NCBI GenBank assembly: GCA_001001205.1
Contig: LCKE01000001.1
Span: 8,208 to 72,207 of the forward strand
Direction: 5' to 3'
Length of the DNA stretch: 64,000 nucleotides
From: Parcubacteria group bacterium GW2011_GWF2_45_11
GTDB taxonomy: Bacteria; Patescibacteriota; Patescibacteriia; UBA1558; UBA10009
Below, one piece after another: positions 1 to 64,000 of this stretch (positions are counted from its first letter, which is position 1; the number at the start of each line of letters is the position of its first letter). The position numbers were made by a program, and so were the translations under genes. The notes under the pieces are model-generated. The model was not told the origin of the DNA, made no database searches, and saw only the letters and a program-made list of their open reading frames with translations.

Positions 1-120
1 TCACATTATTCCCCGGTTAGATAACGATAATCTGCATCCCTGGCCCGGTAAGCAATACGCCGAGGGCGAAAAAGAAAGCTACGCCCAGAGAATTCTTAAA
101 TCTTTAGAAAGTTAAAACGC

Positions 121-2341
<2,221 letters not shown>

Positions 2342-2434
2342 AATTATCAAATCGTATGTAGTGCGTATCACGCACCAACCAATCTGAACTTGGCTGAGCT
2401 GTCTGGGGGGGTTAATAAAGTCTAACTTTTTCTT

Positions 2435-3238
2435 ATGTCTAAAATACTAGTTACTGGTGGTGCGGGGTTCATTGGGTCTAATTTTATCAGGTATATTTTA
2501 AAAAAGTACCCCGAAGACACCGTCATCAATCTGGATAAGCTGACTTACGCCGGCAATCTTAATAATCTTAAAGATATTGAAGGTAACGCCAATTATAAAT
2601 TCATTAAGGGCGACATTGCCGAAGAAAGAACCGTTAAAAAGGTTTTTCGCTTCAATCGGCCTGACGTTGTCGTCAATTACGCCGCCGAAACCCATGTGGA
2701 CCGCTCAATTATTGATCCGGCCGCTTTCGTTAAAACCGATATTATCGGGACATACAATTTATTAGAAGCGATCAAAGAATTTGGGACAGCCAAATACGTT
2801 CAGATATCCACCGATGAGGTTTACGGTAGCTTAAAATCGGGCAAATTCACCGAAGAATCTCCCTTTGAGCCTAACAGCCCTTACAGCGCTTCCAAAGCCG
2901 GCGGCGATCTTTTGTGCCGCTCTTACAGCAAAACTTATGGTTTACCGGTAATCATCACCCACGCCGTCAATTGCTACGGGCCTTACCAGTACCCGGAAAA
3001 ACTTATACCGTTATTTATCACCAACCTGTCGGAGTCAAAAAAAGTGCCGGTGTACGGCAACGGCGCCAATGTCAGGGAATGGCTTTATGTTTTGGATCAT
3101 TGTAGCGCCATTGATTTTTTACTGCATAAAGGCGAAAGCGGCCAGTCATATAACATCGGTAGCGGCGTGGAAAAACAAAATTCCATCACCATTGATCTTC
3201 AACCTAACCCCATGATTTGCGCTACGCTCTGGAGATGA
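2435..3238 (+). CDS. rfbB: dTDP-glucose 4,6-dehydratase, N-terminal 267 aa; reading frame interrupted
   Basis: N-terminal Rossmann motif MSKILVTGGAGFIGSN, then YxxxK (YSASKAG) and YNIG. The ORF stops at 3238, but the conserved C-terminus continues in another frame (see next feature). Confidence 0.75.
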   Translation: MSKILVTGGAGFIGSNFIRYILKKYPEDTVINLDKLTYAGNLNNLKDIEGNANYKFIKGDIAEERTVKKVFRFNRPDVVVNYAAETHVDRSIIDPAAFVKTDIIGTYNLLEAIKEFGTAKYVQISTDEVYGSLKSGKFTEESPFEPNSPYSASKAGGDLLCRSYSKTYGLPVIITHAVNCYGPYQYPEKLIPLFITNLSESKKVPVYGNGANVREWLYVLDHCSAIDFLLHKGESGQSYNIGSGVEKQNSITIDLQPNPMICATLWR

Positions 3239-3390
3239 GCAAAATCCAAAAAATCGGCTGGCAGCCCGAATATAAATTTGAGGAGGCAATCAGGGAAACA
3301 ATCAGATGGTACAGGAACAACGAGTGGTGGTGGAAGCCGCTTAAATCAGGCGAGTATCTGGCTTATTATAAAAAGCAATATAATCAGTAA
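3208..3390 (+). pseudogene. rfbB: C-terminal segment of rfbB in the +2 frame relative to the upstream ORF (PHDLRYAL...WYRNNEWWWKPLKSGEY); implies a frameshift within the C4 run at 3208-3211
   Basis: Translating from 3208 gives PHDLRYALEMSKIQKIGWQPEYKFEEAIRETIRWYRNNEWWW, which matches the canonical RmlB C-terminus (RPGHDLRYAID...WY..N..WW). A single C added to the homopolymer restores one 318-aa ORF. Confidence 0.55.
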
Positions 3391-3397
3391 TTAGACC

Positions 3398-4234
3398 ATG
3401 AAAATACTAATCACAGGCGCCGGCGGGATGCTCGGATACGATCTGGTCAACGCTTTTGTTAACGAAGATATTATAGTGGCCGATTTGCCGGAATGGGATA
3501 TTACCGAGAGTGATAGCTTAAACAACAAAATTCAAACCTGTCGGCCTGATCTGATTATCAATGCTGCCGCTTATACCGACGTTGAAGGCGCCGAGGCCAA
3601 CCGCGATCTCGCCTTTAAAGTCAATGCCGAGGGCGTGAAAAATCTGGCTGGTATCGCCAGTCAGCTTCAGGTGCCGTTAGTTCACATCAGCACGGAATAT
3701 GTTTTTGACGGGAAAAACGAGAAAGGCTACAATGAAGATGACTTAACCGGCGCCCAAAACGTTTACGGCCAAAGCAAGGAGCAAGGCGAAAAACATCTTT
3801 TAGCCCTCTGCCGTCAATATTATTTAGTTAGGACTTCCTGGCTTTTCGGGCGGGCGCCGCAAAAAGGCAAGCCCAGGGGGAAAAATTTTATCGATCAAAT
3901 TATAGAACTGGGGCTTAAGCAACAAGAGGTCAGGGTGGTCAACGATCAAATCGGCCGGCCGACTTATGCCAAAGATTTCGCCCTGGCGCTCAGGGATTTA
4001 GTCAAAGCCAAGCCGCCTTACGGCATTTATCACCTGGTCAACGAAGGTTCTGGCAGCTGGTATGATTTAGCCGCCGAGGCCTTTAAAGCCAGGGATCTGC
4101 CAACCCGGCTGATAGCAGTGCCGTCATCCCAATTCCCGAGCCGCGCTATCAGGCCGCAGTTTTCTCTTCTAAACAACAATAAGTTTAACAAACTCAGAGA
4201 CTGGCGCCAGGCGGTCAAGGAATACTTAACTTAA
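3398..4234 (+). CDS. rfbD: dTDP-4-dehydrorhamnose reductase
   Basis: 278 aa with MKILITGAGGMLG and the overall architecture of RmlD (pfam04321). Confidence 0.8.
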   Translation: MKILITGAGGMLGYDLVNAFVNEDIIVADLPEWDITESDSLNNKIQTCRPDLIINAAAYTDVEGAEANRDLAFKVNAEGVKNLAGIASQLQVPLVHISTEYVFDGKNEKGYNEDDLTGAQNVYGQSKEQGEKHLLALCRQYYLVRTSWLFGRAPQKGKPRGKNFIDQIIELGLKQQEVRVVNDQIGRPTYAKDFALALRDLVKAKPPYGIYHLVNEGSGSWYDLAAEAFKARDLPTRLIAVPSSQFPSRAIRPQFSLLNNNKFNKLRDWRQAVKEYLT

Positions 4235-4257
4235 AATGGCAAAATGAGGTAATTGAT

Positions 4258-4983
4258 ATGCGAGGTATAATTTTATCAGGCGGAGCCGGGACCAGGCTTA
4301 GGCCTTGTACCAAAATCACCAGCAAGCAGCTCCTGCCGGTTTACAACCGGCCCATGATTTATTATCCCTTAAACACCCTGATCAAGGCTGGCATCAAGGA
4401 AATTTTAATCATTGTCGCACCAGAAAGAGCTGGGGATTATCTTAATCTGCTGGGTTCAGGCAGGCAATTTGGGGTCAAGTTTACCTATGAAATTCAGGAC
4501 CAGCCCAAAGGCCTGCCGCAGGCTTTTACCATCGGCGAGAATTTTATTGATGATCAGCCGGTAGCCATGATCCTGGGCGATAACATTTTTGAGGACGATT
4601 TTACGGCGGAGATTAAAAAATTCACCGGCGGCGCCAAAATATTCGCCAAAAAGGTAACTGATCCGGAACGCTCCGGCGTCGTTAAGTTCAACAAACAGAT
4701 GCAGGTTGAAAAAATCGTGGAAAAGCCTAAAAAATGGATTTCGGATTACGCCATTACCGGTCTTTATCTCTACGACAGCCGGGTGGTTCAACTGGCCAGG
4801 AATTTAAAGCCCTCAGCCAGAGGCGAGCTGGAAATTGTGGATTTGCATAACTGGTATTTTAAGCGGCACGAGCTGGAAGTTGCCCTGGTTAAAGGCAGAT
4901 GGATTGACGCCGGGACTTTTGACAGCCTGCTGGAAGCGCAGCAATTCGCCAAAGATAAGCTGCAAAAAAAATTGGTCATTTAA
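4258..4983 (+). CDS. rfbA: glucose-1-phosphate thymidylyltransferase (short-form sugar nucleotidyltransferase)
   Basis: N-terminus GIILSGGAGTRLRPCTKITSKQLLPVYNRPMIYYPL is the RmlA/nucleotidyltransferase signature. At 241 aa it is shorter than the canonical ~290 aa. Confidence 0.7.
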   Translation: MRGIILSGGAGTRLRPCTKITSKQLLPVYNRPMIYYPLNTLIKAGIKEILIIVAPERAGDYLNLLGSGRQFGVKFTYEIQDQPKGLPQAFTIGENFIDDQPVAMILGDNIFEDDFTAEIKKFTGGAKIFAKKVTDPERSGVVKFNKQMQVEKIVEKPKKWISDYAITGLYLYDSRVVQLARNLKPSARGELEIVDLHNWYFKRHELEVALVKGRWIDAGTFDSLLEAQQFAKDKLQKKLVI

Positions 4984-5035
4984 TAAAAAAAGTCCCCAAG
5001 AGGGGGATTTTTTGTTTGTCCTTAAAAGTTTGCGA

Positions 5036-6391
5036 TTATTGGATTACGACCGTAAATAAACCGCTCTGGCTTTCAGCTTCCGTCAGCAGAAATAATTTAT
5101 CGCCCTTTTTGTTGACGAAAATGTTGTCTTGAGTTTGTGCCGTTAAATCCAGTAAGTCATGAACATTCCTGGTATCGCGGCTATCCAGTTCGTAAATTTT
5201 AAGCTTATTGTCTATCTGGCCGAAAATGTAAGTGAAAGCAGAATGCCAAAAGGCGTTTTGCACCGGGTTAGAAGCTCGTTCAATGAAAATTGCCTGATTG
5301 CTTTCCGGATAATCAACCCAGAGTTCAAAATCGTTCCAGTAGACAAACTGCTTATCGTACCAGCGCAGGGCGTAAATATTTTTTATGACTTTTTTGTAAG
5401 GCTGGTTGTTTTCCGGGTCAATGATATAAGCGAGATTTTCGTTGTGATCCAAAATGGCAATGTAATTTTGAGCGGAAGGCAAAAATTCGTAATGGGTGGA
5501 AGCGGGCATGACCAGCATGTCCTCTGATTTATTTAATTCCTTTAAAGTATATTTGCCATCAGCGTTTGCAATGTAGAGAATTTTAGTTTTCCAGGGCAGG
5601 TAGCTTAAAATTTTATCCTCAGTCAGAATTTTTATTTTTTTTTGGATGAGGTCAATCTCATACAGTTTACCTTGGCTAAGGGCGTAGAAAATGTTGTCAT
5701 TATAAAAATCACATTGTACCTCGCTGAAATAGTTATTGGTTAGGCTGTAGAGTGAGTCAGTTTTACCTGATTCAACGTTAACAATCAGGTAATCCTTACC
5801 GCTCGCCACGATTAGTTTATGACTGCCGTTGCACCAGGTATCCAGAGCTAACGGCGTTTTACTGGTGAACAGTTCTTTTTGGCTGTTGCCGATTAAATTA
5901 AAGTGAATAAGCTTAGCCTGCCCGGCGTCATTTTGTAGCAGGGCTAATTTGCTCTCATCAGGCGAAACTTTAAATTTTGAAAAATTACCCGCTAAAACTA
6001 AAGTTGGTTTTAAGTTATTTTTAAAAAGAGTAATATCTTCAACAAAAGTTGTAGACTGTGGGAAAATAGGCAAATTTTTCTGCCAGGTAAAATAACCATC
6101 TTTTTCCACTTTGACGCTATAATTATTGGCCAGCAAGCGGTTGATCTGGCTGGGCGTCTGCCGTTTTTGTAATTTGCCGTTTAAATAAATCCCCGCATTT
6201 TTCGGGTAAGACTTAATATAAAAGACGCCGGTTTTTTCAATCCGGCCCTTGTCAAAATTATAGCGCAGGCCCCAGGCATAAAACATCATCAAGGGCGCAA
6301 CTACCAAAAAGATGGCTATAAAAATTAGATAAAGAACGCGGCGGAAGCGTAAAGTCATAGACCTTGTTATTTTACTAAAAACGTTATACAA
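5036..6391 (-). CDS. membrane-anchored hypothetical protein with PEGA-like domain and beta-propeller (TolB-like) repeats
   Basis: N-terminal TM helix (LYLIFIAIFLVVAPLMMFYAW). A PEGA-like segment follows (NAGIYLNGKLQ...YSVKVEKDGYFTWQ), then a long beta-rich C-terminal region. Confidence 0.45.
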   Translation of the reverse strand: MYNVFSKITRSMTLRFRRVLYLIFIAIFLVVAPLMMFYAWGLRYNFDKGRIEKTGVFYIKSYPKNAGIYLNGKLQKRQTPSQINRLLANNYSVKVEKDGYFTWQKNLPIFPQSTTFVEDITLFKNNLKPTLVLAGNFSKFKVSPDESKLALLQNDAGQAKLIHFNLIGNSQKELFTSKTPLALDTWCNGSHKLIVASGKDYLIVNVESGKTDSLYSLTNNYFSEVQCDFYNDNIFYALSQGKLYEIDLIQKKIKILTEDKILSYLPWKTKILYIANADGKYTLKELNKSEDMLVMPASTHYEFLPSAQNYIAILDHNENLAYIIDPENNQPYKKVIKNIYALRWYDKQFVYWNDFELWVDYPESNQAIFIERASNPVQNAFWHSAFTYIFGQIDNKLKIYELDSRDTRNVHDLLDLTAQTQDNIFVNKKGDKLFLLTEAESQSGLFTVVIQ

Positions 6392-6473
6392 TAATTACTG
6401 ATTCTTAACCTTGGAATTAGCCTAAAGATCAGCCGGTTCGGCTAAAAACTCGTCAGCGTATCTCCATACTACT

Positions 6474-7778
6474 ATGTCTCAATTTATTATTCAAGGCGGA
6501 CGCAAACTGAGCGGCGCTATTACCACTAATAGTTCCAAGAACGCCGCCGTGGCTTTGCTGACAGCCTCTATTTTAAATAAAGGGGTGAGCGAGCTTTTGA
6601 ATTTTCCACGCATTCAGGAAACCAACAGGATCATTGAGGTTCTAAGCAGTCTCGGCTTTAAATTCAGCTGGCCAAGTGCGCATCACCTTAAAATAATGCC
6701 GCCAGCCAGGATTCGCCTGGATAAAATTAACCGCCAGGCCGCCGCCAAAACCAGGATCATACTTTTATTTATCGGCGCCTTGATTCATGACTTTGCCAGG
6801 TTTAATCTACCCCAGGCGGGCGGTTGCACCTTAGGCAAAAGATCGGTCAACCCGCACTTTTTCGCGCTGGAAGAATTTGGCATCAAATCAAAAATCAATC
6901 GCTGTTCATATTCCATTTCACGCGGCCAGCTCAAAGCGGTAAAAAATCTGGTTCTTTACGAATCAGGGGATACGGTGACGGAGAACGCCCTATTGGTGGC
7001 CGCTAAAATACCCGCCGTCACCACGATTAAATTCGCCTCCGCCAATTATCAGGTTCAGGATCTTTGTTATTTCCTTAAGGGTCTGGGCGTTAAGATCAGC
7101 GGCATCGGTACAACTACCCTAACGGTCACGGGAAAAAAACTGATCAAAAAAAATCTAAAGTACTATCTGACCGAAGACCCAATAGAATCCATGTTTTTTA
7201 TCGCCATTGCCGCTACCACCAATTCTTCAATTGTCATTAAACGCTGTCCAATTGATTTTTTGGAACTGGAATTGTTAAAACTACAAAAAATGGGTTTTAA
7301 GTTCAACATTATCAGGCAATATAAGGCCAAAAACGGCCACAGCCGGCTGGTTGACTTGGAAACCTACCCCTCAACCTTGACCGCTCTGGAGGATAAAATT
7401 TACGGCCGTCCTTACCCGGGTTTGAATATTGATAATTTGCCGTTTTTTGTGCCCATCGCCACTCAGGCCAGAGGGCGGACGTTTATTCACGACTGGGCTT
7501 TTGAAAACCGGGCGATTTATTCCACCGAATTTAACAAACTCGGCGCGGCGGTTACCTTAAATGATCAGCATCGTTTTTACATTGACGGTCCGACGCCTTT
7601 AAAACCGGCCGACATTACTGCCCCACCGGCCTTGCGTCCTGGAGCTGTTTTAATCGTCGGCATGCTGGCGGCGCGCGGAACCTCGGTTTTACGGAATATC
7701 TATTCAATCGAAAGGGGTTACGAGGATTTAAGTAGCCGTCTAAAAAAAATTGGCGCCCACATAGAAAAATCGGAATAA
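6474..7778 (+). CDS. murA: UDP-N-acetylglucosamine 1-carboxyvinyltransferase
   Basis: 434 aa with EPT-family architecture. N-terminus FIIQGGRKLSGAITTNSSKNAAVALLTASIL matches the MurA N-terminus. Confidence 0.8.
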   Translation: MSQFIIQGGRKLSGAITTNSSKNAAVALLTASILNKGVSELLNFPRIQETNRIIEVLSSLGFKFSWPSAHHLKIMPPARIRLDKINRQAAAKTRIILLFIGALIHDFARFNLPQAGGCTLGKRSVNPHFFALEEFGIKSKINRCSYSISRGQLKAVKNLVLYESGDTVTENALLVAAKIPAVTTIKFASANYQVQDLCYFLKGLGVKISGIGTTTLTVTGKKLIKKNLKYYLTEDPIESMFFIAIAATTNSSIVIKRCPIDFLELELLKLQKMGFKFNIIRQYKAKNGHSRLVDLETYPSTLTALEDKIYGRPYPGLNIDNLPFFVPIATQARGRTFIHDWAFENRAIYSTEFNKLGAAVTLNDQHRFYIDGPTPLKPADITAPPALRPGAVLIVGMLAARGTSVLRNIYSIERGYEDLSSRLKKIGAHIEKSE

Positions 7779-7799
7779 TTTTGACCTGCCCGCTGTTTT

Positions 7800-9167
7800 T
7801 TGCTAAAATATTATAGTGCACCACTTTCAAAAGATCAGTCGGGTGATAAAAAAGTGGTGCCTCATTATTTAATCTACCATATGAACGAGATTGATAATCT
7901 CAATCCAGTTCCAAAACATTTGCCTTTGAGCCACCATAAAATTGTTTTTATCTGCCTGGTGGCTATTTTACTAACCGTCAGTTTTTTTATCGGCTTGGTC
8001 ACCGGTTTGAACAAACAAATTGACCTGGCCGGCACGGTGCCGGACCTTGTCAGCGCCGGTCAGATTTTAAATACCGATATCATGCCGGAATATCTGGCCA
8101 AGGACATCAACTTCAAGCAATTTTGGAAAGTCTGGGATATTATTAAGGCTAAATACATTGATCGGGAATTGGTCACCGATGCCCAGCTATTTTACGGGGC
8201 CTTGCAGGGTCTGGTGGCTTCCTTGGATGATCCTTACTCCGTCTTTTTAAATCCTACGACCGCCGAAGACTTTGCCGAAGAGCTTTCAGGCAAGTTTGAG
8301 GGAATCGGCGCGGAAATTGGCATTAAAAATGATTACTTAACCATCATTGCGCCATTGCCTGAGTCGCCGGCGGAAAAAGCCGGTTTAAAGTCTCAGGATA
8401 GAATTCTGACAATTGATCAGCGCGATACTACAGCCATTTCCTTAGACGAGGCGGTGAGGCTGATTAAGGGTCCCAAAGGTTCAAGCGTGACTTTAACCGT
8501 GGCCAGGGGAGAAGATCCGGAAATTCTGGATATCGTCATTACCCGAGATACGATTGATATTAAGAGCGTCCGCTTGGAAATGAAGGAGGCCGACATCGCT
8601 TATATCAAATTAACGCATTTTAACGGTGACACCAGCGGTGAGTTTAAAGAGAAGGTTAACGAACTGCTGACCAAGTCTCCCCGCGGAGTCATCATAGACA
8701 TGAGAAATAACGCCGGCGGTTATCTGGAAGTGGCTATTGACATTGCTGGTTATTGGGTGAAAAACGGGGAAGTCGTGGTTAAGGAAAGCTACGGCAACGC
8801 CGAGAACGACAAGAATTACATTGCCCACGGCAACGAAGAACTGAAAAACCACCCGACCGTGGTTTTGATTAACGGCGGCTCGGCCTCCGCTTCCGAGATT
8901 GTGGCCGGCGCTTTGCAGGACCTTGGTTTGGCCCAAATCGTCGGCGAGGCCAGTTTTGGCAAAGGCTCAGTTCAGGAACTTGAGGAATTATCCGACGGTT
9001 CCAGCGTAAAAATTACCGTGGCCAGATGGCTGACGCCTTTCGGACGCTCAATCCAGGAAAAAGGCATTTTGCCCGACCTGGAAGTGGAATTGACCGAGGA
9101 TGATTATAATAACAGTCAGGATCCGCAACTGGATAAAGCCATTGAGATTTTAAAACTGGAACCATAA
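7800..9167 (+). CDS. ctpA: carboxyl-terminal processing protease (S41 peptidase, CtpA/Prc family)
   Basis: N-terminal TM, a PDZ segment (GIGAEIG...[15 protein letters not shown]), and the S41 catalytic region ([23 protein letters not shown]). The true start is probably the Met at ~7881 (MNEIDNL...). Confidence 0.85.
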
Positions 9168-9622
9168 TGAATATACAAGTTATTTTACTTTCAGACGTCA
9201 AGGGTTTGGGTTATAAAGGTGAAGTTAAATCGGTCGCCAAGGGCTACGCCCATAATTTTTTGTTTGCACAAAAGTTAGCCGCCAGACTTAATTCCCCTCA
9301 AGCAGACGAACTAAAATCAAAGCTCATAAGCCAGTCCCAGAAACAACAAACAGCCAAAAAGCAGTCGCTTAAGGCCGCCGACCGCCTGGCTGGCCTCGCC
9401 TTGGAGTTTATTGTTAAAGCTTCAGCGGCCGGGACTTTATTTTCGGGCATCGGCAAAAAAGAAATCGTCAACCGGCTTAAGGGCAAAACCAAAGCGGCGA
9501 TTGCTGAAAAAAACATCCTGCTGGAAAATGACCTGAAAAAATTGGGCGAATACACGGCGCAACTTAAACTTGACCAGCAAGTGGTGGATATTAAAATAAT
9601 CATTAAACAAGATGGTCAATAA
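9167..9622 (+). CDS. rplI: 50S ribosomal protein L9
   Basis: [33 protein letters not shown] is the canonical L9 N-domain. 151 aa. Confidence 0.9.
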
Positions 9623-11303
9623 ATCAACAAAGTACATTTTTGTTTCCGGTGGCGTCTTATCCGGCCTGGGCAAAGGCGTGGTGGCATCTTCACTCGGGTT
9701 TTTGCTGCAAAACAGGGGTTATAACGTCGGTGCCATCAAATGCGAAAATTACATCAATATCGACTCGGGCACGATCAACCCCATTGAACACGGTGATCCT
9801 TTTTTATGCGAAGACGGACTGGAAGCGGACATGGATCTGGGCACTTACGAAAGATTTTTGAACCAGGAAATGGGTCATAAAAATTTTACGACTATGGGCC
9901 AAATTTATAAGACCGTTATAGATCGCGAACGGTCTTTTGGCTATAAGGGCGAAGATGTTGAGGCCATTCCGCACGTTTCCGATGAAATCATTTCCAGAAT
10001 CAAATCGGCCGGGGAAGGCCGGGATATCATTATTATTGAACTCGGGGGCACGGCCGGCGAATATCAAAACATGCTTTATTATGAGGCTTGCCGGATTATG
10101 AAAGCGAAAATGCCCGGCCAGGTTTTAAATATTCACGTCAGCTACGTGCCCTTGCCCAGACATATCGGCGAGCCGAAAACCATGCCTACCCAGCTTTCCA
10201 TCAAGACCGTTATGAGCATGGGCATTATGCCGGAATTTTTGGTTTTAAGGTCGGAAGCCGTTCTGGATAAGCGCCGTCGCTATTTATTGGGCTTAAAAAC
10301 CAGCGTTTCCGGCGATAACGTGATCATGGCGCCTGATTTGGATACCATTTATGAATTACCGCTCATTTTTGCCAAGCAAAACCTTGATCGCAATGTTTTA
10401 AAATATTTCGGCCTGAATTTACGCCAGCCTGCCTTGGGCGCGTGGAAAAAAATGATCCGCAATATCCAGTCAAAAAAGAAGAAGCAAATTCAGATTGTCA
10501 TCGCTGGCAAATACATCGCCACCGGCGATTATGAATTGTTGGATTCGTACGCTTCTTTAATTGAGGCAATTAAGCACGCCTGCTGGCACCTGAACATTGA
10601 GCTTAAGCTGAAGTTTGTCAATACCGAGGATCTGGAACAGCAGGGCGTAAAATTATTAGGCAAGCCCGACGGCCTGATCGTGCCAATCGGCTGGGGCAGC
10701 CGGGGAGCAGAAGGTAAAATCATAGCAATTAAGTTTGCCAGGGAAAAAAAGATACCGTATCTCGGACTGTGTTACGGTATGCAGTTGGCCTGCGTTGAAT
10801 TTGCTCGCAACGTCGTCGGCTTAACCGGGGCCAACAGCGTGGAAATCAATCCCGACACGCCTTATCCGATCATTCATGATATCCCGATGAACGAAAAATA
10901 TCAGCTAATTAAGGGCCAGGGCACCTCCATGAGGCTGGGGGCTTATGATTGCTATTTAAAAAATGATTCGTTGGCCGCTGCTATTTACAATAAACACCGG
11001 CAAGCGGAAATTTTAACACCCAGCCAGATAAAAAGCCAGAACGTCAAGGCTAAAGGCAATGTTAAAATCTCGGAGCGCCACCGCCATCGTTATGAATTCA
11101 ACAATGCTTTTAGGGAGCAACTGGAAAAGGCGGGACTGGTAATTTCCGGAACCTCCAAGGACGATTTTTTCGTGGAGATGGTTGAGTTGCCAAAATCCAT
11201 TCATCCATTCTTTTTGGCCACCCAGGGGCACCCTGAATACAAATCAAATCCGCTAAAGCCTCATCCGGTGTTTATTGAATTTATCAAGGCCGGTTTAAAA
11301 TAA
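9612..11303 (+). CDS. pyrG: CTP synthase
   Basis: 563 aa. N-terminal synthase domain ([20 protein letters not shown]) and C-terminal glutamine amidotransferase with GLCYGMQ. Confidence 0.95.
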
Positions 11304-11324
11304 ATTCAGCCCTGATAATTTTTG

Positions 11325-11353
11325 TTGACTTTTTTTGAATTCGGTTGTAGAAT
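11325..11353 (+). promoter_or_regulatory. near-consensus sigma70-type promoter (TTGACT-17 bp-TAGAAT) reading into the noncoding gap
   Basis: TTGACT at 11325-11330, a 17-nt spacer, and TAGAAT at 11348-11353, directly downstream of the pyrG stop. Confidence 0.5.
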
Positions 11354-11371
11354 TTTTTTTATTCTGAAGAT

Positions 11372-11416
11372 TTTGTCAGACGGGAAGAAAAGAAAAGTAT
11401 TTTGGATAAATATCGT
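11372..11416 (+). repeat. 45-bp direct repeat, copy 1 (GGGAAGAAAAGAAAAGTATTTTGGATAAATATCGTTCGGGGATCG)
   Basis: 44 of 45 nt identical to 11651-11695. Confidence 0.85.
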
Positions 11417-11650
11417 TCGGGGATCGCCTCGTAATGATTAGAAAAAAAGCGATTTATGCAGTATTATGTTTATATTCTTATAAGTCATGTTAAGCTCCGC
11501 TGGTCTTATGTCGGCAGTACTTCCACCACAAGTATGGTAAAGTGCAATCAACCAAAGCTTTTAGGCCTTTGGAGTTAGCTTATTTTGAAAAGTGCGATAG
11601 CAGGATTAAAGCATATGAAAGAGAGCTTTACCTAAAAACCGGCTTGGGCC

Positions 11651-11695
11651 GGGAAGAAAAGAAAAGTATTTTAGATAAATATCGTTCGGGGATCG
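11651..11695 (+). repeat. 45-bp direct repeat, copy 2, running directly into the T-arm/CCA module
   Basis: Differs from copy 1 by a single G/A substitution. Confidence 0.85.
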
Positions 11696-11827
11696 GGGTT
11701 CGAATCCCTGTCCCCGAGCCAAATTTTATGTTGCGGGTTTATTGCCTCGTCGTAGCCTCGAAAATATTTTGAACTATTTTTAAAAGCATTGAGTTAAAAT
11801 TTAATGTTTTTAAATTTTTGGAACAGT

Positions 11828-12124
11828 TTATTCCACAACTGTTTCCGTCTCTGCGGTGAATTGTCTGAAAGGATTGTTAATAATCGGAGCGTTAGCTGGC
11901 GCAGGCGGCTGGGCTTGCAGTAACTCCAATAATTGGTCGGCTTTTTCCGTTTCCACTTCATCCAGGGCAACTTGCTTTATGTAAAGACGGATTTTTTCAC
12001 CCACGCCCTTGGTTTTATTATAGTAATTGATTGAGTTAACGTAAAAATAAGCAATAACCAAGATCAGTAAGATTATAACCGTAGGGTAAAGCAGTTTTTG
12101 GGGATTTATTTTCATTTTTTTCAT
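11828..12124 (-). CDS. small membrane-anchored hypothetical protein at the distal end of the type IV pilus cluster
   Basis: 98 aa with a single N-terminal TM. Positioned where pilP sits in canonical pilMNOP operons. Confidence 0.35.
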   Translation of the reverse strand: MKKMKINPQKLLYPTVIILLILVIAYFYVNSINYYNKTKGVGEKIRLYIKQVALDEVETEKADQLLELLQAQPPAPANAPIINNPFRQFTAETETVVE

Positions 12125-12128
12125 AACT

Positions 12129-12668
12129 TTAATCGTTGGCCTTTAACCAATAAGTGTAACCGAGCAATTTAACCTCCAGCCGGGCATCGCCGCTTTGTTT
12201 TACGTCAATATTCTGAATGGTCAGATTATAGGGCATTTGGTGCAAGGCTTTTAAGTATTGCAAAAAATTATCAAAGGTGCCGCTAATGACAAAATTAAAA
12301 GGGACCTGAATAATGTGGCCGCTTAGGGCTGTATTATTGACGCCTAAATCCAATTTTTGGTTCAAAGAAAATTTATCGGCCAGCTCTTCCAGTTTGGTTA
12401 CGAGCGAAAGTTCATCCCCGGTTTCAATGAACAGCGATTCGTATTCGGGCAGCTTGTCGTAATAGCTTTGATAGGCCTGGGAAAATTTTTCCACGCCTGC
12501 CCCGGCGGTGTACTTAGATTCCAGCGCTTCCGCCTCCGCGGTCAGGGTCAGGTTAATATTTTTTAAACTATTATAATTGGGGCTGACTAAAAGTAACACC
12601 ACCAAAACTAAAATAATGAGCAAAACAGCGTATTTAATCAGGTTGACTATTGGTAATTTAAAAGTCAT
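12129..12668 (-). CDS. pilO: type IV pilus assembly protein PilO-like
   Basis: 179 aa with an N-terminal TM and a coiled-coil. Gene order is pilM-pilN-pilO with 4-bp overlaps. Confidence 0.55.
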   Translation of the reverse strand: MTFKLPIVNLIKYAVLLIILVLVVLLLVSPNYNSLKNINLTLTAEAEALESKYTAGAGVEKFSQAYQSYYDKLPEYESLFIETGDELSLVTKLEELADKFSLNQKLDLGVNNTALSGHIIQVPFNFVISGTFDNFLQYLKALHQMPYNLTIQNIDVKQSGDARLEVKLLGYTYWLKAND

Positions 12669-13186
12669 TTGAGCGATCCTTTAATAGTAAAAGTAATATC
12701 TTCTTTTTTTAAAATGTCGGTCAAGGGGAAATCAAGATTGGAAAAATAATCCGAAGCCTCCAAATTGCCGCGAAATTTTAGATAGCTGTCCCTGGTTTTT
12801 GCAAAACCGTGCAAATTAAACTGCTGGGATGTGCTTTGGCCGTTAAATTCCAGGATGGCCACGTCTTCGGGGGTCAGGCCAGATAACACTTTAAGCAACT
12901 CCGTCCAGTTATAATTATCGGACTGAATCGCATAAAGCAGGTTAATTTTTTCATTAAGGTCCGACACCTTGTCCGTTAAAAAACGGTTATCGGCGGCCGA
13001 CTTTTCGCGGTCATAATTTACCTCGTCGTTCAAGACGCTGATAAAATTGTTAAAGGGTATTAGGATGATGGAAATTAAAATGGCGATCACGACCGTTAAA
13101 CCTAAGATATTCTCTATGTCAATATAAAGCTTATGCTTTTTAAGGTAAGTTTGCTGTTCGGGTGAGATGAGATTTAATTTGATCAT
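12665..13186 (-). CDS. pilN: type IV pilus assembly protein PilN-like
   Basis: 173 aa with an N-terminal TM, immediately downstream of pilM. Confidence 0.6.
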   Translation of the reverse strand: MIKLNLISPEQQTYLKKHKLYIDIENILGLTVVIAILISIILIPFNNFISVLNDEVNYDREKSAADNRFLTDKVSDLNEKINLLYAIQSDNYNWTELLKVLSGLTPEDVAILEFNGQSTSQQFNLHGFAKTRDSYLKFRGNLEASDYFSNLDFPLTDILKKEDITFTIKGSLK

Positions 13187-13187
13187 G

Positions 13188-14303
13188 TCAGCTGAGATAA
13201 ATATGGCGTAAGGCCAAACCGATGGCCGTGGTAAATGACTGGATTTTACTTTCCGGCAGGCGGATTTTGCCGGCGGAAATATTCACCAAGGGATCGGCGT
13301 AGGCAACTTCCATGTTAACGGACTCTTTTAAAAATAGGTCTAAGCCGGGGACTAAAGAGCCGCCGCCGGTTAAATAAAGTCGCTTGATCGGTTCCGGCAC
13401 ATCATAGTGCTCCTGGTAAAAATAATTAGCTTCGCGTATTTTTTGCGCCAATTTGTCTGCCTCCGGCCTGAGGATTTTATAACAGCTGCCTCCGGCCAAA
13501 TTTTTATTTAAGCCGATTTTGATTTTGGCGTCTTCAGCCTCGCTCAGCGTGATTTTAAGCTTGTTCTTTAAAACTTTAGTCAGATCATTGCTGGAAAAAG
13601 TCAACGAGAGCGAAAAGGGGATGGCGTTATTTTCATAAATAATCAAGCCGGTCCGGGAGGCACCCATATCCAGAATCATCACTGGCTCTTTAATTTTTTG
13701 CTGAACGGGAAAAAGACTGCGGACGATGGCCGCTCCTTCAATCTCCAGGGCGGCCGGCATCAAGTTCGCTTTTATCAAAACTTGCTGGTAATTGTCCACG
13801 ATTTCTTTGGGGCAGGCGCCGATTAAAACTTTTGACCGGTCACGGCTGACGTATTGCCAGTCCAAATAAACTTCATCAAGGGGATAGGGGATGTGTTTTT
13901 TTGCTTCCTGGACGATTTCCTCCAGAAGATCCTTGCCTTCTGGATAAGCCAAATTGATCAGCTTGATAAAAGTTTTTTGTTCCGCCAGGCAGGCGATTAC
14001 CTGTTTTAATTTTATTTTCTGTCCATGCGCCTGGTTGAATAACTGTAAAATGAGTTTGACCGCCACATTCACCTGTTCTATTTTACCGTCTTTTAGCAGG
14101 CCTTCCGGAACTTCCAACTCGCCATAACTGATTAAAGTGATTTTTTTGCGGCTTTTGCGCAACTGAACCAAACGGAATATTCTTTCGCTGATATCAAGGC
14201 CAAGGCTTTTATTTTGAAAAAAATTAAGGTCCATTTTTATATTATAACATAAGGTCCGGCTAATTTCATGCTTAAAGTTAGTATTCCTCTTCCCAGTGCT
14301 CAA
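13188..14303 (-). CDS. pilM: type IV pilus assembly protein PilM (actin-like ATPase fold)
   Basis: LGLDISERIFRLVQL start and GGGS..G C-terminal motifs of the PilM/FtsA-like family. The start is probably the internal Met at ~14234. Confidence 0.8.
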   Translation of the reverse strand: MSTGKRNTNFKHEISRTLCYNIKMDLNFFQNKSLGLDISERIFRLVQLRKSRKKITLISYGELEVPEGLLKDGKIEQVNVAVKLILQLFNQAHGQKIKLKQVIACLAEQKTFIKLINLAYPEGKDLLEEIVQEAKKHIPYPLDEVYLDWQYVSRDRSKVLIGACPKEIVDNYQQVLIKANLMPAALEIEGAAIVRSLFPVQQKIKEPVMILDMGASRTGLIIYENNAIPFSLSLTFSSNDLTKVLKNKLKITLSEAEDAKIKIGLNKNLAGGSCYKILRPEADKLAQKIREANYFYQEHYDVPEPIKRLYLTGGGSLVPGLDLFLKESVNMEVAYADPLVNISAGKIRLPESKIQSFTTAIGLALRHIYLS

Positions 14304-15513
14304 TATTAATAATCGGCGAGGCTAATGGATTACCTAAAGTCGCGTCGATTTTTGGTTTATCGTAAGTAAAATTTAAATCGTCCCATAGATTAAGCAGGGA
14401 AAAATTACGGCAAATAATACCGCCGTTAATAACGAGATCAATGTTTAAAGCATCTATGGTAACGGTGTTGTAAGCGTAAATCAGGCCGGAGACCCCGATA
14501 TGATCGGCGTAGCTACCAAAATTAAGGTTTTTTTTGGTCAAAATGCCTGAGGGGTTGGAACCGGCCGCGCTGACGCTGAGAAACGGCCCGCTTTTCCAAA
14601 AGGGCCAGAATTCAGTGCCAATGCTGATGTTGCCGTCGGCCACCAGCACGCCGCTAACATTTAAGACCTGCCCGCGGGGAATGACGATATTGCCGGTAAC
14701 GTAAGTAATGCCGCTTAAAGTCAGATTGGGCTGGCCGACCATTAAGTTGCTGAATTGATTGGCCGTGTAAACATTGTCCGCCCGGCTTAAAAAGGATGCT
14801 GGATCAGCGGAATCAAAGTCGATTTGCGGCATTTCCACCTGATCGGCAGGCGGTGGAAAATTAGCGGCATGATAATCGCTGGCGTTGATGCTGGAGTTCC
14901 AGGAAGTGGTAATATTGTTGACGGCGTAGGCGTCTAAACCAATGTTAACCTCGCTAAAAAAAGTCGCTTCAATGTTATTATTGGCGAAAATCCCGCCATT
15001 GGTAAATTCCAAGCTGGCGCCGCTAAAGCCTATGTTATGGTCGGCAAACAGCAAAATGTCGTCTAAGGGCTCGGGATTTAAGGCCTGAAAAATTTTGGTT
15101 TTAACAACCCGCTGCGCCTGCGACTCGCCTGAGTCGTTGAGGCCGGTGGTGGTGATTTCCGCTTCCCCCAAACCCGTGTTGGCGACGGTTACGTCATAAG
15201 AAACGCCGTTGTCAAAAATGTCTTCGCGGGTGATGGTCGCTCTCCAGCCGGGATCGGTTTGGAAACTGTTATTCCAGCCGGGATCGTTTTTTATTTTCCA
15301 AATCGCTTCCTGAATGCCGGCCTCGGTGGAGTAATAGGTTTGCGTGGAGAAATTCTGGCTGATGGAAATCTTGGAATCCGTGGTGACAAAATCCAAAAAA
15401 TAAAAAGCCAGCAACAATAATACGCCCAAAACCACGGTCACGGAAACTAGAATAAAGCCTTGCGGCGTTTTGTTCATCATAAGTTTAACTGCGGGTATTA
15501 CGGCCCCAGACAC
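14278..15513 (-). CDS. large membrane-anchored pilus-associated protein (beta-helix-like Asn/Gly-rich repeats)
   Basis: 411 aa with an N-terminal TM and a repetitive N/G/I-rich C-terminal region. It sits between the pseudopilin genes and pilM. Confidence 0.4.
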   Translation of the reverse strand: MSGAVIPAVKLMMNKTPQGFILVSVTVVLGVLLLLAFYFLDFVTTDSKISISQNFSTQTYYSTEAGIQEAIWKIKNDPGWNNSFQTDPGWRATITREDIFDNGVSYDVTVANTGLGEAEITTTGLNDSGESQAQRVVKTKIFQALNPEPLDDILLFADHNIGFSGASLEFTNGGIFANNNIEATFFSEVNIGLDAYAVNNITTSWNSSINASDYHAANFPPPADQVEMPQIDFDSADPASFLSRADNVYTANQFSNLMVGQPNLTLSGITYVTGNIVIPRGQVLNVSGVLVADGNISIGTEFWPFWKSGPFLSVSAAGSNPSGILTKKNLNFGSYADHIGVSGLIYAYNTVTIDALNIDLVINGGIICRNFSLLNLWDDLNFTYDKPKIDATLGNPLASPIINIEHWEEEY

Positions 15514-16087
15514 CGGTGTAAAAATGCTCCGTCAGATCAAATTTATTCAGCCAGATTTCCAGATAAATAACTGGATCTCCGTAAAATTTCAGGTCGGAGA
15601 TATATTCGGCGATAATTTTATTTTCTAAAGTAGTCTGAATAGGCGGCTGGCCAAATTCGTCTTCTTCATTCCAGACCACGTAAGTGCCCGGCTCTTCGGC
15701 AAAGGCGTAAACCAGGCGTTGGCGGTATAACGAGCCATCAATCAGGTAATATCTCAAATATTGGATGTCCTCAAGGCCATGGCCGTCCTGAAACTGAATT
15801 TCACTGGCGGGCGGAAAGCCTATTTCAGATTTAGTAGGGGGGAGCGCCGTGGCAATCTCCGGAGTTTGCCTGAGTTCCCTGGTCAGACGGTCCAAAACTA
15901 CCCGGGCGTTTTGCACCAGTTCCAAGCGGGTGTCGCCGATTTTGAATGATTTTTGCGAAACCAGATAAATATCATAGGTCATTAAAAAAATCAGCATAGT
16001 GACGGAAATGACAATCACCAGTTCAATGACGCTGAACCCAGCGGACGGTTTGGTAATTTTAACTTTTTTGTGCCAGATAACAGTCAT
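15485..16087 (-). CDS. prepilin-type N-terminal cleavage/methylation domain protein (minor pilin/pseudopilin)
   Basis: GFSVIELVIVISV class III signal motif (G-F-S/T-x-I/L-E). Confidence 0.65.
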   Translation of the reverse strand: MTVIWHKKVKITKPSAGFSVIELVIVISVTMLIFLMTYDIYLVSQKSFKIGDTRLELVQNARVVLDRLTRELRQTPEIATALPPTKSEIGFPPASEIQFQDGHGLEDIQYLRYYLIDGSLYRQRLVYAFAEEPGTYVVWNEEDEFGQPPIQTTLENKIIAEYISDLKFYGDPVIYLEIWLNKFDLTEHFYTGVWGRNTRS

Positions 16088-16097
16088 CGTCTAAAGC

Positions 16098-16574
16098 TTA
16101 AAAATCGTTAATTAACGTAACCAGGCTGGTAGTGGACCGCTGGCTACTAAAGGGGCTCAGCCAGCTGACGTAAACTTGAACTTTTTTTAAGCCTAAATCC
16201 TGCCCGACCGTTTCTAGATCAGCGTTGACGTAATTGATGACCGTCAGTCGGGTAAAACCGCTAAAATCCTCATCAATAGCGCTGAGGCTGTCTTCGGTCA
16301 CGCTACCGGGGTTTAAATTTCCGTAGCTCTCGCTGATAAGCTCCTCCATCCTGGCCTGGGCCAAATTGGTGGCCCGCGTGGTATTTTTTGCCTGTTGGCC
16401 GGCTTTTAAGCCTAAAGGAAAGAGCTGGACTATGGCTAAAACCGCCACCGTCAGGATGGCTAAAGCGATCAGTGTTTCAATCAAAGTAAAACCAGCCTCA
16501 CTCAGGTTGGCCAAGGTTAATTTAGGCTGACGGTGAAGATGGTGTTTTAAAAACCTGCCTTTAAGGTGCTTCAT
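16098..16574 (-). CDS. prepilin-type pilin
   Basis: GFTLIETLIALAIL prepilin motif. Confidence 0.65.
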   Translation of the reverse strand: MKHLKGRFLKHHLHRQPKLTLANLSEAGFTLIETLIALAILTVAVLAIVQLFPLGLKAGQQAKNTTRATNLAQARMEELISESYGNLNPGSVTEDSLSAIDEDFSGFTRLTVINYVNADLETVGQDLGLKKVQVYVSWLSPFSSQRSTTSLVTLINDF

Positions 16575-17010
16575 AGGTTTGCCAGGTAATATATCCCGAT
16601 GGCTTAATGTTAATGACAGTCTGATTTTGGGTTGACTGATGAGTCAGATAAAGCTGTCCGGCGAAATCCACCGAACCGCCGGCGTTGTACACTATTTCGT
16701 CATCAAGCAAACCGATTTGACTGGCAAAAAAAACATCTTCAGCCAGCTGTAAATCTTTGACGGTCACCTCAGGATCGCTTTGTTTAACCAGGTGGTAATC
16801 CGCGCCTAAAATGTCAAAGCTCAGGGCGTGCTTGACTTGTCCGGTAATGGCCAGCTGTTGGGCCAATTTTAAATTAACCACAAATTCCTTGGTGGCATTT
16901 TGGAGCTGCAAATTTTTGGTGTACTCGCTTAAAGAGGGGAAAGTGGCCGCTGAAACAATAACCATGATCCCTAAAACAATAAGCAGTTGCGCCACGGAAA
17001 AACCTTTCAT
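16561..17010 (-). CDS. prepilin-type pilin
   Basis: MKGFSVAQLLIVLGIMVIV prepilin N-terminus. Confidence 0.65.
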   Translation of the reverse strand: MKGFSVAQLLIVLGIMVIVSAATFPSLSEYTKNLQLQNATKEFVVNLKLAQQLAITGQVKHALSFDILGADYHLVKQSDPEVTVKDLQLAEDVFFASQIGLLDDEIVYNAGGSVDFAGQLYLTHQSTQNQTVINIKPSGYITWQTYEAP

Positions 17011-17030
17011 AAAAAGCGTGTAACATGTAA

Positions 17031-17060
17031 CCTGCCCGTCACGACAACGAGCCGGGCGGG
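17031..17060. repeat. conserved-loop GC hairpin, copy 1 (CCTGCCCG-tcACGACAACgAGc-CGGGCGGG)
   Basis: 8-bp GC stem with a 14-nt loop. The same stem and loop recur at 33031-33060 and 54025-54055. Confidence 0.55.
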
Positions 17061-17084
17061 TAACTCTTCATTCTTAAACTGATA

Positions 17085-18221
17085 TCAAAACTTTTGAGTC
17101 AAAGAATACATTGGCATAATGATGGCGATGGCCATGATGGCGACGCCGGCGCCCAAGATCAACATCAATACCGGCTCAATAATGGAGGGCAGGGTTTTCA
17201 TAATCTGATCAATCTCGTCTTCGTAAAAACTCGCCAGTTCGGCCAGAATGCTGTCAACCTGGCCTGTCTCTTCGCCCGTCATAATCATCTGGATGATAAC
17301 CGGCGGAAATAAGCGCGGATATTCGCTCAAAGCGTTGGCGATGGTACCGCCTTCCTTAAGTTTTTTGGCCGATTCAACTAACGCCTGGCGGTAATGGCGG
17401 TTGTTCAAGGTTTTTGAAGCGACCTCAAATGTTTTGATGATCGGAATGTCCGTTTTAATCAAGGAACTCAAGGTTCTGGCAAACTTAGCGATGTTGATTT
17501 TACAAACAATCGGCCCGCAAATGGGCAATCTTAAAATCAGTCCGTGGAAAATGTACTTGCCTTTTTTTGAACGGATAAAAGCGATAAATGAGATGATAAC
17601 CGCCAAAGCCAAAGCGGCGCTCAACAGGCCGTGGCTGATGATAAAATCGGAAGTATTGATCAGCAGTTTGGTGGCCACGGGCAAATCGGCGCTAACCTGA
17701 TCAAACAGGCTGGTAATTTTGGGGATGACAAAAATTAACATGCCAATGCCGATTAAAACCATGGCAATTAAAACAATCACCGGATAGGTCATGGCCGATT
17801 TAATGCGGCTCTTCAGCTCATTGCCTTTTTTTATCTGCAGATAAATCTGACCCAAAACCTCATCAAGTTTTCCGGAGATACTGCCAGCTTCCACCATATT
17901 AATGAATAATTCGCCAAAGGTGCTCTTAAACTTGCCTAAACTGTCCTGAAAGGCCACGCCTTTTTCCGTATCCTGGTATAAAGAAGTGATGATGCTCTTG
18001 AATTTTTTGTTGCTCATCTGCAGAGCCAGAGTCTTCAACGAGCGGTCCAAAGGCAGGCCGCTTTTGGTCATAACCTGTAAATTTTGGACAAAAAACTGTT
18101 TCTCTTTGGAAGAAATTGTGTTAAGTCCTTGGGTCAGTTGAAGCAAACGGCTGAATTTACCCTTATTTTTGGCAATCAGGTTTTCCTCTGATTGTTGAAT
18201 CCGCTTTAGATCTAAAGCCAT
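17085..18221 (-). CDS. pilC: type IV pilus assembly platform protein PilC (GspF family)
   Basis: 378 aa with two T2SF domains and three TM segments. Confidence 0.85.
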   Translation of the reverse strand: MALDLKRIQQSEENLIAKNKGKFSRLLQLTQGLNTISSKEKQFFVQNLQVMTKSGLPLDRSLKTLALQMSNKKFKSIITSLYQDTEKGVAFQDSLGKFKSTFGELFINMVEAGSISGKLDEVLGQIYLQIKKGNELKSRIKSAMTYPVIVLIAMVLIGIGMLIFVIPKITSLFDQVSADLPVATKLLINTSDFIISHGLLSAALALAVIISFIAFIRSKKGKYIFHGLILRLPICGPIVCKINIAKFARTLSSLIKTDIPIIKTFEVASKTLNNRHYRQALVESAKKLKEGGTIANALSEYPRLFPPVIIQMIMTGEETGQVDSILAELASFYEDEIDQIMKTLPSIIEPVLMLILGAGVAIMAIAIIMPMYSLTQKF

Positions 18222-18236
18222 AAAAAAAGCTAATAA

Positions 18237-19964
18237 TTATTCCTGGGTCACTCTTAGCACTTCCTCAATGCTGGTCAGGCCTTTTAGAGCTTTCATAAAA
18301 CCGTCCTGAGTTAAAGTCAGCATTTTATCGCTGATGGCCTGTCGGTGGATTTCTTCAGCCGTGCCTTTGCGGGCGATCAGTTCGGCGATCTTGGGCGTCA
18401 TGTCCAAAACTTCGTAAATGCCGGTACGGCCCTTATAACCGGACTGGCCGCATTGCTTACAGCCTTTACCCTTGTAAAATAAAATTGACTCAAACGTGCT
18501 TTTTTGTTTGGAAATCATGCCTTCTTTGACCAAAAATTCCTTGATGCCGTCCAGATCAAAATGAAGCTTGAGCTGATCAACGACTTTTTTGTCAAGGTTA
18601 TAGCTGATCATGCAGTGCTTGCAGATTTTCCTGACCAGGCGCTGGGCCACGATGGCAATGACCGTCGTGGCCACCAAGAAAGGCTGGACGTTCATATTTA
18701 AAAGGCGCTGGGGTGTGCTGGCGGCATCGTTGGTGTGGACCGTGGACAAAACCAAGTGCCCGGTCATGGCGGCGTTAATGGCAATCTCGGCCGTTTCCTG
18801 ATCCCTGATTTCGCCGACCATGATGATATTAGGATCCTGCCGCAAGAGCGCCCTCAAACCGGCCGCGAAAGTGAAGTCTATTTTGGGATTGACCTGGCTT
18901 TGATTTATACGCGGCATGCGGTATTCAATGGGATCTTCCACCGTGGAAATGTTAACTTCTGGCTTGTTCAAAACGTTCATAATAGTATATAAGGTGGTGG
19001 TTTTGCCCGAGCCGGTTGGGCCGGTCACTAAAATCATGCCGTGGGGTTTTTCAATGCTTGTTTTTAAAATTTCAAATGGCCTGGTCTGCAGACCCAAATC
19101 CGTCAGATCCAGTTTTTTTTGCGCTTCGTTTAACAGCCTTAACACGACTTTTTCGCCGTCAAAAACGGGAATGATGGAAACTCTAAAAGCCACCTTGTAC
19201 TGCGGGCTGGAAATTTTAAAACGGCCGTCCTGGGGCAGGCGGTGCTCGTCAAGCTTCAAGTTGGACAAAACCTTGATCCTGGCGACTAAGCCTGATTGGA
19301 CACTTTTCGGCAGAGTCATAACGTCCCGTAAAATGCCGTCCAAACGGTATCGGATGACCAAGTTTTTTTCGGTCGGCTCAATATGAATATCCGAAGCGTC
19401 TTCAAAAATGGCGTATTCCAGCAGCGTATCCACGATCCTTACCACCGGCAGATCCTGCGCCAGTTCTTTTAAATCCTTGTCCTGATTATTCACGTCTTCT
19501 TCGCTTTTGCTGATATTTTGAAACTCCGCTTCCAGGCTTTGGTGATACTGCTTTAAAGCCTCCTTGATTGAATTCGGGGTGGTTAAGTGGATGACTAGGT
19601 CCGTTTCCAGCTTTTTCTTTAAAAATTCTATTGTCTGCAAATCTGTCGGATCGGTGGTAGCGATGCTGATACCTCTCTCATCGCGGTTAAAAGCGATAAT
19701 TTCGTGCGTTTGGGCGATCGGCTCGGGAATCAAAAATAAAATATCCTTGCGGATAGTCTCATTTTTGAGATTAATCAATTCCAGATTGTAAAATTTGGCA
19801 ATTTGGGCGTAAAGTGCGCTTGGGTCAACTAAATTATTTTCCAGCACGTGAGCAAACAGGGAAGATTGATTTTTTTTAGCGTCTTTTTGGGCGGCCTTTA
19901 AGGTTTCCTCATCAATCAGGCTGTTAGACGTTAAAAGTGTAACCAGTTTTTTATCTTCTATCAT
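18237..19964 (-). CDS. pilB: type IV pilus assembly ATPase PilB (GspE family)
   Basis: Walker A GPTGSGKTTTL, Asp and His boxes, and a C-terminal tetracysteine motif (CKQCGQSGYKGRTGIYEV). Confidence 0.9.
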   Translation of the reverse strand: MIEDKKLVTLLTSNSLIDEETLKAAQKDAKKNQSSLFAHVLENNLVDPSALYAQIAKFYNLELINLKNETIRKDILFLIPEPIAQTHEIIAFNRDERGISIATTDPTDLQTIEFLKKKLETDLVIHLTTPNSIKEALKQYHQSLEAEFQNISKSEEDVNNQDKDLKELAQDLPVVRIVDTLLEYAIFEDASDIHIEPTEKNLVIRYRLDGILRDVMTLPKSVQSGLVARIKVLSNLKLDEHRLPQDGRFKISSPQYKVAFRVSIIPVFDGEKVVLRLLNEAQKKLDLTDLGLQTRPFEILKTSIEKPHGMILVTGPTGSGKTTTLYTIMNVLNKPEVNISTVEDPIEYRMPRINQSQVNPKIDFTFAAGLRALLRQDPNIIMVGEIRDQETAEIAINAAMTGHLVLSTVHTNDAASTPQRLLNMNVQPFLVATTVIAIVAQRLVRKICKHCMISYNLDKKVVDQLKLHFDLDGIKEFLVKEGMISKQKSTFESILFYKGKGCKQCGQSGYKGRTGIYEVLDMTPKIAELIARKGTAEEIHRQAISDKMLTLTQDGFMKALKGLTSIEEVLRVTQE

Positions 19965-20067
19965 AAGTCAAAATTTTTTCGGTTTTAAAATTGTTGACAT
20001 TCAACTTGTTTAATTATAACATATATACCACAATTCAAATAGACTTTAACTGGTTAAAGCTGGTATA

Positions 20068-20445
20068 ATGCCTTTTAGGATGATCAATTCATTTGAACAA
20101 AACCTCAGGGATTTTTTGAGCAAGCCGATTTTGTATCTGCCGTTTTTTTTAGCCTGCTTTTTAAATCTGCTACTCTGGCTGTTTCTGCTTGTCCGTATTC
20201 AGCCTTCGGCCGCCTGGATTCCGCTTCATTACAATGTTAATTTCGGCATTGATTTCCTCGGTCCGTGGCTGTACATTTTTCTTTTCCCTTCGGCCGGCTT
20301 CGCCGTGATCGTTCTTAATCTGATCCTCGCACTTTCCTTTCAGATTAAGGAGGTCTTACTGACCAGACTGCTGGTTTGGTCGGCCGTTATTGTCCAGTTG
20401 TTCATCATTTTGAGCCTGTTTTTTTTGGCGCTTAATAGTTTTTAA
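20068..20445 (+). CDS. small polytopic membrane protein, hypothetical
   Basis: 125 aa with three or four hydrophobic helices, upstream of mraY. Confidence 0.35.
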   Translation: MPFRMINSFEQNLRDFLSKPILYLPFFLACFLNLLLWLFLLVRIQPSAAWIPLHYNVNFGIDFLGPWLYIFLFPSAGFAVIVLNLILALSFQIKEVLLTRLLVWSAVIVQLFIILSLFFLALNSF

Positions 20446-20451
20446 ACAAGC

Positions 20452-21501
20452 ATGATCGCGAATTTTGCCATTATTAAAATTTTTCTTTTGACCACTGCGG
20501 CATTTGTTTTGGCCATTGCCTTAACTCCCTGGCTGACCCACTATCTGTATAAATACAAAGCCGGCAAGCAGATCAGGAGTTCGGAAATGGCGCCGATTTA
20601 CTTTCAGCTTCACCAAAAAAAAGCCGGCACGCCCACCATGGGCGGCATCATCATCTGGTTGACGGTTTTGCTGATCGCCGTCATTTTGTTTTATTTGGAC
20701 CAGCTGACGTCTTTGACTATTTTTCATAATCTTAATTTTTTGACCCGCTCGCAGACTCTTCTGCCCTTGGGCGCTTTGGTCGCCTCGGCCATTATCGGCT
20801 TGGTTGATGATTGGCTGGGGTTAAAGAAAGCCGGCCGCCGGGGCCAAGGCTTAGGCGTCCGACACAAACTTTTAATTTATACCGCCATCGCCGCCGTTGG
20901 CTCCTGGTGGTTTTATTTTAAGCTGGATTGGGATCTGTTGCACATTCCGTTTTTGGGTAATTTTGAAATCGGCTGGTGGTACATTCCCATCTTTATTTTT
21001 ATAATTGTGGCCACTTCTTTTTCGGTTAATGAAACAGACGGCCTGGATGGCCTGGCCGGCGGCGTCTTACTGACTTCTTTTGGCAGTCTGGCCGCTATCG
21101 CCTTTATTTTAGGCAAATACGATTTGGCCACTTTTTGCGGGGTGATCATCGGCGCTTTGCTGGCCTTTTTGTGGTTTAACATCAATCCGGCCAGGTTTAT
21201 CATGGGCGATACCGGTTCCATGTCTTTAGGCGTAACTTTGGGCATCGTGGCCATGCTGACCAACACCGCTTTACTGTTGCCGTTGATCAGCATCGTGCTG
21301 GTGATTGAATCACTATCAGTCATCGTTCAATTAATTTCCAAAAAACTCCGCCATGGCAAAAAAGTCTTTCTCTCGGCGCCCATTCACCATCATCTGGAAG
21401 CCAAAGGCTGGCCGGAACCGAAAATTGTCATGCGGTTCTGGGTGATTTCCGGCGTTTCTGCCACCATCGGGCTGATTATCTTTTTACTGGATAAAGTTTG
21501 A
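20452..21501 (+). CDS. mraY: phospho-N-acetylmuramoyl-pentapeptide transferase
   Basis: MraY blocks present: TPTMGGIII, DDWLGLKK, NETDGLDGLAGG, HHHLEAKGW. Confidence 0.9.
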   Translation: MIANFAIIKIFLLTTAAFVLAIALTPWLTHYLYKYKAGKQIRSSEMAPIYFQLHQKKAGTPTMGGIIIWLTVLLIAVILFYLDQLTSLTIFHNLNFLTRSQTLLPLGALVASAIIGLVDDWLGLKKAGRRGQGLGVRHKLLIYTAIAAVGSWWFYFKLDWDLLHIPFLGNFEIGWWYIPIFIFIIVATSFSVNETDGLDGLAGGVLLTSFGSLAAIAFILGKYDLATFCGVIIGALLAFLWFNINPARFIMGDTGSMSLGVTLGIVAMLTNTALLLPLISIVLVIESLSVIVQLISKKLRHGKKVFLSAPIHHHLEAKGWPEPKIVMRFWVISGVSATIGLIIFLLDKV

Positions 21502-21523
21502 CCTTTTTAAACCAGAAAATTTT

Positions 21524-22891
21524 ATGAACCTAAAGGATTTTAAACATCAAACTATCCACCTGATCGGCTTATCCGGCGCTGAGGGTAGCAGTTTGGCGCT
21601 TTTTTTTATCAGGCAGGGGGTTAAAAACCTGATTGGCCATGACTTTTGCCGTCCGGGCGATTTTAGCAAAAATTATTTCAAATACCATCAATTCCAGAGC
21701 CGCGAAAAATCCCAGCAGCAAATTAAGCAAATTAAAGCGGCGTTCAAGATCAATTTTAAAAAATCGTATCTTCAAGGCCTGGGGCGGAACGATCTGATTT
21801 TCGCGCCTTCCTCGTGGTTTCGTTATGCGGAAAATAAAAAACTGGCGAAGCATCAATTTTTTAATTGGTATAACCTGGTCGGGGAGATATTTCGGGGAAA
21901 AATTATCGGGGTAACCGGCACCGCCGGCAAGGGCACCACCACGCATCTCATTACGCTGATGCTTAAAGCCGCCGGCAAAAAAGTCTATCTGGCCGGCGAT
22001 GCCTGGCAGATGATTGACCTTGGCAAAATTTCCAGCATGCCTAAAAATTCCTGGCTCGTGCTGGAGCTTTCAAACCGCACCCTGACCTTTGCCTCAAAGA
22101 CCCGTTTCAGTCCGCAGCTGGCCGTCATCACTAACATCAGTAAACACCATATTGACGATCACCATAACTCCTTTGGCGAGTATATAAAAACCAAAAAAGA
22201 AATCGCCCGCTATCAGACCAAGGTAGATTATTTTCTGTATAATTCCGCCGACGCGGAAGCCGGCAAGTTAAAACGTTACGGCCGGGCCAAACACCTGGCT
22301 TTTTCCCAAACGACAGCGAAAAAGTTATGGTTGAACAACCGTTTTCTGATCGGCCAGCATCTTAGGGCTGACGCCGCGGCCGCCATTAAAGTCGCCAAAA
22401 TTTTAAAAATACGAGATGTTCAGATAAAAAAAGCTTTGGCGACCTTCCGTCCGCGTTCAGGCCGGATGGAACCGGTAGGCGCCTTAAACGGCATTTTTTT
22501 TGTAAATGACGGTGCTTCCACCCGGCCATCAGCCAGTGCGGCCGCCATTGGCGCCTTTTCCAAAAATAAAGTGCATTTGCTGCTGGAAGGCTCCCGCAAA
22601 AAGCCGCACCGATCTTATTATCTTGACCTGCTAAAAATCATCAGGGATTGCCGGGTAAAAAACGTTTTCATCAGCGGGTCAATCACCGGTTTTCTCCTGC
22701 CTTTGCTTAAAAAAACCGGTGTGCCGGCCTTTGCCTCAAACGGCTTGGCGGAATCCGTCTGTCGGGCCTATCGGTCGGCCAAAAGCGGGGAGATTATTCT
22801 GCTTTCCCCGGCTAATGAAAGCTTTGGCCAGTTTAGTGATTATCGCGAACGCGTCGCCTTGTTTAACGCCACCGTTAAAAAATTAAAATGA
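21524..22891 (+). CDS. murD: Mur ligase, UDP-N-acetylmuramoylalanine--D-glutamate ligase-like
   Basis: IIGVTGTAGKGTTTHL P-loop of Mur ligases, in the canonical position between mraY and ftsW. Confidence 0.75.
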   Translation: MNLKDFKHQTIHLIGLSGAEGSSLALFFIRQGVKNLIGHDFCRPGDFSKNYFKYHQFQSREKSQQQIKQIKAAFKINFKKSYLQGLGRNDLIFAPSSWFRYAENKKLAKHQFFNWYNLVGEIFRGKIIGVTGTAGKGTTTHLITLMLKAAGKKVYLAGDAWQMIDLGKISSMPKNSWLVLELSNRTLTFASKTRFSPQLAVITNISKHHIDDHHNSFGEYIKTKKEIARYQTKVDYFLYNSADAEAGKLKRYGRAKHLAFSQTTAKKLWLNNRFLIGQHLRADAAAAIKVAKILKIRDVQIKKALATFRPRSGRMEPVGALNGIFFVNDGASTRPSASAAAIGAFSKNKVHLLLEGSRKKPHRSYYLDLLKIIRDCRVKNVFISGSITGFLLPLLKKTGVPAFASNGLAESVCRAYRSAKSGEIILLSPANESFGQFSDYRERVALFNATVKKLK

Positions 22892-24051
22892 AACATGACA
22901 GCTGGAAGCAAAAAATCCAAAAACTGCTGTATTATCCCTTTGTCCATCTTAGGTATCAGCACCGTCCAGATTTTATTTTTATCATCGCGCTAGGCATCAT
23001 CTGTTTTTTGGGCCTGCTGATGCTGTCTTCGGCCAGTTCGGTCCAGGCTTTCCAAAAATTCGGGGACAGCTATTATTTTTTAAAACATCAGCTGGTCAGA
23101 GGCTTTATTCTCGGCTTGATTTTCTTTTTTATTTTTTCACGGATTGATTATCACCAATGGAAAAAGTGGGCCTTTTGGATGTTGCTTGGTACCATGGTCT
23201 TGCTCATCCTGGTTTTTATTCCCGGCATTGGCGAAGACTACGGTAAGGCTCATAGCTGGATTGTTTTAGGCACTATAAGTTTCCAGCCGACGGAAATCGT
23301 TAAACTAACATTTTTGGTCTATCTAGTCACCTGGCTCTCTAAAAAAACCGAGCAGGAAATAGGGGATTTTGAATACAGCTTTTTGCCCTTTCTGTTTATG
23401 ATGGGCGTGATTGTTTTCTTAATTTTAGCCCAGCCGGATCTTGGCACGCTCATAGTTATCATCGCCATTGCTTTCTTGGTTTATTTTGCGGCCGGCGCGC
23501 CCTGGAATCATATTTTAGGTCTGATCGCCGGCGGGTTGATTATTCTTTTTATTGCCGTGCAGGTAGCGCCTTACCGCTTGGAGCGCTTGACCGCCTTTTT
23601 TAACCCGGGTATTGATCCTCAAGGTACCAGCTATCACATTACCCAAGCCAAGATCGCCATCGGTTCCGGCGGCATTTTGGGCCTGGGTATCGGCAAGTCC
23701 AGGCAAAAATTCAATTACTTGCCCGAAGTTGCCGGTGATTCTATTTTTGCCGTCATTGCCGAAGAAATGGGTTTTATCTTCGCAGTTTTATTACTGGCGC
23801 TTTTTGTGACTCTGCTGATACGCGGCCTTAAAATCGCCAAAAACGCACCCGACAGTTTTGGCCGGCTGCTGGGGGTGGGCATTATCAGCTGGTTTTCTTT
23901 TCAGGCTTTTATTAATATTGCCGCCATGGTCAATATTGTGCCTTTAACGGGGATTCCTTTGCCCTTTATCAGCTACGGCGGCACCGCCATGACTGTTTCT
24001 TTGCTGACTGCCGGCATTTTGGTAAATATTTCCAAACAAACCAAGCTTTAA
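22888..24051 (+). CDS. ftsW: SEDS-family peptidoglycan glycosyltransferase FtsW/RodA
   Basis: 387 aa with ten TM segments and SEDS motifs (GSGGILGLGIGKSRQK, ISYGGTAM). Confidence 0.85.
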   Translation: MKHDSWKQKIQKLLYYPFVHLRYQHRPDFIFIIALGIICFLGLLMLSSASSVQAFQKFGDSYYFLKHQLVRGFILGLIFFFIFSRIDYHQWKKWAFWMLLGTMVLLILVFIPGIGEDYGKAHSWIVLGTISFQPTEIVKLTFLVYLVTWLSKKTEQEIGDFEYSFLPFLFMMGVIVFLILAQPDLGTLIVIIAIAFLVYFAAGAPWNHILGLIAGGLIILFIAVQVAPYRLERLTAFFNPGIDPQGTSYHITQAKIAIGSGGILGLGIGKSRQKFNYLPEVAGDSIFAVIAEEMGFIFAVLLLALFVTLLIRGLKIAKNAPDSFGRLLGVGIISWFSFQAFINIAAMVNIVPLTGIPLPFISYGGTAMTVSLLTAGILVNISKQTKL

Positions 24052-24134
24052 TTTTCAGAAATACTGAAAAAATCGGCCGAAGCCTTAATAAATCCGGCTT
24101 GATTTTTGCCCTCTTTTGGGCTACGCTTTAAAAT

Positions 24135-25169
24135 ATGAAATTAATTCTAACCGGCGGCGGCACCTTAGGCTCTGTCAGCCCTTTAATCGGCGTCTGGCAG
24201 GAACTTAAGCGCCAGACTGAGGTGGAAACGCTGTTTGTCGGCGGCAAAAAAGGGCCTGAGGCCGGCTTAATCAAAAGTTACGGCTTTAGTTTTAAAACGA
24301 TTAGCGCCGGCAAATTACGGCGCTATTTTAGCTTGAAAAATTTTTCTGATATCTGCCTGTTTGTTTTAGGTTTTTTTCAGTCGGTTAAAATTCTTAAAGA
24401 GTTCAGGCCGGAGATAATTATTTCCGCCGGCAGTTACGTGGCCGTGCCTTTAATCTGGGCCAGTTGTTTTTTTAAAACGAAAGTTGTAATTTACCAGCCG
24501 GACTTAAAAGTCGGCCTAGCCAACCGCCTGAGTAAAAAGCTGGCCGCCTGGATCTTTGTTTCTTTCCCGGAAACGGCCAAGCATTTTCCCCCAAAAAAAA
24601 CCGCCGTTGTCGGAACCGTCTTAAGGCAGGAAATCGGCCAGCCGTTTGTTCAGCCCGCAAATAAGCGCCCGTTGCTTTTATTTTTAGGCGGCGGCACGGG
24701 TTCCGCCACCATCAACCGCCTGGCCGCCCAAGCTTTGCCCGGTCTTAAGGATTATGATATCTTTCATCTTACCGGCCAGAACAAAAACCAGCCGGCCGGG
24801 GGCATAAACTACGGCTCGGCGGAATTTTTAGCGTCCGGGTATGAGCAAAAACTTTTACAAGCCGACCTGGTTATCAGCCGCGCCGGCTTTTCAACCTTAA
24901 TGGAGCTGTCGTTTCTGGCCAAGCCGGCCGTTTTGATTCCATTGCCCAATTCGCCTCAGGAACAAAACGCCGAATATTTTTGCCGTCGGCAGGCTGCAGT
25001 TTGCCTGGAACAAAAAAGCCTGACCGTTGCCAAGCTTATTGAAACGATCGGCTCGGCACTTGAACAAAGCCGGTCTTTGAGCAAAAACATCCATAAAATT
25101 TTTTCGCATGACGGCGCGCATTTAATCAGTCAAAAAATATTAACACTCAATAATCATGAATCTAAATAA
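24135..25169 (+). CDS. murG: undecaprenyldiphospho-muramoylpentapeptide beta-N-acetylglucosaminyltransferase
   Basis: MKLILTGGGTLGSVSPLIGV start and a GT28 C-terminal domain. Confidence 0.85.
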   Translation: MKLILTGGGTLGSVSPLIGVWQELKRQTEVETLFVGGKKGPEAGLIKSYGFSFKTISAGKLRRYFSLKNFSDICLFVLGFFQSVKILKEFRPEIIISAGSYVAVPLIWASCFFKTKVVIYQPDLKVGLANRLSKKLAAWIFVSFPETAKHFPPKKTAVVGTVLRQEIGQPFVQPANKRPLLLFLGGGTGSATINRLAAQALPGLKDYDIFHLTGQNKNQPAGGINYGSAEFLASGYEQKLLQADLVISRAGFSTLMELSFLAKPAVLIPLPNSPQEQNAEYFCRRQAAVCLEQKSLTVAKLIETIGSALEQSRSLSKNIHKIFSHDGAHLISQKILTLNNHESK

Positions 25170-26523
25170 TCTCAAAAAAATTCACCTAATCGGCTGTGGC
25201 GGTAGCGGCGTTTCGGCCGTGGCCAGAATGATGCTTAAACTGGGCAGGCAAGTCAGCGGTTCCGATCTTTTTCGCTCAGACATCACCGATAGCCTCCAAG
25301 CCCTAGGCGCCGATATTGTGATCGGCCACGACGTCAATAAACTGTCGCCCAAGACAGACTTGGTTATTTATTCCGCCGCCGTGCCGCCAGACGATCAGGA
25401 ACTGAGCCAGGCCAAAAAACTTGACCTGGAAATATTAAGCTACGCTGAATTTTTAGGACTGTTGTCCACCGGTAAAAAAACCATCGCGGTTTGCGGCACT
25501 AACGGCAAAACCACCACTTCGGCCATGTGCGGAAAAATTTTAGCCGAGCTTGGACTAGATCCCACGGTCATCATCGGCTCGGAGCTTAAAAATTTTCAGG
25601 GCAATTACCGCGCCGGACAATCTAAATATTTTGTTTTAGAAGCCGACGAATACAAGGCCAATATGCTTAAAATCAAGCCCTGGTCCATCCTCTTGACCAG
25701 CATTGAAGAAGATCATCTTGATTTTTACCAAAACTTAAGCGACATTATCAGGCATTTTCAGCTATTTGTTGACCAGCTACCCGCGGACGGCTGGATGTTT
25801 TACAATGCCGATGACCGCAATATCATCAAGTTAAAACTGCCGGCCAGGGCGTTAAGTTGTAGCCTGCGCCGTCCGGCTGATTATTGGCTGAAATGCTTCC
25901 AAAAAAATCCCGGCTGTTACCGCTTTACAGCCATGCATCTTTCGGAAAACCTGGGGCAGTTTACCGTAACCATTCCGGGCGAGTATAACGTTTTAAACGC
26001 CCTGCTGGTTATCGCTTTATGCCATAAACTAAAACTTGATTTGAACAAGGCGAGGCGGGCGGTGGAAAATTTCGGGGGACTGAGACGGCGTTTTGAGGTG
26101 CTAGGGCCGATGAAACAGGCGCAAGACGTTTTAGTCGCCTCCGATTACACCCATCATCCCTCGGCCATCGCTAAAACCTTGCAAGCCGCCAAGGATTTTT
26201 ATCCGAACCGCCGTTTATTCCTTGTTTATCAGCCTCATCAGCACGACCGCACCAAAAAATTGTTTGAACAGTTTTTAACTTGTTTTGTCAAAGCGGACCT
26301 TACCATTCTTCAGGAAATTTATGACGTACCCGGCCGCCAATACGCCGAAGACAAAACCGTCTCGTCAAAAAATCTGGTTGAGGCGATCAATCAGCCAAAC
26401 ATGATTTATTCGCCGGATGCTGTTGCGAGCAAAAAATTAATTTTAAATCACCTAAAGCCCCAAGACCTGCTTCTAATTATGGGCGCGGGGGATATTGACC
26501 GGCTGGCGCGTGAGCTGGTTTAA
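25156..26523 (+). CDS. murC: UDP-N-acetylmuramate--L-alanine ligase
   Basis: IHLIGCGGSGVSAVA and GTNGKTTTSAM motifs. Confidence 0.9.
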   Translation: MNLNNLKKIHLIGCGGSGVSAVARMMLKLGRQVSGSDLFRSDITDSLQALGADIVIGHDVNKLSPKTDLVIYSAAVPPDDQELSQAKKLDLEILSYAEFLGLLSTGKKTIAVCGTNGKTTTSAMCGKILAELGLDPTVIIGSELKNFQGNYRAGQSKYFVLEADEYKANMLKIKPWSILLTSIEEDHLDFYQNLSDIIRHFQLFVDQLPADGWMFYNADDRNIIKLKLPARALSCSLRRPADYWLKCFQKNPGCYRFTAMHLSENLGQFTVTIPGEYNVLNALLVIALCHKLKLDLNKARRAVENFGGLRRRFEVLGPMKQAQDVLVASDYTHHPSAIAKTLQAAKDFYPNRRLFLVYQPHQHDRTKKLFEQFLTCFVKADLTILQEIYDVPGRQYAEDKTVSSKNLVEAINQPNMIYSPDAVASKKLILNHLKPQDLLLIMGAGDIDRLARELV

Positions 26524-26558
26524 ATAAAATTGGGCCTAAGCTACCTAAAAATTTTTAC

Positions 26559-27539
26559 ATGGATCGTGCCTACAAACAACTGAAAAAAATCAGCGGACTG
26601 AGCGTTAGCCAAAACGAACCGCTGAAAGACCACACCACTTTTCAAATCGGCGGGCCGGCGTCCCTTTATCTTGAAGTGCGTGAGCCTCAGGCCTTACCCG
26701 AGGTGCTTAAAATTTTAAGGACGGAAAAAATCAATTACCTCATACTCGGGGGCGGTAGCAACCTCTTAGTCAGCGATCAGGGTTTTAAAGGCGCGGTCAT
26801 AAAAAAATTTCCCCGGCCCTTAAGCATCAGTGGAACCGCCGTGACCGTTGATGCCAGCTACAGCCTGGCCGGCTTGATTATGGCAACGTTGGACAGTCGC
26901 CTGACCGGCCTGGAGTTCGCCGCCGGCGTACCGGGCACGGTCGGCGGAGCCATCAAGGGCAATGCCGGCACTTACGGTGAGGCCATGGATAAAGTGGTCA
27001 AAACAGTCAGTTACATCAACAGCGATTTGCAGCCGGCCATTTTGGAAAATTCCGGCTGTTGCTTTGCCTACCGCCACAGCATTTTTAAAGAGCACGACAA
27101 CTGGCTGATCACGGACAGCGTGATCAAGCTGGAACAGGGAAATATAGAGGCCAGCCGGCGCCTGATTGAAGAACGAATCGGCTACCGTATGCGCACCCAG
27201 CCTTATGGCAAACCTTCGGCCGGCTGCACCTTTAAAAATATTATTTATACCGAAAGCCTGGCCGCCAAATTAAAAAACCTGGGCTGGGAACTGCCGGAAA
27301 AATTCAAAAAGTATAAAAAAATACCAGCCGCCTGGCTGATAGAAAACTTAGATCTTAAGGGCCGGGCCATCGGCCAGGCCAAAATCGCCGACGAACACGC
27401 CAATTACATCATTAATCTGGGCGGGGCCACCGCCGATCAGGTGGTTCAGCTGATTAGCCTGATTAAAATGAAAGTCCGCGATGAACTGGGTATCCAGTTG
27501 GAAGAGGAAATCCGCTACCTCGGCTTTGAACCTTCTTAA
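26559..27539 (+). CDS. murB: UDP-N-acetylenolpyruvoylglucosamine reductase
   Basis: FAD-binding FQIGGPASLY, LILGGGSNLL, and a MurB C-terminal domain. Confidence 0.85.
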   Translation: MDRAYKQLKKISGLSVSQNEPLKDHTTFQIGGPASLYLEVREPQALPEVLKILRTEKINYLILGGGSNLLVSDQGFKGAVIKKFPRPLSISGTAVTVDASYSLAGLIMATLDSRLTGLEFAAGVPGTVGGAIKGNAGTYGEAMDKVVKTVSYINSDLQPAILENSGCCFAYRHSIFKEHDNWLITDSVIKLEQGNIEASRRLIEERIGYRMRTQPYGKPSAGCTFKNIIYTESLAAKLKNLGWELPEKFKKYKKIPAAWLIENLDLKGRAIGQAKIADEHANYIINLGGATADQVVQLISLIKMKVRDELGIQLEEEIRYLGFEPS

Positions 27540-27557
27540 AATTCAGTCTTGGCCTCG

Positions 27558-28550
27558 TCAAATATCCTCAAATAAAGGGGAAGTTGAACCGCCGGTGACT
27601 AAAAGCTCTACCACTTCGGCCACGTTTTTAGAAACATCCACCACTTTAAAACCCGGCAAATCCAGATATTTTTGCTCAATCAGATTTGAATTGGTGGTGA
27701 TAAACTCTGTTAATGTGCCTTGGGTGAGCATATCTGCCAGCGCGGTATAAGCGTTGCTGGTCGGATCAAAATGAGCGGCAAAAGCGTAGATTTTTTCAGC
27801 GCCGCGATTTTTTAAGGCTTCGGCCGATTTTTTTAAAGTCGCCAGACTTAAGGCCATATCGTCAAACAGACCTATTTTTTTGCCGATCACTTCGCCTTCC
27901 AGCCGATGACGGCTGATTTGGCTGTCGGTTGAATTATGATTGTGATCCTTAAAAGCGACAATGATCGGCAGGCGCTTGTTAAAAAAACTCTCCACTTTAA
28001 ACGCCCTCCTGGTTGAGCTGTAATCGGTGGCGGCAATCTGATCAATGCCTATTTTTTTGGCTTCTTCAATCAAGAGGCGTAAAAAATAAAAACGGCGGCG
28101 GCGCCTGGGATAAAAAAGTTCCAAATGGCTGGATTGGTGCGGATCAAAAATATTGACTGATTTAGGGCGCATCTGGGCGATGCGGCGGCTGATCCAGGCG
28201 GCTGTAGATACCTGGCCGGCGGAATGGGCGACATCGTCTTTGCCGCAAAGCCAGGTGACAATAATGTGAATTTCCGAAGCTGAGCCGCAGGCGTCAAACA
28301 TCAGTTCCAATTCTTCAACCGGCGAACCGATTTGCCGGTATTGCAGGCTGGTGATGATGACCACTTTTTTGTGGGCAAAATTTACATCCTCGGGCCGCTT
28401 GCAATGGGGGTAGCCGTTGCCCCAGTTATCCGTTTCCAAAATCACCGGTTCCACGCCCAGATGGGCGGCGACTTTTTTTACCAGCGGCTGGTTGTAACTG
28501 CCGGTAACCACGGCAAAATCGCCGGGATTGAGCGCATGCTCATTGATCAT
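27558..28550 (-). CDS. divergent ribose-phosphate pyrophosphokinase-like (PRPP synthetase/phosphoribosyltransferase family) protein
   Basis: N-terminus FAVVTGSYNQPLVKKVAAHLGV resembles the Prs N-terminus. PRPP-binding loop IGLFDDMALSLATL matches VLVDDMIDTGGT. C-terminus GAEKIYAFAAH. Confidence 0.5.
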   Translation of the reverse strand: MINEHALNPGDFAVVTGSYNQPLVKKVAAHLGVEPVILETDNWGNGYPHCKRPEDVNFAHKKVVIITSLQYRQIGSPVEELELMFDACGSASEIHIIVTWLCGKDDVAHSAGQVSTAAWISRRIAQMRPKSVNIFDPHQSSHLELFYPRRRRRFYFLRLLIEEAKKIGIDQIAATDYSSTRRAFKVESFFNKRLPIIVAFKDHNHNSTDSQISRHRLEGEVIGKKIGLFDDMALSLATLKKSAEALKNRGAEKIYAFAAHFDPTSNAYTALADMLTQGTLTEFITTNSNLIEQKYLDLPGFKVVDVSKNVAEVVELLVTGGSTSPLFEDI

Positions 28551-28595
28551 ATAGATTATTTTTTAATGACTTGCCTATACTCTAGCAAAATTTGT

Positions 28596-28662
28596 GAAAA
28601 AATTCAAAGCCAAAAATTCAAAGCAAAAATTCAAAGCCAAAAATTCAAAGCCAATTCAAAGC
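28596..28662. repeat. tandem repeat, about 4.8 copies of AAAAATTCAAAGC(C)
   Basis: Read directly from the sequence between the divergent prs-like and secA genes. It accounts for the spurious MKKFKAKNSK N-terminal extension in the ORF track. Confidence 0.85.
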
Positions 28663-28663
28663 C

Positions 28664-28692
28664 ATTGCCAAACACCGCAAACTCTGGTATTA
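28664..28692 (+). promoter_or_regulatory. putative secA promoter: TTGCCA-17 bp-TGgTATTAT (extended -10)
   Basis: TTGCCA at 28664-28669, TATTAT at 28687-28692, with TG at -15/-14. The tandem A-tract repeats lie immediately upstream, in UP-element position. Confidence 0.45.
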
Positions 28693-28716
28693 TGGACAGG
28701 CAAAAACCGCAAAAAT

Positions 28717-31524
28717 ATGAATCTTTTGAACAAAATTTTCGGCGACGGCAACGAAAAATATTTAAAAAGCCTGCAGCCGCCAATTGAAAAAATTAACACT
28801 CTGGAAAAATCATACGCTGATTTATCTCAGGCGGATTTAAAAGCCAAGGCTAAAGACTTAAAGCGTGTTGTCGCCGGTGGAAAAGCCTTGGACGATATTT
28901 TACCCGAAGCTTTCGCCCTGGTCAGGGAAGCGGCCAAGCGTACCCTTAACCAAAAGCATTACGATGTCCAGCTGATTGGCGGCTTGGTTTTGCATCAGGG
29001 CGGCATTGCGGAGATGAAAACCGGGGAAGGCAAAACGTTGGTGGCCACCCTGCCGGCGTTTCTTAACGCCCTCGCCGGCAAAGGCGTTCATGTTATTACC
29101 GTTAACGATTATCTGTCACGGCGCGACATGGTCTGGATGGGTCAAATTTACAACTATTTAGGCCTGTCCGTCAGCTGTCTGCAACACGACAGCGCTTTTT
29201 TGTATGACGAAACATTCGCCGCCGATCAAAAAAGCGAAGAAGAGCGCGATCGCGGCGTGGTGGTGCCGGAAAAATTTTTAAAGCCGGCTAGCCGTAAGGA
29301 GGCTTATTTGGCCGATATTACTTACGGCACCAACAACGAATTCGGTTTTGATTACTTAAGGGACAATATGGTCCAGCAGGCCTCCGGCATGGTCCAACGC
29401 GGGCTTAATTACGCCATTATTGACGAAGTTGATTCCATTTTAATAGACGAAGCCCGCACCCCTCTGATTATTTCGGCGCCGGCCGAAGAGTCAACGGATA
29501 AGTACTATCAGTTTGCCAAGCTGGTCAGGATTTTAAATGAAACCGCAGATTACAATATTGACGAAAAGTTGCGGGCCTGTAGCTTAACCGAAGAGGGAAT
29601 TACCAAAATAGAAAAATCTTTGGGCGTGGAAAACATTTACGAATCCCACGGCTTAAGCATTGTCCATCATCTGGAAGAAGCCCTGAAAGCGGAAACTATT
29701 TTTAAGCGCGACCGCGATTACGTGGTCAAGGACGGCGAGGTCATTATCGTGGACGAATTCACCGGCCGCTTAATGTTCGGCCGGCGCTATTCCGGCGGCC
29801 TGCATCAGGCAATTGAAGCCAAAGAAGGGGTTAAAATCCAGCGCGAAAGCGTGACCATGGCCACGATTACTTTTCAAAACTATTTTAGAATGTACCCCAA
29901 GCTGGCAGGCATGACCGGCACGGCCGCCACTGAAGCGGAAGAGTTCGCTAAAATTTACAATCTGGACGTCACGGTCATCCCCACCAACAAGCCGATGATC
30001 AGAAAGGATTCAAACGATCGCATTTATAAAAACGAGGCGGGCAAATTTACCGCCGCGGTCAAGGAAATTAAAGAGCGGAACCAAAAAGGCCAGCCGGTTT
30101 TAATCGGCACCATTTCCATAGAAAAAAACGAGCTGCTTTCTCAATTTCTGAGCCGCGAGGGCATCAGGCATGAACTGTTGAACGCCAAAAACCATGCCCG
30201 TGAAGCGGAAATTTTGGCCCAAGCCGGGCGCCCGGGCGCCGTTACTCTGGCCACCAACATGGCCGGGCGCGGCGTGGACATAATTTTAGGCGGCAATCCG
30301 GTTAATCAGGCCGAGCAACAAAAAGTGATCGCGGCCGGAGGTTTGCACGTTATCGGCACCGAACGCCACGAATCCAGAAGAATAGATAACCAGTTAAGGG
30401 GGCGTTCCGGCCGGCAGGGGGATCCCGGCTCCAGCCAATTTTTTGTCTGCTTAGACGATGATCTCATGAGAATTTTTGGCTCCGACCGAATGAAAAGCCT
30501 GATGAACACCCTCAAAGTTCCGGAAGACCTGCCCATTGAAAACCGGCTGATTTCCAAATCCATTGAGTCAGCGCAAAAGCGAGTGGAAGGCAACAACTTT
30601 GACATCAGAAAACACCTGGTGGAATATGATGACGTTTTAAACAAGCAAAGAACCGCCATTTACAGGAAACGGCGACTGATTCTTGATCTGGCGGAGGGTC
30701 AACATAAACTAAACGCCAACCAGCAACCAGCTGTGCCAAAAAATGTTCTGGAGGCAGACGCTAAAACAGAACAGAACGAGCCGGCCAAATACCGCGACAC
30801 CCGCGAAATTGTCTTAGATTATGTCAACCGCGAAATTGAACAGATTGTTGACGTTCACTTAGCCGAAAACAGCGAAAGTCCTGAAAAAATTTTTGAAAGC
30901 CTGGAGACGATTTGCCCATTCAATCAGCCGGAAAAAGATTTAATCGGCAAAAGCCTGGCTAAAAATCCGGCGGCGGTTGTCAATCAAATACAGGATTTAG
31001 CCAAAGAAAAATATGTACAAATGGAAGAGTCCATTAGCCATCTGCCCCAGCTGGTGAAGCAAAAAGAACCATTAAGGCAACTGGAAAAATATCTTTTACT
31101 CAGAACAATAGATTCCTTATGGATTGAGCATCTGGAAGCGATTGAGCATTTAAGAACTGGCATCGGCTTAAGGGGCTATGGCCAGCGCGAGCCTTTGATT
31201 GAATATAAAAAAGAATCGTTTCTTTTGTTTCAGCAGCTCTTAAGCCTGATTCAGGAACAGGTGGCACGCTCCATTTTTAAGATGGGTTTGGCGGCCACCG
31301 TGCCGCTGGCTAACCAGCCGCGGGGAATTCAACAGATAAAATCCAGCCTCAGCCAATTTAACCGTCCGGCCGAAAAAAATCAGGCAGACAACTCGGCTCA
31401 AGGGGTCAGCGGCAAAATTAAAGATGTCAGCGGCCATAAAATCGGGCGCAACGATCCCTGCCCGTGCGGCGCGACCAAGGCGGACGGAAGCCCGGTTAAA
31501 TACAAGCATTGCCACGGCCAGTAA
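28717..31524 (+). CDS. secA: preprotein translocase ATPase SecA
   Basis: Canonical start MNLLNKIFGDGNEKYL. Walker A MKTGEGKT, DEVDSILIDEARTPLIIS, and a C-terminal zinc finger CPCGA...KHCHG. Confidence 0.95.
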   Translation: MNLLNKIFGDGNEKYLKSLQPPIEKINTLEKSYADLSQADLKAKAKDLKRVVAGGKALDDILPEAFALVREAAKRTLNQKHYDVQLIGGLVLHQGGIAEMKTGEGKTLVATLPAFLNALAGKGVHVITVNDYLSRRDMVWMGQIYNYLGLSVSCLQHDSAFLYDETFAADQKSEEERDRGVVVPEKFLKPASRKEAYLADITYGTNNEFGFDYLRDNMVQQASGMVQRGLNYAIIDEVDSILIDEARTPLIISAPAEESTDKYYQFAKLVRILNETADYNIDEKLRACSLTEEGITKIEKSLGVENIYESHGLSIVHHLEEALKAETIFKRDRDYVVKDGEVIIVDEFTGRLMFGRRYSGGLHQAIEAKEGVKIQRESVTMATITFQNYFRMYPKLAGMTGTAATEAEEFAKIYNLDVTVIPTNKPMIRKDSNDRIYKNEAGKFTAAVKEIKERNQKGQPVLIGTISIEKNELLSQFLSREGIRHELLNAKNHAREAEILAQAGRPGAVTLATNMAGRGVDIILGGNPVNQAEQQKVIAAGGLHVIGTERHESRRIDNQLRGRSGRQGDPGSSQFFVCLDDDLMRIFGSDRMKSLMNTLKVPEDLPIENRLISKSIESAQKRVEGNNFDIRKHLVEYDDVLNKQRTAIYRKRRLILDLAEGQHKLNANQQPAVPKNVLEADAKTEQNEPAKYRDTREIVLDYVNREIEQIVDVHLAENSESPEKIFESLETICPFNQPEKDLIGKSLAKNPAAVVNQIQDLAKEKYVQMEESISHLPQLVKQKEPLRQLEKYLLLRTIDSLWIEHLEAIEHLRTGIGLRGYGQREPLIEYKKESFLLFQQLLSLIQEQVARSIFKMGLAATVPLANQPRGIQQIKSSLSQFNRPAEKNQADNSAQGVSGKIKDVSGHKIGRNDPCPCGATKADGSPVKYKHCHGQ

Positions 31525-31546
31525 TTTTTTATCGTCTTTTAGACTT

Positions 31547-31768
31547 ATGGACAATAATCGCTTAAAACTTGGCCGATACCGGCATTACAAAGGCCAAGAC
31601 TACAAAGTCATCGGCCTGGCCAGGCACAGCGAAACTCTGGAACAATTGGTGATTTACCAGGCGCTGTACGCCGATCAAGGCTTATGGGTCAGGCCGCTTA
31701 AAATGTTCAAGGAAAAAGTGGAAGTTGACGGTAAAAAAATTCCCCGCTTCAACTACCTGGGCAACTAA
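31547..31768 (+). CDS. DUF1653-like small protein
   Basis: YRHYKGQDYKVIGLARHSETLEQLVIYQALY matches the DUF1653 core. 73 aa. Confidence 0.5.
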   Translation: MDNNRLKLGRYRHYKGQDYKVIGLARHSETLEQLVIYQALYADQGLWVRPLKMFKEKVEVDGKKIPRFNYLGN

Positions 31769-31778
31769 ATCGGACATT

Positions 31779-32081
31779 ATGAAATACAATAAACTGGTCA
31801 GGGATAACATCCCTGAAATCATCAAAAAAAAAGGCGGCCGGCCGCTGACTCATTGTGCCGGCGACCGGGAATATTGGATCATGCTTAAAGAAAAACTGGC
31901 CGAGGAAGTCAAAGAATTTGTTAACCATCCGGTGATGGAGGAACTGGCCGATATTCAGGAGGTGTTGGAAGCGATCAGCCATTATAAAAAATTTGATCTT
32001 AAAAAACTGTCCAAGATCAAAAAGGCCAAAGCAAAATCCAACGGGCGGTTTACCAAAAAAATAATTCTGGATGAGTCATAA
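31779..32081 (+). CDS. MazG-like nucleoside triphosphate pyrophosphohydrolase (small all-alpha NTP-PPase)
   Basis: KLVRDNIPEII...EELADIQEVL is the typical motif pair of the small MazG/PRA-PH-like family. Confidence 0.6.
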   Translation: MKYNKLVRDNIPEIIKKKGGRPLTHCAGDREYWIMLKEKLAEEVKEFVNHPVMEELADIQEVLEAISHYKKFDLKKLSKIKKAKAKSNGRFTKKIILDES

Positions 32082-32116
32082 CGGTAAATACCATTTTAAA
32101 CAGCTAACTTAAAACC

Positions 32117-32377
32117 ATGGCAACTCTTGAAGAATTACAGCTTGAAATTGAAAAAGTTAAAAGTCGCAACCGGCATGTGGAAGCTGACAAAGCCTGGGAA
32201 ACGTGCTGGACCAGAAAAATTGTCATCTCGTTTTTCACCTATATCGTCATCGTGGTATTTTTTTATTTCGCCCGTCTGCCTCAGCCTTTTATCAATGCCG
32301 TTGTTCCGGCTGTAGCCTTTATTTTGTCCACGCTGACAATCCCGCTTTTTAGAAAATGGTGGCTCAAAAAAAGATAA
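32117..32377 (+). CDS. small membrane protein, hypothetical
   Basis: 86 aa with two hydrophobic helices. Confidence 0.3.
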   Translation: MATLEELQLEIEKVKSRNRHVEADKAWETCWTRKIVISFFTYIVIVVFFYFARLPQPFINAVVPAVAFILSTLTIPLFRKWWLKKR

Positions 32378-32591
32378 ATGTAAATTCGCACTTCTTAAAG
32401 CCTCGTCCAGTTCAATGTCTGAGCGTGCCTCGTTTGATTTCCAAAAATAGAAAATGCCGCCAGTCGCGCATTACGTTTTGCGGCTTATTTTTTAGACCAA
32501 CGTCGGATTTTTTTGACTTCCTGATAAATCAAAAATCAGTTATAATTGGCTTAAGATATCTGTCCGAATAAAGCCTGATTAAGCATCAATT

Positions 32592-32999
32592 ATGGAAAAT
32601 TTACGACCTAAAATTGGCGTTGGCGTTATCGTCATCAAAAACAGTCAGGTATTAATGGGGCAAAGAAAAAACTCTCACGGGGCGGGTAGCTGGTCTTTTC
32701 CCGGCGGACATCTGGAATACCGGGAAACTCTGGCAGGCTGCGCCAGCCGCGAAGTTAAGGAAGAAACTGGTTTGGAGATCGCTAACGTTCGCCTGGCCAC
32801 CGTCACCAATGATATTTTTGAAGCCGAACAAAAACATTACGTCACCCTTTATCTTTTGGCTGATTATACCGGCGGCGCGCCCACGGTCAGAGAGCCGGAA
32901 AAATGCACCGGCTGGCAATGGTTTGATTGGCACGCCTTACCCAAGCCGCTGTTTTTGCCGGTGCAAAATTTGCTTAAAACTGGCTTCAAACCCTTTTAA
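32592..32999 (+). CDS. NUDIX hydrolase (MutT-like)
   Basis: Nudix box GGHLEYRETLAGCASREVKEETGLEI. Confidence 0.85.
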   Translation: MENLRPKIGVGVIVIKNSQVLMGQRKNSHGAGSWSFPGGHLEYRETLAGCASREVKEETGLEIANVRLATVTNDIFEAEQKHYVTLYLLADYTGGAPTVREPEKCTGWQWFDWHALPKPLFLPVQNLLKTGFKPF

Positions 33000-33030
33000 A
33001 TCATAACTGTTTCTACCAACATAAAGCCTG

Positions 33031-33060
33031 ACCGCCCGCCACGACAACAAGACGGGTAGT
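33031..33060. repeat. conserved-loop GC hairpin, copy 2
   Basis: ACCGCCCG-ccACGACAACaAGa-CGGGTAGT, followed by GTTACAAATAATC. Confidence 0.5.
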
Positions 33061-33101
33061 TAACGCGTTACAAATAATCGTTAAATGATGCGCCTACCTT
33101 T

Positions 33102-33270
33102 GTCATTTTAACCGCGGACGGACTTTAGCGAGGCGGAGCGCACCTACCTCTGCGCCAAGCCGTTGTTTTGCTCCGGCAAAGGCAGGAAAAAATCCTTCAT
33201 ATCCTTTCTTTTAATTAAGGAGTTTATCCGCCCGTTCGCCATTAGGCTCACTCGGCGAAATGACAAACAA
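33102..33270 (+). repeat. ~170-nt repeated intergenic element, copy A (terminal inverted repeats GTCATTT...AAATGAC)
   Basis: Shares a conserved 5' core and a 3' module (CGTTCGCCATTAGGCTCACTCGG..GAAATGACAAACAA) with 49266-49431. Its core also matches the reverse complement of 54103-54199. Confidence 0.6.
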
Positions 33271-33348
33271 TTACTTAGCCCATTTAACCTATAACTTAAC
33301 GCTTAACTTTTCTTTTTTCTTAATTCATCATGTAACGCTTGACTTGTA

Positions 33349-34674
33349 ATGAAGCTAAAATTGCTTTTAACCCTGCTTACTTTTTTAATCCCGCTACAAC
33401 TGCTGGCCCGGACGGAAAATCCGGAAATCAGGGTTTTTGATTTTGAGGGCACCCTTTTAAAAACGATCAGCCTTAAAAATTACGGCTGGACCCAAACCGG
33501 AGACATTAAAGTAGCTGACCTTGGAACAGACGGCGTGCCGGAAATAATTTTGAGCGCTCCGGCCGGCGCCAAACCCTATATAAAAATTTACCGCTTGGAC
33601 GGTAGCCCGATTAATGAATTGCTGATTTATCCCGAGGCTTACTTGGGCGGGATCAACTTGGAAATCGCCGATCTTGACCAGGACGGCTATAAAGAAATCA
33701 TTACCGGCGCCACTTTTGGCGGCGGGCCGCATGTCATAATCCTTGACAGTCAGGGGCAAGTTATTAAGTCTTTTTTTGCTTTTGACCTGCTGGATAAGGG
33801 GGGAGTTAATGTCAGCGCCGGCAATCTTTACGGCGATGACAATCTGGAAATCGTAGTCAGCTCCAACGCCCATAACTACGTTAGGGTTTTTGATTCCGGC
33901 GGTAAAATCCTAAACGGCTTTGAGCTTAAAAACAGTTTTACCAATGGGCAAAAAATTGCGACTTTTGACCTGGGCTTAGACGGCCTGGCCGAAATCATCA
34001 CATACTCTAACGCCAGCGACCGGCCATACCTTAATCTTTACAACAACTACGGCGAGAGGCTTAACTCATTTTTGGTCTTTAACGAAAATTTTAGCGGCGG
34101 TTTTAACTTTGACTATCAGGGCTACCAGCTGTTTTTAGGCGCCGGCTTTGGCGGCGGGCCCCATCTTAAAATCGTTGACGGCTACACCAACACCATCAGC
34201 CAGTTTTTTACCGCCGAGCAAAACTTTTTAGGCGGCGTAATGTTCGCGGTTTATAATGATAAAATTTATACCCTGGCTGAACGTTTTGCCACGGCCGTTA
34301 TGCCGGAGAGCCAATATATTTTAATTGATCTTTCCGAACAAAAATTAAAATACTTCCGCGACGGATTTGCCATTTTTGACGAATCAATTTCTTCCGGCAC
34401 GGATTTTTACCCCACACCCGTTGGCCAATATCAAATTCTCAGCAAATCGCCCCTGGCCTATTCTTACACCTACGGCCTGTACATGCCCTTTTGGATGAAC
34501 TTTTATGCCAATTACGGAATTCATGAACTGCCTTACTGGCCTTCCGGCTACCGCGAGGGCGAAAGCCATTTAGGCACTAAAGTCTCTCATGGCTGCGTCC
34601 GCTTGGGCCTTGGCGCCGCGGAAAAATTATATAACCTGGCGACCATCGGCACTAAAGTTTATATTGAGGAATAG
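33349..34674 (+). CDS. secreted FG-GAP/VCBS-repeat protein with C-terminal L,D-transpeptidase (YkuD) domain
   Basis: Signal peptide. Repeats of the DLDQDGYKEIITGATFGGGPHV type. C-terminal L,D-transpeptidase signature SHGCVRL. Confidence 0.7.
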   Translation: MKLKLLLTLLTFLIPLQLLARTENPEIRVFDFEGTLLKTISLKNYGWTQTGDIKVADLGTDGVPEIILSAPAGAKPYIKIYRLDGSPINELLIYPEAYLGGINLEIADLDQDGYKEIITGATFGGGPHVIILDSQGQVIKSFFAFDLLDKGGVNVSAGNLYGDDNLEIVVSSNAHNYVRVFDSGGKILNGFELKNSFTNGQKIATFDLGLDGLAEIITYSNASDRPYLNLYNNYGERLNSFLVFNENFSGGFNFDYQGYQLFLGAGFGGGPHLKIVDGYTNTISQFFTAEQNFLGGVMFAVYNDKIYTLAERFATAVMPESQYILIDLSEQKLKYFRDGFAIFDESISSGTDFYPTPVGQYQILSKSPLAYSYTYGLYMPFWMNFYANYGIHELPYWPSGYREGESHLGTKVSHGCVRLGLGAAEKLYNLATIGTKVYIEE

Positions 34675-34748
34675 CCGGACTGCTAAATGGCCGATGCCTG
34701 ATTTTGCTCTTGAACTTTTTTTTTGTTGTGTTAATATATTCATAAGTT

Positions 34749-36446
34749 ATGCCCAGAAAAACCAAAATTGTCACCAGATCCAGGGTTTGGCTCACTTTTG
34801 TGGGCATTTTAGTTTTGGCGATTTTTGCCGGCCTGATTGATTATCCCAAACTGCCGGCGGATTTTCCCGGGCAGTCCTGGTTCAGTAAATTCACTCCCAA
34901 ACTGGGCTTGGATTTGCAGGGCGGTGCCCATTTGGTTTATCAAGCTGATGTTTCGGACATTCCTTCCGCTGACGCCGCTTCAGCCTTGGAAGGCGTCAGA
35001 GACGTTATTGAACAGCGGGTAAATGCTTTTGGGGTTTCCGAGCCGCTGGTGCAAACCGGCAGTAATAACCGCCTCATCATTGAACTGGCCGGCGTGACCG
35101 ACGTTAATCAGGCCATCCAGCAAATCGGCGAAACGCCGCTCCTGGAATTCAAAGAAATGTCAGAACCGCCGGCGCCAACGCCCTTAACGGCCGCAGAAAA
35201 AGAAGCCGCGGTTAAACACAACGAGGAAACCTTAAACACGGCCGACTCCATCATTCAGCAGCTAAACCAGGGAAGTGATTTTGGCGAACTGGCCCGCCAG
35301 TATTCCGAAGATCCCGGGTCAAAAGACAACGGCGGCGATTTAGACTTTGCCAAACGCAATACTTTTGTGCCGGAATTTGAAGAAGTTTTGTTTGATCAGC
35401 TTAAAATAAGCGAGATCACCCAGGCGCCTTTAAAAACTGAATTCGGTTACCATATTATCAAAAAACTGGACGAGCGCGGACAAGGAGAGGATTACGAAGT
35501 CAAAGGAGCGCATATTCTTTTAACCATTACTAACGAAGTCTATCAGTCGCAGGACAATCTAACCCTGGATTGGAATAATACCCAGCTATCCGGAAAAAAT
35601 TTAAAACGGTCCGCGGTGGAGTTTGATCCCAATTCCGGCCAGCCGGTTATTTCCCTGCAATTTGACGATCAAGGCCGGGAGCTTTTCGCGGCCATCACCA
35701 AGCGCAATTTGCAAAAGCCGGTCGCCATATTTTTAGACGGCCAGCCGATCAGTATACCCACCGTGCAGGAAGAAATCACCCAGGGTAGCGCCGTGATTTC
35801 CGGCAACTTTAATCTGGTAGAGGCCAAACTTCTGGCCCAGCGTTTGAACGCCGGCGCCCTGCCCGTGCCAATTGAGCTTATTAGCCAGCAGACAGTCGGT
35901 CCGGCTCTGGGCAAAATTTCTCTGCAAAAAAGTCTGATTGCCGGCTTTTTAGGCTTAATCATCGTCTCTTTATTCATGATTATCTTTTACCGCCTGCCCG
36001 GTCTGATGGCGGTCGTAGCCCTGTTTATTTACGGCTTGGTCGCTTTGGCGATTTTTGAACTGTGGCCGGTCACCCTGACTTTGGCTGGCATTGCCGGCTT
36101 TATCCTGTCTGTTGGCATGGCGGTTGACGCCAACGTTTTAATTTTTGAAAGAACCAAAGAGGAACTCCGAAACGGCAAGCCGATCGGCACAAGCGTTGAA
36201 GAAGGCTTTAACCGCGCCTGGTTTTCTATCAGAGACTCCAATTTTTCCAGCATCATCACCTGCGTTATCCTAGCCTGGTTCGGTTCCAGTCTAATCAAAG
36301 GCTTTGCCGTAACTTTGGCCATCGGTATTTTAATTTCCATGTTCAGCGCCATTACTGTCACCAGAACATTTTTGCGTTTAATGGCCGCAAAATACTTTGA
36401 GGATCACCCGTTCTTATTCGGGGTAAGTAAGAAAAAAGATGTTTAA
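34749..36446 (+). CDS. secD: protein translocase subunit SecD with inserted PpiC-type (parvulin) PPIase domain
   Basis: N-terminal TM, a periplasmic head domain, and five C-terminal TM helices (SecD/SecF/RND fold). A parvulin signature SDFGELARQYSEDPGSKDNGGDLDFAKRNTFVPEFEEVLF...FGYHIIKK lies within the periplasmic region. Confidence 0.85.
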   Translation: MPRKTKIVTRSRVWLTFVGILVLAIFAGLIDYPKLPADFPGQSWFSKFTPKLGLDLQGGAHLVYQADVSDIPSADAASALEGVRDVIEQRVNAFGVSEPLVQTGSNNRLIIELAGVTDVNQAIQQIGETPLLEFKEMSEPPAPTPLTAAEKEAAVKHNEETLNTADSIIQQLNQGSDFGELARQYSEDPGSKDNGGDLDFAKRNTFVPEFEEVLFDQLKISEITQAPLKTEFGYHIIKKLDERGQGEDYEVKGAHILLTITNEVYQSQDNLTLDWNNTQLSGKNLKRSAVEFDPNSGQPVISLQFDDQGRELFAAITKRNLQKPVAIFLDGQPISIPTVQEEITQGSAVISGNFNLVEAKLLAQRLNAGALPVPIELISQQTVGPALGKISLQKSLIAGFLGLIIVSLFMIIFYRLPGLMAVVALFIYGLVALAIFELWPVTLTLAGIAGFILSVGMAVDANVLIFERTKEELRNGKPIGTSVEEGFNRAWFSIRDSNFSSIITCVILAWFGSSLIKGFAVTLAIGILISMFSAITVTRTFLRLMAAKYFEDHPFLFGVSKKKDV

Positions 36447-37515
36447 TATCATTCAGGCCAGAAAAATTTGGCTTTGCCTTTCCGGGCTACTGATTGTAGC
36501 CAGCGTTTTGGCTTTGATTTTTTGGGGCCTGCGTTTGGGCATAGATTTCACCGGTGGCAGCCTGTTGGAAGTGGAATTTTTAGAAAGCCGACCGGCCAGC
36601 GAAACTATCCAAGCTCAGCTTGACGAGCTTAAGCTGAAAACACTCCAGCTCCAGCCTACCGGCGAAAAAGGCCTGTTAATCAGAACTACGGCCTTAAGCG
36701 AAGAGCAACACCAGCTTATTTTGGAAAAAATAGACAGCTTGTTTGGGGAAGAAAATACCGCGACCGTTTCCGAGCCAACGGCCGGGCAAACCGAAAAAAC
36801 AGTCACCGTGCCTGCCTCAGCCATCGGCCTAACAGGCGAGGGGACGGAAAACCTAAGCGTGGATATTTCCGGCACCAATCTGGAACAGCTGGGTCTGGAA
36901 GGCATTGGCGTTAGCTCGGCCAGCGCCAGCCGGAATTTTACCGAGCTGAGGTTTGATTCTATCGGCCCGACCATTGGTAGCGAACTTAAACGCAAATCTT
37001 TTTACGCTATTATTGTGGTTTTACTGGCCATTATTTTATATATCGCTTACGCTTTCCGCAAAGTTTCCAAACCGGTTGAATCCTGGGTCTACGGCCTGTC
37101 CGCCATTATCGCCTTGGCCCACGACATCTTTATTATTACTGGCCTTTACGCTATTTTCGGTCACTTCTTTGATTTTCAGGCGGACGCTTTGTTCGTGACC
37201 GCCCTGCTGACTATTTTGGGCTTTTCCGTCCACGACACCATTGTCACTTTTGACCGCATTAGGGAAAATCTGCACCGCCACCAAGACGAAACTTTCATGG
37301 CCGTGGTCAATCGCAGTGTTAACGAAACTATTGTCCGTTCGCTGAACACTTCGCTGACCACTTTATTTGTTTTACTGTCCGTCTATCTCTTTGGCGGCGA
37401 CAGCATTAAAAATTTTGTCCTGACTCTGATGCTAGGCCTGATTATCGGCACCTATTCTTCTATTTTCATCGCCAGCCCGCTTTTGGTTATTTGGAACAAG
37501 CTTAAAAAAAACTAG
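36439..37515 (+). CDS. secF: protein translocase subunit SecF (extended N-terminal periplasmic region)
   Basis: C-terminal six TM helices with the SecF motif, overlapping the secD stop. Confidence 0.85.
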   Translation: MFNIIQARKIWLCLSGLLIVASVLALIFWGLRLGIDFTGGSLLEVEFLESRPASETIQAQLDELKLKTLQLQPTGEKGLLIRTTALSEEQHQLILEKIDSLFGEENTATVSEPTAGQTEKTVTVPASAIGLTGEGTENLSVDISGTNLEQLGLEGIGVSSASASRNFTELRFDSIGPTIGSELKRKSFYAIIVVLLAIILYIAYAFRKVSKPVESWVYGLSAIIALAHDIFIITGLYAIFGHFFDFQADALFVTALLTILGFSVHDTIVTFDRIRENLHRHQDETFMAVVNRSVNETIVRSLNTSLTTLFVLLSVYLFGGDSIKNFVLTLMLGLIIGTYSSIFIASPLLVIWNKLKKN

Positions 37516-37698
37516 ACTTGATTGATTAAACTTAAGCTTTCGGTCTGACTGGAGGCTTTTTTGTTTTAATTTAAATAATCAACTGAAATAGGCAAATGAT
37601 AATACCAATTAACCGGATTTTTTTGACTTTGTGTCAATATCTTGACGTATACTATCATTTATGCTATACTTTGAATAATCTTAAAAATTGCCGCTATA

Positions 37699-38838
37699 TT
37701 GGCCAAAAATATGACATACGAAGAATCAATTCTGGATAAAATAATTTCCACTCAACAGGCGAATATCATTAACGAATTTGACCCCAAAGAAATCGTCATT
37801 TCTTTGATTCAACCTTTATCCAGCAGGGAAATGGAAGTCATTACCCTTAGGCACGGGCTTGATCTTAAAGGCAAAAAAACCCTGGAGAAAATCGGCAACC
37901 AGTTTAATGTCACCCGAGAGAGAATCCGGCAGATAGAAAATTCCGCCATCAAAAAAATCAAGAAAAGCCCGGAATTATCGGAAAAAATTGGCACTGTTAA
38001 AAATGTTTTCCAGCAAACTTTGGAAAAACACGGCGGCATTATGCTGGAAGAATTGCTACTGGAAAAAACCCTGAGCAACGTTGGCGTTAACGAAGAAAAC
38101 AAAATCTATGTCAGCTTTATTCTCTCGCAATTATTGAGCGATCAGCTGAACTATGTTCCGGAATCGGACCAGCTTCACGCCGCCTGGAAACTGCCTTCAG
38201 CTTCGGTGGAGAGCCTGATCAGCCTTTTAGAGCTCACCCTAAAAACCATCAAAGAGATTAACGAGCCCGTGCCCTTGAGTGATATCCATGCCAGACTAGT
38301 CAATAACTACAAACACCAATTGCTGGAGGAATTGACGGAAGACATCCTGCTCTCTTATTTGCACTTAAGCAAGTACACTGAACAAAATCCCTATAAAGAA
38401 TGGGGTATGGCGGACTGGAACACGGTCACCCTCAAAAAAATCAGCGATAAAGTTTATTTGGTCCTTAAAAAGGAAGGCCAGCCTCTTCATTTTACCGCCA
38501 TCGCCGATAAAATTAATGAAACGGGTTTTGATCAAAAAATCGCCAACCCCGCCACGATTCACAACGAACTTATTTTGGATGACAAATACGTTTTAGTCGG
38601 CCGGGGCATGTATGCTTTAAGCGAATGGGGCTATAAACCAGGAACGGTGGCGGAAGTCATAACTGATATTTTAAAAAACAGCGAAAAACCTCTGAGTAAA
38701 AACGAAATCATCGCCAAGGTTCTGGAAAACCGCCTAGTGAAAAAAAGCACCATTATTTTGGCTTTGATGGACAAAAGCCGCTTTACCAAGACCGCTCAGG
38801 GGCACTACGCCCTGGCCGCGAATGCAACAGGGGATTAA
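37699..38838 (+). CDS. sigma-70 region 4 domain protein with C-terminal HARE-HTH-like winged helix (putative transcription factor)
   Basis: Textbook region 4.2: LSSREMEVITLRHGLDLKGKKTLEKIGNQFNVTRERIRQIENSAIKKIKK. No region 2 is present. C-terminus FTAIADKINE...VGRGMYAL resembles HARE-HTH. Confidence 0.5.
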   Translation: MAKNMTYEESILDKIISTQQANIINEFDPKEIVISLIQPLSSREMEVITLRHGLDLKGKKTLEKIGNQFNVTRERIRQIENSAIKKIKKSPELSEKIGTVKNVFQQTLEKHGGIMLEELLLEKTLSNVGVNEENKIYVSFILSQLLSDQLNYVPESDQLHAAWKLPSASVESLISLLELTLKTIKEINEPVPLSDIHARLVNNYKHQLLEELTEDILLSYLHLSKYTEQNPYKEWGMADWNTVTLKKISDKVYLVLKKEGQPLHFTAIADKINETGFDQKIANPATIHNELILDDKYVLVGRGMYALSEWGYKPGTVAEVITDILKNSEKPLSKNEIIAKVLENRLVKKSTIILALMDKSRFTKTAQGHYALAANATGD

Positions 38839-38961
38839 GCTTTAAAATTGAGTTGTCAAGGCCGTAAATTTACTCTAAAATAAATTCAGCTGCCCTGAAA
38901 AATATAATTTATCGGTTCTGGGTCCGCTGACGGTTTTTTTAAAAACACCCTAAAAACAAAA

Positions 38962-40515
38962 ATGGAAATCACTATTGATCTAAGCCGACTCGTTTTTTTA
39001 AGTTCAAACAATCCAGCCCAATTAATCTGGTATATTTTCAGCCACGGCGGGTGGCTTATTTTTGTTATCGGCCTGCTGATCCTTATCTTTTACGTCAGGC
39101 TGATATGGCAAAGAAAAAAGTACGTTAAAAGCGTTGAACAAACCCTGCTGGCCATTGACATTCCCAAGGATAATGAGCAAAGCCTGATCGCGGTTGAACA
39201 AATTTTTGCCAGCCTGGCCGGCATCAAAAGCGGTCCAAATCTCTGGGAAAAATATTGGCTCGGCAAAGTCCAGCTTTGGTTTAGCCTGGAAATAATTTCC
39301 TTGGAGGGCTATATCCAGTTTTTGATCCGCACCCCGGTGATTTACCGCGATTTGGTGGAATCGGCTCTGTACGCCCAGTACCCGGAGGCAGAAATTACCG
39401 AAGTCAACGATTACATCAAACTTATTCCCGACGACGTCCACGAAATCAGCTCTGAACACAACATTTGGGCGACGGAATTCACTTTGGCCAAAAATAGCGC
39501 CTATCCCATTAAAACCTACAAATTTTTTGAACATCAGTTAAGCCAGTTGTTCATTGATCCTATGTCCGCTTTGCTGGAAGTTATGAGCAAGCTGGGCAAG
39601 GGGGAACAGCTGGCCATTCAACTGTTGATTGCGCCGGTCGGCGATCACTGGAAAGATAAAGGCCATGAGATCGTCGCTCATCTGATTGGAGAAAAATCTG
39701 ACGCACCCAAAAATTTAGGGGATAAAATCGTTGACAGTTCGGTTAAGGGACTGGAAAAATTCAGCGAGGCCGTCATTAAACTTTGGGGCGATATCAAGGA
39801 TGAGAGCCAAGAGGACAGCGCTAAAAACTACATTCAATACCTCACGCCCGGAGAAAGATTCGTGGTGGAGCGCATTCAGGCAAAATTGGCGCAAATAACT
39901 TTCGCCAGCAAATTCAGACTTTATTACCTGGCGCACAACGAGGTTTTTTCCAAAGGCAAGGGCGTTAACGCCATTTTAGGCGCAATCAACCAGTTTAACA
40001 CCTCCGATCTCAATGCCTTTAAAAAAAACAAGCGGACCGTAACGGATGTTGATTATTTTTTCGTCAAATCAAGGGTTTCCAAACGCCAGCGGAAATTCGT
40101 TAAATATTTTAAAATGAGATCATTGATGGACGGCGCCACGCCTTTTATGCTCTGTACGGAAGAATTGGCCACGCTTTACCATTTCCCGACGATTACCGTC
40201 AAAGCCCCGCTGATCAAAAAAGCCGAAGCTAAAAGAGCAGAACCGCCGACCGCTTTGCCGGTGGAGTTTATGTCGGGCAAAAATTTCTTTACGCCTAAGG
40301 AGGAAAAATCCGCCGAACAGCCCCAAGAAATTGAAACCGTCGGAACAGAACCGACTTATAAAATCGCGGAGTCGCTTTCCGGTTATGATTTTGACAACAA
40401 CTATTTTGAGGAGGCTTTTGCCAAAGACGAATCTTCAATTAAGCCGAGGCAAGACACGCCCTCAAGCAGTGACTCCGCTCCGGAGCCGCCGGACAATTTG
40501 CCCCTCAGCCGCTAA
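38962..40515 (+). CDS. membrane-anchored hypothetical protein (partner of downstream P-loop ATPase)
   Basis: 517 aa with one N-terminal TM and an acidic, low-complexity C-terminal tail. A 13-bp gap separates it from the next gene. Confidence 0.35.
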   Translation: MEITIDLSRLVFLSSNNPAQLIWYIFSHGGWLIFVIGLLILIFYVRLIWQRKKYVKSVEQTLLAIDIPKDNEQSLIAVEQIFASLAGIKSGPNLWEKYWLGKVQLWFSLEIISLEGYIQFLIRTPVIYRDLVESALYAQYPEAEITEVNDYIKLIPDDVHEISSEHNIWATEFTLAKNSAYPIKTYKFFEHQLSQLFIDPMSALLEVMSKLGKGEQLAIQLLIAPVGDHWKDKGHEIVAHLIGEKSDAPKNLGDKIVDSSVKGLEKFSEAVIKLWGDIKDESQEDSAKNYIQYLTPGERFVVERIQAKLAQITFASKFRLYYLAHNEVFSKGKGVNAILGAINQFNTSDLNAFKKNKRTVTDVDYFFVKSRVSKRQRKFVKYFKMRSLMDGATPFMLCTEELATLYHFPTITVKAPLIKKAEAKRAEPPTALPVEFMSGKNFFTPKEEKSAEQPQEIETVGTEPTYKIAESLSGYDFDNNYFEEAFAKDESSIKPRQDTPSSSDSAPEPPDNLPLSR

Positions 40516-40527
40516 AACGCTTAGTTT

Positions 40528-42207
40528 ATGCCCCAAGAGGAAATAACAATTTTCGCCCAAACTAATTTTAGAAACCAAAAAGCCAAGTTTGGCATAAAAA
40601 CTGACGACCGCCGCCGGCATTTTTACGTTTTGGGCAAAACGGGCATGGGTAAAACCAACCTTTTGGAAACCATGATCATCCAGGATATCCAACGGGGGAA
40701 AGGCGTGGCCGTGGTTGATCCTCACGGCGAATTGGTGGAAAACATCCTCAGGTTCATCCCCAACAGGCGGATTAACGATGTCATTTACTTTAACCCCTCG
40801 GATATCAATTTCCCCATCGCTTTTAACGTGCTTGAGCAGGTCAGTCCGGAACACCGGCATCTGGTCGCCTCCGGTCTGCTCGGCGTCTTTCAAAAAATTT
40901 GGGCCGATTCCTGGGGGCCCCGCCTGGAATATGTTTTAAACAACGCCATTTTGGCCTTGCTGGAATACCCGGGTAGCACTCTCTTAGGCATCATGAAAAT
41001 TCTGGTTGACAAAAATTTCAGGCAAAAGGTGGTCAGGAATCTTTCGGATCCGGTGGTTAAATCATTTTGGGTGGACGAGTATTCCAATTATCCGGACCGC
41101 TTCCAGTCCGAGGCGATCGCGCCGATCCAGAATAAAGTCGGCCGCTTCCTCTCCTCCTCCATGATGCGCAATATCGTCGGCCAGGTTAAATCAACCATTG
41201 ATATGCGCAAAATCATGGATGAAGAAAAAATTCTCCTGCTGAACCTGTCCAAAGGCAGAATCGGGGAAGACAACTCAGCTTTACTAGGCGCCATGATGGT
41301 GACCAAAATGCAGCTTGCCGCCATGAGCCGGGTGGAAATGCCGGAAAGCGAGCGCCGCGACTTTTATTTGTACGTGGATGAGTTTCAAAACTTTGCCACC
41401 GACAGCTTTGCCAACATTTTATCGGAAGCGCGCAAATACCGCTTAAACCTTATTTTGGCCCACCAATACATTGAACAGCTGTCCGACACGGTGCGGGCGG
41501 CGGTTTTTGGCAATGTCGGCACTTTAATCTGCTTTAGGGTAGGCGCCGAAGACGCTGAATTTTTGGTTAAAGAATTCACGCCCCGTTTTGAAGAAACTGA
41601 TCTGGTCAATCTGGGTAAATACAATGTTTATCTTAAACTGATGATTGACGGCTTAGCTTCGGAGCCTTTTTCTGCCACCAGCCTGCCGCCGGAAACGGCG
41701 CCGGAAGATTATGCCGAAGTCGTGGAAAAAGTCATCAAGGTCACTCGGGAACGCTATACCACCAAACGGGAAATCATTGAAGAAAAAATCACCCGCTGGA
41801 GCGGCCTTAATCACGATAAAGAAACTCCGCTCAAAACCGAAAAGCGAATTTTTCCGGAAAAAAAGCCCTGGCCGGCCGCCAAAACCGAAAAACCAAAAGA
41901 GGCAAAAGATAAAAAAACCAGCCTCAGCGTCATCTGCGACTCTTGCAAAAATTCCACCACCATTAATTTTGTTCCCGACCCGACCAAGCCGATTTACTGC
42001 AAGGACTGCCTTAAAAAAATCCGCCAGGCCAAAATCATAGCTGAACCAGCTGGGCCGTCTTTGGCTGAGCGCGTTTTAAGCCAAAACACCATTTCCCTCA
42101 AACAGGCGCTTAATCTGCCGGTTAAAGATTTTAAAAACCACAAAAATAAAAACGAAGCTTACGACTCCGGCCGCAAGATTGAGCCGGGGGAAACGGTTAA
42201 TTTTTAA
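40528..42207 (+). CDS. FtsK/HerA-superfamily P-loop NTPase, TraG/VirD4/AAA_10-like, with C-terminal zinc ribbon
   Basis: Walker A LGKTGMGKTN, Walker B-like LYVDEFQNFAT, NLILAHQYIEQL, and a C-terminal CDSCKNS...CKDCLKK. Confidence 0.55.
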   Translation: MPQEEITIFAQTNFRNQKAKFGIKTDDRRRHFYVLGKTGMGKTNLLETMIIQDIQRGKGVAVVDPHGELVENILRFIPNRRINDVIYFNPSDINFPIAFNVLEQVSPEHRHLVASGLLGVFQKIWADSWGPRLEYVLNNAILALLEYPGSTLLGIMKILVDKNFRQKVVRNLSDPVVKSFWVDEYSNYPDRFQSEAIAPIQNKVGRFLSSSMMRNIVGQVKSTIDMRKIMDEEKILLLNLSKGRIGEDNSALLGAMMVTKMQLAAMSRVEMPESERRDFYLYVDEFQNFATDSFANILSEARKYRLNLILAHQYIEQLSDTVRAAVFGNVGTLICFRVGAEDAEFLVKEFTPRFEETDLVNLGKYNVYLKLMIDGLASEPFSATSLPPETAPEDYAEVVEKVIKVTRERYTTKREIIEEKITRWSGLNHDKETPLKTEKRIFPEKKPWPAAKTEKPKEAKDKKTSLSVICDSCKNSTTINFVPDPTKPIYCKDCLKKIRQAKIIAEPAGPSLAERVLSQNTISLKQALNLPVKDFKNHKNKNEAYDSGRKIEPGETVNF

Positions 42208-42225
42208 AGCAATCTTTAAGACGCT

Positions 42226-43767
42226 ATGATAAAAAACCGGGCAGTGGCGGCGCTGTTAAAAGCCTGGACTTTGTTACGCCAAGCATTCAACCGCCAAAAA
42301 ATTTACGAAATCCTGCCGGCTTTTTTAGTTTGGCTGACTTTTGTTTTGGCCATCGTGGTTTCGTTCGCCAGGCCGCTGTGGGTCATTGTTTTTATTATTA
42401 TTTTTGATTTATTATGGCTAATCAGGGTTTATTACCTGGTCGTCCATTTGCTGGCCTCGTGGATCAGGTTTAAACACGACGCCAAAATTTCCTGGCTAGA
42501 TGAGCTTAAAACCCTGCCGGACAAAAACTGGGAAGACTATTGCCACCTGATTTTTTTGCCGACTTACAAAGAACCTTATGAAGTCATAGATAAAACCTTT
42601 GACGCCCTGGCCAAAGTCAATTATCCCACGCCTAAATTTTTACTGGTTTTGGCCGGCGAGACCAGGGATAGAAATAATTTTTTAGACGTTGCCGAGCGTC
42701 TGAATCAAAAATACGGCCATAAATTTTTAAAAATTCTGGTCACGCTCCATCCCCAAAATTTAGCCGATGAAATTCCCGGCAAAGGCTCAAATATAAATTA
42801 CGCCGGCCATCAGGCGCAAAAACTGATAGACGAGCTTAAAATTCCCTACGAAAAAATTATTGTCTCGTCCTTTGATATAGATACCTGCGTTTATCCCGAC
42901 TATTTTGCCTATTTAACCTATAAATATATAACCCATCCCCAGCCGGAACACGCCAGTTTCCAGCCCTTGGCCTTTTATCATAACAATATCTGGGAGTCTG
43001 ACCCGGTTACCCGGGTAGTGGCCAATTCCACCACTTTTTGGCTGATGACGGATCTGGCCAGGAACGAACGGCTGTTTACTTTTTCTTCACACAGCATGAG
43101 CTTTAACGCCCTGGTTAAGGTGGGTTTTTGGGAAAAAAACATTGTCACCGACGATTCCCGCATTTTTCTGCAGTGCCTCCTGCATTACAACGGCGACTAC
43201 AAAGTTGAACCCCTGTACATCCCGGTTTCCATGAACACGGTTTATATGGGACACTTTTGGCAAAGCCTTAAAAACCAATACAAACAGATGCGGCGCTGGG
43301 CCTGGGGCGCGGAACACATCCCTTATATGCTACTGAATTATCCCAAGCATCCCCGGATGCCTTTTAAAAAAAAGTGGTACTACCTCTTTAACCAGCTGGA
43401 AGGCGTTTATTCCTGGGCGACCGCCCCTTTATTGATTTTTATCCTCGGCCGGTTGCCCTTGATGCTGGCGGATAAATCCGAGCAAAGCACTATGGTGGCT
43501 CAAAACGCCCCGTTCATTTTGGAATACCTGATGAATTTCGCCATGATCGGCCTGATTCTTTCGGCGATTTTCAGCACCCTGATTTTGCCGCAAAAACCCA
43601 AAAATAAAAGCTGGCTTTATTATCCCATTATGGTTCTTCAATGGCTGCTTTTTCCGGTAACCATGATCGCTTTCGGCTCATTGCCCGCCATAGACGCCCA
43701 AACCAGGCTGATGATCGGCGGCAAAGCCCGTTTGGGTTTTTGGGTTACGGAAAAAAAATCACTGTAG
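42226..43767 (+). CDS. membrane-embedded processive family-2 glycosyltransferase (cellulose/chitin/hyaluronan-synthase-like)
   Basis: N-terminal and C-terminal TM helices. D,D motifs (FDIDT). A QxxRW motif in QMRRWAWG. Confidence 0.55.
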   Translation: MIKNRAVAALLKAWTLLRQAFNRQKIYEILPAFLVWLTFVLAIVVSFARPLWVIVFIIIFDLLWLIRVYYLVVHLLASWIRFKHDAKISWLDELKTLPDKNWEDYCHLIFLPTYKEPYEVIDKTFDALAKVNYPTPKFLLVLAGETRDRNNFLDVAERLNQKYGHKFLKILVTLHPQNLADEIPGKGSNINYAGHQAQKLIDELKIPYEKIIVSSFDIDTCVYPDYFAYLTYKYITHPQPEHASFQPLAFYHNNIWESDPVTRVVANSTTFWLMTDLARNERLFTFSSHSMSFNALVKVGFWEKNIVTDDSRIFLQCLLHYNGDYKVEPLYIPVSMNTVYMGHFWQSLKNQYKQMRRWAWGAEHIPYMLLNYPKHPRMPFKKKWYYLFNQLEGVYSWATAPLLIFILGRLPLMLADKSEQSTMVAQNAPFILEYLMNFAMIGLILSAIFSTLILPQKPKNKSWLYYPIMVLQWLLFPVTMIAFGSLPAIDAQTRLMIGGKARLGFWVTEKKSL

Positions 43768-44144
43768 CCGCCGGCTTCTCTCCTGTGGATAAGTTAGCGC
43801 TGTCATTTTATCCGCGAATTCATTATAATGTAAGCTAAAGATATCAAAATTCTTCTTAGTGATTTGATTTAATCTGAGCTAAAATAGGGAGAAATGAAAA
43901 TGATTGTTTCAGTCATTTTATTGATGTTTACTTTAGTCATTAATAATGCGTAATTTAGGTTACGTTTTTTATTTTTTAGATAACTATCGGTTAAGCCAGC
44001 TTAAGTTAAGCTTTTAAAAGGTCGGTAAGCTTAAAAACTTAAAGAGCTTGGCTGACTTAACTAGTAAATCCAGCATGAAAGTGCGGGTATAATAACTATT
44101 TTATATATTTTATATATTTATAGTTTAAAAAAGGAAAACTTCTT

Positions 44145-45671
44145 ATGAAAAAAATTTTATTAATCTCCGTCTTGTCTTTATGCGCCATGACGGTAGTTGT
44201 GGGTTACGCGGCCGCGGCCACAACTATCAGCACCAGCATTAATACAGGCGGAACTTTGACGGTTGGCGCTGATGCCGCCGGCACCGACGTGCTCTTTTAC
44301 ACCGACGTATCCGGCGAAGAGCTGTTGTGGGATGCCAGCGAAAACATGCTGACCATTGACGGCGCCAACGGTGCCAATGCCTTGCAGGTTACCGATGGCA
44401 ACGTGGCTTTTAGCGATGATTTGGCGGTAACGGCTAACACCACGGTTGGTGGTACTTTAGGCGTAACAGGAATCACAACCTTAACAGGTAATCTTAATAT
44501 TAACGGTTATGCCACCACCACGGCGGCCAGCGGCAACTTTGCCACCGAAGGCACCTTAACTGTTGTAGGCGCAACCACCATGACGGGCAATTTCTACGTT
44601 AACGGTTATGCCACCACCACGGCCTCAACCGGCGCCATTGCTACGGAGGGCGCGCTAACCGCAGACGGCACCGTCACCTTGGCCACCACTACGGTCAACG
44701 GCTTTTTCACCCTTAATGGCGTCAGAGACGCAGGCACCGGCTATGATAACTTTATGACAGTCAGCGGTGATATAACCGGCACGGTTGGTGGAGCAAAAAC
44801 CCGCGGCGTGCTTGTTGATTTGACCCGCCCGGCCACGGCCGACAGTACCGAAGGCGACATTGAAGATACCGGCATTATGGTCAGGGTCAAAACATTGTCA
44901 GATTCAACCACCGCCGGCAATAAATTAACCGGTTTGGACGTTGAATCCAAAGCTGATAACCCGGATGGTACCATTACCAACGTGCAAGGCGCGGCCATAA
45001 CGGCCAAAAGCGACACTAGCGCTGGTTCTGTGGCCTCAATGTGGGGCTTATTAGTCAATGTCCAAAATAATGCCGCCGTCACCACCGATTTAATCAGCGG
45101 AGATTTCCGCATGTTCAGGCAGGCCGCCACTGAACCGACTAACGAATTTGTCCTCAGGGTCAGGAACGAAAACACTTCCGGCACCGGCGTTGATGCCGGC
45201 GTGCGCATTTACAGCAACGGTTCCAATGGCGTTGCTTCAGCCGCTTTTGACTACGCCATTGATATGTCCAGTTCCACCATCAATACGGCTGATATTCGCT
45301 TATCCAATGGCGCCTTAATTGCTAATGGCGACACCGACACTTTAACGGTTACCGAGGCTGTCAGTTCTTTTGTCGGCGCTATTACTGTTACTGGTGATGT
45401 TACCGTTAACGGTTACGCCACCACCACGGCGGCCACCGGCGCATTCGCCGCCCAAGGTTCTGGTGCTTTCGGTACCACGACGCCGACTTCCAAGCTTGAT
45501 ATCTTCTCAACCGGCACTTCCACGATGATTATTGACAGTAGCACCAAAGGCGGCTGTCTCTGCCTTAAAGACCTGGATAGCGCCGGTTACACTTGTATCG
45601 CGGCCAATGACGGCGTCATAAGCTATGACACCTATGCGACTGAAGCTTTGGCGGCTGCTTGCGGAGATTAA
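44145..45671 (+). CDS. secreted Thr/Gly/Ala-rich repeat protein (putative surface or filament protein)
   Basis: Signal peptide, AAATTIS, and reiterated modules N(I/V)NGYATTTA(A/S)(S/T)G(N/A)(F/I)ATEG(T/A)LT. The composition is strongly Thr/Gly/Ala/Asn biased. Confidence 0.5.
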   Translation: MKKILLISVLSLCAMTVVVGYAAAATTISTSINTGGTLTVGADAAGTDVLFYTDVSGEELLWDASENMLTIDGANGANALQVTDGNVAFSDDLAVTANTTVGGTLGVTGITTLTGNLNINGYATTTAASGNFATEGTLTVVGATTMTGNFYVNGYATTTASTGAIATEGALTADGTVTLATTTVNGFFTLNGVRDAGTGYDNFMTVSGDITGTVGGAKTRGVLVDLTRPATADSTEGDIEDTGIMVRVKTLSDSTTAGNKLTGLDVESKADNPDGTITNVQGAAITAKSDTSAGSVASMWGLLVNVQNNAAVTTDLISGDFRMFRQAATEPTNEFVLRVRNENTSGTGVDAGVRIYSNGSNGVASAAFDYAIDMSSSTINTADIRLSNGALIANGDTDTLTVTEAVSSFVGAITVTGDVTVNGYATTTAATGAFAAQGSGAFGTTTPTSKLDIFSTGTSTMIIDSSTKGGCLCLKDLDSAGYTCIAANDGVISYDTYATEALAAACGD

Positions 45672-45768
45672 CCCCTAAATTAACTTATTGTCTTTACCTT
45701 ATCAAAAGGTCGAGAAAGATAATAAATGTAATTTAGCTTCTTTATTAAGTTAATTTAGGACGCATCTT

Positions 45769-47319
45769 ATGAAAAAATTTGCTTTAATTACGCTGGCGAT
45801 CGTGCTGGCTTTAAGCATAGCCTCACCGGCTCTGGCCACTGATCTTGTTCTGCAATCGGGCAGTCAGATAACCGTTGACGATATGACCTTTACCATCAAC
45901 GGCTCAGTGGACTCCATTACGGTTAATGCGAGCGATTTCACGGTCACTATCACCAACAGTTCGGCCACCATCGTCTCCAATGACAAATATACCCTAAGCT
46001 CCACCTATGGCGTCTTTGACTGTTACACCGGCTACTCCCAGATGTTCCTCCAAAACAGCGGCACGGTTACCCACACAGTCACGCCTTCTAGCACTGTTTG
46101 CAACACCACCTCTTACACGGGCGGCGGTAGCAACAGCGGCGGTACCAGTTCGGGCGGCGGGGGAGGCGGAGTTTCACCGACTTCCGGAGAAACCACGCCC
46201 GTTACCACTACTACGCCGTTGACCAGTTTAGACAATTATGCCAGCGGTGGTGGAGAAGTAACATTAGCCAACCCGGTCAGCCAGAGCGTTTTCGCCTCCA
46301 CCGAAAATTCCGTTGCCCTGAGCGATAATTCGGTCAATTTGAGTCTGCCGGCCGGAGCGGTCAGCGACAGCGGTTCCCTGAGCATCACGCCCGAGGCCAC
46401 CTATGCCCAGCCCAAAGCCGGTTACGCGGCAGTCAAATCCCAGGCTTTTGAAATTAGCCTGGAAAACAGCGCCGGCGCTGAGGTTACCCAGCTGAACGGC
46501 ACAGCGACCTTAACTTTCAGCTACACCGATGAACAAATCTCCGGTTTTAGCGAAGGCACGCTGGTCGTCAGCTATTGGGACGAAAATCTCGCCCAATGGG
46601 TAGACCTAACAACCACGGTTAACGCCGCTGGCAATACCATTACCGCCACCACCAATCACTTCACCAAATTCATCATTCAGGCTAAATCTCTGACGGTCCC
46701 GGCCGGTTCTTTGGTGAAAACCGCCTCTAACCCCGCGGTTTACTACATTGGGCATGACGGGGAGCGCTACACTTTCAGCGACGACAAAGTCTTCTACAGC
46801 TGGTATACAAACTTTGACGATGTCATCACCATCACCGACAGCCAGATGTACGCCTTTCCCCTGGGCGGGAACATTACCGTCAGGCCGGGAACCAAGCTGA
46901 TCCAATTCGTCGGCTACACTCTTGAAGGCCAGATGACGGTAGGCGACCCCAAAGTTTATGCCGTTGAACCGGGCGGCGTCAGACGCTGGATTGAAACAGC
47001 GTCCATCGCACAAACCCTCTTTGGCAGTAACTGGGAACAAAAAATCTACGCCGTACCCACCACTTTGGCAGGTTTTTACAGCTTGGGCAGTTCTCTGGCC
47101 GAACCCGTTTATCCTTCGGGTGCCGTGGTCAAAGAAACTTCCAGCAATAAAATCTATTACATCAACGCGGCGGAAAAACGGCTGATAAACACCGGCGGCC
47201 TTTCGGCCAACGGTTTTCAGGCACTGCATTACAATTCTGCCACCAGTTTAAGTAGCTATGCTCTGTCTACTGATTTAAACGACTATCAAAACAGCATTAG
47301 CTGGACTGGCGGGAAATAG
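45769..47319 (+). CDS. secreted Ser/Thr/Gly-rich surface protein, hypothetical
   Basis: Signal peptide, a poly-Gly/Thr linker (GGGSNSGGTSSGGGGGGVSPTSGETTPVTTTTP), and a beta-rich C-terminal domain. Confidence 0.45.
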   Translation: MKKFALITLAIVLALSIASPALATDLVLQSGSQITVDDMTFTINGSVDSITVNASDFTVTITNSSATIVSNDKYTLSSTYGVFDCYTGYSQMFLQNSGTVTHTVTPSSTVCNTTSYTGGGSNSGGTSSGGGGGGVSPTSGETTPVTTTTPLTSLDNYASGGGEVTLANPVSQSVFASTENSVALSDNSVNLSLPAGAVSDSGSLSITPEATYAQPKAGYAAVKSQAFEISLENSAGAEVTQLNGTATLTFSYTDEQISGFSEGTLVVSYWDENLAQWVDLTTTVNAAGNTITATTNHFTKFIIQAKSLTVPAGSLVKTASNPAVYYIGHDGERYTFSDDKVFYSWYTNFDDVITITDSQMYAFPLGGNITVRPGTKLIQFVGYTLEGQMTVGDPKVYAVEPGGVRRWIETASIAQTLFGSNWEQKIYAVPTTLAGFYSLGSSLAEPVYPSGAVVKETSSNKIYYINAAEKRLINTGGLSANGFQALHYNSATSLSSYALSTDLNDYQNSISWTGGK

Positions 47320-47339
47320 AATAGGTTTTGCCAATTTAA

Positions 47340-47372
47340 AAAACAACCGTTGGGTTTTCCGGCGGTTGTTTT
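47340..47372. terminator. bidirectional intrinsic terminator hairpin between the surface-protein gene and fmt
   Basis: AAAACAACCG-N13-CGGTTGTTTT is a 10-bp stem, with T/A-rich flanks on both strands. Confidence 0.45.
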
Positions 47373-47376
47373 GATT

Positions 47377-48324
47377 CTAGCTAAAAAAATAACCGTTGAT
47401 AAACTCCCGTGCCAACATAGCCCGCTTGCCCTCCGGCTGAAGCTCGTTAATCAGCAGAGAGTCCTGACCGCACTTGACCAACAGCCGGCCGTTAATCTTC
47501 TGAAACTCACCGACTTTGCCCGAGACTTCGCCGGCGGCCAAACTAACGGACAAAAGTTTGACTTTTAACTTTTGCCCGAGGCGGTTTTTTGATCCGTCCG
47601 CCTTGTGTCCGGTAAAATAAGTAAAACTGCCCGGCCAGGGAAAATAAGCTCTGATTTGACGTTCTATAGCCAGGGCGGTCTGACGCCAATTGATTTGACC
47701 GTCGGCGCGTTTTAAAATTTTAGTAAAAGTCGCCAAAGACTCGGCCTGTGCCAGAGGTTGAATTTGGCCGGACAAATAATCAGGCAAAATCCGGCAGAGC
47801 AAGTCCGCGCCGCTTTGGGCCAAAAGGTCATGCAAGCTTATAGCGGTATCGGAATCTTTGATCGGCAATCTTTGGCTTTGGGCCACGATCGGTCCGTGAT
47901 CCATTTTTTGATCCAGTTTGATTAGGGAAACGCCCGTAAACTCATCACCGTTTAAAATAGCCGATTGCATGGGGGAAGGTCCGCGATATTTTGGCAAAAA
48001 GGAGGGATGAACGTTCAAACAGCCCAAAGGAAAAAGATCCAGAATCCTCTGCGGAATCAGCCTACCATAAGCCACCGCCACGCCAAGATCGGCTTTAGCC
48101 TCCTGCAACCTTTCCAGGTTTAAGCTCTGGCTGACTTTAAGCCCCAGCTGTTTGGCGGCGGCTTTAACCGGCGGCGGTCTTAAAGCCAGCTGGCGGCCGG
48201 CCGGTTTATCCGGCTGAGTAACAACCTGCACCAAATTAAAACCGCGCTCAGATAGCAGTTTAAGTGAGGGCACGGCGAATTCCGGCGTGCCGAAAAAAAT
48301 TATTTTTGCCACTTGGTTAGACAT
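47377..48324 (-). CDS. fmt: methionyl-tRNA formyltransferase
   Basis: KIIFFGTPEFAVPSL N-terminus and a formyltransferase domain. Confidence 0.9.
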   Translation of the reverse strand: MSNQVAKIIFFGTPEFAVPSLKLLSERGFNLVQVVTQPDKPAGRQLALRPPPVKAAAKQLGLKVSQSLNLERLQEAKADLGVAVAYGRLIPQRILDLFPLGCLNVHPSFLPKYRGPSPMQSAILNGDEFTGVSLIKLDQKMDHGPIVAQSQRLPIKDSDTAISLHDLLAQSGADLLCRILPDYLSGQIQPLAQAESLATFTKILKRADGQINWRQTALAIERQIRAYFPWPGSFTYFTGHKADGSKNRLGQKLKVKLLSVSLAAGEVSGKVGEFQKINGRLLVKCGQDSLLINELQPEGKRAMLAREFINGYFFS

Positions 48325-48342
48325 TACCTTATTTTATATCGG

Positions 48343-48846
48343 CTAACGTTCATTCAGTTTAGCCCGGGCGATCAAGGCTTTGACTTTATCTTCGCCCCTG
48401 GTGTACTTAAAAATCTTATCAATGAATAAAACGCCGTTCAGATGATCAATCTCATGCTGAATAACCGTGGCCAGCAGGCCTTCCGCTCTGAACTTCAGAC
48501 GCCGTCCGTTTTTATCCTTATAAGCGATTTTAACCCAAAACGGCCTTTTAACGAGGCCGTAAATTCCGGGAAAGGATAAACAGCCTTCATCAACCGTATT
48601 TTTTTTAAACAAGGCCCGCCAGCAGATTCTAGGATTGATCAAAAATTCCGGACCGCCTTTCATTTTAATGACAGCCACCCTCAGTTGGCTCTTCACCTGG
48701 GAAGCGGCCAGGCCGATGCCGTCCTCTTTCAACATGGTTTCAGACAGCTCCGTTAAAAATCGCTGAAATTCAGGTTCCTGGATCTTGGCGACTTTTTTGG
48801 TGCGTTGCCGCAAAATTTTGTCTGGATACTTGATAATATTTAACAT
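48343..48846 (-). CDS. def: peptide deformylase
   Basis: All three Def motifs are present: GIGLAASQV, EGCLSFPG, HEIDHLNG. Confidence 0.9.
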   Translation of the reverse strand: MLNIIKYPDKILRQRTKKVAKIQEPEFQRFLTELSETMLKEDGIGLAASQVKSQLRVAVIKMKGGPEFLINPRICWRALFKKNTVDEGCLSFPGIYGLVKRPFWVKIAYKDKNGRRLKFRAEGLLATVIQHEIDHLNGVLFIDKIFKYTRGEDKVKALIARAKLNER

Positions 48847-48905
48847 TTTTGCTGTTTTTTAATTATTTGTTATAATTCTACTACAGATTCAAAATTTATT
48901 AAAAT

Positions 48906-49172
48906 ATGGGGTTTAGTGACTTTAAAAAAATCGGGGAAATTTTATCGGCCAAACAATCGGTCAGGTCGCCGGCTTACGCCTGGCAGGAGCTAGCCTTAAC
49001 CATCATCAGTGAGCTTAACGTGCCGCCATTCAAAAAAAGCGCTGTTTTTAAAATCTGCAAAGATTACCCCAAACCTTTTATTGAGCGCTGTTTAAACGAC
49101 ACCAAGGAACTGGCCAAAGGCCAGCGCTGGAAATATTTTTTCAAGCTGATTAGCCCTAAAAAACTGGGTTAA
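48906..49172 (+). CDS. hypothetical small protein
   Basis: 88-aa ORF with no recognisable motif. Confidence 0.3.
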   Translation: MGFSDFKKIGEILSAKQSVRSPAYAWQELALTIISELNVPPFKKSAVFKICKDYPKPFIERCLNDTKELAKGQRWKYFFKLISPKKLG

Positions 49173-49265
49173 AAAATTTCCGCGGCCTTAAGCGGAATTT
49201 TTTTATGATATAAAAAAAGATGTAGTCTGCCCGCCCGTTAGTCAAAAATCATGTGCCTCTTTCTT

Positions 49266-49431
49266 GTCATTTCGGCCGAGGACAAACTTTAGTGAGGACG
49301 AGTGCCTGCCTGCGCAAAGCTGTTGCTTCGCTACGGCTATAGCAGGGAGAAATCCCTCGTGTCCTGGCTTATAATCAAGAGATTTCTCCGCTCGTTCGCC
49401 ATTAGGCTCACTCGGTTGAAATGACAAACAA
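49266..49431 (+). repeat. ~170-nt repeated intergenic element, copy B
   Basis: See copy A. Forms an inverted pair with copy C at 54103-54199. Confidence 0.6.
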
Positions 49432-49457
49432 TCACTTAACCCATCACGTCGGGCACG

Positions 49458-50246
49458 CTATAAGACAAAATTAGCCACAAGATAACCTACGCCGAAAGGA
49501 CCTTCGTAGCTTAAAATCTGCGGCTGATAATTAAGTTCACCTAAAATGCCTAAAAGTATCAAAATGGAACGGTAGCCGCATTCGCCAGCCTCAGCCAGCA
49601 ATTCCTGCTTGATTTTCGCAATCGCCTGATGATCTTTTTTCTTCAGCAGGTCAATCAACAACCGGTCAAATTCCTGGCCGCGGGGCGAGTAACCGGCCGG
49701 AGCGTCTTCGGTCAGACGGTGCGAAAGATCGCCTGAAGCCACAACAGCAATGCGCTCGTTGGATTGATCAATAATTTTGCGGATTTGCCCGCCGAACTCC
49801 AGATGTTTGTTTCTGGGTAAAAAAGAATAGCCGATGGGAATGACTTTAAGCTTTTTTAAATTCTGGCTTAAATAAAATAAAGGCACGCCGGCGCCATGAT
49901 CCAGCTCATGATCGGTGGTTAAAACCACCGGCAAAACCGCTTCCGCCCGCTCCCGTATCTGATAAGCCAGCCCCAGATTATTGTTAAACTCCAGTTTGGT
50001 TGAAAGATCGCCGAACTGTTCAAACTTAGACGTCAGCGTGGGTGCGTGGTTGATGGTAAAAGCGTCGGCTAAAAGCTCGCTGTGGGGAGTAATGACGATG
50101 ACGGTTTCGGGATTAGCGTGGTATAAATTTTCTTCAAGCTCTTTTAGTCCCTTAACGGTTTTTTCAATCAAAGCTAAATTTTCCCGGCCGATTTCCGGAA
50201 TAAGCAAGGGGGGATGGGGGCAGATGGCCGCAAAAACCAAAGGCAT
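49458..50246 (-). CDS. AmmeMemoRadiSam system protein B (MEMO1/class III extradiol dioxygenase-like)
   Basis: 262 aa with PLVFAAICPHPPLL start, HGAGVPL and GDLSHRL His motifs typical of the family. Confidence 0.65.
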   Translation of the reverse strand: MPLVFAAICPHPPLLIPEIGRENLALIEKTVKGLKELEENLYHANPETVIVITPHSELLADAFTINHAPTLTSKFEQFGDLSTKLEFNNNLGLAYQIRERAEAVLPVVLTTDHELDHGAGVPLFYLSQNLKKLKVIPIGYSFLPRNKHLEFGGQIRKIIDQSNERIAVVASGDLSHRLTEDAPAGYSPRGQEFDRLLIDLLKKKDHQAIAKIKQELLAEAGECGYRSILILLGILGELNYQPQILSYEGPFGVGYLVANFVL

Positions 50247-50740
50247 ATTTAGTAAGGTTTAAGACTTATAACTGACGCGTGATGGTTAATTAATCATAAC
50301 ACAGATAAATACGGATGAAAAAAGGCATATCGTGGGGCGTATCTGATGTCCAGTTCACAAAGTGATTTAAGCTGGTTAACCTTCTTTAAAAGGTTATTCG
50401 GTATAGATTTCTCCATATTCCGGCAAACGCCTCAGCCTTTTTAAAGGATCTATTTGAACCAAATAATCTTGTAATTCCTCCATGAGTTGTACAAGTACTT
50501 GTTTATTATCTTTGTATTCAACAATTTTTACCATAACCTTTTAAATACGAATTTTCGTAATGTCAGGCAACGGGCGTGTGTCTGCGACGTTGTCTAAGCC
50601 GCATGGCCATATAATTGCCCCGAGCTTGTCGGGGGCTACCGCCTAAGCAGACAAACAATTTGGGTGAGCACTGAGCGATCTTGAGTGAGGAGCAAAGCGA
50701 CGAGTCAAAAAGGAGTTGAAAAGCACATATTAGGATGTAA

Positions 50741-51118
50741 TTAGTGGTTTTTCTTTGCATTCTCATATGCCGCATGCCCGCCAGCCTTCATGTCTTTTGC
50801 TGGATATTTTTTAGCGTTATATTTAATCTTCTTTAACGTTGAATCAAGTAAGTCAATATCATTTTCTTGGCAAAATTCAAGCAGATAGATAAAAATATCC
50901 GCAACTTCTGCAGCAACTTCATTTTTGTTTTTTTCGGCTACGCTCTTGTTTCTTTCAACATCAGTGCTATCCCATTGATAATGCTCTAAAAGTTCAGCGG
51001 CTTCTAAAACGATTGATTTTGCCAAATCTACCGGGGCAAGACCAAGCCAGTCACGTTCTTTCCTGAAAAAATGAAGTTGCTTAACCACTTCCTCAAAGGT
51101 AATGTTTTTATTGGACAT
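50741..51118 (-). CDS. MazG-like nucleotide pyrophosphohydrolase (dCTPase/house-cleaning type)
   Basis: FEEVVKQLHFFRKERDWLGLAPVDLAKSIVLEAAELLE...EVADIFIYLLEF is the MazG EExxE/DxxxY core. The start is taken at the internal Met (MSNKNITF). Confidence 0.6.
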   Translation of the reverse strand: MSNKNITFEEVVKQLHFFRKERDWLGLAPVDLAKSIVLEAAELLEHYQWDSTDVERNKSVAEKNKNEVAAEVADIFIYLLEFCQENDIDLLDSTLKKIKYNAKKYPAKDMKAGGHAAYENAKKNH

Positions 51119-51194
51119 ATAAAAAATAATAAAATTTATTCCCGATGGCAGACAGACAATGAAACTGTCATAAAACCGCCAAAAACTTGAATGA

Positions 51195-52682
51195 TTACTG
51201 CACTTCCAAAAGCTTTGACTCATCTTCTATTAAATCCAGGGCCGGTGTGGAAGTGGCCAGGGCTTCCAAGGCAGAACCGCTCGGATGAACCAGCAGCGCT
51301 TCGCTATTGGTTTCAATAATATTCTGCCAGGCATAGCCGCGAGAAACAAAGGCGGCTTCGTCTTTAATGTGGAGTTTTTGGCCGTCCGAAATAACATAAA
51401 CCTTGCCGTCATTTTTCGCTTTAACTAAGGTGCCGTCTTTAAACCTTACAGGCGAACCCTTGGGGTAACGCTCCAGCTCGTCCATGTGCCCCAAGAGAAT
51501 CGGCTGGCCGGGATAATTAACCTGCAAAATTTCCCCGGCCACAATCGGATACTTAACCCCGTTTTGCACGTAATAAACGCCAGAAGTTTCCACGTCCCTG
51601 ATCAGAGCGCCGGTCGGGTAGCTGCTTTTGAGGGTCAACTCGGCTCCAATCTCAAGCCCGGCCGCGTCCTCTAAGGTGATCTCAATCATTTCCTCCGGAT
51701 TAAAGCCCAGGGTTCTAAAAACCTCCATATCCGCGATATGCCTGAGTTTATCATCCACTAATAAATAAATATTACCGGTAGGATCATGAAGCAATGAATA
51801 CTGGGCAAACTTTATCTCCGGCCCCTCGGCAAAAGAATCTATTTCCGCCTGGGGCACCGCGATTATATTTTTAGGATCAAAATGGCTGATTAACGAAGTA
51901 AAGGAGGCAAACTTGCGGCGCTGGCCGTCGGTAATCAAGTAAACATCATCGCTGTCAGGCGCTTTGAGCAAAGTGCCGTTAGCCCGGAAATGAGAATTTT
52001 CAAACCAGGCATTCCAAATTTTCCAAAAATTATAATTAGCGCCGATGCGGTAACCGTCAACCACCGTATTGCCCTGATAAGGATTGTAGGTGTAAAGGGC
52101 GGCCGTGGCCTTGGTTTGCGGCGTAATGGTGATTTTATCCTGTGTCATTTTGGACACGCCCAAGCACCATTTGGTAAAAGTACAGTAAAATCCGGCCTGG
52201 TGCTTGCCGTAAGCGTTCAAATCCGCCATGTATTCTTTAAATTTTTTAGCGGCGGACTGCACTTGTTTGGTAAAACCTTTGTAAACATCCAGGCAGATTC
52301 CCCCGTAACAGCTGTAGCCGGTCGCCCAGTTGTACTGATTGGCCGAAGGCTCGGTATCGGTTACCAAGCTTTGCTCTTTTTGCAAAAGGGTTAAAAGAAA
52401 GCGGGGATTAATCAGAAACTCCTGGGCCGCGTGCCAGATGGTGTAATAAGCGGCCATGCCGTTGGCCGGATCGGTATAGCTTGCTAAAGCGCCGCCCTGG
52501 ACCTGGAGAAAATCCCTGATTTGCTCAATGCTCATGGCCCTGTAATCCAGCATCTCATCGTCGCTCAAAAGATAGTGAGGATTAAAATCAGGATTATCCT
52601 CGTATGACTCAACGGCCAAGGTCAAATTAAAAGGCAATGATATGGCGATCAAGGAAATTAAAAAAGTTTTTCTGGCGTTCAT
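51195..52682 (-). CDS. secreted hypothetical protein
   Basis: Signal peptide MNARKTFLISLIAISLPFNLTLA. About 495 aa with no recognised motif. Confidence 0.4.
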   Translation of the reverse strand: MNARKTFLISLIAISLPFNLTLAVESYEDNPDFNPHYLLSDDEMLDYRAMSIEQIRDFLQVQGGALASYTDPANGMAAYYTIWHAAQEFLINPRFLLTLLQKEQSLVTDTEPSANQYNWATGYSCYGGICLDVYKGFTKQVQSAAKKFKEYMADLNAYGKHQAGFYCTFTKWCLGVSKMTQDKITITPQTKATAALYTYNPYQGNTVVDGYRIGANYNFWKIWNAWFENSHFRANGTLLKAPDSDDVYLITDGQRRKFASFTSLISHFDPKNIIAVPQAEIDSFAEGPEIKFAQYSLLHDPTGNIYLLVDDKLRHIADMEVFRTLGFNPEEMIEITLEDAAGLEIGAELTLKSSYPTGALIRDVETSGVYYVQNGVKYPIVAGEILQVNYPGQPILLGHMDELERYPKGSPVRFKDGTLVKAKNDGKVYVISDGQKLHIKDEAAFVSRGYAWQNIIETNSEALLVHPSGSALEALATSTPALDLIEDESKLLEVQ

Positions 52683-52738
52683 GGTAAATAAAATAAGCAA
52701 AAGCTAAGCCTTAACATCTCCTCCAGTCTAACAAAAAA

Positions 52739-53812
52739 TCACTCAAATTTCAACGGTAATTGATAACCGCACTTAGGGCATTGACCCGCTAAGCTGTAAT
52801 TGGTGATTTCATAGGCGCGGCGCCTGATCACCAAGGCGCGGCAACAAGGACAATAGGTGTTTTCCCGGCCGTCATTAAGTAAATTGCCCGTGTAAACATA
52901 GCTCAGCCCCGCTTTCAGTCCGGCCTCATAAGCGGCGTCAATCAAGCCGGCGGGTGTGGGCTGATAAGACTGGAGCAAATAAGAAATCTCCGGAGAAAAT
53001 TTGGAAATGTGCCAGGGAACGTCAGGCGAAAGTTCGGTGGCGATAAAATCGGCAATGTCCCCAAGCTGATCCAGCTTGTCTGTCTGGCCAGGGACCAGCA
53101 GGGTGGTCACTTCCAGGTTGACGCCGGCTTTAGCCAGCCGCTGTAAATTTTCCAAAATCGGCGCTAGATGACAGCCGCAATTTTGCCAGTAGATTTGCTC
53201 GTCAAAAAACTTTAAATCCACATTAATGGCGTCCAGCCAGGGGAGTATCTCGTTCAAGCAGTCTTTGGACATGTAGCCATTGGAAACCCAAATATTTTTT
53301 AGGCTATGTTGGCGCGCCAGTTTCATGCAGTCCAAAGCGTACTCAAAAAAAATCGTCGGCTCGGTGTAGGTATAGGCAATTGACCGGCAGCCTGATTCTA
53401 CGGCTTCGGCCACCACCTCTTGTACGCTGACATCATCACCGGGAAACAAAAAATTGTTTTCTTGTCGCACCCCTCTCGTTCCGCTTGCAAAGTCGGGCCG
53501 GGGATTTTTTGATTCTTTAATTCCCTGGCTAATCTGCCAGTTCTGACAATTAGCGCAACACAAATTGCAACCGACCGCAGCGATTGAGTAGGCGGCCGTC
53601 CCCGGCAAAAAATGAAACAGCGGCTTTTTTTCCACCGGATCAACCGCTCTGGCAATCAGGCGTCCGTAATTCAAACTGACTAACAAGCCCGCCTGATTCT
53701 GCCTGACACCGCAAAGACCCCGCTGATTCTCGCTCAACCGGCAAAAATGGCGGCACAAACAACATTGGACCAAACACCTGGGTAATTTTTTGTATAAGCC
53801 GGCTTCTCTCAT
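52739..53812 (-). CDS. AmmeMemoRadiSam system radical SAM enzyme
   Basis: N-terminal Cys cluster (LVQCCLCRHFC). NYGRLIARAVDPVEKKPLFHF and a CNLCCANCQNW (CxxxCxxC) radical SAM motif match the family almost residue for residue. Confidence 0.8.
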   Translation of the reverse strand: MREAGLYKKLPRCLVQCCLCRHFCRLSENQRGLCGVRQNQAGLLVSLNYGRLIARAVDPVEKKPLFHFLPGTAAYSIAAVGCNLCCANCQNWQISQGIKESKNPRPDFASGTRGVRQENNFLFPGDDVSVQEVVAEAVESGCRSIAYTYTEPTIFFEYALDCMKLARQHSLKNIWVSNGYMSKDCLNEILPWLDAINVDLKFFDEQIYWQNCGCHLAPILENLQRLAKAGVNLEVTTLLVPGQTDKLDQLGDIADFIATELSPDVPWHISKFSPEISYLLQSYQPTPAGLIDAAYEAGLKAGLSYVYTGNLLNDGRENTYCPCCRALVIRRRAYEITNYSLAGQCPKCGYQLPLKFE

Positions 53813-54024
53813 AAGTCTATTATAGCAATTGAATCAGAGTAATAAAAATGCTAAAATAGGACGGAGATTGGGTGAGTTGGTCATTAGGTAGATCAGATAG
53901 ATTGATTGATCAGGTTGATTGGGAGATTAGGTTGTTAGCTAATTAATTATCTAACATAGCCCAACCGACCCAAGCCACCAATGAACCCGTTTCCGTGTAA
54001 CTCATAACGCGTATCGCGGATCAT

Positions 54025-54055
54025 GCCCGCCCGCCACCACAACAAGTCGGGCGGG
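54025..54055. repeat. conserved-loop GC hairpin, copy 3 (GCCCGCCCG-ccACCACAACAAGt-CGGGCGGG)
   Basis: Same stem and loop as copies 1 and 2, followed by GTAACAAATAATC as in copy 2. Confidence 0.55.
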
Positions 54056-54102
54056 TAACCCGTAACAAATAATCAAAAAATCAATTTCTTGCTTTAAACT
54101 AA

Positions 54103-54199
54103 GGGATTTCTCCCTGCCATAGCCGTAGCGAAGCAACAGCTTTGCGCAGGCAGGCGCTCGTCCTCACTAAAGTTTGTCTTCGGTCAAAATGACAAACAA
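54103..54199 (-). repeat. repeated intergenic element, copy C (core only, inverted orientation)
   Basis: The reverse complement matches the 49266-49362 core of copy B with only a few mismatches. Confidence 0.6.
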
Positions 54200-54257
54200 C
54201 TAACGTAACTCTTAACGCTTAACTCATCATTCTAATCCACCCATTCACCCAATAAAA

Positions 54258-54806
54258 ATGAAACGAATTTTCCTCGGTATTGATTTACCTCATGAGTTGA
54301 AAAATAAAATAGAAAAGCTGAAAAACGAATATCAGCTGAAAAATCTGCCGATTAAATTGGTTGAGCCGGAGAACAGCCATATCGCCTTTAAATTTTTGGC
54401 TAACCTGACAGACGAACAAATAGCCCGGGTGGCGGAGACTGTCAGCCGGGCGGTGGAAAACTTTAAATGCTTTAACGTTAGCATCTCCGGCTGTTTGGCT
54501 TTTCCTAACTTTGAGCATGCCAGAGTCCTGGCTCTAAAAGTCGTCAGCCCCAACTTAAACGGCCTGGCCACCAAACTGTTCAGCCGCTTTAACGAACTTG
54601 ATTTTATTGAGCCGGAACAAAGGCCCTACGCGCCTCACGTGACTTTGGGCAGAATTAAAGATACCTTAACCCTCAGCCAGCAGCAAAAAATTTCCCAGCT
54701 AAAATTCGGCGCGGAATTCCTGGTTGACCGTCTCCAGCTTTTTCACAGCCAGTTGACCGCTGACGGTCCCGCTTATGCTGTTTTAAAAAACTTTCAACTT
54801 AAATAA
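54258..54806 (+). CDS. thpR: RNA 2',3'-cyclic phosphodiesterase (2H phosphoesterase, LigT/ThpR)
   Basis: Two H-x-T/S-x motifs: SHIAFKFL and PHVTLGRI. Confidence 0.7.
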   Translation: MKRIFLGIDLPHELKNKIEKLKNEYQLKNLPIKLVEPENSHIAFKFLANLTDEQIARVAETVSRAVENFKCFNVSISGCLAFPNFEHARVLALKVVSPNLNGLATKLFSRFNELDFIEPEQRPYAPHVTLGRIKDTLTLSQQQKISQLKFGAEFLVDRLQLFHSQLTADGPAYAVLKNFQLK

Positions 54807-55654
54807 TGAAAGCCAATATCCTCGGCGTACAAATCGACGTGTTAACCAAAACAAAAGCGCTGGAGCAAATTGAGCGATTTTTAAGCTCGGACCGGCAACA
54901 CCAAGTGGTCACGGCCAACCCGGAAATGGTATTACAGGCCTGGCGCCATGATGACTTTCGCCGGCTGATTAACAACAGTAGCCTGGTGGTGGCCGACGGC
55001 ATCGGTTTGCTCTGGGCCGCTAAATTTTTGGCGCTGAAAAGCTCAAATTTCATTATCTCGCTCTGCCAGCTGATCATCAGCAGCCTGAGCCTGGTCATTA
55101 GCCCGGACTATTGCCGCCAGGTTTTGCCGGAAAGAATTACCGGCGTGGATCTGCTGGAAAAAATCTGCGAACAGGCAAGCCGGAAAAATTGGAAAGTTTA
55201 TCTTCTGGGCGGGGCAGAGGGCATCGCTGAAAAAACGTCAGCGGTTCTTAAAAAACGTTATCTGGAACTTAAAATAGTCGGCGCTGATCATGGTTACGAA
55301 TTACTAATAACCAATGACAAATTACAACCGGACGAAAAAAACAATCAGCCAATGGTCAGCCGCATCAATCAACAACAACCCGACATTCTCTTGGTCGCTT
55401 TCGGCGCCCTTAAGCAGGAGTACTGGATTAAGGAAAATCTGAGTAAGCTGACGAGCGTTAAAGTGGCGATGGGCGTGGGGGGCGCCTTTGACTTTATTGC
55501 GGGCCGCGCCAAGCGCGCGCCGGAAATTTACCGCGAGCTGGGCCTGGAATGGCTGCACCGTTTTTGCCACCAGCCCTGGCGGGCAACAAGAATGTTCAAC
55601 GCCACTCTCAAATTCATTTACCGCGTCAGCAAATATAAACATCACCTTGGTTGA
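54806..55654 (+). CDS. WecB/TagA/CpsF-family glycosyltransferase
   Basis: QHQVVTANPEMVLQAW...VVADGIGLLWAAKFL N-terminus and the C-terminal motif GALKQEYW...MGVGGAFDF. Confidence 0.65.
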   Translation: MKANILGVQIDVLTKTKALEQIERFLSSDRQHQVVTANPEMVLQAWRHDDFRRLINNSSLVVADGIGLLWAAKFLALKSSNFIISLCQLIISSLSLVISPDYCRQVLPERITGVDLLEKICEQASRKNWKVYLLGGAEGIAEKTSAVLKKRYLELKIVGADHGYELLITNDKLQPDEKNNQPMVSRINQQQPDILLVAFGALKQEYWIKENLSKLTSVKVAMGVGGAFDFIAGRAKRAPEIYRELGLEWLHRFCHQPWRATRMFNATLKFIYRVSKYKHHLG

Positions 55655-56184
55655 ATATGACGGAAAAAATCACTTTGGTTGACGAAAACAACAACATCAC
55701 CGGCTACGAAGAAAAATTAAAAGTGCATCAGCTGGGACTGTTGCACGCGGCTTTTTCCATCTTTATCTTCAATGACAAAGAAGAGATGCTGATCCAAAAA
55801 AGGCATCCGGCCAAATATCATTCCGGCGGCTTATGGGCCAACAGCTGCTGCAGTCACCCCCGGCAAGACGAAATCATTGATCAAGCCATCCACCGCCGCC
55901 TGCGGGAGGAACTGGGCTTTGATTGTCCGCTAAAAAAAATCTTTGACTTTACTTATCGGGTGGAATTTGAAAACGGCCTGATTGAACACGAGCTGGATAA
56001 TGTTTTTCTCGGCCGGTTTAACGGGCCCGTTCACCCCAATCCCCAAAAAATACAAGACGTCAAATGGCTTAAGCTGGATGACTTAGCCAGCGACATTAAA
56101 AACCGTTCGGCACAATACGCTTACTGGTTCAAGCGGGCTTGGCCGCGGGTGATAAAGTTTATCAGTCATTATGGCACTCTATAA
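55651..56184 (+). CDS. idi: isopentenyl-diphosphate delta-isomerase (type 1, Nudix fold)
   Basis: LGLLHAAFSIFIFN...KYHSGGLWANSCCSHP is a close match to the IDI-1 active-site region. Confidence 0.85.
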   Translation: MNMTEKITLVDENNNITGYEEKLKVHQLGLLHAAFSIFIFNDKEEMLIQKRHPAKYHSGGLWANSCCSHPRQDEIIDQAIHRRLREELGFDCPLKKIFDFTYRVEFENGLIEHELDNVFLGRFNGPVHPNPQKIQDVKWLKLDDLASDIKNRSAQYAYWFKRAWPRVIKFISHYGTL

Positions 56185-56278
56185 GATTTAATCGTAATGT
56201 GATAAAATCTATAAGCTGGCGGAAAAACAAAATAATTTTATCCGGCCGGGTTAGCCACTGATTACAAATTTCCTAGAT

Positions 56279-56304
56279 AAAAAAAGAGGTTTCCGGGAAA
56301 CCTC
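56279..56304 (-). terminator. intrinsic terminator (GAGGTTTCC/GGAAACCTC hairpin plus U7) on the minus strand
   Basis: Perfect 9-bp palindrome followed by a T7 run on the minus strand. It sits downstream of a 59-aa minus-strand membrane-peptide ORF at about 56343-56522. Confidence 0.45.
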
Positions 56305-56747
56305 AAATATTCGGTAACTTAGCCTGACTGACTCTCCTGGTCACCATCAGGAAAAATCGTCAGTGTTAGGCACGCAATGGCAACAGCTATAGTTGCCAAA
56401 ATGTGCCAGAATATGCTGGCGTCAAACAACCAGCATATTCCATTATATACTAGTGCCAAAAAAACAAATATGGCACTGTAGACAACATTCCTCGTCATAC
56501 CACCCCCTATTTTCCCGTGAACCAGATAAATATAATTTACAAAAATAAAACAAATATGTCAATCAAGCGTTAGCAAATAAAAACAGCGCATTCTCAAGAG
56601 GAACTTTCCCGTATCGCCCAGCAGAAATATGCACTGCCGAGAATAGGGGAATCAGAAAAAGCGCTGAATAAATTTAACAAAAAAAAGAAAGCTTCAACTG
56701 CCTTAAATCCATTAATTTTTATCTTCAGCCTCTGCGGCTTAAAGCAT

Positions 56748-56779
56748 AAAAAAAATGAGACCGGGCAACCGATCTCATG
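56748..56779 (-). terminator. intrinsic terminator (ATGAGACCGG-GCAA-CCGATCTCAT plus U8) on the minus strand
   Basis: 10-bp stem with one mismatch, a GCAA tetraloop, and a T8 run on the minus strand. Confidence 0.45.
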
Positions 56780-57001
56780 AATCCGAAGAAGTCAGCTCAG
56801 GCGCTGACCGCCCATAAGCCTGAGCAAACCGTCCCTGAGAACTTCCAGACACATTAAACCAAAAATTTTAAAGTAAATCATCCCACCTCCTTTAGGCTAA
56901 AAAACGTAACAATATCTAATTTAGGCCGGCCTTGACTTAAATGTCAAATTTTTAAAAAAAATAATCTTAAAAATTTAACCTGATTTTAACCTATCAGCCA
57001 A

Positions 57002-58477
57002 TTGATTAAAACCCGTTTCGCGCCGTCGCCGACCGGTTACCTTCACATCGGCGGCTTAAGAGGCGCCCTCTATCCCTACCTTTTCGCCAAACAGCATAAG
57101 GGCAAATTTGTTTTACGCTTGGAAGACACTGATCAATCCCGGTACGTTAAAGGCGCCGTGGAAAACATTATCCAAACCCTGCAAAAAATCGGCCTGGAAT
57201 GGGACGAAGGGCCTTATTTGGATAAAACCCTTAACATTAAACAAAAAGGCCGATTTGGCCCATATTTTCAGTCTCAGAGGCTACCAATCTATCAACAATA
57301 TGCCCAAAAATTAATTGACAGCGGCCAGGCCTATTATTGCTTTTGCAGTACCGACCGGCTGGAAAAATTGCGCCAACTGCAACAAGGGCAAAATCAACCA
57401 TCCAAATATGACGGCTGTTGCCGCAGATTAACCGAAAAATACAAAAGCGCCAAATTCAAAATTCAAAATTCAAAATTACTCGTTAATGACCGGCCGGCCG
57501 TCATCAGGCTTAAAATTCCCCAAAGCGGGGAAGTCAGGTTTAATGATTTAATCAGAGGGGAAGTTAAAATCCAGATGGAAGATATTGACGATCAGGTGCT
57601 GATAAAATCAGACGGTTTTCCCACTTATCATCTGGCCGTGGTGATTGACGATCATCTCATGGGCATCACCCATGTTATCAGGGGAGAAGAGTGGATTTCT
57701 TCCACGCCCAAGCATATTTTGCTTTACCAATTTTTAAACTGGGACCTGCCTAAATTCGCCCATCTGCCCCTGCTGTTGAACAAAGACCGCTCAAAACTGT
57801 CCAAACGCCAGGGCGACGTGGCGGCGGAGGACTATCTAAAAAAAGGTTACCTGCCGGAAGCCCTGCTCAATTACGTGGCTCTGCTTGGCTGGCATCCCTC
57901 AGACGACCGTGAACTTTTCCGCCTGAAAGAGCTAATTAAAAATTTTGATTTAAGCCGGGTGCAAAAAGCCGGGGCGATCTTTGACTCAGACAAACTCAAC
58001 TGGTTCAACTGCTTTTACATTAAAAACAAGCCGGACAAAGAGTTATTGAGACTCGCTAAAAAATTCCTGCCGGACGTGCCGGATAAATTGCTAGATAAAA
58101 TTCTTAAAGTGGAAAAATCCAGGCTCAGCTATCTGGCGGAAATCTGCGACCGCGCCGGCTACTTTTTAAACTTGGCGGATTATGAGCCTGAAATTTTAAT
58201 TTTTAAAAAATCAGACGGGGGAACGGCGCGGCTGGCCCTGGAAAAAGTTATGGACCGCTTAAACGGCCTTAAAAAATGGCAGCCGGAAAAAATCAAACAG
58301 GCTTTGGCGGCGGTTGTCCAGGAAAACCGGCTAACGAACGGCGACGTTTTCTGGCCGGTCAGAGTGGCCCTCTCCGGCCTCAAGCAAAGCCCGCCGCCGG
58401 AAGAGATCATGGCCGTTTTGGAAAAAGATGAAAGCCTGACAAGAATCCAGTCGGCCTTAGATAAACTAAAAAAATGA
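57002..58477 (+). CDS. gltX: glutamyl-tRNA synthetase
   Basis: HIGH motif PSPTGYLHIGGLRGAL, KMSKS-type KLSKRQG, and an anticodon-binding C-terminal domain. Confidence 0.9.
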   Translation: MIKTRFAPSPTGYLHIGGLRGALYPYLFAKQHKGKFVLRLEDTDQSRYVKGAVENIIQTLQKIGLEWDEGPYLDKTLNIKQKGRFGPYFQSQRLPIYQQYAQKLIDSGQAYYCFCSTDRLEKLRQLQQGQNQPSKYDGCCRRLTEKYKSAKFKIQNSKLLVNDRPAVIRLKIPQSGEVRFNDLIRGEVKIQMEDIDDQVLIKSDGFPTYHLAVVIDDHLMGITHVIRGEEWISSTPKHILLYQFLNWDLPKFAHLPLLLNKDRSKLSKRQGDVAAEDYLKKGYLPEALLNYVALLGWHPSDDRELFRLKELIKNFDLSRVQKAGAIFDSDKLNWFNCFYIKNKPDKELLRLAKKFLPDVPDKLLDKILKVEKSRLSYLAEICDRAGYFLNLADYEPEILIFKKSDGGTARLALEKVMDRLNGLKKWQPEKIKQALAAVVQENRLTNGDVFWPVRVALSGLKQSPPPEEIMAVLEKDESLTRIQSALDKLKK

Positions 58478-59724
58478 AAAAACGATCATTCTTAACCATT
58501 CTCATTTTTTTGACCATTGGCCTCTGTTTAGCGCCGCTTAACTTAAGTTTGGCCCAAGATAACCTAGGCGTTGCGTCTTTGACCGAAGAGTTGGACCCGG
58601 CCATACAGGAGCTTAAAGACGAAATCAGCAAATACCAAAGTCAGGTGGAAAAACTGAAAAAACAGCAAAATTCTTACGAGGCCAGCCTTAAAATCAAGCA
58701 CCAGCAAATTAATAATCTTAAAAACCAGCTGGGCATCCTTGATGACAGCATCGCCAAGCTTATTTTGGAAATTCAAACCACTCAGCTGCAAATTGAGCAG
58801 ACTAATCTGGAAATCCAAAACCTGAACCTGCAAATTGAACGCCAGGTGATAGAAATACAAAATTATCAGGCCAAAATGGCGGGCGTCCTCAGAACGATTG
58901 ATAAAAAAGACCGAAAAAAAAGTCACCTTGAGGCTTTGGTCTTACAGGGCACTTTGGGCAGTTTTTTTGAAGAACTAAACCAGCTCCAGTCTTTGGAAAA
59001 CACCCTTAATAAGGGGCTGAACGATTTAACTCAGCTCAAAAATGAACTGGAGGGAAAAAAATCCAGCTTAGAAACCAGAAAAGATCAGCTGAACAACCTC
59101 AAGGATAAACTGCTGTCACAATCGGAAAGCCTGGAAGGGGACAGGAACGTCAAAGACAATTTACTGGACCAAACCAGGGGCGAAGAAGGCAAATTTCAGC
59201 AATTACTGGAACAGCTGAAAGCGGAGCAGTCCGAAATTGAATCAAGCATCCAAAATCTGGAAGTGGAAGCCAGACGGAGGATCCTGGAAACCGAAGGCAT
59301 CCTGCCTTCAGACGCCGGCTTTATTTGGCCGGTGCCGTCCAGAAAAATTACTACCAATTTTCACGATCCTGATTATCCTTTCCGCTACATTTTTGAACAC
59401 CCGGCCATTGATATCGGTTCAACGCCCCAGGGCACGGCCGTTAGGGCCGCCCGTTCCGGCTATGTTGCCAGGGTAAAATACGACGGCAATTCCAATTATG
59501 CTTATATTCTTCTAGTCCATAACGGCGGACTGTCCACCGTTTATGGCCACATCAGCAAACCCTACGTCACCGAGGATTCTTTCGTCGTCCAGGGCGAAGT
59601 CATCGCCTTATCCGGCGGCATGCCCGGCACCACCGGCGCCGGCCGCCTAACCACCGGACCGCATTTGCATTTTGAAGTCAGGCTAAACGGCATTCCGGTC
59701 AACCCGCTCCAATATTTGCCATAA
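58474..59724 (+). CDS. M23-family peptidase with N-terminal coiled-coil (EnvC-like murein hydrolase)
   Basis: Signal/TM, about 250 aa of coiled coil, and C-terminal M23 motifs (HPAIDIG, GHISKPYV, HLHFEV). Confidence 0.8.
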   Translation: MKKRSFLTILIFLTIGLCLAPLNLSLAQDNLGVASLTEELDPAIQELKDEISKYQSQVEKLKKQQNSYEASLKIKHQQINNLKNQLGILDDSIAKLILEIQTTQLQIEQTNLEIQNLNLQIERQVIEIQNYQAKMAGVLRTIDKKDRKKSHLEALVLQGTLGSFFEELNQLQSLENTLNKGLNDLTQLKNELEGKKSSLETRKDQLNNLKDKLLSQSESLEGDRNVKDNLLDQTRGEEGKFQQLLEQLKAEQSEIESSIQNLEVEARRRILETEGILPSDAGFIWPVPSRKITTNFHDPDYPFRYIFEHPAIDIGSTPQGTAVRAARSGYVARVKYDGNSNYAYILLVHNGGLSTVYGHISKPYVTEDSFVVQGEVIALSGGMPGTTGAGRLTTGPHLHFEVRLNGIPVNPLQYLP

Positions 59725-60000
59725 ATAAAAAACTTGTTTTTTGTTTTTTGTTGTTGTTTTTTTTTGCCGTTTGTTTAATAAGCGCAAATAAGGCATTTAA
59801 AACAAAAAGGGACAAGTTTTTTATTTTTCAAAAAATGACCAGATGACCATAATTAAAGCAAGCGTAATAACATACGCCCAAACGCTCACTTCGTTCTGGA
59901 TCATCACCAGAATAACTATCACAGACATTAATAAAAAAACAATCCTTTTACCCATATTTACTTCTTGTTTTAATCGTTTAAACTAACAAAAAATGGTATT

Positions 60001-60098
60001 TTTGTCAACAGCCAAAATTTAGCCTGTCAAAATTTAGCCAAAATTTAGCCTGTCAAAATTTAGACACAGACAAAATTTTAGACTAAATTTTAATGTAA
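60001..60098. repeat. tandem/iterated AAAATTTAG(C/A)C(TGT) repeats (5-6 copies) with a terminal palindrome AAAATTTTAGACTAAATTTT
   Basis: Read directly from the sequence. Lies 40 bp beyond the 3' end of the tyrosine recombinase gene. Confidence 0.7.
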
Positions 60099-60135
60099 AC
60101 GAAAAATAGAAATATCATAGACAAAATTTTAAAAA

Positions 60136-61104
60136 TTACCGCAAAGGGTGAAACTTAGTATGGACCTCTTGAGCGTAACGATCAGAAGCGTGAACGTACC
60201 GAGTGGTCGTATCCAAAGACTCATGGCCTAAAAGCACTTGAATGGCCGCCGGATTAGCGCCTTCCTCGGCCAAATAGGTGGCAAAACCGTGCCTTAACGA
60301 ATGAGCGGAAATGGGAGTATTGATTCTTAAAATTTCCCGATAATGCTTAATCCTTGCCTGAAGATAATTAGGTGAAATTTTCTTATTTTTATCAGCGGCG
60401 TTACGTCCCCTTAAGGGCGTGTACAAAAAATCCGAATGATCTTTGGCTTCGGCCAGATAATTTTTAAGGTGAGCTATGGCTCTGGGAGTCAGATAAACAA
60501 ATCTTTCTTTTTTGCCTTTGCCCATAATAAATATCTTGCCGGTGTCGTCAATCTGGCTCTTTTTAAGATTAATCAGCTCGGAGATCCTCATGCCGGTGGC
60601 AAAGAGCATCTCCAGCATCGCCCGATTACGCAAGCCCACCGGTTTATTTTTTTCCAGCTTGAGTGGTGATTCAATCAATTTAACCAGATCATTAAATTCC
60701 GCCACCCTAGGGTGTTTTCGTTCGGTTTTAACCAGCTTGATCGCTTCTGGTGAAATGGGCGACTGATAGTCAAAATCTATTAAAAATTTCAAATAAGAAC
60801 GCAAGGCCGAAAGAATCCGGTTAATGGAATAACTGGCCAAACGCACCTGGCCTTTGTGGTGCCTGGGCGTCTGGCGGTCGATAGAGGAGAGGTAAGCCTT
60901 ATAATTCAAAATAAAACGCTTATCAAGCTGGCTGAATTTTACTTTAGTGTTGCTCAAAAAATCCTGAAAAATATTCAAGTCGCGTTCATAATTATAAACC
61001 GTTTCCGGGGAATAATAATTTGTCTGCAGATGCAATAAAAACTCATCCAAAAGGGGGAGTGAGGCAGTGGCCGATTGTTTTTTGGCTTTTTGGGGCTTCA
61101 GCAT
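60136..61104 (-). CDS. tyrosine site-specific recombinase (XerC/XerD-like)
   Basis: C-terminal catalytic motifs R..HSLRHGFATYLAEEGANPAAIQVLLGHESLDTTTRYVH, with the catalytic Tyr. N-terminal core-binding domain. Confidence 0.8.
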   Translation of the reverse strand: MLKPQKAKKQSATASLPLLDEFLLHLQTNYYSPETVYNYERDLNIFQDFLSNTKVKFSQLDKRFILNYKAYLSSIDRQTPRHHKGQVRLASYSINRILSALRSYLKFLIDFDYQSPISPEAIKLVKTERKHPRVAEFNDLVKLIESPLKLEKNKPVGLRNRAMLEMLFATGMRISELINLKKSQIDDTGKIFIMGKGKKERFVYLTPRAIAHLKNYLAEAKDHSDFLYTPLRGRNAADKNKKISPNYLQARIKHYREILRINTPISAHSLRHGFATYLAEEGANPAAIQVLLGHESLDTTTRYVHASDRYAQEVHTKFHPLR

Positions 61105-61175
61105 AATTTAACTGAGTGTAAGGGATATTATACTCAGTTTATCATATTTACTTAAAAAGGCAAACAGAGGCCTTT

Positions 61176-62051
61176 TTACTTATAAATAACCTGGTTATCT
61201 AGGCGCAGATTAATATAATCAACCTTGTTCAAATCTATTTTACCCGCCTCCAAGGAACGTTTTAGCTTATTCAACTGCTGATCCAAACCTAAAGCCGGCG
61301 TCAAATGGATTTCAAAGCCCTGTTTGGTGCTAAGCCTGATAAAATTAGCCTTGGTGCTGTCCACCCGGAATGAATCAAGCTCAGTGGCCGGCAACCCAAA
61401 TTCAGCGAATTTTTCGTAAGCCTCCGCAATAAAGTTAATCATGCCGGAATCCAGCACCCGGTCGCCGACCGCCACCAGCGACTCGGAATTATCATAAATC
61501 ACCGGTAAGCCGACGTTGACCATTTCCCTGGCCGGCACTTCTTTGAATATTTCCCCGTCTAGATTAAAAAGATAAATGACTTCATTCGTCACCCAGATGA
61601 ATTGTCCGGCTCTTTCGATTAATTCAACCAATAAAGTATCGGGCGGAATTTTTTCAACGGACAACTCATCCAGCAAATACTTTTTTTGAAAATCCCGCTG
61701 CAATTTCTTTTCGCTAAAAAAGAAATAATTATCCTGCGGAAAAACCAGCCAGCTGTACCGCCGGATAGACTGCCAAATGACCTCTTCTATCTCCGCAATG
61801 GGCGCTTCAACATGACCGCTGATTACCACGTGCTTAATCTTAAAACTTTCCGAATAAAACAAAAGATAAACTAAAAAAATGATCAAAACTATGCCCAGAT
61901 ACCTTAAAACCCGGCGCCTGAGGCTAACCGCCCGCTCGTGCAGGTACTCGTAGGTTCTTTTGCTCCTGGTAACTCTGCCCGCTGACTGGCCGCTGGACCT
62001 GGGCGTTTGCGCTTTACTGGTAAACTTTGACCTGGAGTAATCTCTTTTCAT
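61176..62051 (-). CDS. ftsQ: cell division protein FtsQ/DivIB-like (POTRA)
   Basis: Basic N-terminal tail, a single TM (YLGIVLIIFLVYLLF), a POTRA-like region, and a position directly downstream of ddl. Confidence 0.55.
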   Translation of the reverse strand: MKRDYSRSKFTSKAQTPRSSGQSAGRVTRSKRTYEYLHERAVSLRRRVLRYLGIVLIIFLVYLLFYSESFKIKHVVISGHVEAPIAEIEEVIWQSIRRYSWLVFPQDNYFFFSEKKLQRDFQKKYLLDELSVEKIPPDTLLVELIERAGQFIWVTNEVIYLFNLDGEIFKEVPAREMVNVGLPVIYDNSESLVAVGDRVLDSGMINFIAEAYEKFAEFGLPATELDSFRVDSTKANFIRLSTKQGFEIHLTPALGLDQQLNKLKRSLEAGKIDLNKVDYINLRLDNQVIYK

Positions 62052-62056
62052 GAAAG

Positions 62057-63190
62057 TTAATAGTTAGCCTGCCAGCCCGCGTCAATATCATCAAACGAGG
62101 TTTTTAAGGCGTTTTTTTCCTGATGCCTGGCCAAAGCCAGCTCAATCAGCCGGTCAATCAATTTATCGTAAGGCAAACCGCTGGCCTGCCATAATTTGGG
62201 ATACATGCTGATTTTGGTAAACCCCGGCACGGTATTAACTTCATTGAGGTAAATCCGGCCCGCGGGATCAAGCAAAAAATCCACCCGGGCCATGCCGGAC
62301 AAATCCAGGGCCTTAAAAGCTGTCAGTGACAACTCTTGAATTTTTCGGACGACCGGCTCGTCCAATTTCGCCGGCACTGCCAAACCGGCACCGTTCTCGT
62401 CCACGTACTTGGCTTCATAAGAATAAAATTCGTGATGCGGGATGATTTCTCCCGGGACCGACGCCTCTGGCTCATCATTGCCCAAAACGGCGCATTCAAT
62501 CTCCCGGTTGTTTTCAATTGATTTTTCCACGATCGCCCGGCGGTCATATTTAAAAGCCTCGGCCAGGGCCCGGGCCAGGCCGGCCGGGTCTTTAACCTTG
62601 CTGATGCCCACGGATGAACCTAAGTTGGCCGGTTTAACAAATACGGGATAAGTCAGCTCCGCGGCGACGGTTTTTAATACCTCAAGCTCACCCGCCAGCC
62701 AGTCTTTTTTTAACACAAGGACAAAGTCGGGCGTTAGTAAACCCGCCTGCCTGAAGAGATTTTTCATGATCACCTTATCCATGCCCACTGCCGAGCCCAA
62801 AACGCCGCAGCCGACGTAAGGCAGATTGGCCATTTCCAAAAGCCCTTGGAGTTTGCCGTCTTCGCCGTAAGTGCCGTGAATCAAAGGAATAACCACATCC
62901 AGGGCGGTTTCAGCAGCCAGGCCGTCCGGCTTTAAGGAAACCAAAGACTGATGATTGGGATCAGGCAACAAAATCTTTTCGGCTAACTGCTGGTTGGACA
63001 TACCGGCTTTTAAAGATTCAACCGTGCCCGGACCGGAAATCCATTGGCCGGTCTTGGTTATGCCAATCGACACCACATCATATTTATCTTTGTTCAAAGC
63101 CTTGATGACTGAGGAGGCGGAGACCACCGAAACCTCATGTTCGCCGCTCCTGCCGCCCATCATCACCCCCACCCTCAATTTTTTAGGCAT
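62057..63190 (-). CDS. ddl: D-alanine--D-alanine ligase
   Basis: RVGVMMGGRSGEHEVSVVSA start and an ATP-grasp C-terminal half ending in LNEVNTVPGFT. Confidence 0.9.
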   Translation of the reverse strand: MPKKLRVGVMMGGRSGEHEVSVVSASSVIKALNKDKYDVVSIGITKTGQWISGPGTVESLKAGMSNQQLAEKILLPDPNHQSLVSLKPDGLAAETALDVVIPLIHGTYGEDGKLQGLLEMANLPYVGCGVLGSAVGMDKVIMKNLFRQAGLLTPDFVLVLKKDWLAGELEVLKTVAAELTYPVFVKPANLGSSVGISKVKDPAGLARALAEAFKYDRRAIVEKSIENNREIECAVLGNDEPEASVPGEIIPHHEFYSYEAKYVDENGAGLAVPAKLDEPVVRKIQELSLTAFKALDLSGMARVDFLLDPAGRIYLNEVNTVPGFTKISMYPKLWQASGLPYDKLIDRLIELALARHQEKNALKTSFDDIDAGWQANY

Positions 63191-63234
63191 ATTTTATGTG
63201 TCGTAAAATATTATTAAGGTGACCGCTGACAATA

Positions 63235-64000
63235 TCATTTAACCGCCACCCGCGGCAGGCAAGGATTAATCCTGGTCACCACTTCGTAATTAATCGTCTG
63301 TAGCTTTTGCGCGAATTCGTTGGCCGTTATCTCTTCCCTGCCCTGCTGGCCGATTAAAACCACTTCATCTTCAATCTCAACCCCCGCTATATCGGTGACG
63401 TCAGCCATAAACATATTCATGCAAATCCGGCCGATAATTTTGGCTCGTTGCCCCCTGACAATCACGTTGCCCAGACTGCCCATGCCCCGATCAAAACCGT
63501 CCCAATAGCCTACCGGGATAACGGCAATCTGGGAATCGCGATAAACCCGCTCGCTGCAACCGTAACCGACTGGCTGGCCCTTTTTTACCGGTTTAATCTG
63601 CGCCACCACGGTCTTCCAGCTTAAAACCGGTTTTAAGGTCAGGGATTTGCGCTGACGGGCGGCGACCAGCTTGGTTTCGTTGCTGCTCCAGAGGCCGTAA
63701 ACACTGATGCCGCTTCTAACCATGTCAAAATAAGTCTGCTGATACAAAATGGCGGCCGCCGAACAAGCAGTATGCAATAAGGGAATATGAATGTGATGGT
63801 CGCTTAAAAGCTTGGCCGACTGCTTAAAAAGACTCAGTTGTTTAAAAGCAAAATCATGATTCAAGGTGTCCTCAATGTTGGCATAATGCGTATAAAGGCC
63901 CTCAATCACCAGGTTTTGCCGCCGGCGGATATAGCGGACAAAATCCAAAAGATTTTCTGGCAAAATGCCCTGCCGGGCCGTTCCCGTTTCCAGCTTAAGA
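63235..64000 (-). CDS. alr: alanine racemase, C-terminal part (the gene continues beyond the window)
   Basis: Conserved C-terminal beta domain (YGCSERVYRDSQIAVIPVGYWDGFDR) and the upstream TIM-barrel segment. The ORF is still open at the window edge. Confidence 0.8.
   Translation of the reverse strand, partial: LKLETGTARQGILPENLLDFVRYIRRRQNLVIEGLYTHYANIEDTLNHDFAFKQLSLFKQSAKLLSDHHIHIPLLHTACSAAAILYQQTYFDMVRSGISVYGLWSSNETKLVAARQRKSLTLKPVLSWKTVVAQIKPVKKGQPVGYGCSERVYRDSQIAVIPVGYWDGFDRGMGSLGNVIVRGQRAKIIGRICMNMFMADVTDIAGVEIEDEVVLIGQQGREEITANEFAQKLQTINYEVVTRINPCLPRVAVK

Follow-up and report, generated by a model that had tools for sequence, protein, structure and literature searches.

tRNA genes are classic integration sites, and the integrative elements that target tRNA or tmRNA genes are kilobases long, rely on a tyrosine or serine recombinase, and in most cases duplicate the gene at its 3' end. 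Among nucleases, SLX1 is a structure-specific enzyme that needs SLX4, and SegB is a protein of ~220 aa that includes a DNA-binding region. [quoted passage not shown] Homing endonuclease genes have also been described within group I introns of bacterial tRNA genes, including those of Patescibacteria; the enzymes reported there are of the HNH, LAGLIDADG, and PD-(D/E)XK types and not GIY-YIG (PMC13011429).

Here, we analyzed a 524-nt gap at positions 11304-11827 of the window, that is, of the whole 64,000-nt stretch of DNA under study. An ORF check of the window found no intact ORF in this gap, which has pyrG, rplI, a ctpB-like protease gene, and pilMNO as its neighbors. Our main reading, to which we assign a probability of roughly 0.8, is that the gap is a transcription unit for tRNA-Gln(UUG) into which a small, selfish GIY-YIG nuclease cassette has inserted, and that both the nuclease and the tRNA have been inactivated in this assembly by short deletions. 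The empty sites, tandem arrays, and population polymorphism described below suggest that this is a homing-type selfish cassette, closest among described systems to SegB of phage T4.

The anatomy of the locus emerges from comparison with 14 contigs of the same species (Candidatus Komeilibacteria, CPR), to which the window is 100% identical over ~7.6 kb apart from two deletions of 22 and 38 nt. Downstream of its promoter, the common allele has the 46-nt remnant of an earlier cassette, then a 29-nt leader, an 88-aa GIY-YIG ORF, and an intact tRNA-Gln, and the last 14 nt of the ORF, stop codon included, lie inside the complete tRNA-Gln(UUG) gene. The full tRNA is present in 14/14 conspecific contigs and the truncated form in none; ARAGORN reports tRNA-Gln(ttg) in L001-L007, and the Rfam tRNA model RF00005 scores 59 bits in L004 and L005. 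In the window, the 22-nt deletion between 11525 and 11526 frameshifts the nuclease gene and removes residues including the invariant Arg28, and the 38-nt deletion at 11695|11696 removes linear tRNA nt 11-48, comprising the D arm, anticodon arm, and variable loop. The original nuclease stop codon, which lay inside the tRNA, is also gone. What is left is a GIY-YIG nuclease pseudogene of the UPF0213/YhbQ type (11456-11700, forward strand, with its ATG at 11456), delineated by alignment to L004, two-frame tblastn, and Pfam and PDB matches, and an internally deleted tRNA-Gln(UUG) gene (11686-11721, forward strand), delineated by alignment to the conspecific contigs, of which 36 of 74 nt remain in the form of an acceptor/T-arm minihelix with G73 and CCA. 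On the window itself, tblastn recovers nuclease residues 1-24 in one frame and residues 25-87 in another (E = 8e-38). While the original prediction of a noncoding gap holds to the extent that no intact ORF is present, the gap is not primarily noncoding, given the frameshifted GIY-YIG gene within it. Judged by these alignments, the window copies of both tRNA-Gln and the GIY-YIG nuclease are pseudogenes.

Upstream of the pseudogenes, a consensus-like promoter site of the sigma-70 type (TTGACT-17-TAGAAT, 10/12 matches) is present on the forward strand at 11325-11353, as originally predicted. Originally, this site probably served as the promoter of tRNA-Gln, and it would by now drive the cassette as well; L138, a relative without the cassette, has TTGACA-17-TATTAT at an equal distance after pyrG, 19 nt before tRNA-Gln. 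The near-perfect direct repeat that had been reported is also real (45/46 identical over 46 nt, far beyond chance), but its first copy, previously placed at 11372-11416, was ~10 nt off and in fact spans 11381-11426 on the forward strand. This copy consists of the last 36 nt of the GIY-YIG ORF (11381-11416, matching residues 73-88 by tblastn) followed by tRNA-Gln nt 1-10 (11417-11426). Alignment of the repeat places the second copy at 11650-11695 on the same strand, where the genuine 3' end of the ORF (11650-11685) runs into tRNA-Gln nt 1-10 (11686-11695). We read the first copy as the relic of an older, mostly deleted, tandem copy of the cassette, because the conspecific L005 and L001 carry a full second cassette in tandem, which shows the boundaries of the unit and a remnant of the old tRNA comprising nt 1-43. 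In L005, at the junction in the middle of the tandem allele, tRNA nt 43 (GGTCCTAG) is followed by the same CCTCGTAATG as in the window leader, and comparison with this allele places the left end of the cassette and its 29-nt 5' leader, CCTCGTAATGATTAGAAAAAAAGCGATTT, at 11427-11455 on the forward strand. By its composition, then, the duplication is a scar that a GIY-YIG cassette in tandem has left, made up of the 3' end of the nuclease ORF and tRNA nt 1-10. Gap length is polymorphic within the species, at 584, 661, 687, and 947 nt compared to 524 nt in the window, and the conspecific L003 carries an extra tRNA 3'-end fragment, CTGTCCCCGAGCCA, ~100 nt downstream.

The intact conspecific 88-aa protein matches the Pfam GIY-YIG domain (PF01541; 49.3 bits, E = 6e-13), with the catalytic domain covering residues 2-73 of 88, and Y6, Y18, G20, R28, H32, and E64 are invariant among 16 homologues. 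In a profile search, the nearest solved structures were 1zg2 (E = 2.6e-9) and 1ywl (E = 1.4e-7), with SLX1 at 0.009. On the strength of these matches, the intact protein belongs to the UPF0213/YhbQ branch of the GIY-YIG superfamily. No DNA-binding module was evident, and the 88-aa protein had no other Pfam match and no match in NCBIfam or PHROGs; tblastn against 50,697 phage records likewise returned no match. Since the protein amounts to a catalytic domain of ~88 aa and a DNA-binding domain is not evident, it cannot be taken for granted that homing is sequence-specific; the protein may act in a structure-specific manner, as does its distant relative SLX1.

At least 308 loci were confirmed by tblastn, and a survey of 80 related loci from genome contigs of many phyla placed the cassette in a broader context. 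At 28/80 loci, the stop codon lies 9-30 nt inside a same-strand tRNA, and when tRNA starts were accepted anywhere between 40 nt ahead of the end of the stop codon and 60 nt past it, 34 of the 80 homologues were found to end in, or ≤27 nt upstream of, a tRNA on the same strand. Upstream, 31 of these 34 loci also carry a partial copy of that tRNA, usually interrupted by GC hairpins. The resulting order, with a partial tRNA copy first, then the ORF, and then that tRNA in intact form, is seen repeatedly in different phyla and with different tRNA identities, a mirror-image form (intact tRNA, ORF, 3' partial copy) is also present, and different clades sit on different tRNAs, with nine of the ten closest relatives overlapping tRNA-Gln by 14-15 nt. 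About a third of the homologues (28/80) have no tRNA or other Rfam RNA nearby. The hosts are bacterial chromosomes of CPR, Bacteroidota, Nitrospirota, and others. Empty sites, in which pyrG, promoter, and tRNA-Gln occur without a cassette, are found in L138 (pyrG 80% identical) and L145, tandem arrays are also present in L037, and the members of a sister clade lie between terminal inverted repeats located at gene start codons.

GC hairpins are conserved in the leader, some with UNCG-like loops, and one of them is a perfect 20-nt palindrome, CCTGCCTGCCGGCAGGCAGG, that is identical in Patescibacteria tRNA-Gln and Bacteroidota tRNA-Arg loci. Rfam models run on the hairpins and leaders of 40 related loci gave no matches other than tRNAs, one SRP RNA, and one group I intron, the last in a viral contig. 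The palindrome also occurs at 35 loci in viral contigs, the exceptions to a general lack of this nuclease or a tRNA nearby being L131, with a partial tRNA and GIY-YIG, and L101 and L124, where it lies inside tRNA-Met. As most of the 35 viral loci are without the nuclease, the palindrome was rejected as a strict companion of it. A full-text literature search, which included the palindrome sequence, found no description of the nuclease-in-tRNA architecture, and no established link between UPF0213/YhbQ proteins and tRNA genes was found in the literature.

Homing is supported indirectly by the empty sites, the target duplication at 31/34 loci, the clade-specific tRNA identity, the tandem arrays, and the polymorphism. 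In the mechanism that we propose, the cassette would be transcribed from the tRNA promoter, and the nuclease would break cassette-free copies of the cognate tRNA gene. Repair would then copy the cassette, using the two flanking tRNA pieces as homology arms, and in doing so would restore one intact tRNA and leave a displaced partial copy. Recutting of a cassette-bearing allele could generate tandem arrays that subsequently decay by deletion, and the window allele is most likely a non-functional decay product of such an array. The overlap between ORF and tRNA further suggests a coupling of the two, in that an RNase P cut at the tRNA 5' end would strip the nuclease stop codon from the mRNA. As a counterpoint to homing, the intact tRNA by the cassette should stay a target, and self-cleavage would have to be tolerated or prevented.

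Several other explanations bear on the same evidence. The original prediction favored a divergent CPR ssrA, and more broadly the region could be a divergent or two-piece tmRNA in which the minihelix is the tRNA-like domain, and GACGGGA (11379-11385) and GCCTCGTAA (11426-11434) are the D-loop analogue and the PK1/tag region. The module TCGGGGATCGGGGTTCGAATCCCTGTCCCCGAGCCA (11686-11721) does fold as predicted, with a 7-bp acceptor stem stacked on a T arm of 5 bp and then G and CCA (-22 kcal/mol, z = -3.2), and a tmRNA would account for its T loop of GGTTCGAATCC, its encoded CCA, the two short tmRNA-like words, and a promoter-to-CCA transcript of ~360 nt, near tmRNA length. However, ARAGORN found 0 tRNA or tmRNA genes in the whole window, Rfam gave 0 matches in the window at the gathering threshold, the permuted-tmRNA models gave none there in E-value mode up to E = 10, and RF00023 reached only 9.7 bits (gathering score, 47), confined to 13 nt of the T loop; tmRNA and permuted tmRNA were rejected on the basis of these searches. 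Neither ssrA nor smpB was found within the window, and a complete cloverleaf is also absent there (36/74 nt, no tRNA match with ARAGORN or Rfam RF00005). The lack of a G3-U70 pair and of a 5' acceptor strand at the transcript start, which had been recognized from the outset, is borne out: the position-3 pair is G-C, with discriminator G73 and U1-A72 as in tRNA-Gln, and TCCCCGA has its only complements immediately 5' to the T arm (11686-11692) and within repeat copy 1. Both short motifs are present but turn out to be junctions of cassette pieces, with GCCTCGTAA arising where the repeat-copy-1 relic meets the cassette leader, and at this position the 14 conspecific contigs have a full tRNA-Gln(UUG) and a protein-coding GIY-YIG gene. 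A tmRNA is thus virtually untenable, and a tRNA-like 3' tag on some other noncoding RNA is likewise unsupported, the minihelix being a tRNA gene minus 38 internal bases. A group I intron in the tRNA was also rejected, as RF00028 had no match in the window, L004, or L005 and the tRNA beside the cassette is uninterrupted according to ARAGORN. The further proposal of a tRNA-fragment remnant or duplicated attachment-site scar was correct in that a tRNA remnant is present and the duplication derives from a mobile element, but the fragment is the resident tRNA gene, and the scar is not an integrase att site. Were the repeat and tRNA piece attL/attR-type scars of a lost integrase element (prophage or island) that used tRNA-Gln, this would agree with the classic role of tRNA genes as integration sites, and the L003 fragment could be such a scar. 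On anatomical grounds, we rejected an integrase att duplication and regard it as very improbable: what is repeated is the tRNA 5' end (nt 1-10) plus the 36-nt ORF tail rather than an integrase-duplicated 3' end, no integrase is found among the neighboring genes listed above, and the repeated unit is the GIY-YIG cassette itself, complete in tandem in L005. It is also conceivable, although unlikely, that the GIY-YIG gene is a conserved host partner of the tRNA, co-transcribed with it and functioning in processing, repair, or regulation, and that the upstream tRNA pieces are regulatory leaders. The conservation of the ORF-end/tRNA-start fusion across phyla, an RNA-level role suggested by the conserved GC hairpins with their sometimes UNCG-like loops, and the lack of a DNA-binding domain would all suit such a partner, whereas the patchy distribution with cassette-free tRNA-Gln sites in close relatives, the residence of different clades on different tRNAs, the tandem arrays and within-species structural polymorphism, the partial target duplication that is a hallmark of insertion, and the terminal inverted repeats bracketing the sister clade all argue against it.

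A separate issue is whether the deletions that inactivate the invaded tRNA-Gln unit are genuine. The window allele is unique and could reflect either true strain variation or an assembly error at this site; exact look-up of both variant ORFs found none on record, and the deletion junction is absent from metagenome contigs. If the deletions were an artefact, the strain would have the common 584-nt allele or a tandem array, the consensus obtained at this repeat-rich locus by the assembler or through binning would be chimeric or collapsed, and the minihelix and broken ORF would themselves be artefacts. Consistent with this, the allele is unique among all contigs examined, the repeats at the locus are ~290-360 nt, longer than short reads, and other assemblies are troubled here, L001 by a 100-N gap and L091 by an odd partial duplication of 77 nt. 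Moreover, loss of the only tRNA-Gln(UUG) should be lethal, so either a second copy should exist or both deletions should be a local assembly error. However, microhomology at the deletion junctions is only 1-2 nt, and the junctions are not situated between repeats; simple repeat collapse therefore does not yield them. In addition, ~42 kb elsewhere in the window is colinear with the conspecific contigs with zero gaps, indicating that the indels are specific to the cassette locus and that general assembly quality is no explanation, and real small deletions are expected at a nuclease-prone, structurally polymorphic locus. While an artefact has to be taken seriously, we consider it rather less probable than true deletion.

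What appeared to be an exotic noncoding RNA in the window is a broken tRNA gene plus a broken nuclease gene, which removes a false tmRNA candidate and flags either a strain lacking its pyrG-linked tRNA-Gln(UUG) or a local assembly error. More generally, many small ORFs annotated as "GIY-YIG nuclease family" or "excinuclease ABC C subunit domain" in CPR, Bacteroidota, Nitrospirota, and others are fused to tRNA genes and flanked by defaced partial tRNAs, and the nuclease-cassette family is apparently widespread and undescribed. We tentatively propose, at somewhat short of even odds, that these represent an undescribed cross-phylum class of ~300-360 bp mobile cassettes inside tRNA genes. Each would encode a catalytic-domain-only GIY-YIG protein of 85-90 aa whose frame ends in the tRNA, and would supply a replacement tRNA part so that one intact gene always remains, with the displaced copy carrying GC hairpins in the D, anticodon, or T loops and the tRNA providing portable homology arms for homing between unrelated genomes; together with the sister clade, the whole UPF0213-like clade would then be a mobile-element family. 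Should they prove to be homing cassettes, few autonomous mobile elements would be as small, and the recurrent assembly breaks and pseudo-tRNAs beside tRNA genes would be accounted for. They would then also provide a function for the uncharacterized UPF0213/YhbQ family and would extend the SegB paradigm of a tRNA-gene-targeting, amplifying nuclease from T-even phages to bacterial chromosomes.

Each of the known systems resembles the cassette in part. The UPF0213/YhbQ/COG2827 proteins (1zg2, BH0048; 1ywl, EF2693) and eukaryotic SLX1 are the best sequence matches among solved structures and share its size and single-domain build, but unlike SLX1, the cassette nuclease has no evident partner. The group I introns of tRNA genes are likewise mobile insertions in tRNA genes of the same phylum, some with endonuclease genes, that render the tRNA invisible to standard finders; in contrast, the cassette matches no intron model and needs no splicing, as its replacement tRNA part leaves one uninterrupted tRNA. 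The tRNA/tmRNA-targeting integrative elements, too, invade an essential, conserved RNA gene that is restored by an element-borne part, leaving a partial duplicate, but the cassette is ~300-360 bp, encodes a GIY-YIG nuclease and nothing else, and usually duplicates the 5' part. SegB differs in being far larger, with a DNA-binding region, compared to the 85-90 aa, catalytic-domain-only protein here; in lying between tRNA genes, whereas here the ORF stops inside a tRNA and a partial tRNA copy lies on the other side; and in its T-even phage hosts, as opposed to the bacterial chromosomes and lack of any PHROGs or phage-record match here. Nonetheless, both have a GIY-YIG catalytic domain encoded by a gene embedded among tRNA genes, SegB promotes its own inheritance together with neighboring tRNAs, as the cassette would, and the tandem alleles in L005, L001, and L037 resemble the products of SegB-driven amplification.

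The intergenic region at 11304-11827, between pyrG (9612-11303, forward strand) and a minus-strand gene for a 98-aa protein that begins a pilMNO-like cluster, contains the elements on which the original suggestion of a possible divergent tmRNA was built. A consensus-like promoter, TTGACT-17-TAGAAT, is present at 11325-11353 (10/12 matches), and a 36-nt module at 11686-11721 folds as a 7-bp acceptor stem on a 5-bp T arm and ends in G and CCA (-22 kcal/mol, z = -3.2). The direct repeat is also real, with 46-nt copies at 11381-11426 and 11650-11695 that are identical at 45 of 46 positions, although its first copy had been placed approximately 10 nt too far to the left. ARAGORN, however, detected neither a tRNA nor a tmRNA in the entire 64-kb window, Rfam returned zero matches at gathering thresholds, and in permissive mode the tmRNA model reached 9.7 bits at most, confined to the T loop.

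The identity of the region became apparent from contigs of the same species, retrieved from NCBI, JGI and ENA by exact look-up of the pyrG product, on record under Parcubacteria GW2011_GWA2_43_17, and of the 98-aa product; one source lists members of the cluster under Candidatus Komeilibacteria. Outside the gap, ~7.6 kb of these contigs match the window at 99.8-100% identity, and their gap is usually 584 nt compared to 524 nt in the window. Alignment revealed exactly two segments missing from the window, one of 22 nt between 11525 and 11526 (ATTTAATTTCAAGATTTCAAGA) and one of 38 nt between 11695 and 11696, corresponding to tRNA linear nt 11-48. With both put back, the gap holds an 88-aa ORF with its ATG at 11456, encoding a GIY-YIG nuclease (Pfam PF01541, 49 bits), and a complete 74-nt tRNA-Gln(UUG) (ARAGORN; Rfam tRNA, 59 bits). 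The first 14 nt of the tRNA are the final 14 nt of the ORF, including its stop codon (...TCG GGG ATC GTC TAG), and the resulting ...SGIV protein tail is common to many homologues. In the window, the ORF is put out of frame by the 22-nt loss, which also costs it residues including the invariant Arg28, and the 38-nt loss takes out the D arm, anticodon arm and variable loop of the tRNA. The apparent minihelix is tRNA nt 1-10 fused to the T arm. The gap is thus a tRNA-Gln pseudogene plus a pseudogene of a GIY-YIG cassette, i.e., a small nuclease ORF with its leader lodged at a tRNA gene and flanked by a partial copy of that tRNA. The negative ARAGORN and Rfam searches, together with the conspecific alleles carrying tRNA-Gln and the nuclease ORF, rule out a tmRNA, while the fallback originally offered, a tRNA fragment left with a mobile-element scar, was right in spirit.

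The same alleles account for the direct repeat. Copy 2 consists of the true ORF tail (36 nt) and tRNA nt 1-10, and copy 1 is the same 46-nt unit, preceded by the promoter leader and followed by the leader of the cassette itself (CCTCGTAATG...). In two conspecific contigs (L005 and L001), two full cassettes stand in tandem, set apart by an old remnant of tRNA nt 1-43 and then the same CCTCGTAATG; copy 1 in the window is therefore a stump left by an older copy of the cassette. The two motifs thought reminiscent of tmRNA are unrelated to it and are junction or edge sequences of these pieces, with GACGGGA spanning the left edge of copy 1 and GCCTCGTAA joining tRNA nt 10 to the cassette leader. A third conspecific contig has an additional insertion of ~100 nt 3' of tRNA-Gln (L003:5171-5380) in which a hairpin occurs together with a second tRNA-Gln 3' end (CCTGTCCCCGAGCCA) and a divergent version of the downstream flank; this insertion is a separate duplication on the 3' side of the same tRNA.

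Relatives whose pyrG is 69-80% identical to that of the window species possess an empty site. In one (L138) pyrG is followed by a TTGACA-17-TATTAT promoter and directly by tRNA-Gln, and a second (L145) is similar; thus, the cassette has inserted into a tRNA-Gln unit that already existed, apparently downstream of that unit's promoter. Another relative (L139) has a different GIY-YIG gene with tRNA-Gln remnants on its flanks.

We considered whether the window allele is a private decay allele or a local misassembly. The tRNA is intact in all 14 distinct conspecific contigs that cover it and the 22-nt segment is present in 12 of 12, the 38-nt deletion junction was not found in the metagenome collection, and exact look-up of the two ORFs specific to the window allele gave no record. 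Elsewhere, the window and the conspecific contigs are colinear with zero gaps over ~42 kb, and thus the two deletions are the sole indels in the ~50 kb compared; microhomology at their junctions is just 1-2 nt. The locus itself is structurally polymorphic in the population, with gaps of 584, 661, 687 and 947 nt. A real decay allele would require another tRNA-Gln(UUG) elsewhere in the genome. We regard an assembly artefact as a substantial but minority possibility. Separately, two other assemblies of the species (L197 and L198) differ from both the window and a further contig (L196) by insertions or gaps within secA, there split into two calls, and near a YkuD-domain gene (window 29323-29900 and 33500-33609), which may represent strain variation or assembly differences.

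The restored protein is a GIY-YIG nuclease of the UPF0213/YhbQ branch, with profile matches to PDB 1zg2 and 1ywl and weakly to SLX1, and without a family match in NCBIfam or PHROGs; Y6, Y18, G20, R28, H32 and E64 are invariant across 16 homologues. A scan of one genome per species confirmed 308 loci, of which the best 80 were analysed. In 28 of these 80, the stop codon falls 9-30 nt within a tRNA gene on the same strand, and in four more the tRNA starts at most 27 nt past the stop. The association is clade-specific: nine of the ten closest relatives among the 80 overlap tRNA-Gln by 14-15 nt, the tenth (L018) having a reading frame broken by a stop codon, and other clades are located on tRNA-Arg, Ser, Gly, Val, Ala or Ile. 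Under a wider criterion, with the tRNA start allowed anywhere between 40 nt ahead of and 60 nt past the stop-codon end, 34 of the 80 loci qualify, and in 31 of these 34 the 5' part of the same tRNA recurs 30-170 nt upstream of the ORF as a partial copy, in most cases with 100% identity to the intact one. This partial duplication of the target also occurs in mirror image (intact tRNA, ORF, 3' partial copy), and several species, including those of L037, L043, L016 and L060, have tandem arrays. A viral contig (IMGVR_UViG_3300035537_000177; L131:454-1416) shares the design of a tRNA 5' part followed by a GIY-YIG ORF, with the palindrome CCTGCCTGCCGGCAGGCAGG within the D loop and a group I intron (RF00028, 86 bits) ~370 nt downstream. 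A Patescibacteria sister clade of the same small nuclease (L021, L029, L039, L040, L042, L049, L053, L054, L063, L067, L072-L077, L084, L089) has no tRNA nearby; a terminal inverted repeat of 13-16 nt (ATGAATCCCGTTAGAGAT ... ATCTCTAACGGGATGA) encloses its loci, the TGA of the ORF shares bases with the ATG that starts the following host gene, and the left end has an ATGAA copy, a pattern that resembles insertion precisely at start codons. Solo copies of TCTCTAACGGGG occur close to three of these loci (L040, L072, L073).

GC-rich hairpins interrupt nearly all of the displaced partial tRNA copies, and they do so exactly in the loops. One of these hairpins, the perfect 20-nt palindrome CCTGCCTGCCGGCAGGCAGG, interrupts loops of partial copies beside the ORF (L010-L018, L022, L035, L037, L043, L046, L070, L005, L001), and has the same sequence in tRNA-Gln of Patescibacteria (within the anticodon, after nt 35) and tRNA-Arg of Bacteroidota (D loop), even though proteins across these phyla are just 40-60% identical to that of the window species. 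It also occupies the T loop of a 3' remnant (L035), the middle remnant of L005 has two copies of it, and the window has none. The same sequence appears in 35 viral contigs (L100-L134), for the most part within GC-rich repeats between genes, where this nuclease is not nearby, and in two (L101, L124) inside phage tRNA-Met; we did not find it in the searchable literature. GTCGCC-N3-4-GGCGAC replaces the anticodon arm in Ala, Val, Ile, Gly and Pro clades, and Ser clades carry CCCGCC..GCGGG plus TCCGCC-(UUCG/UACG-like loop)-GGCGGA ahead of the ATG (loci with these other conserved hairpins: L025, L052, L024, L082, L050, L027, L038, L079; L044, L062, L020, L032, L026, L036). The hairpins could cut the direct repeat into pieces below recombination length, abolish the nuclease site in the displaced copy, or function at the RNA level, a role at which the UNCG-type loops hint. 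Elsewhere in the window, an intergenic pair of 94-nt inverted repeats (TTGTCATTTCGGCCGAGGACAAACTTTAGTGAGGACGAGTGCCTGCCTGCGCAAAGCTG...CAGGGAGAAATCCCT; 49264-49357, forward, and 54102-54195, reverse; 94.7% identical, 4.8 kb apart) holds a CCTGCCTGC...GCAGGG half-site recalling the 20-nt palindrome, and is possibly a MITE-like element.

We propose that the tRNA promoter drives transcription of the cassette and that the nuclease cuts cognate tRNA genes free of it, whereupon repair would copy the cassette, with the partial and the intact tRNA serving as homology arms. Such copying would be feasible in any genome possessing the conserved tRNA; re-cutting of a cassette-bearing allele could generate tandem arrays, which would decay through deletion to stumps such as repeat copy 1. 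This homing mechanism has two weak points, however, in that the protein is without a DNA-binding domain and that the immunity of the adjacent intact tRNA is not accounted for.

[quoted passage not shown] In contrast with SegB, the protein described here is a bare catalytic domain, its ORF overlaps the tRNA and has a partial tRNA copy on its flank, and the system resides in bacterial chromosomes, with zero matches to the nuclease in 50,697 phage records. The searchable full-text literature yielded no account of bacterial tRNA genes that are fused to GIY-YIG ORFs and accompanied by defaced partial copies of the tRNA, and we therefore consider the architecture new; in kind, the element would group with the known free-standing homing endonuclease genes of the GIY-YIG type directed at tRNA genes.

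Follow-up and report, generated by a model that had tools for sequence, protein, structure and literature searches.

The secD gene in the window (here, the whole 64,000-nucleotide stretch of DNA that was analysed) encodes a SecD protein with a parvulin-type domain spliced into its extracytoplasmic P1 region. Taken together, the data make it probable that this is a functional SecD carrying, where the P1 base connects to the head, a complete and probably active parvulin of the PrsA/SurA type, which is apparently circularly permuted.

Domain organisation of SecD and its SecF partner

The features of the locus are listed in Table 1. The whole protein is a member of the SecD family, scoring 396.8 bits against the NCBIfam secD profile TIGR01129 (cutoff 244.4), and a 100% identical protein (P0001) is named 'protein translocase subunit SecD [Candidatus Komeilibacteria bacterium]'. 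The best relatives of the 565-aa SecD in the PDB are the SecDF structures 3aqp, 5xan, and 5yhf. The six-TM topology of SecD was recovered in the AlphaFold model, with a first helix at residues 10-31, P1 at 45-383, and long helices between residues 388 and 545.

Table 1. Sec genes of the window and parts of the SecD and SecF proteins (positions are those of the window; residues are numbered within each protein).
Feature	Position	Strand	Evidence or remarks
secA, 976 aa, 3.2 kb upstream of secD	28594..31524	+	Pfam SecA_DEAD E=1.7e-125, P-loop_SecA, SecA_PP_bind, SecA_SW
secD CDS, 565 aa	34749..36446	+	ORF list; stop codon inside the secF start region
SecD TM1, residues 10-31, RSRVWLTFVGILVLAIFAGLID	34776..34841	+	AlphaFold helix 10-31, pLDDT ~94
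SecD P1 base, N-terminal part, residues 45-138	34881..35162	+	Ends in strand LLEFKE
Pro-rich N-linker EPPAPTPLT, residues 139-147, entering the insert	35163..35189	+	Conservation 0.31; pLDDT 67-83
Parvulin core, alpha1 to beta4, residues 148-243	35190..35477	+	D188 35310-35312; T230 35436-35438; H235 35451-35453
Turn GQGEDY (244-249) and trailing strand beta1' EVKGAHILLT (250-259)	35478..35525	+	H255 35511-35513
C-linker, residues 260-275, back into SecD	35526..35573	+	pLDDT 76-81; conservation 0.33
P1 head, residues 276-373	35574..35867	+	Pfam SecDF_P1_head E=7e-29, 100.4 bits
Return strand and TM2-TM6, residues 375-546, D460 in GMAVDANV	35871..36386	+	Pfam SecD_SecF_C
secF, 358 aa	36439..37515	+	TIGR00966 275.7 bits vs cutoff 160
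Low-complexity loop in the SecF P4 domain, ~residues 104-164	36748..36930	+	Lineage-specific; MAFFT

In the P1 base, Pfam recognised Sec_GG (the GG motif, residues 45-67) and SecD_1st (82-138, 63.5 bits, above the gathering score). This part aligned to residues 33-138 of Thermus thermophilus SecDF, with a mean majority-residue frequency of 0.77, and the P1 head aligned to the same protein from residue 159. The SecD_SecF_C match (375-546) reached 53.3 bits, also above the gathering score. Within it, D460 of the GMAVDANV motif is invariant among 107 homologues and is aligned with Asp340 of T. thermophilus SecDF (numbered by counting residues along the alignment), which we take to be the TM4 aspartate of the SecDF proton pathway.

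An adjacent SecF partner is present: secD and secF overlap by 8 nt (ATGTTTAA), as read from the sequence, and in nearly all related loci, too, SecF has an ORF of its own directly after the fusion-type secD. SecF is about 55-60 aa longer than most of its relatives (median ~301 aa in 41 loci). An unusually long N-terminal periplasmic region had been ascribed to it; the extra length is real, but it forms an internal loop of the P4 domain and is not N-terminal. A MAFFT alignment showed the loop to be absent from most of 14 related SecF ORFs, two loci (L001 and L016) carrying unrelated inserts at the same site.

A parvulin domain within P1

Pfam placed two parvulin families in SecD above their cutoffs, Rotamase_3 (PF13616) at residues 153-242 (E=5.1e-24, 85.5 bits, cutoff 22.5) and Rotamase (PF00639) at residues 150-239 (E=6.5e-20, 72.4 bits, cutoff 21.7), both falling between SecD_1st and SecDF_P1_head. 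The motifs DFGELARQYSEDPGSKDNGGDLDFAKRNTFVPEFEEVLF (residues 177-213) and TEFGYHIIKK (230-239) belong to this region. The preliminary description of this DNA had recognised a PpiC/parvulin signature in SecD and called for a domain assignment; the Rotamase_3 and TIGR01129 scores together put its reading far beyond chance, and Pfam, NCBIfam, AlphaFold, and structure alignments agree with it in placing a foldase domain in P1 of the SecDF motor. The extent of about residues 170-235 given there does lie within the parvulin; the domain is actually larger, covering residues ~148-259 (~112 residues) once the trailing beta strand is included. The part of SecD concerned is the outward-facing P1, as was described, but 'extracytoplasmic' suits it better than 'periplasmic', since Patescibacteria are generally regarded as bacteria without an outer membrane.

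The insert has the parvulin fold, a four-stranded sheet packed by helices. Its core and trailing strand are well conserved (0.61 and 0.67, respectively, vs 0.31-0.33 for the linkers), and homologues share 12% identity with the window protein in the C-linker. In both AlphaFold models, of the full-length protein and of the isolated insert, the two linkers are joined by a one-residue beta bridge. The full-length model has a pTM of only 0.60 and therefore does not fix where the insert lies with respect to the head.

Pfam found only Rotamase and SecD families in SecD, with no SurA_N or trigger-factor family. The NCBIfam models for PrsA, SurA, and PpiC matched the parvulin region only, with scores far below their cutoffs (72.5 vs 361 for PrsA NF002846). 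Enclosed within SecD from residue 138 to residue 276, the domain has no anchor or targeting element of its own in the form of a lipobox, a single TM helix, or a signal peptide.

Apparent circular permutation

Canonical parvulins follow the beta1-first order beta1-alpha1-3-beta2-alpha4-beta3-beta4. In SecD the Pfam matches start only at position 27/28 of 116 (Rotamase_3) and at position 7 of 97 (Rotamase), which indicates that the domain lacks beta1, the strand of the first catalytic His, at its N-terminus; a beta1-like strand stands after beta4 instead. This 'EVxxxHIL' strand (250-259) comes after the C-terminal 'GYHIIKK' strand, and its residues H255, I256, and L257 are invariant or nearly so. 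DSSP assignment of the AlphaFold model gave a strand at 233-243, a six-residue turn, and a strand at 250-259. When the 132-residue insert was modelled alone, without any SecD strands, it folded with a pLDDT of 98, the corresponding strand (110-119) included. In a phmmer comparison, the segment GYHIIKK...EVKGAHILLT was aligned to the end of the first SurA parvulin and beta1 of the second.

When residues 246-262 were moved in silico to the front of the domain, the Rotamase_3 match reached positions 15-115 (95.5 vs 88.9 bits) and the Rotamase match widened to positions 1-95. The gains in score were modest, +6.6 and +2.2 bits, respectively; shuffled and reversed controls produced no widening of the Pfam matches. 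Canonical single-domain parvulins could be superimposed in sequence order over only 79-91 residues. The structure alignments used are order-dependent and cannot reveal a permuted match. The two histidines also behave as a pair: of 175 short-form fusions, 165 have both, 5 have the beta4 His alone, 5 have neither, and none has the trailing His alone (Fisher p=2e-7 for co-loss, phylogeny ignored).

The parvulin thus appears to be circularly permuted, with alpha1 first and the beta1 strand, bearing the first catalytic His, last, in a hairpin after beta4. The pairing of beta4 with beta1' and the proximity of His235 to His255 are inferred from the DSSP order, the spacing, and these statistics. No permuted parvulin was found on record in the literature searched, which mostly did not extend to subscription journals. 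As far as we could find, this may be the first natural circular permutation of a parvulin to be described, located in the moving arm of SecDF across much of Patescibacteria; we put this forward tentatively, its chances being slightly short of even.

Catalytic residues

D188, H235, and H255 are present in all 107 close homologues (55-100% identity), position 230 is Thr or Ser in all of them, and conservation extends to L198, F206, and F210 of the hydrophobic pocket. D188-H255-H235-T230 presumably correspond to the parvulin tetrad, namely D74-H42-H123-T118 of Par14 and C113-H59-H157-T152 of Pin1. At the residue level, the Asp/Cys-His-His-Thr/Ser tetrad is complete, and a matching spatial arrangement is suggested by the model. 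In about 10 of the 175 short-form fusions, one or both His, and often Asp188 too, are gone although the domain is kept, suggesting that a non-catalytic role suffices in some lineages. Conserved catalytic residues do not in themselves prove prolyl isomerase activity.

Distribution and naming

The same architecture was found in 120 of the 120 nearest 90%-identity clusters. Of the 150 nearest representatives of 50%-identity clusters, 64 have the fusion, as do 45 of the best 80 species-genome loci; its carriers among these representatives and loci are all Patescibacteria. Longer variants of SecD contain two parvulin modules (45 long forms); neither these nor the apparent permutation, the most unusual feature of the domain, had been noticed in the preliminary description. 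No second parvulin was encoded within the 64-kb window, a stretch too short to be informative about the genome, and a stand-alone parvulin protein occurs in at least one MAG labelled Saccharibacteria (L062).

Apparent occurrences outside this group were rejected. Junction-spanning matches in Gemmatimonadota, Ignavibacteria, Chloroflexota, Bacillota, and Proteobacteria proved to be stand-alone parvulins without SecD domains. In fusion-bearing MAGs assigned to 'Gammaproteobacteria', 'Bdellovibrionales', and 'Bathyarchaeia', the SecDs are 55-84% identical to named Patescibacteria sequences, so these labels are unreliable.

According to the preliminary description, its reading would be refuted if the fusion turned out to be common and already annotated. 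Half of this applies. The fusion is indeed widespread in Patescibacteria, but it has never been named: the databases call these proteins 'SecD' only, and no paper describing a SecD-parvulin fusion was found in the literature within reach of our search (subscription journals lay mostly beyond it). With this label, an extracytoplasmic foldase is easily overlooked in inventories of the metabolism and envelope of candidate phyla.

Alternative interpretations

Because the source is a metagenome-assembled genome, it was considered whether mis-assembly, a frameshift, or gene calling had fused a separate parvulin gene with secD. Nothing was found in favour of this; the parvulin lies in frame in the middle of SecD, flanked by two SecD subdomains, 7 contigs of several origins carry the identical protein, and the architecture is common to more than 200 independent homologues from different assemblies. 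Since it recurs in so many independent sequences, an artefact is rejected, its probability being negligible. It could also be argued that the parvulin is not permuted but truncated at its N-terminus, and that strand 250-259 is the hinge between the base and the head of SecD, its HIL motif being coincidental or serving SecD. The strand evidence does consist of DSSP strings and not contacts, the structure alignments depend on sequence order, and in T. thermophilus SecDF, too, ~38 residues separate LEFR from LTGADL. Nevertheless, the insert folds confidently on its own, strand included, in the absence of SecD strands; once moved to the front, the strand fits the beta1 region of both Pfam parvulin models, which the controls fail to do; it aligns to a genuine SurA beta1; and H255 co-varies with the beta4 His. 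In addition, insert-free SecDs lack the strand motif, and the 19-residue His-His spacing fits the ~16 residues that we take to result when the C-terminus of E. coli Par10 is linked to its N-terminus, as counted from the known PpiC sequence. We therefore regard a non-permuted, truncated parvulin as very improbable.

The insert might also be a non-catalytic chaperone or substrate-holding module that widens the polypeptide-binding surface of the P1 head, in the manner of the inactive PpiD or SurA P1 parvulins, with the tetrad residues kept for fold stability or peptide binding and not for isomerisation. The parvulin domain of E. coli PpiD is regarded as inactive. Five fusions (P0135, P0141, P0153, P0167, and P0177) keep the domain without His235, His255, and Asp188, the first module of the two-module long forms is retained although it lacks the beta4 His in 45 of 45 cases, and key catalytic residues are described in only one of the three Mycoplasma Mdp proteins. 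On the other hand, the tetrad is preserved in 107 of 107 members of the clade of the window protein, far above the domain average of 0.61; the His residues vanish together and not singly, as expected for a working active site; and 40 of the 45 long forms have one module with both His. A purely non-catalytic role thus seems unlikely to us for the window protein.

Proposed function

With its catalytic residues intact, the insert is most reasonably read as a foldase that the SecDF motor holds in place, and its most likely function is that of a membrane-tethered foldase for chains leaving SecYEG. Asp188, His255, His235, and Thr230 would still meet in a hydrogen-bond network despite the permutation, and the two poorly conserved linkers would exit and rejoin SecD side by side. 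SecDF would stand beside SecYEG and draw emerging chains outward with a P1 head swung by the proton gradient. At the exit, these unfolded chains would also encounter the tethered parvulin, which would bind them and accelerate proline cis/trans isomerisation. Enzymatic activity and a position close to the head and SecYEG are both predicted in this scheme. Without an outer membrane, a soluble foldase would be lost by diffusion, and anchoring would be needed; SecD could provide the anchor in place of the lipid tail of PrsA or the transmembrane helix of PpiD.

The fusion bears on the way in which folding factors receive exported proteins from the Sec channel, a field in which contact between SurA and SecDF has so far been based on low-resolution EM and AlphaFold. 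A fusion of a parvulin with P1, with catalytic residues kept over a long time, represents independent evolutionary evidence of functional contact. If the proposed reading is true, it would constitute covalent 'Rosetta-stone' evidence that parvulin foldases directly contact P1 of SecD, as proposed for SurA in E. coli and the Mdp dome in Mycoplasma. In that case, substrate might be brought to the isomerase site, or cycled past it, by the PMF-driven swing of P1, so that translocation would be mechanically coupled to folding. The long forms with two modules would then combine a degenerate permuted parvulin with a canonical active one, nested in it or lying beside it. The fusion SecD offers a minimal single-chain system for studies of translocation-coupled folding, and a permuted parvulin would be a natural scaffold for work on fold evolution and engineering.

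Comparison with known systems

The SecDF proteins of T. thermophilus and Deinococcus radiodurans (3AQP, 5YHF, 5XAN, 5XAP) share TM1, P1 base, P1 head, TM2-6, and a SecF partner with the window protein (phmmer E=5e-73; Foldseek E ~1e-23). The TM4 aspartate is common to both, D460 corresponding to D340 in T. thermophilus, and presumably the same proton-driven movement of the head takes place. The distance from the base strand LEFR to the head motif LTGADL is ~38 residues in Thermus and ~141 here, most of it parvulin, and SecD and SecF are encoded by separate genes here, whereas they form one chain in Thermus.

The fusion would be a covalent version of arrangements in which parvulins and the translocon are separate proteins. 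Bacillus PrsA (6VJ6, 6XD8, 1ZK6, 4WO7) is a lipid-anchored dimer whose SurA-like chaperone domain harbours a canonical, beta1-first parvulin, while the SecD insert has no chaperone domain according to Pfam, uses SecD as its anchor, and appears to have a permuted strand order. SurA (1M5Y, 9HG5) gave the best PDB sequence match to the insert (E=8e-19). Docking of the SurA parvulins on the P1 head of SecDF has been predicted from AlphaFold and low-resolution EM (PMC9987972), and this docking pair of parvulin and P1 head is the domain pair joined covalently here. Unlike the SecD insert, SurA is a soluble periplasmic protein with two canonical parvulins and a chaperone core, which passes outer-membrane proteins to BAM. 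PpiD-YfgM is located at SecYEG (PMC9643414), at its lateral gate (8ZHT); PpiD is not part of SecD but an independent protein that contacts SecY and has a TM helix of its own.

Recent preprint work describes a 'dome' in Mycoplasma pneumoniae, formed by Mdp444/436/489 on the Sec translocon with SecDF. It differs from the fusion in being a non-covalent assembly of large lipoproteins with chaperone domains, for which neither insertion into SecD nor permutation is reported. The likeness lies in a genome-reduced bacterium without an outer membrane that places PrsA-like parvulins over the Sec exit, where they touch SecDF, and in the dome substrate density is in contact with the active PPIC domain.

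Domain architecture of the window SecD

A parvulin signature inside SecD, pointed out in the preliminary description, was borne out far above chance by matches of one protein to TIGR01129 and to the Pfam models Rotamase_3 and Rotamase. Every SecD feature examined by sequence or structure is present, and a 100% identical protein is recorded as SecD in a MAG of Candidatus Komeilibacteria (Patescibacteria). The insert has the profile, fold and catalytic residues of a parvulin, but not the canonical strand order. The protein is not a chaperone of the PrsA, SurA or PpiD type, since it has neither a chaperone domain nor an anchor of its own.

Positions of secD, neighbouring genes and parts of the SecD protein
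Feature	Position	Strand	Details
secA	28594-31524	+	976 aa; 3.2 kb upstream of secD
L,D-transpeptidase gene	33349-34674	+	441 aa; immediate upstream neighbour of secD
secD	34749-36446	+	565 aa; TIGR01129, 396.8 bits (cut-off 244.4)
secF	36439-37515	+	TIGR00966, 275.7 bits; 8-nt overlap with secD end
SecF low-complexity loop	36748-36930		SecF residues ~104-164
Sigma-70 region 4/HARE-HTH gene	37699-38838	+	379 aa; domains at residues 37-89 and 253-310
Membrane protein and coupling ATPase genes	38962-42207	+	membrane protein of 517 aa
Sec_GG	SecD 45-67		Pfam
SecD_1st (P1 N-terminal part)	SecD 82-138		Pfam
Last base strand	SecD 132-137		AlphaFold model
Pro-rich linker	SecD, between 132-137 and 148-259		AlphaFold model
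Compact domain	SecD 148-259		AlphaFold, pLDDT 94-97
Rotamase	SecD 150-239		Pfam, E=6.5e-20
Rotamase_3	SecD 153-242		Pfam, E=5.1e-24
Second linker	SecD, between 148-259 and 275-281		AlphaFold model
First head strand	SecD 275-281		AlphaFold model
SecDF_P1_head	SecD 276-373		Pfam
SecD_SecF_C	SecD 375-546		Pfam

SecDF structures 3AQP and 5XAN are reportedly those of Tsukazaki (2011) and Furukawa (2017). In an alignment with Thermus thermophilus SecDF (3AQP), residues 50-159 and 279-547 of the window SecD correspond to Thermus residues 33-138 and 159-427. From LEFR in the base strand to the head motif LTGADL, the Thermus protein has about 38 residues, whereas the window SecD has about 141. The full-length protein was modelled by AlphaFold with a mean pLDDT of 86.6 and a pTM of 0.60. 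The linkers flanking the insert are the least conserved parts of SecD (0.31-0.33; SecD domains 0.75-0.77, insert 0.61-0.67), and a one-residue beta bridge joins them in both AlphaFold models; the parvulin thus has the look of a lobe of its own, carried on a stalk of two strands. Modelling, proposed earlier as a way of locating the domain relative to the P1 head, supported a lobe between base and head; at this pTM, the model does not define how the lobe is oriented to the head.

Probable circular permutation of the parvulin domain

The Pfam matches to the insert start at model position 27/28 of 116 for Rotamase_3 and 7 of 97 for Rotamase. The N-terminus of the insert carries no beta1 strand, helix alpha1 being preceded by the linker EPPAPTPLT alone; in every known canonical parvulin, the first catalytic histidine sits on beta1. 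At the C-terminus, the strand GYH235IIKK leads through a short turn into EVKGAH255ILLT, in which H255, I256 and L257 are invariant or near-invariant among 107 aligned homologues, and phmmer aligned this segment to the end of SurA parvulin 1 plus the beta1 strand of parvulin 2. Strand 250-259 comes six residues after strand 233-243 in both AlphaFold models (pLDDT ~98), and the insert still folds when modelled on its own, with no strand of SecD present (pLDDT 95.5, pTM 0.87). When residues 246-262 were placed ahead of 146-245, the Rotamase_3 match extended to positions 15-115, scoring 95.5 bits versus 88.9 for shuffled or reversed controls, and the Rotamase match to positions 1-95. The H235-H255 spacing is 19 residues; if the two termini of E. 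coli Par10 were linked, a similar value would presumably result, roughly 8+8 residues and a short turn, as counted on the known PpiC sequence.

Among 175 short-form fusions, with one parvulin module in SecD, both histidines are present in 165, the beta4 histidine alone in five, neither in five, and the trailing histidine alone in none (Fisher p=2e-7 for co-loss, uncorrected for phylogeny); where the histidines are lost, Asp188 is usually gone as well. It is thus quite likely that the insert is circularly permuted, a feature absent from the preliminary description; its strand pairing and His-His geometry we infer from the sequences and models.

The active site of parvulins is an extended hydrogen-bond network, Asp/Cys-His-His-Thr/Ser (D74-H42-H123-T118 in Par14, C113-H59-H157-T152 in Pin1). 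In the insert this tetrad is complete: D188, H255 and H235 are each found in 107 of 107 homologues, as is T or S at position 230, and L198, F206 and F210 of the hydrophobic proline pocket are conserved. Since position 188 is Asp rather than Cys and the closest relatives are PrsA (45-49% identity) and SurA, the predicted isomerase is assigned by sequence to the non-phospho-specific PrsA/SurA-type parvulins. The main rival explanation, a non-catalytic holdase, draws on the retention of the domain in some lineages after loss of the tetrad, but within the clade of the window protein strict tetrad conservation disfavours it.

Long-form SecD proteins with two modules

Two-module proteins (P0122-P0221; loci L042, L050, L074 and L080), all outside the window, combine a degenerate His-less core, a canonical beta1-core unit and a beta1-like tail strand. 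They have 650-1100 aa, and some are fused to SecF (chains of 1000-1100 aa); their order is base, core1, EVKASHIL, core2 (ending in FGYHII), tail strand and head. The core1 histidine is gone in 45 of 45; beta1 and core2 beta4 alone keep theirs in 36/45, joined by the tail in 4/45, and such tails resemble a normal beta1 (KVSHILIKT). The long forms fit a canonical, apparently active parvulin nested in or beside a degenerate permuted one, and from their make-up the permutation could plausibly have arisen by duplication plus truncation.

Three short forms (P0139, P0144 and P0146) carry low-complexity loops of 50-60 aa that separate beta4 (GWHII) from the trailing strand EVRASHIL. Large insertions are therefore tolerated in the hairpin of the permuted domain, at the point where a nested second parvulin would sit.

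Distribution of the fusion

The phylogenetic survey called for in the preliminary description found the fusion recurring across Patescibacteria. Rotamase and the SecD domain set occur together in all of the 120 closest clusters at 90% identity (55-100% identity); where a source is named, the entry bears no more than the title 'protein translocase subunit SecD' or 'protein-export membrane protein SecD', and the organism is Komeilibacteria or 'Patescibacteria group'. A search against 1.84 billion representatives of 50%-identity clusters placed a parvulin between base and head in 64 of its top 150 matches. When GTDB species-representative genomes were scanned with an alignment specific to the junction, at least 551 stretches were confirmed; fusion-type SecD is encoded at 45 of the best 80 loci, all in Patescibacteria lineages (Komeili-, Buchanan-, Moran-, Kerfeld- and Parcubacteria, Elulimicrobium and one labelled Saccharibacteria). 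The other 35, from many other phyla, were rejected as stand-alone parvulin proteins.

Fusions placed outside CPR by label were likewise rejected as such: these SecDs are 55-84% identical to named Patescibacteria sequences, and the labels are probably wrong. The MAGs of loci L005, L006, L009, L012, L014-L017, L024, L025 and L027, titled 'uncultured Gammaproteobacteria', 'Bdellovibrionales' or 'Candidatus Bathyarchaeia', are SRP/binchicken-series assemblies whose NCBI organism labels look wrong.

The Rotamase and SecD domain matches are precomputed in public tables, and the full-text literature, whose coverage was incomplete, yielded no paper on SecD fused to a parvulin or on parvulin permutation. 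The fusion is present in databases and, as far as this literature reaches, undescribed rather than hidden; it does not amount to a new type of system.

Neighbouring genes

The SecA DEAD-motor match spans 406 residues where the model has 290 positions, implying that ~115 aa are inserted in the first nucleotide-binding domain. The L,D-transpeptidase is secreted, with FG-GAP-like repeats and a C-terminal YkuD domain, an exported cell-wall enzyme adjoining the export and folding machinery. SecF has a ~60-aa loop rich in Ser, Thr, Gly and Glu in the P4 domain, just ahead of the strand to TM2; it is absent from most relatives, and two related loci (L001, L016) carry inserts of unrelated sequence there, so that the site tolerates insertions. 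Directly downstream of secF, one gene unusually pairs Sigma-70 region 4 with HARE-HTH, a fold also known from the delta subunit of RNA polymerase. It is followed by a membrane protein without a Pfam match and then a TrwB/TraG-like coupling ATPase (HerA/DUF87, TraG-D_C and a treble-clef zinc finger); the two may form a module for type IV secretion or DNA uptake.

Possible role in translocation-coupled folding

Foldases need anchoring in cells without an outer membrane. PrsA is anchored by a lipid and PpiD by a TM helix. In Mycoplasma, the Mdp proteins combine lipid anchors with SecDF contacts; for the window parvulin, the anchor would be SecD itself, which might also be a compact solution for a reduced genome, as the preliminary description suggested. 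SecDF is thought to swing its P1 head by the proton gradient, drawing emerging chains from SecYEG (PMC9987972). These unfolded substrates would also come within reach of a parvulin carried on a flexible stalk where base and head join. Troman et al. inferred a contact between a SurA parvulin and SecDF P1 (PMC9987972), for which the fusion offers covalent evidence. With its unusual domain topology, it provides testable evidence for translocation-coupled folding and has a parallel in M. pneumoniae, in the translocation-folding dome.

Follow-up and report, generated by a model that had tools for sequence, protein, structure and literature searches.

The ERIC/IRU sequences of Enterobacteria are imperfect palindromes of about 127 bp that lie exclusively in intergenic DNA, are probably transcribed, occur in either orientation and at differing sites across species, and are better conserved than the DNA surrounding them. 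Variants with internal insertions or deletions exist, while no transposase is known for these sequences and no target duplication is seen. The Correia elements of Neisseria and the RUP elements of Streptococcus, both MITEs, are likewise short, non-coding and intergenic with terminal inverted repeats and hairpin potential, are absent from the orthologous sites of relatives, and come with TA target duplications and a recognisable parent IS. The BOX elements of pneumococcus and the BIMEs of E. coli are instead built from separable modules that are found singly or recombined and in varied orientation, and we know of no established mechanism for their spread. In Rickettsia palindromic elements (RPE), a palindromic module can be placed in frame within a gene. 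The genomes of CPR bacteria (Patescibacteria) are small and streamlined, repeats and mobile DNA are usually said to be scarce in them, and our literature search found nothing on MITEs or REP-like repeats in Parcubacteria or the CPR.

Here we describe a repeat of ca. 175 nt from a member of Candidatus Komeilibacteria (CPR) sampled in Rifle groundwater, using a window of 64 kb, i.e., the whole stretch of 64,000 nucleotides that was analysed. The repeat has all the ERIC/IRU features listed above, including the form of a long imperfect palindrome of 100-200 nt, but differs in its CPR host, a seemingly much lower copy number and the presence of separate flanking modules, and the likeness is one of description rather than sequence. 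With Correia and RUP it has in common every feature named except the TA duplications and the parent IS, neither of which was found. As in BOX and BIMEs there are separable modules (a "D5" unit, a core with hairpins hp1 and hp2, and a AACGCTTAAC tail), though these modules and their sequences are different ones and no RAYT-type partner was identified; nor did we see any Y1 (RAYT) gene flanked by repeat copies as in REP/REPIN systems. The resemblance to RPE consists of a single in-frame case, and the full element never lies inside a gene. Taken as a whole, we consider the unit to be probably a non-autonomous palindromic interspersed DNA repeat that forms a new MITE/ERIC-like family in Komeilibacteria and related Parcubacteria.

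A repeat search across the window returned two inverted arms of 94 nt each at 49264-49357 and 54102-54195 that are 95% complementary with 4744 nt between them, compared to 37 nt and 70% for the runner-up inverted pair without this element. Inverted repeats around a 4.7-kb segment had already been noticed by an earlier sequence-only reading, and this observation holds. The same reading had proposed three copies, each starting with GTCATTT and ending with AAATGAC. The terminal inverted repeat is real and two copies are full-length, but the copy at 54 kb comprises only the left half and has no right arm. The copies are the following:

33099-33274, plus strand: copy A, full-length core with terminal inverted repeat and three-way hairpin; the most diverged copy, 77% identical to B
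49264-49435, plus strand: copy B, full-length core, between the convergent 88-aa gene (plus strand) and Memo gene (minus strand)
about 54083-54195, minus strand: copy C, truncated core with left terminal repeat, left arm, hairpin hp1 and a degenerate hp2

No further copy was present in the 10 kb adjoining the window, and A, B and C are all intergenic. The core is a non-coding unit of 172-176 nt in which, in the full copies, a terminal inverted repeat of ca. 17 bp (TTGTCATTTYRRCCGAG ... CTCGGYTGAAATGACAA) encloses the three-way hairpin. The left 94 nt of copy B form one arm of the inverted pair and copy C supplies the other; C retains only the left ca. 95-110 nt, runs opposite to A and B, and has undergone decay and rearrangement. 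Copies A and B align with 77% identity over 176 nt and contain a 23-nt block, CGTTCGCCATTAGGCTCACTCGG, without a single mismatch, while shuffles predict 0 matches of this kind. We asked whether a small ORF in the element (MANERRNLL..., downstream of GAGTGAG) explains this conserved block but rejected the idea, given that the A/B changes are mostly non-synonymous and the stop position varies. By hand count, this sole recurrent small ORF has 4 synonymous and 9 non-synonymous differences between A and B and therefore shows no sign of coding constraint.

The repeat is modular in that the core is accompanied by a GC-hairpin D5 unit on its left and a AACGCTTAAC tail on its right, and both the D5 unit and the inner hairpin hp1 are also found alone:

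33021-33098, plus strand: D5 unit left of copy A, made up of an imperfect CCCGCCCG..CGGGCGGG-type GC hairpin (CCGCCCG..CGGGTAG at this site) and, after it, ACAAATAATC and then AAATGATGCGCCTACC
33264-33311, plus strand: right extension of copy A, CAAACAATTACTTAGCCCAT and next to it the TTAACGCTTAAC motif
49228-49263, plus strand: degenerate D5 unit left of copy B, CTGCCCGCCCG...AAATCATGTGCCTCTTTC, a hairpin without its 3' half
54015-54092, plus strand: D5 unit left of copy C, oriented as at copy A
54193-54228, plus strand: right extension of copy C, CAAACAACTAACG, then CTTAACGCTTAACTC
17029-17069, plus strand: D5-type GC hairpin on its own, without an adjacent core, flanked by two minus-strand genes of a pilus operon

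The D5 unit of copy A begins ca. 20 nt past the stop of a NUDIX gene, and the right extensions of A and C end up ca. 40 nt and ca. 30 nt upstream of the FG-GAP/YkuD gene start (33349) and the LigT/ThpR gene start (54258), respectively. Other solo D5 units were found at L023:5191-5290 and L024:2182-2238, and the D5 unit of copy C is 89% identical to the former, located in another Parcubacteria contig (L023:5207-5262). The AACGCTTAAC sequence occurs at 5 distinct sites in all DNA fetched, and at 4 of these it adjoins a copy on its right end. A solo hp1 module of 44 nt lies in frame within the essential gene fmt of a relative, where it adds 19 residues and leaves the ORF intact.

Copies B and C bracket a block of five genes (49458-53812) that is context and not part of the repeat:

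49458-50246, minus strand: Memo/AmmeMemoRadiSam B gene, LigB-type; TIGR04336 at 41.6 bits (cut-off 26)
50394-50534, minus strand: 46-aa ORF
50741-51118, minus strand: MazG-like gene with PF12643 and PHROG pyrophosphatase matches
51195-52700, minus strand: gene for a secreted protein of 495-501 aa with a hydrophobic N-terminus
52739-53812, minus strand: AmmeMemoRadiSam radical SAM enzyme (rSAM); TIGR04337 at 308 bits (cut-off 220)

This gene content agrees with the sequence-only reading, as does the absence of an AMMECR1 partner (no PF01871 match in gene tables and Pfam scans over most of the window). The same reading had suggested a composite or invertible segment, i.e., that the B/C repeats turn the AmmeMemoRadiSam genes into a phase-variable or composite-transposon-like cassette. 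Inverted arms of 94 nt with 95% identity at a distance of 4.7 kb are in principle a substrate for RecA-mediated inversion, but we regard such a cassette as very improbable. The gene order LigT, rSAM, secreted protein, Memo, 88-aa gene, def and fmt is ancestral and occurs with equal orientation in relatives without the repeats, e.g., in the repeat-less contig L017, which has rSAM, the secreted protein and Memo at the matching place. Of the bracketed genes, just two, the MazG-like gene and the 46-aa ORF, are specific to the lineage. All strain assemblies shown, which come from different samples, have the 49.4-54.1 kb segment in one orientation that is also the ancestral one (as judged from assemblies). 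Furthermore, no invertase is adjacent, and inversion would shift no promoter relative to the genes in an obvious way. The ancestral order and the single orientation in all strains thus mean that the 4.7-kb segment is neither cargo nor a detected invertible segment. The AmmeMemoRadiSam genes are not on a mobile or phase-variable cassette here, and their "split" by the conserved secreted protein is ancestral in the lineage.

In the related species examined, the orthologous sites lack the repeat, which applies to site B in four species, to site C in two and to site A in one. At site B, the junction of Memo and the 88-aa gene measures 43 nt or the genes overlap (L017, L021/22, L046-49, L053/54). 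At site C, the LigT-rSAM spacer has ca. 220 nt and no repeat in L017 compared to 446 nt in the window, and at site A the spacer upstream of the FG-GAP gene is 87 nt long in L053.

A restriction to only three copies had been named by the sequence-only reading as an argument against a mobile repeat, but further copies turned up in other genomes. An ORF-based search found one with 90% identity to B in Parcubacteria bacterium GW2011_GWC2_45_15, where it is flanked by ftsH and a kinase gene of the DAGK family (PF00781), and a metagenome scan recovered this ftsH locus in five more contigs together with a second locus, between dnaJ and a membrane-protein gene, at 92% to B. The total is five distinct loci in at least two species, all at non-orthologous sites. 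The copy number looks low, with 3 in 64 kb and two loci in the other species among the metagenome matches listed, an observation that weighs against a MITE/ERIC-like repeat. The sole homologous coding DNA common to those loci and the window is 66-71% identical at the nucleotide and 40-42% at the amino acid level; no orthologous housekeeping gene that could calibrate the distance to the GW2011-like species is common to the fetched loci and the window. Copies A, B and C are present in every strain contig, and this lack of presence/absence polymorphism within the species also fits poorly with a MITE/ERIC-like repeat. Five matches to the 18-mer GTTCGCCATTAGGCTCAC in the genome collection, all in unrelated high-GC bacteria, were judged to be chance (at least at the L001 match, the opposite strand reads a ribosome-binding site followed by ATG GCG AAC), and the same holds for six viral-contig matches to a 17-mer. 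A degenerate pattern of the left half had no match in the first metagenome scan or the viral scan, and a D5 pattern had none in the viral scan.

Both strands are predicted to fold very stably. For copy B the values are -67.6 kcal/mol (plus strand, z = -5.6) and -66.4 kcal/mol (minus strand, z = -4.9), and for copy A the z-scores of the two strands are -2.9 and -3.6. Such stability could point to a structured small RNA gene, possibly mobile, whose copies would be paralogous genes and whose sequence, above all the 23-nt block, would be kept by selection at the RNA level. This is what one might read from the 90-92% identity across species despite far more diverged adjacent coding DNA, from a block that stayed unchanged between A and B despite 23% total divergence, and from one-sided changes in hp1 that are all G-U compatible on the plus strand. 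However, the possible compensatory differences between A and B proposed by the sequence-only reading did not stand out from chance: double changes affect 2 of 56 pairs, the covariation score was matched by 159 of 500 shuffles, and the covariation term of RNAalifold was +0.48. These results come from just five distinct full-length sequences, three of which are more than 90% alike, and the test is consequently low in power. Broken pairs number 16 on each strand (16 of 279 cells, mostly in copy A), i.e., without strand bias, and the minus strand pairs as well as the plus strand, as expected for a DNA palindrome. No Rfam family reached its gathering score in the window and permissive thresholds gave nothing credible, the best sub-threshold match being PYLIS_3 at 21 bits (cut-off 38). 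Our scan detected neither sigma-70-like promoters nor intrinsic terminators inside the copies, and promoters directed outward or inward from the terminal repeats, with TTGTCA as -35 box, were rejected after a scan that found none and only poor -10 candidates. Given also that a truncated C and solo hp1 and D5 modules persist and that the strain in L036 carries a SNP in the "invariant" block, we consider an RNA gene unlikely. Independent of this, the interspecies identity and the 23-nt block in the otherwise diverged copy A could mean functional constraint, contrary to a MITE/ERIC-like repeat.

Another proposal of the sequence-only reading, a family of cis-regulatory RNAs such as a conserved leader or terminator at operon boundaries, seems highly doubtful to us and is largely refuted. 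The intergenic position of every copy would suit this idea, as would the distance of 60-190 nt between the element end and a downstream gene start in A, C, L023 and L026 and the location of B next to a bidirectional terminator:

49178-49197, no strand assigned: bidirectional intrinsic terminator hairpin with T runs on both strands, which a Memo transcript would reach only by read-through of copy B

Yet FG-GAP/YkuD, LigT, ftsH and a membrane-protein gene, which are the genes found downstream, are not related to one another, relatives have these genes without the element, and conservation of the rSAM promoter TGCTATAAT does not depend on the repeat. The orientation is mixed as well, with A and L026 pointing along the downstream gene, L023 against it, and B lying between convergent 3' ends.

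Regarding mobility, no target-site duplication was visible at any tested boundary of A, B, C, L023 or L026. The bases adjoining the core (TTTG/CAAA) lengthen the inverted repeat rather than form a direct repeat, and the junction bases vary (ACC, TCC, TTC, CGC). Gene tables and Pfam scans of the window and the fetched loci revealed no transposase and no longer element with matching terminal repeats, a check that covered almost all long ORFs of the window other than three unannotated ones at about 18.2-22.9 kb. A Y1_Tnp (IS200-type) gene at L016:13077-13508 was dismissed as a RAYT-like partner, being 3 kb away from a copy with unrelated IS200-like flanks and no copy bordering it. The element ends look unstable. 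Four alleles of the ftsH locus are distinguished by nested deletions with a common start at ...GAAATGA^C; one such deletion takes out a TATAAT box ahead of ftsH. Copies B and C are also places where assemblies are interrupted by N-gaps. Two NCBI assemblies (L006 and L012) at first seemed polymorphic for indels in B and C, but the differences are gaps of this type, left where assembly broke inside the repeat. In L006 the B copy has an A-like centre, which may stem from gene conversion or from chimeric assembly.

REP sequences serve as targets for some IS elements, and the copies could analogously be relics of the ends or of recombination/attachment sites of a larger mobile element, or the core could insert site-specifically beside D5 with its ends cut by a dedicated nuclease or recombinase. 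This is suggested by three independent deletions with one breakpoint (...AAATGA^C) at the core terminus, by a solo D5 unit that stops at ...GTGCCTACC, exactly where the core starts in A, and by the equal orientation of D5 and AACGCTTAAC tail at A and C despite the inverted C core. At a distance of 6 kb from C there is also a gene for an Xer-like tyrosine recombinase, the only recombinase seen in the window, which is accompanied by iteron-like repeats. However, all strains have this gene in a housekeeping context, and neither a larger element nor a dedicated enzyme turned up. The junction bases are not conserved either, the solo D5 unit lacks the right-hand tail expected of an unoccupied target, and we see relics or site-specific insertion of this kind as a minor possibility. 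Insertion of the core into a contiguous D5-tail "host" unit at TTTG^CAAA was also considered and is unsupported by the one solo D5 unit at hand. More speculative still is the notion of a core that moves site-specifically or represents a mobile gene for a structured RNA, is cut precisely at TCATTT...AAATGA^ by a putative enzyme, homes beside the D5 hairpin in either orientation and passes between CPR species living together; the common deletion breakpoint, the fixed-orientation flanks around the inverted C core and the 90-92% interspecies identity would then be explained. Those flanking modules of fixed orientation are left unexplained by a simple cut-and-paste MITE model.

The evidence favours the MITE-like mobile repeat, the remaining proposal of the sequence-only reading, in being short, non-coding, bounded by terminal inverted repeats, dispersed, and absent from the relatives' sites, though strict membership in the MITEs is unproven since neither target-site duplications nor an autonomous partner were found. 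As a MITE/ERIC-like repeat, the unit would multiply at the DNA level, through a transposase that acts in trans on its terminal repeats or else through recombination or conversion among copies, and it probably also passes between co-resident species. When co-transcribed, a copy is predicted to fold into a stem-loop of very high stability (-54 to -68 kcal/mol), located for copy B in a 3' UTR ahead of the bidirectional terminator and for copy A and L026 in a leader or between cistrons. REP and ERIC elements can stabilise or attenuate transcripts, and the stem-loop could incidentally do the same. The inverted B/C pair around the AmmeMemoRadiSam genes would have arisen incidentally from two insertions independent of each other; homologous inversion could potentially use the pair, but nothing suggests that it does.

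A modular palindromic repeat with ca. 90% identity between species of one aquifer would offer a handle on DNA exchange and genome plasticity in unculturable organisms. This repeat family breaks short-read assemblies, goes along with end-anchored deletions and can sit in frame in fmt. Our results also remove the tempting over-interpretation of a mobile or phase-variable AmmeMemoRadiSam cassette, and the ancestral split of these genes is worth knowing for the study of that still-uncharacterised system. If true, site-specific homing of the core to D5 would represent a new kind of targeting system for CPR bacteria.

The pair of inverted repeats that the sequence-only reading had described around a 4.7-kb segment is real: a repeat search of the window recovered arms at 49264-49357 and 54102-54195 (94 nt, 95% complementary, spacing 4744 nt), while the runner-up inverted pair not involving this element measures 37 nt at 70%. 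The gene content between the arms, as judged by family matches and gene tables, is likewise as previously described. Of the three copies with terminal inverted repeats proposed at that time, A and B are full length, but copy C is inverted and retains only the left part of the repeat, i.e., the left terminal repeat, the left arm, the first inner hairpin (hp1) and a degenerate second one (hp2).

Copies of the repeat, genes bracketed by copies B and C, and solo flanking units (window positions unless a retrieved contig is named)
33099-33274, copy A, full length, between a NUDIX gene and an FG-GAP/YkuD gene
49264-49435, copy B, full length, between the convergent 88-aa and Memo genes and adjoining a bidirectional terminator (49178-49197)
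54102-54195, arm of copy C, in the divergent rSAM/LigT spacer
Between B and C, Memo/LigB-type AmmeMemoRadiSam protein B (Memo), TIGR04336 (score 41.6 bits, threshold 26)
Between B and C, AmmeMemoRadiSam radical SAM enzyme (rSAM), TIGR04337 (score 308 bits, threshold 220)
Between B and C, MazG-like pyrophosphatase
Between B and C, 46-aa ORF
Between B and C, ~500-aa protein with hydrophobic N-terminus
17029-17069, solo D5 unit (the GC-hairpin module otherwise found left of the core)
L023:5191-5290, solo D5 unit
L024:2182-2238, solo D5 unit, weaker (nhmmer E = 8.7e-4)

Copies A and B are 77% identical when aligned end to end and share a 23-nt block without any difference (CGTTCGCCATTAGGCTCACTCGG). 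In each, a terminal inverted repeat of ~17 bp (TTGTCATTTYRRCCGAG / CTCGGYTGAAATGACAA) closes a long imperfect palindrome that contains hp1 and hp2. The fold of copy B reaches -67.6 kcal/mol on the plus strand (z = -5.6) and -66.4 kcal/mol on the minus strand (z = -4.9), and that of copy A is weaker (z = -2.9 and -3.6).

The copies also resemble one another outside the terminal repeats. A D5 unit composed of a GC hairpin (CCCGCCCG..CGGGCGGG) followed by ACAAATAATC and then AAATCATGTGCCTACC precedes A and C on the left, with a degenerate version beside B. On the right of the core come CAAACAATTACTTAACCCAT and then AACGCTTAAC; of the five distinct AACGCTTAAC sites in all DNA retrieved, four adjoin a copy's right end. 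At copy C these flanks are oriented as at A around a core that is inverted and truncated. D5 units also stand alone. The L023 unit matches the one beside C over 5207-5262 at 89% identity, and its end (...GTGCCTACC) is the exact point where the core starts in A. Similarly, a solo hp1 of 44 nt (L046:2728-2771; 80% identity with B; E = 1e-6 under a model built without that sequence) is inserted in frame in fmt of a related Komeilibacteria-like species, adding 19 residues that are missing in four other Fmt orthologues. Further upstream in the same fmt, a second GC-rich palindrome (L046:2185-2235; CCTGCCGGCAGG, TTCGCCTTTGGCGAA) forms another in-frame insertion. The solo GC hairpins, found in two species, carry GTAAC at their flanks with TAACNCGTAACAAA(T)AA after them; their settings are the interior of an operon, a divergent spacer and the position just past a stop codon, and they may represent a lineage-specific terminator-like or REP-like motif.

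Exact protein matches assign the window to a Candidatus Komeilibacteria (Parcubacteria, CPR) species that has been recovered repeatedly from Rifle groundwater (assemblies GCA_001818475.1, GCA_003450745.1 and GCA_003514775.1 as well as many ENA and JGI contigs). We reached related species via their Memo and SecD orthologues (58-75% protein identity), and nhmmer detected no core copies at the corresponding loci of these relatives. In L017, L021/22, L046-49 and L053/54, Memo overlaps the 88-aa gene or is separated from it by 43 nt; the gap in the window is 285 nt. The LigT-rSAM spacer spans ~220 nt in L017 versus 446 nt in the window, with only the rSAM promoter region in common, and in L053 the FG-GAP gene has an upstream spacer of 87 nt. 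In the window, a distinct imperfect palindrome of ~130 nt (53862-53995; -68.9 kcal/mol, z = -3.6 for 53862-54062) separates the rSAM promoter from the D5 unit and is preceded by a promoter-like TTGAAT-17-TAAAAT on the plus strand (53829-53857). This palindrome is absent from the orthologous spacer of L017, so the rSAM/LigT spacer has gained several palindromic insertions.

The same comparison bears on the suggestion that B and C delimit a composite or invertible segment. L017 also runs LigT / rSAM / secreted protein / Memo / 88-aa / def / fmt, so the genes from B to C keep an ancestral arrangement and orientation, and the segment has an identical orientation in every strain assembly listed. 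This rules out composite-transposon cargo and leaves an invertible segment unsupported; that the copies flank a cassette which flips is extremely improbable given this single, ancestral orientation. Of the bracketed genes, the MazG-like one and the 46-aa ORF alone set this species apart from the relatives examined; together with ~500 nt of non-coding DNA they make up a stretch (50250-51190) missing from all of these relatives. Judged by eye, the 46-aa ORF (MVKIVEYKDNKQ...) may be a piece from the N-terminal end of a longer gene. The gene for the secreted ~500-aa protein neighbours Memo in every relative examined, directly preceding it, and its product may be part of the AmmeMemoRadiSam system.

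Annotated genes of the window are housekeeping functions and a type IV pilus operon. Outside three long ORFs at ~18.2-22.9 kb, gene tables and domain scans revealed no transposase in the window, and the sole recombinase is a Xer-like tyrosine recombinase (60136-61104). Its gene adjoins iteron-like tandem and inverted CTAAATTTTGRC repeats (60012-60068), exactly where an N-gap falls in one NCBI assembly (L056). Elsewhere, downstream of the CTP synthase gene, there is a 46-nt direct repeat (11381-11426 / 11650-11695; 98% identical, 269 nt apart). In one JGI contig from this species, ~700 nt extra (L011:16479-17200, equivalent to around 43.5 kb in the window) that other strains lack contain two tiny ORFs, of which one matches DNA_topoisoIV.

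Among translated ORFs of copy B, a single match appeared in the protein collection, a "hypothetical protein" (57 aa) from Parcubacteria bacterium GW2011_GWC2_45_15. On its contig, ftsH and a kinase gene of the DAGK family (PF00781) enclose a full-length copy with 90% identity to B. Scanning metagenomes with a conserved 21-mer yielded this ftsH locus in five more contigs and a second locus between the dnaJ 3' end and a membrane-protein gene (92% identical to B). The sole homologous coding DNA common to those contigs and the window is 66-71% identical in nucleotides and 40-42% in amino acids, being homologous though not necessarily orthologous. Short-pattern matches in unrelated high-GC bacteria and viral contigs were dismissed as chance; at least one reads on the opposite strand as ATG GCG AAC behind a ribosome-binding site. 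One contig with the ftsH locus also carries a cluster of tRNA-like sequences (L016:12300-12940) and then an IS200-type Y1 transposase gene (13077-13508) with an apparent early in-frame stop, unrelated to the repeat.

The sequence-only reading had raised the idea of a cis-regulatory RNA family, with possible compensatory differences between copies A and B. Our alignment comprised every distinct full-length sequence, five in all (A, B, the L006 strain allele of B, L023 and L026). With three of the five sequences more than 90% alike and power thus low, compensatory changes occurred in 2 of 56 pairs, the RNAalifold covariation term was +0.48, and 159 of 500 shuffles reached the covariation score. 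Unpaired cells (16 of 279) fell chiefly in copy A, and the reverse strand broke an equal number of pairs, as a DNA palindrome would give. The copies contain no promoter-like or terminator-like sites and have no Rfam match, and their orientation toward neighbouring genes is mixed: A and L026 share one direction, L023 has the other, and B sits between two 3' ends. With covariation at shuffle level, strands alike, no such sites and mixed orientation, a cis-regulatory RNA is very unlikely. A family of independent sRNA genes is doubtful as well, having no positive support.

Several loci show signs of instability. N-gaps fall inside B and C in two NCBI assemblies, and the L006 allele of B carries the central loop of copy A, which could reflect conversion or a chimeric assembly. 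In the GW2011_GWC2_45_15-like species, the ftsH/kinase spacer appears as four alleles (L026:3340-3400, L027:5190-5200, L016:10005-10015 and L029:815-825) with nested deletions of 30, 39 and ~140 nt, the largest of which takes out the TATAAT box upstream of ftsH. All share a left breakpoint (...GGTTGAAATGA^C) that is the element's right terminus. This common breakpoint and the fixed flanks suggest a site-specific element. Such an element, or the relic of a larger mobile element, is a main rival explanation alongside the sRNA gene family, but we consider it unlikely.

We instead favour the view that the ~175-nt element is probably a non-autonomous palindromic repeat of a new interspersed family. 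Its anatomy is palindromic and its modules are separable; copies occupy intergenic, non-orthologous sites across two or more species, the orthologous sites are empty, and the element lacks any coding or RNA-specific signature. The element resembles ERIC elements and MITEs in function and structure and shares its modular build with BOX/BIME, but differs from a strict MITE. The earlier label of a MITE-like mobile repeat fits the dispersed palindrome and its empty sites. Target-site duplications are missing and no parent IS was seen in the window or the retrieved loci, so we file it as MITE-like in working and not as a MITE. Such copies would spread as DNA through a trans-acting enzyme or recombination and may pass between co-resident species, and their stem-loop would affect read-through transcripts incidentally.
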